Shown piece after piece: positions 1 to 24,019 of a stretch of 24,019 nucleotides of DNA. Below the pieces are notes generated by a model, which was given only the letters and a program-made list of their open reading frames with translations, made no database searches and was not told where the DNA came from. Origin of the DNA: Candidatus Hydrogenedentota bacterium (GTDB taxonomy: Bacteria > Hydrogenedentota > Hydrogenedentia > Hydrogenedentales > SLHB01). The stretch covers positions 1-24,019 of the forward strand of contig JARKSN010000106.1 in assembly GCA_029974275.1 (NCBI GenBank), read 5' to 3'. The position numbers were made by a program, and so were the translations under genes. Position 1 is the stretch's first letter. The number at the start of each line of letters is the position of its first letter.

Positions 1-16
1 AACTACTGAAAAACAC
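1..16 (-). CDS. Possible 5' end of a divergent gene leaving the window (GTG start, M-F-F-S-S...)
   Basis: Minus strand reads AAGAAGGGAG-attcgt-GTG TTT TTC AGT AGT: a strong SD with 6-nt spacing. Only 5 codons are visible. Confidence 0.25.
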
Positions 17-140
17 ACGAATCTCCCTTCTTCTTTATGGGGTATGTGGGGCGGGGCGCCAACGACCAAACGAAAAGGGGAAGCAAATCACAAACGAGCC
101 AAGGTCTGCCCGGAACTCAGATTTTAATGCGATAGCCCTG

Positions 141-165
141 CCATCTGTCGCGTCCATCTGTCGCG
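141..165. repeat. 12-bp direct repeat CCATCTGTCGCG x2 (13-bp period)
   Basis: Exact copies at 141-152 and 154-165, in non-coding DNA upstream of the wzz-like gene. Confidence 0.8.
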
Positions 166-306
166 GCGCAGGGGACGCAGCCGATGCGCCAAGCCGGAGG
201 TTTGCGTATCGCTGCCGGTTCTGGCAAACTGGCCGCGCCGAACGAAAGTCGCGCAAAATGCGCGATGGCGGTTCGTTTTCCGTTGTTAAAACAAGGAGTG
301 GAAACG

Positions 307-1686
307 TTGCCGTTGCCCATGGATGATAGTTTGTCGCTTCCTGTAGCGCTCATGTGGATCAGGCTGAACGCGGTCAGGATTTTTCTTGGCGGCGTGGTGT
401 TTGCACTGCTTGCGGCGCCAATAGCGTTCTTCATGCCCAAAAGCTACCGGTCGGAGGTGACGCTGTTCGTATCTCCTCCCGTCTTCAAGGATGATTCGCC
501 GGTGACATCGGGGCGGACCTCGACCGTCAAGCAAGACAGCATAGCGGAATTGATGCCGCCGGCCTTGCCGATGGAGGCCTACAAAGTCGTCGCCCTCTCG
601 GCCCCCGTCCTCAAGGAAGTCATCGTCAGAATTCCATTGCACAACACGCGCATTCAGTCGCTTCGCAACTTGCTCCAAGTGGAACTGATACGCCTGGACA
701 CCCGCGGAACGCAGGGCCCCACGTACACCCAGACGCTGGTTTTCCGCACCAGCGCGGCGAGCGCGGATTTGGCGGCCAAGATCGCCGAGACCTGGAGCGA
801 GGTGTTCAAGGAACAGGTCGATTCCGTGGCCACGGAACGAATGCGCCGAACGTCGTCCCTGTTGGAAGCGCTGCACAACGCGACCCGCGCCGCTCTGGAA
901 CAGGCCAATAGCGCCCTTGCGGATCACCAGAAAGCCTGGAACTTGGAACTCATCAAGGCGCAGTTGGACGCGCGACAGAAACAGATGACCGAATTTGAAG
1001 CGCTTCTAAAACAGACGGAGGTGGATCTGGCGTCGGGCGAGAGAAAACAGGAGGCCCTTCGCGCCGAACGGGCCAAGGAATCCCCGAAGGACGTCTATTT
1101 CCGCGCCCCGTCAGACGACGCGTATTGGATCGCAGGAGCGCAGGGCGGCGCTGTCAAAATGACCCCGGACAAAGGGCTGCGCACCGAAGAAGCAAATAAA
1201 ACGTACCTGGCGATTCGGACGGAAGAGGTGCGCGTCAACCAAGAAACGGAAGGGCTGAAAGCAACGAAAGACATGCTCCTCCTCAAATTGGATGATCTGC
1301 GGAAGGAAATCGACGCTCTGACGGTCACGCTTGCGGAAAAGACGCTCGAACGCGACAAATTTATCCTGGAATCGGACAGCTTGAAGACCAGTTACGCATT
1401 GGTGCGCACCGAATACGAAAAAAGCCGCATGGCCGAGCAAGCGCAAGCAAGCGATATCGTGATTGCGGGGAAGGCCATCGCCCCCTACGCGCCGAGCAGC
1501 GCAAGCCCCGCAAAAATCATTCTGCTGGCGGGTCTCATCGGCATGTGCGCGACGGGCGGCTTCTTGTTGCTCAAGGCAGTAAGCGAAATGGCATTGCTCC
1601 CCGAGGGGGTTGGGCTGGCCGCCGCGCTGTTGCCGCACGTGTACGGCGCGGATCGGGACAAGGCGCCCCCTCGCCGCGAAGAATGA
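307..1686 (+). CDS. Wzz/GumC-like polysaccharide chain-length determinant (co-polymerase), no tyrosine-kinase domain
   Basis: N-terminal TM followed by 'PKSYRSEVTLFV', long coiled-coil periplasmic region, Pro-rich 'AIAPYAPSSASP' before a C-terminal TM with 'AGLIG'. SD AAGGAG (293-298) favours TTG 307; ATG 319 is the alternative. Confidence 0.8.
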   Translation: MPLPMDDSLSLPVALMWIRLNAVRIFLGGVVFALLAAPIAFFMPKSYRSEVTLFVSPPVFKDDSPVTSGRTSTVKQDSIAELMPPALPMEAYKVVALSAPVLKEVIVRIPLHNTRIQSLRNLLQVELIRLDTRGTQGPTYTQTLVFRTSAASADLAAKIAETWSEVFKEQVDSVATERMRRTSSLLEALHNATRAALEQANSALADHQKAWNLELIKAQLDARQKQMTEFEALLKQTEVDLASGERKQEALRAERAKESPKDVYFRAPSDDAYWIAGAQGGAVKMTPDKGLRTEEANKTYLAIRTEEVRVNQETEGLKATKDMLLLKLDDLRKEIDALTVTLAEKTLERDKFILESDSLKTSYALVRTEYEKSRMAEQAQASDIVIAGKAIAPYAPSSASPAKIILLAGLIGMCATGGFLLLKAVSEMALLPEGVGLAAALLPHVYGADRDKAPPRREE

Positions 1687-1788
1687 CGCGTTCTCGCGCA
1701 TCGTCGCCAAGCGACGCAGAACTTCCCGACCGTCCCATGCGCAGCGGAGGCGGGCGGAGACCAGGGAAATGCATACATGAGGAACCCA

Positions 1789-3597
1789 ATGAGAATGACG
1801 AAGCGCTTGGCCGCGTATTGTCTGTTGCCTGTCTTCTGGGGAGCGAGTTTCCTGATCCTTGGTTGTGAACCCAACGGGGCCCCATCGCAAGCAAACACGA
1901 TGGCCGCCTCTCCCGCCGCTTCGGCCAGAGAGGACAAGGACGGCAAACCGTCCCAACCGACGCCAAGCGTCCCTTTCACCACACAATCCGATCAGGAAGA
2001 GCCGGCGGGCAATGACTTTGTGGCATTGTACGAACGGCAACGGCGGGCCCGCCAAAACGGAGACGTCTCCGAAGCGACCGACCGCGATTTTGATGCCCAA
2101 TGGAAGGCGCTGACCGAGCGGATGACGCCGCAGCTTTTGATCGACGGCGTGGAATTTCTTGCGGTGGACGTTAAAGCCACCGGCGAACGGGAATATACGT
2201 TCTCGTTTTTGTTCCGTTCCACGAAGGATTTGGACACGGACTATCATCTATCGGTTTTGGCGGGGGTGTCTTCCTCGCATATCGATCTTCTGCCCGAGGC
2301 GGATCGCGCGCGGCAACGTTCCCAATGGACCCGTCTCCTGAAGAAAGACGAGGCCACTTCGCACTGGAAACAGAATGAATGCCATGTGGTGAGCCTTAAG
2401 GTCTCCACCGCGCTCATCCCGTACAACCTGCGCCTGTTCTTGCACACCCGCGACCCGCAAGGCCACTGGACCGCCGACGTGGGACAAATCCTGCCTCTAG
2501 GATGGCAGTGGGCCGTTTTCGACGAGAAGCCGTTCCTTTCCAAGATTGAGGCGTGCAACGATTTCGCCGCCCTGTATGAACTCGTCGCCGCATCTCTTCC
2601 CGCGTCGAAAACGATCGCCCAAGCCGTGGACGAACGGTGGAAGGTTTTGACGCAGGGCGTTGAACCCAAACCTCTGATCGACGGGTTGGACTGTTTGGGC
2701 GTCGAAACCCAGGCGACCGGCGAGCAGGAATACACGTTTTCGTTTCTGTTCCGTTGCGCCAAGGACATAGATGTCGACTATCACCTCTCGGTTCAGGGAT
2801 ATGTGTTCCCGTCGAATATCGCCCGGCTGCCCGAAAGGGACCGAGAACGGGAATACGCCCAATGGACCCGTGTTCTTCGAGGAGAAGAGGCGACGTCGCG
2901 ATGGAAGCAAGGCGAACATCACGTGGTGCGCCTGAGCGTTCCCACAGAGCTCATCCCCTACAACCTGCGCTTGTTTCTGCACACCCGCGACCAGCAGGGA
3001 GTCTGGGTCGCCGATGTAGGACAGACGCTTGCCTTGGGCTGGCAGTGGGCGGCGTTCGATGAGACGTCGTTTCTCGCCAAGCTGGAAGCCTGTAACGATT
3101 ACGCGACGCTCTACGCGATGGCGCCTGCGGCCCTGCACATCCCGGAGTCCCTAGAGAAAGCCATCGGCGCAAAATGGGAGACGCTGACCCGGAACGCAAC
3201 GCCCCAGCCCATGGTTGCAGGGTTGGACTGCCTTGGCGTTCAGACCAAGGCGATCGGCGACAAGGAATACGCTTTTTCATTTCTGTTTCGCGCCGCGACG
3301 GATATGCACGTCGATTACCACATGAGCGTTGTCGGGCGCGTGGATCCGGGCCATCTGCGCTATATCGAACCCTCCAGACCCGGAGCGAATTATGCCAGCT
3401 GGATGCTCTTTCTTTACGACGATCCAACGTCGCTGTGGAAAGCGGGCGAATATCATGTGGCGCAACTGCGGGTCAAGACGGCGCTTATTCCTTTCGACAT
3501 GAGCGCTGTGCTGCAAACCCGGGATGCGCAACGCAAATGGACGGGCGATCATGGAAACCGGCTCGAATTGGGCTGGCAGGCGGATATCCTGAACTGA
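1789..3597 (+). CDS. Putative lipoprotein with three tandem ~179-aa repeats of unknown function
   Basis: Signal peptide ending in lipobox LILG-C, Pro/Ser-rich linker, then 3 repeats sharing EYxFSFLFR, DYHxSV, TSxWKxxExHV, LIP(Y/F), LGWQ. SD GAGGA precedes ATG 1789; 1777 and 1795 are alternatives. Confidence 0.8.
   Translation: MRMTKRLAAYCLLPVFWGASFLILGCEPNGAPSQANTMAASPAASAREDKDGKPSQPTPSVPFTTQSDQEEPAGNDFVALYERQRRARQNGDVSEATDRDFDAQWKALTERMTPQLLIDGVEFLAVDVKATGEREYTFSFLFRSTKDLDTDYHLSVLAGVSSSHIDLLPEADRARQRSQWTRLLKKDEATSHWKQNECHVVSLKVSTALIPYNLRLFLHTRDPQGHWTADVGQILPLGWQWAVFDEKPFLSKIEACNDFAALYELVAASLPASKTIAQAVDERWKVLTQGVEPKPLIDGLDCLGVETQATGEQEYTFSFLFRCAKDIDVDYHLSVQGYVFPSNIARLPERDREREYAQWTRVLRGEEATSRWKQGEHHVVRLSVPTELIPYNLRLFLHTRDQQGVWVADVGQTLALGWQWAAFDETSFLAKLEACNDYATLYAMAPAALHIPESLEKAIGAKWETLTRNATPQPMVAGLDCLGVQTKAIGDKEYAFSFLFRAATDMHVDYHMSVVGRVDPGHLRYIEPSRPGANYASWMLFLYDDPTSLWKAGEYHVAQLRVKTALIPFDMSAVLQTRDAQRKWTGDHGNRLELGWQADILN
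2101..3594 (+). repeat. Intragenic tandem repeat, 537-nt period, 3 units
   Basis: Equivalent Trp codons at 2101, 2638 and 3175; conserved blocks visible at DNA level (e.g. TACAACCTGCGC...CTGCACACCCGCGACC-like in units 1 and 2). Confidence 0.9.
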
Positions 3598-3741
3598 AAC
3601 GCTGACTTGTCTGCCCGCGATCGCCGCCATGACTTCCTTCCGCCGGACGCGCGGTCGCAGCGGAAATGCACGGGCTCATTCCGGTTCCGCGACCATGCCA
3701 TCCCCTCTATAAGCGCACGGATGCCTGCACAGAGAAGCGGC

Positions 3742-4575
3742 CTATCCCTTTACGGCGCCGGAGGTGATGCCCTGGATGTAGGACTTCATGCCGAACCAGA
3801 AGACGATCAACGCAGGGATGGACGCGACGACGTAACCGGCGGCTTGGATGCCGAGGTCGGCGCGGGAACTGACGCGTTTGTCGACGGGGTTGAAGTGAAG
3901 CAGGGCCTGCATGAGGGTCTCGCGTTCGGGCGCGTTGATGATGAGCAGCGGCCAGATAAGATCGTTGTAAAGGCCGAGGAAGGTCATGATGCCGACGGTG
4001 ACGAGGATCGGCGAGCTCAGGGGAACGGCGATGTGGTAGATGCACTGGAGTTCGGATGCGCCCTCGACGCGAGCCGCCTCGAACAGTTCCTCGGGCAGGG
4101 ATTGCAGAAAATTGCGGAGCAGGAAGATGCCCACGACTTGTCCGCCCGCAACGTAGAACAGCCAGAGGCCCCAATAGGTGTCGCGCAGGCTTAGATTCAC
4201 GGCCAGGATGTAGTTCGGCGTGAGCAGGAGCATGCCGGGCACCATCATCAGGGCAAGGATAAGATAGAACAAGACCTCGCGCCCGGCAAAACGCAGCCGC
4301 GCAAAGGCATAGCCCGAAAGCGTGGCGAACACGAGCACGCCGGCGACGGAACTCAACGATATCCACAGGGTGTTCAACGCGGGCCGGGTGAGCAACGCCA
4401 CGGCGCGCGCGTAATTGGTCCAGTGCGGCGGATAGGGAAGTCCCCAGAAGTTGCCGAAGATGTCGAGCGACTTGCGCAACGACATGGCCGCCATCATGAA
4501 CAACGGAACGAAGCACAGGAACAGCAGCGCCGCCAATGCCGCGATGCTGAGCGTCTGCCGGAATGCGCTGCGCAT
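3742..4575 (-). CDS. Carbohydrate ABC transporter permease (MalG-like)
   Basis: Multiple TM helices, 'GYAFARLRFAGR', EAA loop 'LPEELFEAARVEGAS', C-terminal 'GITSGAVKG'. ATG 4575 lies 2 nt after the upstream stop. Confidence 0.93.
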   Translation of the reverse strand: MRSAFRQTLSIAALAALLFLCFVPLFMMAAMSLRKSLDIFGNFWGLPYPPHWTNYARAVALLTRPALNTLWISLSSVAGVLVFATLSGYAFARLRFAGREVLFYLILALMMVPGMLLLTPNYILAVNLSLRDTYWGLWLFYVAGGQVVGIFLLRNFLQSLPEELFEAARVEGASELQCIYHIAVPLSSPILVTVGIMTFLGLYNDLIWPLLIINAPERETLMQALLHFNPVDKRVSSRADLGIQAAGYVVASIPALIVFWFGMKSYIQGITSGAVKG

Positions 4576-4577
4576 GC

Positions 4578-6587
4578 CTAGTCCTCCCGGGAACGAAATA
4601 GGCGGTTGTTGAGGAGCGTCGCCGCCAATACCAACGCGAACAAGAACACGCCGATCGCGGAAGCATACCCGAGGTTCATGCCTTCGGCGGTCTGAAAGAA
4701 CATCTGCAACGCGGGCACGTACGTGGCGATGCCCGGACCGCCCCCGGTGAATACGAGCACGCTGGTGAAATCCTGGATGCTGCCGATGAATGTGAGCACG
4801 ATGAGCAGACGAATTTGCGGCATGATCAGCGGGACGTCGATGCGGAGGAATCGTCCCATGATCGAGACGCCGTCGATGGCGGAGGCCTCGTGAATGTCGC
4901 GGCTGATGTTGATCAGGCCGCCGAGCAGAATCAAGAACGCGAAGACGTTGACCCACGGAAATCCTGAAAATACGATCGCCCAGATCGCCAACCGTTCATC
5001 GGCCAGCCATGCATGTTTCCAGGACTCAAGTCCCATGACCTCCAAAATCTTGTTCAGCAGGCCGATGTTGGGGCTGTAGATGAGTTTCCACAGAAGCACG
5101 GAGATCAAGCCCGGCACGACGGCGGGGAAAACAAAAAAAGTGCGCATGGCTTGGCGCAGGCGGTCATTCGCGAGCCAGAAGACCAGTTCCGCCACGAGCA
5201 AGGGCACGGTCAACGTTTTGACAAGGCCCGTGACGAGGAAGATGAACATGTTTTTCATGCCGACCCAGACGTAGGGGTCGTGAAACATTTTCCGGTAGTT
5301 GTCGAGTCCCGTGAATTCCATGGGCGCCGAGAGCGACAGCTTCATGAAAGAATAGAGGAAGGCCGTCGCGACGGGGTAGTAGCAGAACACGAGCAACATG
5401 GCGAAAGTCGGCGCGAGGAGCAGATAGGCGGTGCGCCCCTGGCGGATGCGCAGGAAAGCCAACCGCGCCGTGCGCGAAAGCCGCGCGCTGAAAACCGTGA
5501 TGGCGCAGAGCAAGGCCAGGGCGATCAACGGATTGCCCGCATAGGCAACGGTCCGCATGGTCGCGGCATTGCCGAGTCCCTCGGTCTCTGACAAGCGCAG
5601 AATCTCCGTCGCGCCGGTGGTGCACAGAATGCGTGCGTCGTCGCCTTCGACCAGCAAGGCGGCGATGCCATTGCGGCGATCGGCGGCCGGCAGCGCGCAC
5701 AGCAAACGTCCGGCGGCGTTGCACACATACGCCGCCGCGCGGTCGTCCGCCGCGATCAAAAAACGCCCGTCTGTCGAGAAGACCGTTTGCCGAATCCCAA
5801 ACCGCGACAGGCCGCGCCGCCAGACTTCCTGACCGTCCGCATTGATCAAGGCGAGGCCGCCGCGCGCATCGCCCACGAGAATCCGTCCATCGCGCGCGAC
5901 GCTCAACGACTGGGGCGGTTGAAAGAGAACGGTTTCCCATTCTCGGGCGCCGCGGGCGTTCACCTTGCCCAGACGGCCATGGACGGTCGCGTAGATCGCG
6001 TCTTCGCCCGACGCCGCCACGAAACGCGTCGCAAAATTCAGTGGAATGCCCGGCGGAACCGGGCCCGTCAACGGATCCTTCACGATGCTCAGAAAATAGT
6101 CCGGGCCATAGCCGTCTGCGCCGTGACAGACGGCGAGCGCGCCGTTCGACAACGCGGCGAGGCCAAAGACGCGGTGGGGGGCGTCAAGCGTCGCCAAGGG
6201 CTCGAGCGCAGGGCCGAAGACGGCGATCCGGACGCCTCCGTGGGCGGCGTACGTGCGACCGCCATGCGGATCCGCCGTCAATGCGCTCAAGGGCAGCGGC
6301 GGATCGCCCGCGGGAGCGACATGCAAGAGGGCGTCGAGGTCCGCAACTGCATCGCGGGACACGAGGCGAATGCTCCCGTCGCTTTCGCCTTGCACCCAGC
6401 CCTTGTCCGTCGAAACGGCGCGCGCGGGCGTTTGAGAAAGCGTTTCCGCAGGTACGCGCATTGCTGCGGCACGCCGCTCCAGCGCGATATAGGAGCCGTT
6501 CAGCACGACAAGTCCCGCGCCGCACGCCAGCGCGACGAGGATCGCCGTGAAGCGCCGGGCAGGGGACAGGAGAGGCGCGTCGCTCAT
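4578..6587 (-). CDS. Carbohydrate ABC transporter permease (MalF-like) with N-terminal extracytoplasmic beta-propeller-like domain
   Basis: C-terminal ~290 aa has 'AYLLLAP', 'FTGLDNY', EAA loop 'IHEASAIDGVS', 'GYASAIG'. N-terminal TM plus ~310 aa with blade-like motifs (SVARDGRILVGD, VFSTDGRFLIAA). Start ATG 6587 or GTG 6593 overlapping the upstream TGA. Confidence 0.88.
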   Translation of the reverse strand: MSDAPLLSPARRFTAILVALACGAGLVVLNGSYIALERRAAAMRVPAETLSQTPARAVSTDKGWVQGESDGSIRLVSRDAVADLDALLHVAPAGDPPLPLSALTADPHGGRTYAAHGGVRIAVFGPALEPLATLDAPHRVFGLAALSNGALAVCHGADGYGPDYFLSIVKDPLTGPVPPGIPLNFATRFVAASGEDAIYATVHGRLGKVNARGAREWETVLFQPPQSLSVARDGRILVGDARGGLALINADGQEVWRRGLSRFGIRQTVFSTDGRFLIAADDRAAAYVCNAAGRLLCALPAADRRNGIAALLVEGDDARILCTTGATEILRLSETEGLGNAATMRTVAYAGNPLIALALLCAITVFSARLSRTARLAFLRIRQGRTAYLLLAPTFAMLLVFCYYPVATAFLYSFMKLSLSAPMEFTGLDNYRKMFHDPYVWVGMKNMFIFLVTGLVKTLTVPLLVAELVFWLANDRLRQAMRTFFVFPAVVPGLISVLLWKLIYSPNIGLLNKILEVMGLESWKHAWLADERLAIWAIVFSGFPWVNVFAFLILLGGLINISRDIHEASAIDGVSIMGRFLRIDVPLIMPQIRLLIVLTFIGSIQDFTSVLVFTGGGPGIATYVPALQMFFQTAEGMNLGYASAIGVFLFALVLAATLLNNRLFRSRED

Positions 6588-6589
6588 GT

Positions 6590-8167
6590 TCACTCCGCCT
6601 TGTACAGCGATGGGTCCGCCTCGGGATGATCGAGGAGGGACATCGGCATGCCGTTTTTCCTCAGGGTTTCCTCGACGGACGCCTCGGCGAAGGCCTGGAA
6701 TCGTTTCGCCCCCTCTTCGCAGTCGATGCGGCCCTGGATGATCTGAACGAGCATTTGGCGCGCGTCTTGGGTGAGGCGGCTTCCCTGCGGCGCGAGACCG
6801 AACAGGCGGTTGACGTCGTTCTCGGCATTGCCGATCATGGCATAGACGGCGTTCATGCGCTCATATTTCTCGGGGATTTTCACGCCGCGCACCATGAGCT
6901 TGCCCGCTGGTCGGAATTCCTTCTCGGCGATAGAACCATCGATGAACACTTGATGTCCCGGCGCGGACAACCAGAACATGACGAAATCAACGCAGCGATC
7001 GATCTGGGGCTGGTTTTTCGCGACGATGCTGACGTAGACGCCCGCCGAGGATTCGATGCTGCGCGCGGGAGCCTTCACAAGCGGACCGGTGAGGGAGGGC
7101 GGCTCGAACGTCGCCCATCGGAACGCGCGCAAGGGGCCAGACCCGCCTTTGTGATTGCGCAGATCCTCCATGTCCTCGTCGATCTGCGGGAGCAACCACG
7201 TGCCATCCAGGTGGATCGCCGCGTCCTGACGCACGAACAGACTATAGGGGTCGGCCCCCGCGCCCGCCTGCTCCACGAGAAAATCCGGCGGGGTATACCG
7301 CGCGATTTCCTTCATGCGTTCGAGGAACTCGACGAACTCCGGCGTGTCGTAGCGAATGATGCCTTTGTGTATCGCCCGTTCCAGACGCATGAGGTTGAGG
7401 GTGGGAAGGGCGCTGTTGAAGGGGTCGGCGGGATCGTATTTCCACACGCCGTCCGTTTCCGGATTGAAACACCAGTCGCCGGGTTGGGCGCGCAAGTGCT
7501 CGATATGCGGACGGCTGTACTGGTCCCACAAAATTTCGGCGAGCCATTGGTGGTAGCGGAAGTCAAAGCGGAGCGTGGTCGGTATCTTGCCCGCCGCTTG
7601 AATCTTTGCGCACACGTCCATGAACTCGGGCCACGTTTTCGGCGGCGACAGGCCCAGGCGCTCGAACATATCGACGTTGTAGAACCACATGATGTGGACG
7701 GCCTGCGTAGGGAGCATGCTGCGGATGCCCAGGGTTGTCCTGAAAACGCTGAAGTCGAAATCGAGGTCCTGGTCCCAGCGATTGCCCGTGTAAGGATTGA
7801 CACAGCGGCGGTAGTAGTCAAAGTTGACGTAATGCGCGTAGCCGACACAGTAGTTGCCCGAGACGATGTCGGGGCGGGGCTTGCCCGAAGCAAGCTGCGT
7901 GCTGAGCCACGTGGGGTAATTGTCGCTGCCGCCGACGCTGCCGCCGGTGACCTCGATCTTGATGTCGACGTCCGGCTGGAACTGTTTGTACGCCTTCGCC
8001 AAGGCGCGCAGCCCCGCCGTCTGCGTGGGATCGCCGACGGTGGCGATAACGATGGATCCGGAATACCGAGGGCGTTCGGCGGCGTGGGCCATCGCGCACA
8101 GAACAAAAGCCGCCAAGCATGCTCTGCCCGCCATGTCGCATACGTTCGCCCGTAGCCGTGTCCGCAT
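6590..8167 (-). CDS. ABC transporter extracellular solute-binding protein (sugar-binding family 1)
   Basis: Signal peptide ending AMAHA; motifs 'YKQFQPDVDIKIE', 'FYNVDMFERLGLSPPKTWPEF', 'DGTW'; directly upstream of two permeases. Start ATG 8167 or 8134. Confidence 0.88.
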   Translation of the reverse strand: MRTRLRANVCDMAGRACLAAFVLCAMAHAAERPRYSGSIVIATVGDPTQTAGLRALAKAYKQFQPDVDIKIEVTGGSVGGSDNYPTWLSTQLASGKPRPDIVSGNYCVGYAHYVNFDYYRRCVNPYTGNRWDQDLDFDFSVFRTTLGIRSMLPTQAVHIMWFYNVDMFERLGLSPPKTWPEFMDVCAKIQAAGKIPTTLRFDFRYHQWLAEILWDQYSRPHIEHLRAQPGDWCFNPETDGVWKYDPADPFNSALPTLNLMRLERAIHKGIIRYDTPEFVEFLERMKEIARYTPPDFLVEQAGAGADPYSLFVRQDAAIHLDGTWLLPQIDEDMEDLRNHKGGSGPLRAFRWATFEPPSLTGPLVKAPARSIESSAGVYVSIVAKNQPQIDRCVDFVMFWLSAPGHQVFIDGSIAEKEFRPAGKLMVRGVKIPEKYERMNAVYAMIGNAENDVNRLFGLAPQGSRLTQDARQMLVQIIQGRIDCEEGAKRFQAFAEASVEETLRKNGMPMSLLDHPEADPSLYKAE

Positions 8168-8293
8168 TGACAATGCCCCCCGGCTCATCCCGCTTGAAAC
8201 CCAATGCCGCGATTCCGACGCGAGACGCCTCCCATCCGCACGATTGAGTTGCGGCGTCACAAACGAAAACGCCCTCGCCTTTTCCCCAGCGGC

Positions 8294-8322
8294 ATTATAC
8301 ACGCTCCCGGAACCCATGGAAA
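8294..8322 (-). promoter_or_regulatory. Putative sigma70 promoter of the ABC operon
   Basis: Minus strand TTTCCA-17 nt-TATAAT. Confidence 0.55.
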
Positions 8323-8398
8323 ATCCGGGAGACGATGAATCAGGCCCCCTCCTCCCGATCCGAGGACACGCAAGCATTTTTTGGCCAGAAGATTTTTC

Positions 8399-8427
8399 TT
8401 GTATACGGGAGAAAAGTGTGATATAAG
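8399..8427 (+). promoter_or_regulatory. Putative sigma70 promoter (extended -10) of the RRM genes
   Basis: TTGTAT-17 nt-TATAAG with TG at -15/-14, in an AT-rich patch. Confidence 0.55.
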
Positions 8428-8433
8428 TACGTA

Positions 8434-8763
8434 CATGGGGTGCCGGGGTTGGCGCCCAAACAACAGATAGACGTGTGGGATAGACGGTCAAGTTTCCAAG
8501 AAAACCCTTCAAAAAGAACCAGTCCGGCCTGACGCTCTCCTTTGGTCCCTTCGCCATGAGTAGCAAGATCATCTTCGAGCGTGCGGTGCTACCAGGAGCG
8601 AAGAAAATTGCGAAAACATCGAGAAACAGACCCAAAAGCCTTCCACTCATCCGCTTTCGCGCGACGAACGCATCTGTTTTGTCTATGCCATGGGGGCAAT
8701 TCCTTGCGTCTGAGTCTGACGCAGGGTTATTTGTTGGGAATGTGACGTGAAGGAGATGTCAGC
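8434..8763 (+). promoter_or_regulatory. Long structured 5' leader of the RRM operon (candidate cis-regulatory RNA)
   Basis: Complementary segments found by eye: 8529-8543 with 8749-8762 (covers the SD), 8549-8565 with 8587-8603, hairpin 8702-8726. TSS inferred from the promoter. Confidence 0.5.
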
Positions 8764-9096
8764 ATGAATATTTACGTGGGCAACCTGTCGTACAGCACAA
8801 CGGAAGATGACTTGCGCAACGCCTTTGAGGCGTATGGGCAAGTAAACGCCGCCCGGGTCATGATGGATCGCGAGACGGGCAAGCCGCGCGGGTTCGGATT
8901 TGTCGAGATGGCCGATGCGAATGAAGCCCAGGCCGCGATTGCCGCCTTGAATGGCCAAGACCTCCAGGGCCGCACCCTTAAGGTCAACGAGGCGCGTCCC
9001 CAGGAAGATCGCCGGGGCGGCGGCGGCGGCGGCGGACGCGGCGGCTACGGTTCGCGTGGCGGCGGCGGTGGCGGCGGCTACGGTTCGCGCTGGTAA
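8764..9096 (+). CDS. RRM RNA-binding protein with Gly-rich tail (Rbp-like), copy 1
   Basis: RNP2 'IYVGNL', RNP1 'RGFGFVEM', 'GRTLKVNEARP', RGG/GYG tail; SD AAGGAG. Confidence 0.97.
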   Translation: MNIYVGNLSYSTTEDDLRNAFEAYGQVNAARVMMDRETGKPRGFGFVEMADANEAQAAIAALNGQDLQGRTLKVNEARPQEDRRGGGGGGGRGGYGSRGGGGGGGYGSRW

Positions 9097-9238
9097 CAGG
9101 CGGGCTGTTTGTAATAGCTGGAATGGGCTGGAACGCCTAACGGAATGCCGGAGTAGGTGGTTTGCGTGCGGAGGTCCGGCCGGACATATCGGGTAACGCC
9201 CTCGAAAAGAGGGAAGAAGACAGAACAGGAGAAAAGAG

Positions 9239-9544
9239 ATGAACATCTACGTCGGCAACCTCTCGTACAGCACCATGGACAGCGACCTCCAAGCCACTTT
9301 CGAGCCTTTCGGCACGGTCACGTCCGCTCGCGTCATCATGGACAAGGTGACGGGGCGTTCGCGCGGTTTTGGTTTCGTCGAAATGGCGAACAACGAGGAA
9401 GGCAAGGCGGCGATTGCGGCGATCGACGGCAAGGAATTGCAAGGCCGCGCGCTCAAGGTCAACGAGGCGCGCCCGCAGGAAGATCGTCGCAGCAGCGCGC
9501 CGCGCGGCGGATCGCGTGGCGGCGGCTACGGCTCGCGCTGGTAA
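9239..9544 (+). CDS. RRM RNA-binding protein with Gly-rich tail (Rbp-like), copy 2
   Basis: RNP2 'IYVGNL', RNP1 'RGFGFVEM', ends GGYGSRW like copy 1; SD AGGAG. Confidence 0.97.
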   Translation: MNIYVGNLSYSTMDSDLQATFEPFGTVTSARVIMDKVTGRSRGFGFVEMANNEEGKAAIAAIDGKELQGRALKVNEARPQEDRRSSAPRGGSRGGGYGSRW

Positions 9545-9568
9545 CCGAAATCGGCCGTTAACAGACTC

Positions 9569-9612
9569 GACGCTTCCTTTCGTCGCGAGACGAAAGGAAG
9601 CGTCTTTCTTTT
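9569..9612 (+). terminator. Intrinsic terminator after the RRM pair
   Basis: Perfect 16-bp stem GACGCTTCCTTTCGTC / GACGAAAGGAAGCGTC, GCGA (GNRA) loop, then TTTCTTTT. Confidence 0.92.
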
Positions 9613-9655
9613 GGATTCACGGATTCGTCTGGTCGCGTCGCGTCAAAAGAGTCGA

Positions 9656-10600
9656 TCACTCTTCCGCGGCCAGGGCCTGCGCGACGTCCTCGGGCGACGG
9701 AGGATCCGTGTCCCAAAAATGTCTTTGCCTGCCATCCTCGACCAGGAAAAAGCGTGGCGGCGCGCTGCCGATAAACGTCATGAACGTCAGCGCGTCAATC
9801 GCGAGCCAAGGGAATTCAGGCGCGGTCTGAAGCAGGAAGGCATCGATTTCGCTCGAAGATCCCATCAGGAGAGCCACGACAGGGGGCATGCCGGGCATCT
9901 TCCCGAAATCGTTCAGGACAGCGACCGACGCGACGCAGTGCTCGCACGAAGCGCTGAGCATGGCGACCAGGAATCGGCCCTCGCCGAGATCGACGCGGCG
10001 CTCGGGGCGCTCGAAGACAAACTGGGCGAAGGGCCGGTTGCTGGATGCGTGCGAACGGTCTGGCCTCGCGGGCGCCGGGGACGCCGTGGCGGTGGCATAT
10101 ACGCCGACGCCCAACACGATGACGCCACATACGACGGCGACGGCGATCCGTGCGGCCATCGCCCGCGGCGCGGAGGACGCGTCGCGCCAGAACCCTTTCG
10201 CCCACCCCCGCCAAACGGCCGCCATCAAGCCCATCATGACGATGTTTTTGAGGATGGAGGGCCCCGGCGCCAGTTCAATGTATTTGCCGAAACAGCCGCA
10301 ATCGGCCAATCCCTGAAAGCGCCAGGCGTATAGGATCAGCGCGCTGAACCCCAACAACATGGCTTCGGTGGCGGGATACAGCAAGCCCCGGAAGCGAAAT
10401 CCGGCCACCATTGCCGCGCCCAACAACGTTTCCGCGATCACGCTCCCGTATGCGGCCAGTTCCACCCAAAAAGGATCGCGCACGATGCCATAGGCCGAAA
10501 CCTGAACGGCAAACGAGGTCATATCCAGCGCTTTTAGCGCCGCCGCACCGACAAAGGTCGCGCCGACCAGAATCTCCACCCATCGCAATACGGTCTTCAT
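9656..10600 (-). CDS. MauE/DoxX-family membrane protein fused to a thioredoxin-like CxxC domain
   Basis: TM helices with 'AAALK', 'ETLLG', 'DCGCFG' (MauE-like), then a soluble domain with 'SASCEHC' and 'APPRFFLVEDG'. SD GGAGG precedes ATG 10600. Confidence 0.8.
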   Translation of the reverse strand: MKTVLRWVEILVGATFVGAAALKALDMTSFAVQVSAYGIVRDPFWVELAAYGSVIAETLLGAAMVAGFRFRGLLYPATEAMLLGFSALILYAWRFQGLADCGCFGKYIELAPGPSILKNIVMMGLMAAVWRGWAKGFWRDASSAPRAMAARIAVAVVCGVIVLGVGVYATATASPAPARPDRSHASSNRPFAQFVFERPERRVDLGEGRFLVAMLSASCEHCVASVAVLNDFGKMPGMPPVVALLMGSSSEIDAFLLQTAPEFPWLAIDALTFMTFIGSAPPRFFLVEDGRQRHFWDTDPPSPEDVAQALAAEE

Positions 10601-10712
10601 GTCGAATGCCTCCGCTCCGCTTTCGGAATCGAAAACCATTTTTGTCGTTCCTTTCTATTTAAGACCGGCCCCGCCCAAAATGCAAACCATTTCCCTCGAA
10701 AGCCGGGCGCGA

Positions 10713-10741
10713 TTGCCACGGTCCGCGCGCATGCGTATCAT
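10713..10741 (+). promoter_or_regulatory. Putative sigma70 promoter of the GT2-TPR gene
   Basis: TTGCCA-17 nt-TATCAT, about 60 nt upstream of the GTG start. Confidence 0.65.
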
Positions 10742-10802
10742 CGAAGCGCGCGGGCGGCGCGAGACCGTTCCGCGCCCAAACCGATGACAGGGGGACGCAT
10801 CC

Positions 10803-12134
10803 GTGCCGGCGCTGAGCGTGGTGATGATCGTCAAGAACGAAGCGCATTGCATTGGGCAATGTTTGGAGGGCATTCGCGATTGCGCCGATGAAATCGTGAT
10901 CGGCGACACCGGATCGACGGACGACACCGTCTCCATCGCGCAGGGACATGGGGCGCGCGTGTTTCCGCTGACGTGGAACGATGATTTCTCCGAGGCGAGA
11001 AATCGCGTGATCGGGGCGGCGCGCGGCGATTGGCTGTTGCATCTCGACGCGGACGAAGTGGTCGATCCGGAGGGATCGCGCCGTCTGCGCGGCGTGGTGG
11101 ACGCGGATGGGGCCGGCGCGGACGCGATTGAGGTGACGCTGGCCAACTACTGCGACGATGTGCGCGCGTGGCGCTGGGTCCCCGTTGTTCCGGGCGATGC
11201 GATGGCGCGCGGTTTTTCGGGATATATCGCGGCGCGATTGCTGCGTCTGTTCCGCAACGGGCGCGGCTTCGAGTACCGCGATCCCGTGCACGAAAACATC
11301 ACGGAAAGCGTCCTCGAGCGAGGCGGGGTCATTCGCCCGGAAGACATCGTGATCCACCATTACGGCTATCGCCCCGGCAATGCGCCCGACCCCGCAAAGG
11401 CGCGTTTCTATCTGGCGCTGGGCCGCAAAAAGACCGCGTTGCGCCCGCAGGATCCCAAGGCGTGGCACGACCTCGCCGAGCAGACGCTCGCATGCGGCGA
11501 CGCCGACGAGGCGGAGGCGGCCTGCCGCAAGGCTCTTGCGATCGATCCGCTGCACCTAGGCGCCGCCACGACCATGGCCAATATCCTGCTGAACCGGGGC
11601 GACCTGCTTGAGGCCGAGGCCCTGTTCCGGCGGCTCGAAACGGCCGGCGTCACGCCGCCGCATGTCGTTTTGACGCTCGGCGCGATCGCGTGCCGCCTCG
11701 GACGCCTCGACGAGGCGCGCGCAAGGCTCGATGCGGTGCTTGACGCCGTTCCCGGCAACGTGATGGCGCGCTATTATCTGGCGCGCACGCTGGACCGGAT
11801 GAACGATGCCGCCGGAGCCCGGGCGCAGCTTGAGGCGGCCGTCGCGCACGCGCCGTCGTTGAGCGAGTTCCGGGACTATGTTCAGGCGCATGCGCTGCGT
11901 TGCGAGGGGAAGACGTGTTTTGCCGCAGGCGATCTCGCGCGGGCGTTGCGGGCCCTGGTCGCTTCGTTGCGCCTTGAGCCGGAGGACCCGATCACGCACA
12001 ACGATCTCGGGGTCGTGCTGCACGCGATCGGCGACGATGCGCGCGCCCGGGCATGTTTCGAGCGGGCGCTCAAGCTCGCGCCGGGCATGCCGCAAGCCAT
12101 CGAGAATCTGCGAGGGCTCCCCGAGAAGGAATAA
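10803..12134 (+). CDS. Family 2 glycosyltransferase with C-terminal TPR repeats
   Basis: 'LSVVMIVKNE', 'DTGSTDDT', 'WNDDFSEARN', 'LDADE', 'VHE', 'HYGY', then TPRs (e.g. 'HNDLGVVLHAIGD...FERALKLAP'). Confidence 0.93.
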   Translation: MPALSVVMIVKNEAHCIGQCLEGIRDCADEIVIGDTGSTDDTVSIAQGHGARVFPLTWNDDFSEARNRVIGAARGDWLLHLDADEVVDPEGSRRLRGVVDADGAGADAIEVTLANYCDDVRAWRWVPVVPGDAMARGFSGYIAARLLRLFRNGRGFEYRDPVHENITESVLERGGVIRPEDIVIHHYGYRPGNAPDPAKARFYLALGRKKTALRPQDPKAWHDLAEQTLACGDADEAEAACRKALAIDPLHLGAATTMANILLNRGDLLEAEALFRRLETAGVTPPHVVLTLGAIACRLGRLDEARARLDAVLDAVPGNVMARYYLARTLDRMNDAAGARAQLEAAVAHAPSLSEFRDYVQAHALRCEGKTCFAAGDLARALRALVASLRLEPEDPITHNDLGVVLHAIGDDARARACFERALKLAPGMPQAIENLRGLPEKE

Positions 12135-12296
12135 GGGATGGACGAGGCGGGATCGCGCGCCCGGCAGCCCTGTCTCTCTTCGCGCATTTGTTTGGCCGCT
12201 CGGTGTACAGTATCATGATGAGGCGGCCCGGCATGGGTTTCCGGGCGATAACCAAGCGTTGGCCCCTTCATTCGTGCATACGCGAAAGGAAACGGC

Positions 12297-13355
12297 ATGG
12301 ACCTTGAGTCGCTATTCGCTCTCGTCTCGAAACAGGGGGCGTCCGACCTGTTGGTCAGCGCGGGGGCTCCGCCGATGCTGCGCATCAACGGCAAGCTGTT
12401 GCGGACGCGCGACGAGATATTGACGCCCGAGGCGACGCGCGAAATGATCTTTGCCATCCTGACGAAGGAGCAGAAAGATCATTTCGAAAAGCACAAGGAA
12501 CTCGATTTTTCCCTGGCGGTCGGGCGCAAACACCGGTTCCGCGTGAACGTGTACCTGCAAAAACAGGCGGTTACGGCGGCGTTTCGCCCGATTCCCGAAG
12601 ACATTCCTTCGCTGGACTCGTTGGGGCTGCCGCCGATTGCGCGCGAATTCACCTTGGCCGCGCAGGGGCTTATCCTGGTGACCGGCCCCACCGGTCACGG
12701 CAAAACCACGACCCAGGCCGCCATGATCGACCTTGTCAACAACACGCGCGAATGCCATGTCATCACCGTGGAAGACCCCATAGAATTCATCCATCAGCAC
12801 AAGCGCAGCATCGTCGATCAGCGCGAAATCGGCGGCGACACGCACAGTTTCGGCGCGGCGTTGAAATACGTGTTGCGGCAGGACCCCGACGTGATCCTGA
12901 TCGGCGAGATGCGCGACCTCGAAACCATCCAAGCCGCGTTGCGCGCCGCGGAAACGGGCCACCTTGTCCTCGCCACGTTGCACACCAACGACGCCGTCCA
13001 GACGGTCGACCGCGTCATCGACGTGTTTCCGGCCGAGCAGCAGCAACAGGTGCGATTCCAGCTGTCCATGACGTTGCTGGCGGTCATGTCGCAACGCCTG
13101 CTGCCGCGCGCCGATGGCAACGGCCGCATCCTCGCGTGCGAACTCCTGCGCAACAACAACGCCGTCGCCAACCTCATCCGCGAGGGCAAAACGCACCAGG
13201 TCTACAGCATCATGGAGACCAACGTGAAGGAAGGCATGATCACCATGGACCGTTCGGTGCGCGATCTCTATCTCAACGGCCTTATCTCATACGATGACGC
13301 TGTCGGTCATGTCCGTAACGTCAAAACCCTCATGGAAGCCGGCCCCGCGCGCTGA
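12297..13355 (+). CDS. pilT: Type IV pilus retraction ATPase PilT
   Basis: 'ASDL', 'RFRVN', Walker A GPTGHGKTT, 'TVEDPIE', 'LRQDPDVILIGEMRD', 'AAETGHLVLATLHT', AIRNLIRE-like 'AVANLIRE'; SD AAAGGA. Confidence 0.93.
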   Translation: MDLESLFALVSKQGASDLLVSAGAPPMLRINGKLLRTRDEILTPEATREMIFAILTKEQKDHFEKHKELDFSLAVGRKHRFRVNVYLQKQAVTAAFRPIPEDIPSLDSLGLPPIAREFTLAAQGLILVTGPTGHGKTTTQAAMIDLVNNTRECHVITVEDPIEFIHQHKRSIVDQREIGGDTHSFGAALKYVLRQDPDVILIGEMRDLETIQAALRAAETGHLVLATLHTNDAVQTVDRVIDVFPAEQQQQVRFQLSMTLLAVMSQRLLPRADGNGRILACELLRNNNAVANLIREGKTHQVYSIMETNVKEGMITMDRSVRDLYLNGLISYDDAVGHVRNVKTLMEAGPAR

Positions 13356-13402
13356 CCCGCAGACAACAGACGCCGTTCGCGGCATTCGCGGAGACTCCGA
13401 TC

Positions 13403-14173
13403 GTGCGACTCGTAGACGCCCACTGTCATCTCGAGAGCGAGGAGTTCGCGGGCGCGCTGGACGCCGTCTTGGCGCAGGCCCGGGAAGCCGGCGTCGTGAA
13501 ATGCGTCACGGCGGCGGTTGCGCCGGACGAGTGGGAACGGTCGCTCGCCCTGGCGCGCGCGTATCCGGAGATCGAATGCGCGCTGGGGCTGCATCCCTGG
13601 CGCGCGCATCCCGCGGAGGCGGCGCGCCTCGACGATTTGGGCGCGACGGCGCGACGCGGCGCCATCGCCATCGGCGAGATCGGTCTCGACGGCAAGATTC
13701 ACGACCCGCCGCTCGCCGCGCAGACCCTGTGCTTCGAACAGCAACTCATCGTCGCCAAGGAACTCGACTTGCCGGTGGTGCTGCACTGCCGCGGCGCCTT
13801 CAACGAGATGCTTCTCGTCCTGCGTCGCATTGGCGCGCCCCGCGCCGGCGGCGTCATCCACGCATTTGGCGGGAGCGTCGAATGGGTCGAAGCCTTTCTG
13901 CCGCATCGGCTGTCGTTCTCGATGGGCGCTTCGCTCACCTATCGCAACAGCGCCAAACGCAAGGAGGCGCTTCGGCGCATCTACCCGGACCATCTCCTGC
14001 TCGAAACGGACAGTCCCGACATGCCCCCTGTCGAGGTTCGCGAACGCCCCAACGTTCCTGCCAACATCCGCTTCAACCTGCGCGCCGCCGCGGAGACTCT
14101 GGGGCTGCCGGAAGAAGACATTGCCGCGCAAACGACGCGCAACGCCACGCGCGTGTTCCGGTTGGAGACGTAA
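13403..14173 (+). CDS. tatD: TatD-family metal-dependent hydrolase/DNase
   Basis: 'DAHCHL', 'GLHPW', 'GEIGLD', 'LHCR', 'IHAF', 'LETDSP'. Confidence 0.93.
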   Translation: MRLVDAHCHLESEEFAGALDAVLAQAREAGVVKCVTAAVAPDEWERSLALARAYPEIECALGLHPWRAHPAEAARLDDLGATARRGAIAIGEIGLDGKIHDPPLAAQTLCFEQQLIVAKELDLPVVLHCRGAFNEMLLVLRRIGAPRAGGVIHAFGGSVEWVEAFLPHRLSFSMGASLTYRNSAKRKEALRRIYPDHLLLETDSPDMPPVEVRERPNVPANIRFNLRAAAETLGLPEEDIAAQTTRNATRVFRLET

Positions 14174-14175
14174 CC

Positions 14176-14955
14176 ATGCGCTTCTCTCGCACCGAACTGC
14201 TGGTAGGCAAAAAAGGCGTGGAGCGTCTGGCGCGCGCGACCGCCGTAGTGGCGGGTTTGGGGGGCGTAGGCGGCTACGCCGTCGAGGCAATGGCGCGCGC
14301 CGGGGTTGGGCGCCTCGTCCTGATCGACTGCGACGCGGTCGAACTCAGCAATATGAACCGGCAAATCATCGCGATCGACGGCGCGACGGGGCGTCCAAAA
14401 GTGGACGTGGCGCGCGAACGCGTCCTGGCGATCAACCCGGACGCCTGCGTTGTGGCGCGGCGCGAGACCATCTTGCCGGACAACGTCGATGCGCTGCTTC
14501 CGGAAGGAACGTTCTACGGCATCGACGCGATCGACAGCGTGCCTTCGAAAGTTCATTTGATCGCGGCGTTTCGCCGGCGGGCTCGAGGATTCGTCTCGTG
14601 CATGGGCGCGGCGAGCCGCTTGTCGCCGACGGGATTCGTCGTTGCGGACATTGGCGACACGGAGCACTGCCCCTTGGCGCGCGCCGTGCGGCGGCGGCTG
14701 AAACAACTTGGCATCGTTCGCGGGGTTCGATGCGTTTATTCACGCGAGAACCGCGGAGGCGTGACGGAACCGCCGGAAGGCGCGCCCCTGCCTCAGCACG
14801 GCAAGCGGCGCATTCAAGGCAGCATTTCCTACGTTCCCGGCATCATTGGATTGATGGCCGCCGGCGTGATCATTCAGGATATTTTGGAGTTCTCGAGCCC
14901 GCCCGAACCCGGTATTGAGGAAGTCCATGAGCCGTTGGATCGCTTCGACCCCTAG
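14176..14955 (+). CDS. tcdA: tRNA threonylcarbamoyladenosine dehydratase (ThiF/E1-like)
   Basis: 'FSRTELLVG', 'GLGGVG', 'SNMNRQ', 'DAID', 'SCMGAA', 'CPLAR', 'GSISYVPG'. ATG 2 nt after the tatD stop. Confidence 0.88.
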   Translation: MRFSRTELLVGKKGVERLARATAVVAGLGGVGGYAVEAMARAGVGRLVLIDCDAVELSNMNRQIIAIDGATGRPKVDVARERVLAINPDACVVARRETILPDNVDALLPEGTFYGIDAIDSVPSKVHLIAAFRRRARGFVSCMGAASRLSPTGFVVADIGDTEHCPLARAVRRRLKQLGIVRGVRCVYSRENRGGVTEPPEGAPLPQHGKRRIQGSISYVPGIIGLMAAGVIIQDILEFSSPPEPGIEEVHEPLDRFDP

Positions 14956-16606
14956 AGGGGCTTCGTTCGCAGGCTCTCCCGCACACCGGCGTCCGGAGAC
15001 GCTGCGGCGTTGGGCGAAGGGGGGAGCCCTCGTATGCATCGCCGCGCTGGCCGTATTCCTGCGTGCGCCGCATCTCGCCGACCGCCCCATGCACGGCGAC
15101 GAGGCGAACCAGGCGTTCAAGGCGGGCATTCTGCTGGAGACGGGCCGATATGTGTACGATCCCCAGGATCATCACGGCCCGACGTTATATTATGCCACGT
15201 TGCCTGTGGCATGGGCGCTGGGCCGCCATACGTTGGCGGACATGACGGAATCTCTTTGCCGGAGCGTGCCGCTGGCGTTCGGCATCGGCGTCCTGGCGAC
15301 GGTCGCGTTACTGGCGGAGGCGACGGGATGGGGCGCGGCGTTGATCGCGATGGCCTTGCTTGCCATTTCTCCTTCGATGGTGTTTTACAGCCGCTATTAC
15401 ATCCAAGAAATGTTGTTGGTCTTTTTCACGGCCATGGCGTTGGGATGCGGATGGCGGCATGTGCGCGCGAGGGGCGATCGAAACGGCGTTCCGGCGCAGG
15501 ATCGCGGCGTGGAACGGGCCGCGCTGGGGTGGGCGATTGCCTTTGGGGCAAGTTTGGGGCTGATGCATGCGACGAAAGAAACCTGCGTGTTGGCGTTCGC
15601 GGCGATGGCGATTGCGGGTCTGGCGGTTGTGTGGCGAATGCCGAGGCGCATGGAGGAGGCGGTCGTTTCCCCAGGGCGGCGCGGTCCAAGCCGTGCAACG
15701 ACGCACCTTGTCGCCGCGGTTGTTGCCGCCCTTGCGGTCTCTGCGCTTTTCTTTTCCTCCTTCGGGAGCCATCCTCGAGGCATTCTGGACTCGGCGCTGG
15801 CGTATGCCGCGTATTTCCATCGTCTCGAAGAAGCGGGGCCGCATACAAAGCCATGGCATTACTATCTCGGATTGCTGACGTACAACCACTACGGGCGCGG
15901 CCCTGTGTGGAGCGAGGCGGTCGTGGTCCTATTGGCGTTGGCGGGCATTGTGCGCGCCTGGCGCGATCGCGCCGCAACGCGGCCTGCGGCGTTCATGCAA
16001 TTCCTGGCGATCTATGCGATCGCGCTGCTCGCGATCTACTCGGCGATTCCGTATAAGACGCCGTGGTGCGTGTTGTCTTCGTTGTATCCGCTAGCCCTGC
16101 TGGCGGGGTATGGCGCGGCGGGGCTGTGGCGCGTCGCAAAAGGAAAGGTCGTTCGCGCCGCCGGCAGCGTGTTGCTGGCGCTTGCCGTAGCGCATCTGCT
16201 CGTGCAGGACATGCGCGCCACGGGGCGCTACGCCGCCCATCCGGCCAATCCCTACGTCTACGCGCACACATCCGGGACATTCATGAAGCTTGTCGAACGC
16301 ATCGATTCCCTCGCGGCGATCGCGCCGGAGGGCAAAAATCTCGCCATTCGCGTCATGGTTCCGCCGTTGGACTATTGGCCGTTGCCGTGGCACCTGCGCA
16401 AATATTCGCGCGTAGGTTATTGGGCAAACCCTCCCGACGAGGTGGATGCGGCGATTGTCGTGGTCGCGCCGGCGTATCAGGCAGACGTGGAACGGCGCAT
16501 GAAGGCGCATTACGCGATGGAGTATCACGGGGTGCGACCCGGCGTCATCGTGGCGGTCTACGTCGAGGCGCATCTCTGGAAGACGTTCCTGCGCAACGCG
16601 ACGTAG
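14927..16606 (+). CDS. TIGR03663/Agl23-like GT-C fold membrane protein (PMT/ArnT-like)
   Basis: 'RPMHGDEA', 'YVYDPQDHHGPTLYY', 'YSRYYIQE', 'ATKE', 'YKTPW', 'YWPLPWHLR', many TM helices. ATG 14927 after GAGGA overlaps the tcdA end by 29 nt. Confidence 0.82.
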   Translation: MSRWIASTPRGASFAGSPAHRRPETLRRWAKGGALVCIAALAVFLRAPHLADRPMHGDEANQAFKAGILLETGRYVYDPQDHHGPTLYYATLPVAWALGRHTLADMTESLCRSVPLAFGIGVLATVALLAEATGWGAALIAMALLAISPSMVFYSRYYIQEMLLVFFTAMALGCGWRHVRARGDRNGVPAQDRGVERAALGWAIAFGASLGLMHATKETCVLAFAAMAIAGLAVVWRMPRRMEEAVVSPGRRGPSRATTHLVAAVVAALAVSALFFSSFGSHPRGILDSALAYAAYFHRLEEAGPHTKPWHYYLGLLTYNHYGRGPVWSEAVVVLLALAGIVRAWRDRAATRPAAFMQFLAIYAIALLAIYSAIPYKTPWCVLSSLYPLALLAGYGAAGLWRVAKGKVVRAAGSVLLALAVAHLLVQDMRATGRYAAHPANPYVYAHTSGTFMKLVERIDSLAAIAPEGKNLAIRVMVPPLDYWPLPWHLRKYSRVGYWANPPDEVDAAIVVVAPAYQADVERRMKAHYAMEYHGVRPGVIVAVYVEAHLWKTFLRNAT

Positions 16607-16637
16607 CTTTGCGGGCGGCGCATTTTCGCACAGGATA

Positions 16638-17867
16638 TCATGCGGGGCGGCGCGCTTCGAGCGTATACGCATCGAACCAAATGACGCATGGCGTTGACGA
16701 CGAATCCGGTTCTGGCCCGGCCGGCCGGCGGAGCGACACGTTCACGCGGGTCACGTGCATGGGAACGTCGAAGTCCAAAACGAGTGGCGTCCATTCCCGG
16801 GTTCCCGTCACGCCATCGCTGCAACGCAGGAACGACTGCCATCCATGCACGGCATCGGCCACTTCGAGCCGCGCCCCCGCGCCCCCGACCTGCTCCGTTT
16901 TGACCCATCCCGTCAAACGATAGGCCTTGCCGGGCGTCACGCTCACCGTCTGGGGCGCATAGAAATCCATCGAGGCAGGCAACGTCACTTTCAACGATCG
17001 ATGCCCCTCAACGCAGTCGGACTCGTCCGGCGTCGCCGTCACTCCCTGCTGCGGATCGGCCCAATACATCCAGGCGGGATCGCGATCGAAGCTCCCGTTG
17101 CGCACCAGCGAGTCCGCCGCGCAATCCACAACCACATCATCGACCCACAACGTTCCCGTGCGCGGCTCTCCTTCGCGAAACGCCGCCCGGAACGCCATGC
17201 GAACGGCGCGCGTTCCTTCCGGCGCGACGAATTCCACCGCCTGCTGTTTCCACTCCTCCGTTCCCGCCATCGGCTTGCCCAGCGCCAGAGGAAGCCCGCC
17301 TTGCCGGGGTTCGACGACGAAGCCCATGCCTGCAGGGGGCGCGTCCAGGCAACGCGTCCAAAACGAGACGCGGTAGCGCACGCCCGGCAACACATGGAAC
17401 TCCTGCGACAACGCATCGGATTGGGAAGCGGCCAGCGTCCAGCGCAGCGCGTGACGCCCCTCGATTTTTTCGAGGGGATCGGCAACAACGGCATGGACGT
17501 CGCACGTCCACCCTTCCAGGGCGTTCGCGCCGGACTCGAACCCTCCGTTCCTGGCGATCGAATGGGCGCCGCCCTCGCGATAGCCGCGGATGCCGCCGCG
17601 TTCCCGCAATAGGCAAGAAAGCCGCCTCATGGCATCCTCGCGGCTCGGCGGCCAATTCAGCCCCAGCGCAAACGAGCGGCGGTAACAGTCGATGGCTCTG
17701 TCCATCCGTCCCTGGTCTTCGTAATCCAGTCCTTGTTGAAGGACCGCCGCAGGCTCGATAGCCGCCATATGCGCGACCGCATCGCCGCCGCGCCAATACG
17801 CCACGCCCCCTAACGCCGTCAACGCGGCAACCGTCGCGATCGTCACCCCGAACAACACGCGCCGCAC
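16638..17867 (-). CDS. Membrane-anchored protein with one TPR and two CBM4/9-like galactose-binding-fold domains
   Basis: N-terminal TM/signal, TPR 'QQGLDYEDQGRMDRAIDCYRRS', two domains starting 'RNGGFE' and 'RNGSFD' with 'PG..YR' and 'LWVDDV/IWFDAY'. Start uncertain (GTG 17867 or ATG 17981). Confidence 0.75.
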   Translation of the reverse strand: MRRVLFGVTIATVAALTALGGVAYWRGGDAVAHMAAIEPAAVLQQGLDYEDQGRMDRAIDCYRRSFALGLNWPPSREDAMRRLSCLLRERGGIRGYREGGAHSIARNGGFESGANALEGWTCDVHAVVADPLEKIEGRHALRWTLAASQSDALSQEFHVLPGVRYRVSFWTRCLDAPPAGMGFVVEPRQGGLPLALGKPMAGTEEWKQQAVEFVAPEGTRAVRMAFRAAFREGEPRTGTLWVDDVVVDCAADSLVRNGSFDRDPAWMYWADPQQGVTATPDESDCVEGHRSLKVTLPASMDFYAPQTVSVTPGKAYRLTGWVKTEQVGGAGARLEVADAVHGWQSFLRCSDGVTGTREWTPLVLDFDVPMHVTRVNVSLRRPAGPEPDSSSTPCVIWFDAYTLEARRPA

Positions 17868-18066
17868 CTCGTCAACGCTCGAACGGGATGTCTCGGACGC
17901 ACGGTCATGTTTTTGCGTAAACGTCAAGAAAAAACCTCGCTGCAACGTCAACTTCCGCACCGTTTCGTTTTCGACGATCATAGTAGTGCACCCGCAGAAC
18001 AGCCGCAACTTGCCCCGTTGGCATAGCGCGAAATGAGAAAGCCGGGCGGCATGGCCGCGGATGGGA

Positions 18067-20271
18067 TTACGGAAAAGCGACGTTACGGAGATCGGCAAAG
18101 ACGATCCAGGATTTGGTCGATCCCGGAACGCGGGCGCAAGCCCAGGCGCCGTCGGGAGAGACGAACACGCGCGGCAACACGCCGGCATCGAGAGACGTAA
18201 TCTGGATGCGTCGGTATTGGGGCGCCGCTTCGACGGCCCATATCTGCATCGTGTTGTTGGAATCAGGCGCCGCCACGACCAGGTAGGCGCCGGAAGGATG
18301 CCACGCCGCGGCGCGTCCGCCCCCCAACAGGAAAGGCGCGCTGGAGGCATCGACTGGGGCCGCGTACACGTTGCCATCGTCTTGGCAATATGCGACGGAA
18401 CGACCATCGGGGCTGAACGGCGAGGCGGGCATGGCCAGAATATTTCCCTCGGCGATGGTTCGGACTTGTCCCTTGGCGTCGCCGCTGGCGATGCCCCGGA
18501 GGGAGGAACGGCCGGATTTGCCTTCTTCGAGAAACGCAATCGCGGTTCCATCGGGCGAGTAGTGAACCGAGCGGATGGCCGGACCGGGGCGTGTCAGGGG
18601 CGCGTCCGGTCCATCGAGGGCCCACTCCGTCAAGATGCTTTGACCGGTGGGCAAGGAGAGCGCGCAGGCGATTTGTCTGCCATCGCTCCGGACCGATGCC
18701 GCGGCGATTTTGGCCGGATCGATGGGCGCATAGGGGCCCAGGGCGCTGTTTCGCGCCAATACCTGGGGAAAACGGCTTTTGTCGGGCGCGCACGGGGCCA
18801 GGGTCAGCATGGCCACGCGTTCTCGCGGGTTCACGATGCGAAAAAGCAGACTCTCATTCGGGGCGATCGCGAGCATATCCACGACCGGCATGCCGCCTCC
18901 CCCGCCGTGCGGCGTCGGAGCGAACACCCACGTTCCCTGGGCCGTGTCGGGTTCCAGCAGCGCCATGGCCTCGTACCCGTCCCACTTGGAGGCGGAATTG
19001 CCTTGCATGGCGACGAGCAGTCTCTGCGATCCAAGCCAGCCCACGGGCTGAACGTTGAAATCGAGCATCTGCAGCGAAGCGAATTTGGTTGTCGGGCTAT
19101 CCGAATAAAACTGCGCCAGATTCCCCTGGCTGGTCCAACTTTCCGGGCGTCCCTGAAAGGAAGACGCCGGATATCGGCGATCGTGCGCGCTGGTCGTGAT
19201 AATTCCCGCCATGGTCGTGAATGCGACAAACGCGGCGGCGCTGATCCAGGCGACGGCTTGCACCCAAACCGGCAAATCCCACCAGCGGGTCCAAATTCGC
19301 TTGGCCAACGCCTTGAGGGTGCACGATTGTCCCTCGTCCGCAGTCGCCTTGGCCGCGCCCGACGTGTCCATCGTATGGCGGAACGCCTCAAGGGCCTCGC
19401 TCAGGGAAGATTCCGTTTCGTCGAGGGGACGTCCCGCGCGCACGCGGGCGATGGCTTCGCGAGCGATGCGCGGCGTGGCGGGACGGTCTTGCGGGCGCTT
19501 TTCAATGAGATAGGCGACAAGCCGCTCGACGTCCTCGGGGATGCCCTGCACGAAATCGCTTAGGCGCGCGGGCGGCGCAAAGATGATCTTGTTGATGAGA
19601 TCGACGGAATTCTGCGCTTCGTACGGCAACCGCGCTGTCATCAATTGAAACAGCACGACTCCCAGAGAGTAAATGTCGCTCGACAGCGTGATTTCTTCGT
19701 TCCGGCAGCGTTCCGGCGACATGTAATGGGGGGTGCCGATGCGCGTGCCATCGACCGTGAGCTGGGTGTCGGCAGTCAGGATTTTGGCGACGCCGAAATC
19801 GGTCACATAGGCATGGTCGCCCTCGTCGATGAGAATGTTGGCGGGCTTGATGTCGCGGTGGACGATTTTCGCCTCGAAGGCGCACACGAGGGCGTCGGCC
19901 ACCTGTTCGCCGATGGCCAAGGCGCGTTTCCAGTCCATCCGCCCTTCTTCCTGAAGCACCTGACTCAGGGGACGCCCCTTGACGTAATCCATCGCGATGT
20001 AGGGCGTATCGCCGACGATGCCCACCGAGTGGATGTGGACGATGTTGTGGTGCGAAAGGCTCGCGGCGGCCCGGGCTTCGCGCTGAAATCGGGTCACGAG
20101 ATGCGCCTGCGATCGCAGTTCCTCGCGCAAAAGCTTCAGGGCCACCTCGCGTTCGAGCGCCAGATCGATTGCCAGGTACACCACCCCCATTCCCCCTTTG
20201 CCCAGGGGGCGGATGAGTTCGTAGTTCCCAAATTGAGTGTGCCCCGCCCCATTCTCTTTTCCGTTAAGCAT
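18067..20271 (-). CDS. Transmembrane Hanks-type Ser/Thr kinase with C-terminal TolB/PD40-like beta-propeller (kinase B)
   Basis: GKGGMG, VALK, HRDIKPAN, DFG, GTPHYMSPE; one TM; 'YSPDG', 'FSPDG', 'WHPSG', 'VSPDG' blades. SD GGAGG before ATG 20271. Confidence 0.93.
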   Translation of the reverse strand: MLNGKENGAGHTQFGNYELIRPLGKGGMGVVYLAIDLALEREVALKLLREELRSQAHLVTRFQREARAAASLSHHNIVHIHSVGIVGDTPYIAMDYVKGRPLSQVLQEEGRMDWKRALAIGEQVADALVCAFEAKIVHRDIKPANILIDEGDHAYVTDFGVAKILTADTQLTVDGTRIGTPHYMSPERCRNEEITLSSDIYSLGVVLFQLMTARLPYEAQNSVDLINKIIFAPPARLSDFVQGIPEDVERLVAYLIEKRPQDRPATPRIAREAIARVRAGRPLDETESSLSEALEAFRHTMDTSGAAKATADEGQSCTLKALAKRIWTRWWDLPVWVQAVAWISAAAFVAFTTMAGIITTSAHDRRYPASSFQGRPESWTSQGNLAQFYSDSPTTKFASLQMLDFNVQPVGWLGSQRLLVAMQGNSASKWDGYEAMALLEPDTAQGTWVFAPTPHGGGGGMPVVDMLAIAPNESLLFRIVNPRERVAMLTLAPCAPDKSRFPQVLARNSALGPYAPIDPAKIAAASVRSDGRQIACALSLPTGQSILTEWALDGPDAPLTRPGPAIRSVHYSPDGTAIAFLEEGKSGRSSLRGIASGDAKGQVRTIAEGNILAMPASPFSPDGRSVAYCQDDGNVYAAPVDASSAPFLLGGGRAAAWHPSGAYLVVAAPDSNNTMQIWAVEAAPQYRRIQITSLDAGVLPRVFVSPDGAWACARVPGSTKSWIVFADLRNVAFP

Positions 20272-22555
20272 CGGGACGGTCCTCCCAAGCGGCGGACGAC
20301 ACGACGCGGAACACGGCCAGGTCGACCACCACGATGCTCGACACGCTGTTTGACCCGGCCGCCGCGACGGCAAGCCACCTGCCGTCTTGAGAAAGCGACA
20401 AACTCGATCCGATGGCTCCGGGCGCCTCCAACAGGGAGGTGCGCAGACTGGGGTCTTTCACGTCGATGCGCCACAGGCAGGTCGTCTGCTCCGTCGCGTC
20501 GTTGACTCCGGGCGCCACTACGATGACGTAGGCCCCGGACTGGTGCCAGGAGCCCGGACCGAGTTGTCCGCGTCCCAGGCGAACGCGGACGTTGCCCGTC
20601 TCGATATCGACAATGCGCAAGTCCGCCCACGGCGAATCGTCCGTGCGGACCCCCAACAGGATCTGTTGCCCGCTGGGACTGAAACAGTAGTTGACGTCAA
20701 GGTTGCCAATCGCTACGGGCGTTCCGTTTCCTTCGGGCTTTGCCGTCGAGGGCCAAAGCACCCAAAGCTGGCGCTGGCCTTGCTGGGTCTCGCGGATGTA
20801 GCCGAGCATGTTGCCGTTGAACGAATAGCGCACCGTTTCGGGAAGGATGCGCCCCTCGCATTTGGTCAGCCGGGGACCAATTTGATCGAGGGACTCGGAA
20901 CGCAGGTCGCGTTCGACCAAGTAGTTGAAGCCGCTATGGAAATCGTTCAACGCCAGGCAGGCCCGCGTCCCGCTCGGGTGCAGCGTCGCGCCGCCCAACG
21001 TTGACGCATCCCAGGGCAAACCGCTGCCGGGACGCCACAGAACTCCGTCGAAACGGCCCAACACCGCCAGGTCTGGCCGAGACCTATCCGCTTGCTGCGC
21101 CAACAGCGCCAGCTGGCTCTTGTTGCGACCGCGAGGCCAAGGGACCGTTTTAAGCAAATGCCGGGGGCCCAGCGCATACATCCGGGGGAGGGTTGTCTTC
21201 CAATATTCCGGGGTTTCCGCCGGCAGCACAGGCGACGCCAAATTGATCGCCGCGTGCTCGACGGGATCGATGGCAATGATCCCCTCGCCGCCGTAGGCGA
21301 GGGTCGTGGGAAGACCCGTGGCCCGCGCCAGGAGCAGGGTCCGGGCCCGGTTCCAGGACAGTTCGGAAATGGAAAAAGGGGCATTAGGGGCCAGCAGGGC
21401 CCGCTGCACGCCCGGAGCCAGTTCCTCGAGGGTGACCATGCCGGCGGCGGGGGCGGGCGGCGGAATGGGCTGTGGCAATAAGCTCCACACCAGAAGGATG
21501 GCGCCTCCCGCCCACAGCAACAGCGACGCGATCAACACCGCCACAACGGACATGGCGAACGACATGGCGTTCTGATTGTCTCGGACTCCCCCCGGCCCCC
21601 CGGTCTGATGCCCGGGGTGTCGCGAACCGCGCGTCGTGGAGATCGAAATGTCGTTGTATTCGCGGATAAATGCGGCCAATGCGGCGGGAATGGCCGATCG
21701 TCCGCCCCGTTCGACTTGAAGCCGGTCGATGGTCTGACTCACCACCCGGGCGGAAGGAGGGCGATCGTGGGGCTTTTTTTCAAGGAGATGCGCGACCAGT
21801 CGCGCCACGTCGTCCGGCACTTCCGGGATGATCCGGTTCAGCCGCGGAGCCGGATCATTGGTGATTTTTTTGATGAGGGCCATGGGCGTTTCCGCCTCGA
21901 ACGGCAACTCGCACGACATCATTTGGTACATCGTCACGCCAAGCGCATAGAGGTCCGCCGAGAAGGTCACTTCCTCGCCGGCCACCTGCTCCGGGGCCAT
22001 GTACTTGGGCGTGCCCGCAAACGCCCGCGAATCGGCCTGATCGGGCTGCCCCGTCCGAATCCGGGCAATGCCAAAATCCGTCAGATGCACTTTGCCCTGC
22101 TGATCCAGCAAGATGTTCGCGGGCTTGACGTCGCGATGCACCACGCCCTGCGAATGCGCGCAATCCAGCGCGTCAGCGACCTGGTGCGCGATGTACAAGG
22201 CCGTCGTCCAATGAACCCGGCCTTTCCGGCGCAAAAACCGGTCCAGGGTCTCGCCCGCGATGTATTCCATCGCAATATAGGGCGTGCCTTGCTCCACGCC
22301 CGCGGAATAGATGCGCACGATTCCAGGATGGCGCAACGGGGCGGCGGTTTGGGCTTCGTGATGAAAGCTTTTGACCAAGGCCGGGTTTTGCGCGGTGGAA
22401 CCCAGAAGCACTTTCAGCGCAACCTGGCGCTTTAGGGCGACGTCGCGGGCCAGATACACGGTGCCCGTAGCGCCTCGCCCGATAAGGCTGATCACCTCGT
22501 ATCCCCCCAAGGTGGTCCCTATGAGGGAGGCGTGTCCGTGTGATGCCCCTGACAT
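20264..22555 (-). CDS. Transmembrane Hanks-type Ser/Thr kinase with C-terminal TolB/PD40-like beta-propeller (kinase A)
   Basis: GRGATG, VALK, HRDVKPAN, DFG, GTPKYMAPE; one TM plus Pro-rich linker; 'LHPSG', 'YSFNG', 'FSPSG', 'WHQSG', 'LSQDG' blades. ATG 22555 preferred because GTG 22624 lies inside the promoter. Confidence 0.92.
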   Translation of the reverse strand: MSGASHGHASLIGTTLGGYEVISLIGRGATGTVYLARDVALKRQVALKVLLGSTAQNPALVKSFHHEAQTAAPLRHPGIVRIYSAGVEQGTPYIAMEYIAGETLDRFLRRKGRVHWTTALYIAHQVADALDCAHSQGVVHRDVKPANILLDQQGKVHLTDFGIARIRTGQPDQADSRAFAGTPKYMAPEQVAGEEVTFSADLYALGVTMYQMMSCELPFEAETPMALIKKITNDPAPRLNRIIPEVPDDVARLVAHLLEKKPHDRPPSARVVSQTIDRLQVERGGRSAIPAALAAFIREYNDISISTTRGSRHPGHQTGGPGGVRDNQNAMSFAMSVVAVLIASLLLWAGGAILLVWSLLPQPIPPPAPAAGMVTLEELAPGVQRALLAPNAPFSISELSWNRARTLLLARATGLPTTLAYGGEGIIAIDPVEHAAINLASPVLPAETPEYWKTTLPRMYALGPRHLLKTVPWPRGRNKSQLALLAQQADRSRPDLAVLGRFDGVLWRPGSGLPWDASTLGGATLHPSGTRACLALNDFHSGFNYLVERDLRSESLDQIGPRLTKCEGRILPETVRYSFNGNMLGYIRETQQGQRQLWVLWPSTAKPEGNGTPVAIGNLDVNYCFSPSGQQILLGVRTDDSPWADLRIVDIETGNVRVRLGRGQLGPGSWHQSGAYVIVVAPGVNDATEQTTCLWRIDVKDPSLRTSLLEAPGAIGSSLSLSQDGRWLAVAAAGSNSVSSIVVVDLAVFRVVSSAAWEDRPDA

Positions 22556-22614
22556 ACTGCGAAAAATGCTCCCCGCGTGAAGCGCCACGACCCGTGCGCT
22601 GCCTGACAGTAATG

Positions 22615-22643
22615 AATCTAGCACGGCGCCTTGATGCTGTCAA
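22615..22643 (-). promoter_or_regulatory. Sigma70 promoter of the kinase pair
   Basis: Minus strand TTGACA-17 nt-TAGATT with TG extension, just downstream of the fba terminator. Confidence 0.75.
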
Positions 22644-22680
22644 TAGAGATTTGAAGCGTCGCGCGGCGCGTTGCGGCGGC

Positions 22681-22720
22681 AAAACAAAAGCGAGGGAACC
22701 TTCCTGAAAGATTCCCTCGC
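22681..22720 (-). terminator. Intrinsic terminator of fba
   Basis: Minus strand GCGAGGGAA...TTCCCTCGC stem followed by TTTTGTTTT, 22 nt after the fba stop. Confidence 0.88.
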
Positions 22721-22742
22721 AACTCCGTTGTCCGTCGCCAGA

Positions 22743-23783
22743 CTACCGTCCGTATACTTTCTTCATGTCCTCAAGCGTCATCTGCTTGTAGTCGCCGGCG
22801 TGGCCAGCCTGCCCAAAGGCCTTCATGCGATCAACATACACGTGGTACGCGGCCTCCCGCGCGGGCTTCAAATAATCGCGCGGATCGAATTTTTCGGGAT
22901 GCTCGACGAAAACCTTGCGGATGGCGCCCGTAATGGCGAGGCGGCTGTCGGTGTCCACGTTGATTTTGCGCACGCCGTGCTTGATGCCGTCCTGGATTTC
23001 CGAAATCGGGATGCCAAAGGTTCCGGGCATCTTGCCGCCGTACTGATTGATGAGATCGACGAGCTCCTTCGGCACCGAACTGGAGCCGTGCATGACCATG
23101 TGGCAATTCGGCATGCGCTTGTGGATTTCGTGGATGCGTTCCATGGCCAGGGCTGGGGGGAGAATCTCGCCCGTTTTCGGATCCTTTCGCCCGGATTTGT
23201 ACGCGCCGTGGCTTGTGCCAATGGCGACGGCCAAGGCGTCAAGGCCGGTCTTCGCCACGAAATCCTCCGCTTGCGCCGGGTCCGTCAAGTGCGACGCGAC
23301 TTCTTCATCGCTCAACCCCGCGCCATGGCCGTCTTCGATGCCGCCCAAGCAGCCGAGTTCGCCCTCGACCGTGACGCCCAGCGGATGGGCCAATTCAACG
23401 GCCTGCTTCGTGATGGCGACGTTTTGCTCGTAGGTATTCGGGGTCTTGCCGTCTTCGGCCAGCGATCCGTCCATCATGACCGATGTGAAGCCGAGGTCAA
23501 TGGCTTCCTTGAGCGTGGCGATGCTATTGCCATGATCAAGGTGCATGGCGACGGGAATGTGCGGAAATTCCTCCGCGGCCGCCTCCATGAGTTTTTTGAG
23601 GTAGATCATCTTGCTGTACTTGAGGGCGCCGCGACTGGCCTGGATGATGACCGGGCTGTTCGTGTCGTTGGCGGCCTGCATGATCGCCTGAATCTGCTCC
23701 ATGTTGTTGACGTTGAACGCGCCAACGCCATAACCGCCCTTCGCGGCTTCATCGAGAATCTGACGCATCGGCACTAATGACAT
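22743..23783 (-). CDS. fba: Class II fructose-1,6-bisphosphate aldolase (type B-like)
   Basis: 'GAFNVNNMEQ', 'HLDHG', 'SVMMDGS', 'VEGELG', 'GTSHGAYK', 'HGSSSVP', 'KINVDTD', 'FDPR'. SD AGGAG before ATG 23783. Confidence 0.96.
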   Translation of the reverse strand: MSLVPMRQILDEAAKGGYGVGAFNVNNMEQIQAIMQAANDTNSPVIIQASRGALKYSKMIYLKKLMEAAAEEFPHIPVAMHLDHGNSIATLKEAIDLGFTSVMMDGSLAEDGKTPNTYEQNVAITKQAVELAHPLGVTVEGELGCLGGIEDGHGAGLSDEEVASHLTDPAQAEDFVAKTGLDALAVAIGTSHGAYKSGRKDPKTGEILPPALAMERIHEIHKRMPNCHMVMHGSSSVPKELVDLINQYGGKMPGTFGIPISEIQDGIKHGVRKINVDTDSRLAITGAIRKVFVEHPEKFDPRDYLKPAREAAYHVYVDRMKAFGQAGHAGDYKQMTLEDMKKVYGR

Positions 23784-23896
23784 GGTTTTTCTCTCCTGAC
23801 GGTTGCTGCTTGCAAGGCGTTGTTGCGCGCGAGGCCCAACGCCATCTCCCCGTGCGCTCAATTCGCAAAAGCGCCGCGCCGAGGCACTCAGGGCGC

Positions 23897-23925
23897 AGTA
23901 TAGCATGCGGCGAAAATGTAGGCAA
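23897..23925 (-). promoter_or_regulatory. Sigma70 promoter of fba (extended -10)
   Basis: Minus strand TTGCCT-17 nt-TATACT, with TGc before the -10. Confidence 0.7.
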
Positions 23926-23952
23926 ACTGATGTCCGAGGGGGCGGGCGGATG

Positions 23953-23961
23953 TGCTATACT
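23953..23961 (+). promoter_or_regulatory. Extended -10 promoter of the next plus-strand gene
   Basis: TGCTATACT about 40 nt upstream of an SD and ATG. Confidence 0.6.
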
Positions 23962-24002
23962 CCTCAACCTTACAGGACCTGTTCACGAGGAGAATACGGA
24001 GG

Positions 24003-24019
24003 ATGTCTGATTGTGTGCG
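24003..24019 (+). CDS. Possible 5' end of a gene leaving the window (MSDCV...)
   Basis: GAGGAG-aatacggagg-ATG downstream of the extended -10. Only 5 codons are visible; the GGAGG could instead serve a later TTG/GTG. Confidence 0.35.

Follow-up and report, generated by a model that had tools for sequence, protein, structure and literature searches.

Does the long RNA leader that precedes a tandem pair of RRM genes in a Candidatus Hydrogenedentota bacterium function as a genetic switch, and if so, to what does it respond? The window is the whole stretch of DNA that was analysed, 24,019 nucleotides in length (GenBank assembly GCA_029974275.1, contig JARKSN010000106.1). An earlier note on this DNA had proposed that the Shine-Dalgarno (SD) sequence of the first gene can be buried by a strand located far upstream, and that the leader is an undescribed thermosensor or an RRM-autoregulatory element. 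Our analyses favour a reading, with a probability of about 0.5, in which this 330-nt leader is a cspA-like translational switch that passes from ON to OFF co-transcriptionally and is likely tuned by cold and by RRM proteins; it is built on predicted folds and on analogy. The leader itself is real, and its predicted two-state layout is credible and recurs in the phylum.

Genes, promoter and transcript

Two RRM_1 genes (PF00076) were found behind the leader, in agreement with the tandem arrangement described earlier. The locus includes the following features.

8399..8427, forward strand: predicted sigma70-type promoter, with −35 TTGTAT at 8399-8404, 17 nt, and an extended −10 TG-A-TATAAG at 8419-8427; start near 8434
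8434..8763, forward strand: 5' leader of RRM1, approximately 330 nt, twice the phylum median of 167 nt
8764..9096, forward strand: RRM1, 110 aa, a single RRM with a Gly-rich tail (PF00076, 89 bits); AUG at 8764
9239..9544, forward strand: RRM2, 101 aa, a single RRM (PF00076, 76 bits)
9569..9612, forward strand: terminator-like intrinsic hairpin with U run, 16 pairs (hairpin 9569-9604), located 3' of RRM2

The start near 8434 and the leader length of approximately 330 nt follow from the position of the promoter at 8399-8427. This site (8399/8422) holds the top forward-strand score in the interval 8200-9230, at 9.3 bits in our own weight matrix, versus 3.7 bits for the best candidate in the same scan that would start transcription downstream of 8543; a consensus promoter scan missed the 8399-8427 site. 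The leader length given in the earlier note is therefore the one that fits the best promoter score, and transcription is predicted to begin upstream of the anti-SD strand, as these scores and, weakly, RNA contigs from 8445/8446 suggest.

RNA-library contigs from two studies match 8445-8665 and 8446-8781 with no mismatch, with the qualification that strand and start are not readable from contigs and that DNA in the libraries is possible. Because one of them spans 8446-8781, the anti-SD strand and the SD are present on a single RNA-library contig. The contig start shared at 8445/8446 is less than a weak hint of a 5' end because a DNA run has a coverage hole at 8373-8567; a contig from a third RNA run begins at 8573. 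Three RNA runs are without cover at 7700-8392 and 9625-10000, where the DNA run is covered, and such absent cover counts as no evidence. Among the contigs of four of 21 sequencing runs there were no sequence variants in the leader, and the leader is not a genomic repeat. On the reverse strand, a divergent promoter-like site at 8294-8322 belongs to a solute-binding-protein gene.

A predicted long-range helix that would sequester the SD

The SD and its proposed partner are separated by most of the leader.

8529..8543, forward strand: anti-SD strand, paired in the OFF fold according to partition-function folding
8749..8762, forward strand: SD (AAGGAG, 8750-8755) together with the spacer; base-paired in the OFF fold

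The helix between these strands was recovered as originally described: 14 bp (8+6), two of them G-U pairs, interrupted by a bulged C at 8535, with the last pair 1 nt short of the AUG. Partition-function calculations on the full leader assign its core a probability of 0.97-1.00 at 10-50 °C and leave the SD at most 2% unpaired up to 50 °C, while the AUG becomes more accessible with warming (0.01 at 10 °C, 0.49 at 50 °C).

Long complementary stretches can arise by chance, and several measures of that chance were obtained. The anti-SD duplex has an energy of −19.8 kcal/mol, versus −13.9 ± 2.1 kcal/mol in 500 shuffles (p = 0.018), and p = 0.075 under a looser measure that allows large loops. When complete folds of 169 shuffled leaders were computed, 4% matched the SD-pairing probability of the natural leader and 10% matched its opening cost. 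A duplex of equal strength occurs in 5 of 53 control leaders from the same genome, and the minimum free energy (MFE) of the whole leader is no better than that of shuffled sequences (z = +0.5). Taken alone, the 14-bp helix is modestly beyond chance (p 0.02-0.10) and suggestive only. No orthologue of the 330-nt version against which the covariation of 8529-8543:8749-8762 could be assessed was found in 134 other genomes, and the predicted helix particular to this leader stands as unproven.

These values would fit an incidental, lineage-specific complementarity in a pyrimidine-rich stretch, with the leader acting only through its 5'-terminal hairpin and through mRNA stability or protein-binding sites. 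The lack of an orthologue and of membership in leader family B, described below, point the same way. However, the anti-SD strand has the same place and a matching sequence relative to the SD-pairing site of family B, and long-range SD pairing is in excess across the phylum. We consider incidental pairing unlikely.

A predicted alternative fold completed before the SD is made

Folding of successively longer prefixes of the leader points to a second structure with the following elements.

8438..8457, forward strand: P1, a 5'-terminal hairpin with a GGUU-type loop (P 0.94-0.99) that matches P1 of family B leaders
8461..8470, forward strand: 5' strand of P2*, the closing helix of the predicted ON fold, from prefix folding
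8727..8736, forward strand: 3' strand of P2* in the ON fold, from prefix folding
8518..8546, forward strand: P3*, ACCAG 8518-8522 paired with UUGGU 8542-8546, an ON-fold helix that encloses most of the anti-SD strand
8549..8603, forward strand: helix 8549-8565:8587-8603, which fits both folds and contains an SD-like AGGAG at 8594-8598
8702..8726, forward strand: stable hairpin with a U-rich run behind it, common to both folds and also scored as terminator-like

P2* (8461-8470:8727-8736) has a probability of 0.98-1.0 in the prefix that ends at 8740 and 0.57-0.97 in the prefix to 8748, and falls to 0.00-0.01 with the SD present. P2* and the anti-SD helix are mutually exclusive because the two helices cross; the genes, the complementary strands and this exclusion are direct observations. 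When P2* is enforced at 37 °C, P3* forms, and it is the counterpart of a covarying NCCAR/YUGGN helix in family B. In the P2*-enforced fold the SD is predicted to be 80-84% unpaired and the AUG 25-36% unpaired. The ON ensemble lies 2.9-3.7 kcal/mol above the OFF ensemble at every temperature from 10 to 45 °C, and direct-path barriers between the two, which are crude upper bounds, amount to 20-21 kcal/mol at 37 °C and 34-38 kcal/mol at 15 °C. The flat gap and the barrier together fit kinetic or protein-assisted control, and not melting. Fold prediction for an RNA of 330 nt is error-prone.

Several elements of the earlier structural proposal survive in altered form. Its hairpins at 8438-8457 and 8702-8726 are predicted with P 0.93-0.99. 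A helix that it placed between 8455-8469 and 8728-8738 exists; however, its true extent is that of P2*, and it excludes the anti-SD helix. The helix 8549-8565:8587-8603 is likewise predicted, with P falling from 0.86 at 37 °C to 0.03 at 10 °C, but it is not an exclusive alternative, as the anti-SD helix encloses it and both can be present at once. The switch partner that had been named, 8537-8540:8595-8598, proved wrong: this pairing has P = 0.00 in the full leader, and its highest value in any nascent prefix is 0.43, reached in one of them. It was rejected as the alternative fold, being 8-10 kcal/mol less stable than the closed state.

The U-rich tail of the terminator-like hairpin at 8702-8726 is also the 3' strand of P2*, so the choice of fold could influence attenuation; the site is read through by one RNA-library contig.

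The proposal of a thermosensor invites comparison with RNA thermometers of the ROSE and FourU types, which are local hairpins in which the SD pairs to an anti-SD strand and which melt on heating. The 330-nt leader shares SD pairing to an anti-SD strand with these RNAs, but its helix is long-range (the partner is 205 nt away), is predicted to be stable to 50 °C, and has a crossing alternative fold. It does not resemble a local hairpin around the SD with a melting point at growth temperatures, given an unpaired SD fraction of at most 0.02 to 50 °C. A zipper-like thermometer, shut at low temperature and opened by heat, would account for the increasing accessibility of the AUG. In contrast, the SD remains closed over the same range, the gap between ON and OFF is flat with temperature, and related cyanobacterial Gly-rich RRM proteins are often cold-expressed (PMC12232666). 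A melting thermosensor is thus not predicted, and we consider this possibility the most remote of those examined.

Leaders of RRM genes across Hydrogenedentota

RRM matches occur in 109 of 135 Hydrogenedentota genomes, with 207 matches in total (150 among the matches listed). From 154 distinct RRM genes, eight with less than 230 nt upstream were dropped to leave a set of 146. A promoter score of at least 7 precedes 130 of these 146 genes, in the same position and of the same type, and the resulting leaders have a median length of 167 nt (interquartile range 157-178 nt). The leaders cluster into family B (28 members), family A (25), family F (24), family E (9) and smaller groups. No Rfam leader family was found in the 20 RRM loci tested.

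Helices P1, P2 and P3 of family B covary, with two-sided changes in 15 of 22 pairs and in none of 500 shuffles to the same degree. The homology model for this family (R1) finds representatives in 18 of 135 genomes and seven genera, with members scoring 48-153 bits; among the 30 loci kept, an RRM gene follows in 25, a contig edge intervenes in four, and one weak match (22.5 bits) has none. Support for family A is weaker: its covariation score is reached in 0 of 500 shuffles, and two other measures are not significant. In the 24 leaders of family F, one near-invariant strand has two possible partners, an internal one (pairing in 95% of cells) and the SD with its spacer (91%), and both the ON and OFF helices exhibit one-sided changes only, with no two-sided change. 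The family F model (R2) finds representatives in 12 genomes of one family, and when the F pattern was sought in all GTDB genomes an RRM gene was adjacent in 11 of 43 matches, the rest of which look like chance. When used alone, RNAalifold yielded no consensus structure in family A, nor did it recover P2 in family B or the SD helix in family F. The structures of family A, family B P2 and the family F SD helix were set by eye and then counted, and they are therefore favoured over slid controls; some family A columns and one family F hairpin are off by one. Families A, B and F are three new cis-RNA families, covarying or highly conserved, that have no Rfam entry.

Some leaders deserve separate mention. 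Family F leaders (e.g. L048:893-1043 and L101:451-610) are the cleanest case of a switch in this collection, having one strand with two conserved partners, and in four of them (L070, L071, L098, L099) two central pairs of the SD helix are replaced by tandem purine mismatches in the same register. Six RRM genes (L132, L133, L135, L138, L148, L155) follow a tmRNA gene of the same orientation at a distance of approximately 110 nt, with a family E leader and the usual promoter seemingly absent. The genome that carries the 330-nt leader has a third RRM gene (L061), on another contig, with a 140-nt family C leader and an 8-bp anti-SD strand, for which the predicted SD partner is local below 45 °C. 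At two loci (L010, L066) the typical leader gives way, as judged by eye, to a short reading frame that precedes the RRM gene and is related between the two. A GG(G/U)U loop is present in 32 of 85 RRM leaders versus 8 of 53 controls; because it was found in only 4 of 40 leaders from other taxa, the 5' GGUU loop was rejected as a general feature of RRM leaders outside the phylum.

Predicted SD sequestration in the phylum

For statistical comparisons, 118 leaders of 120-340 nt were reduced to 85 by removing those more than 75% alike. An SD could be scored in 84, the 330-nt leader included. The 53 control leaders all come from one genome, that of the 330-nt leader. Pairing of the SD to a site more than 40 nt upstream (P > 0.5) is predicted for 46 of 84 RRM leaders versus 7 of 53 controls, and a nascent long-range helix that is lost upon SD pairing is predicted for 28 of 84 versus 3 of 53. 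At P > 0.9, long-range SD pairing is predicted in 26 of 80 leaders, whereas shuffles of the same leaders give an expectation of 8.25 (Wilcoxon p = 5e-4, or p = 0.009 when family F is left out). Pairing at this level is distributed among families B (7/17), A (6/17), F (5/7), C (2/4) and D (2/4), and there is no excess among unclustered leaders (4/31 versus 3.0 expected). A plain duplex test is weaker, with z < −2 in 19 of 85 RRM leaders versus 3 of 53 controls (p = 0.04) and equal mean energies.

Leaders were also compared while paired with their own or with swapped ribosome-binding sites. Own pairs are better in families A (p = 0.007) and F (p = 0.013), and have no advantage in families B (p = 0.17), C, D or E when pairing is unanchored. 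All of these p-values overstate the case, since related leaders are not independent of one another and every start is a prediction. Anchored pairing in family B favours own pairs (p = 0.009), a test that was chosen after the unanchored one failed. Of the 24 family F leaders, only one is predicted to flip its fold with temperature. At the level of the phylum (46/84 versus 7/53), and with published analogues in cspA and the Bacteroides rbp genes, the idea of a regulatory RRM leader that sequesters its SD is supported; the switch partner first named is not, and a melting thermosensor is not predicted.

Relationship of the 330-nt leader to family B

Close relatives of the 330-nt leader are scarce. 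A metagenome scan with RRM1 yielded 80 loci at 48-68% protein identity, none of them close, and at the DNA level the leader had nothing longer than short matches in 135 genomes. The two best of seven such matches were set aside: one lies in a reading frame, which we take to be that of a phosphofructokinase-like protein, and the other is 21 nt long in a locus without an RRM gene. The family B model fails to align with the 330-nt leader at full length, reaching 9.9 bits (E 0.063) for P1 only. The family F model, which represents the GUCGAUCAGC strand with its two partners, has no match in it.

When the leader was compared with the RRM loci, only two short matches were obtained. Both are to family B leaders at matching positions, each with E 0.26, and they correspond to P1 and to the anti-SD strand with the following UUGGUCCCUUCG. 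P1 has 21/24 identity to family B leader L004. Nucleotides 8533-8554 match, with 19/21 identity, the stretch that precedes an invariant CUUGG in family B leaders, a family marked by a YCC-YUUGG site at about +100. Within family B itself, the SD pairs at the site matching this anti-SD strand in 10 of 28 leaders, and P3 is lost each time; in the other 18 there is no SD pairing at that site, and P3 forms in eight. From these sequence matches we infer that the 330-nt leader is probably related to family B, having diverged from it and grown in length.

Upstream reading frames

The additional length of this leader raises the possibility that it is translated.

8608..8745, forward strand: candidate 45-codon upstream open reading frame (uORF), doubtful, sharing the frame of RRM1, with a TTG start located 9 nt after AGGAG and a stop 4 nt before the SD

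Nucleotides 8592-8610 align with the SD and start of family B leaders, which suggests that approximately 155 nt were added behind an older ribosome site, possibly leaving behind an in-frame uORF. If ribosomes on this uORF, halting 4 nt short of the SD, were to open the anti-SD helix, then RRM1 output would follow translation of the uORF. The position of AGGAG before the TTG, the frame shared with RRM1, the stop that adjoins the helix, and the alignment with the family B ribosome site are all compatible with such coupling. However, no homologue of the uORF was found in 134 other genomes, its start codon is weak, its SD is buried in helix 8549-8603, and the 167-nt leaders of relatives have the switch layout at half the length. 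Translational coupling therefore strikes us as distinctly improbable.

A second frame, with an ATG start (8556-8750), has no Pfam match and no SD discernible by eye. Its end (8729-8750) reads LFVGNVT, similar to the RRM start IYVGNLS located 35 nt downstream. This segment may be a relic of a duplicated gene start or a product of chance.

Comparison with known systems

Rfam presumably carries the E. coli cspA leader under the name cspA thermoregulator, and a 1998 Anabaena paper reportedly concerns the leader of rbpA1. E. coli cspA mRNA adopts an SD-exposed fold when transcribed in the cold, and its SD is partly occluded in the 37 °C fold (PMC9947658); its leader is given as 159 nt in PMC13370968. 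The resemblance to the Hydrogenedentota leaders consists of a long leader (159 nt versus the 167-nt median here), a small RNA-binding protein encoded downstream, and two folds in which the SD is exposed or occluded (here by prediction only), with the outcome dependent on how the RNA was made. In contrast to cspA, the downstream gene here encodes an RRM rather than a cold-shock domain, there is no Rfam match, the anti-SD of the 330-nt leader lies within the leader 205 nt upstream, and the equilibrium gap between ON and OFF is flat at 10-45 °C.

A second parallel is found in the rbpA/B/C genes of Bacteroides thetaiotaomicron, which encode single-RRM proteins behind leaders of 122-155 nt and are subject to negative feedback at 21 °C, partly via the 5' UTR (PMC13370968). 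Whether these 5' UTRs have a cspA-like thermosensor role is posed as an open question by the authors of that 2026 preprint. These genes resemble those studied here in encoding single-RRM proteins behind a leader, and their leader-linked feedback parallels the feedback proposed here. They differ in that the available text of PMC13370968 gives neither a structure nor an anti-SD mechanism.

The leader had been called undescribed, and it has no match in Rfam 15, but another phylum already has a catalogued RNA of this sort. Chlorobi-RRM (RF01697; PMC2864571), the one such RRM-leader RNA found, is listed as cis-regulatory ('cis-reg y'), not as a switch, with 73 positions. Judging by its name and entry it is, like the 330-nt leader, a structured element of RRM genes, and by eye its 5' hairpin, CCA-RYGG-UUGG, is similar to P1 of this leader (CCGGGGUUGG) and to family A (CAAUGGUUG). 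It differs in phylum, in its 73-position extent and in its listing as a non-switch. The leader is not a member: the best score of the Chlorobi-RRM model in the genome is 19.8 bits versus a 45-bit cut-off, and it falls outside the leader locus. No description of Hydrogenedentota RRM leaders was found in the literature searched. RRM is not mentioned in the accessible main text of a paper on 224 motifs (PMC5737381), and its supplement and that of PMC2864571, whose text covers Chlorobi-RRM, may contain related RRM motifs.

A proposed mechanism and its implications

In the reading that we prefer, the nascent RNA would adopt the ON fold, composed of P1, P2* and P3*, which is predicted to be complete before the SD is made and to leave the SD free. 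The full-length RNA would then relax to the OFF fold, approximately 3 kcal/mol lower, in which the anti-SD helix blocks the SD, such that translation likely depends on the speed of RNA refolding. By analogy with cspA and the Bacteroides rbp genes, cold or early ribosome loading might allow the ON fold to persist and RRM protein to be made. Conversely, warmth or accumulated RRM protein, serving as an RNA chaperone, might hasten the transition to OFF and thereby create negative feedback. The same logic may operate in several sequence-unrelated leader families of Hydrogenedentota.

A trans-acting factor other than an RRM protein, such as a CsrA-type protein or a small RNA, could instead toggle or block the leader. 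Four GGA words occur in the leader (8478, 8595, 8737 and 8752), but none of the four resides in a hairpin loop of the 37 °C MFE structure, and we judge such control to be highly improbable.

We tentatively extend the kinetic switch reading, at somewhat less than even odds, to a broader proposal in which RRM genes possess their own undescribed class of co-transcriptional switch. Unrelated Hydrogenedentota leader families would have kept or re-evolved one design, a nascent closing helix and a crossing anti-SD helix, as a cspA-like sensor of cold and of chaperone feedback, and RRM proteins would trade places with cold-shock proteins. Match counts for RRM and cold-shock domains are inversely related over 66 genera (rho −0.36), where the counts are of matches and not of gene copies and the genomes are incomplete. 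Cold-shock matches average 2.85 per genome in the 26 genomes without an RRM match versus 1.6-2.1 in those with one.

Among genomes of family f3 (G026, G037, G070-G081), the RRM query used gave a match in 0 of 14, and cold-shock-domain matches are present in 14 of 14, mostly two to five each. Leaders of cold-shock genes gave no long-range SD pairing in the five with a scored SD among 12 examined. Four cold-shock-domain genes (L268, L269, L271, L272) share a second type of conserved leader, approximately 110 nt long, with GGAUU near its 5' end and AAUCC just before the SD, for which long-range SD pairing is likewise not predicted.

Hydrogenedentota are uncultured, and tests in the native host are thus limited. 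For several independent families, these leaders define which strands pair in the ON and in the OFF structure, so that mutations and their compensatory rescue can be designed, and the question of whether rbp leaders are thermosensors is therefore directly testable in vitro and with E. coli reporters. If the proposal is true, cspA-type kinetic control would follow the job of RNA chaperone and would not be tied to genes for cold-shock domains.
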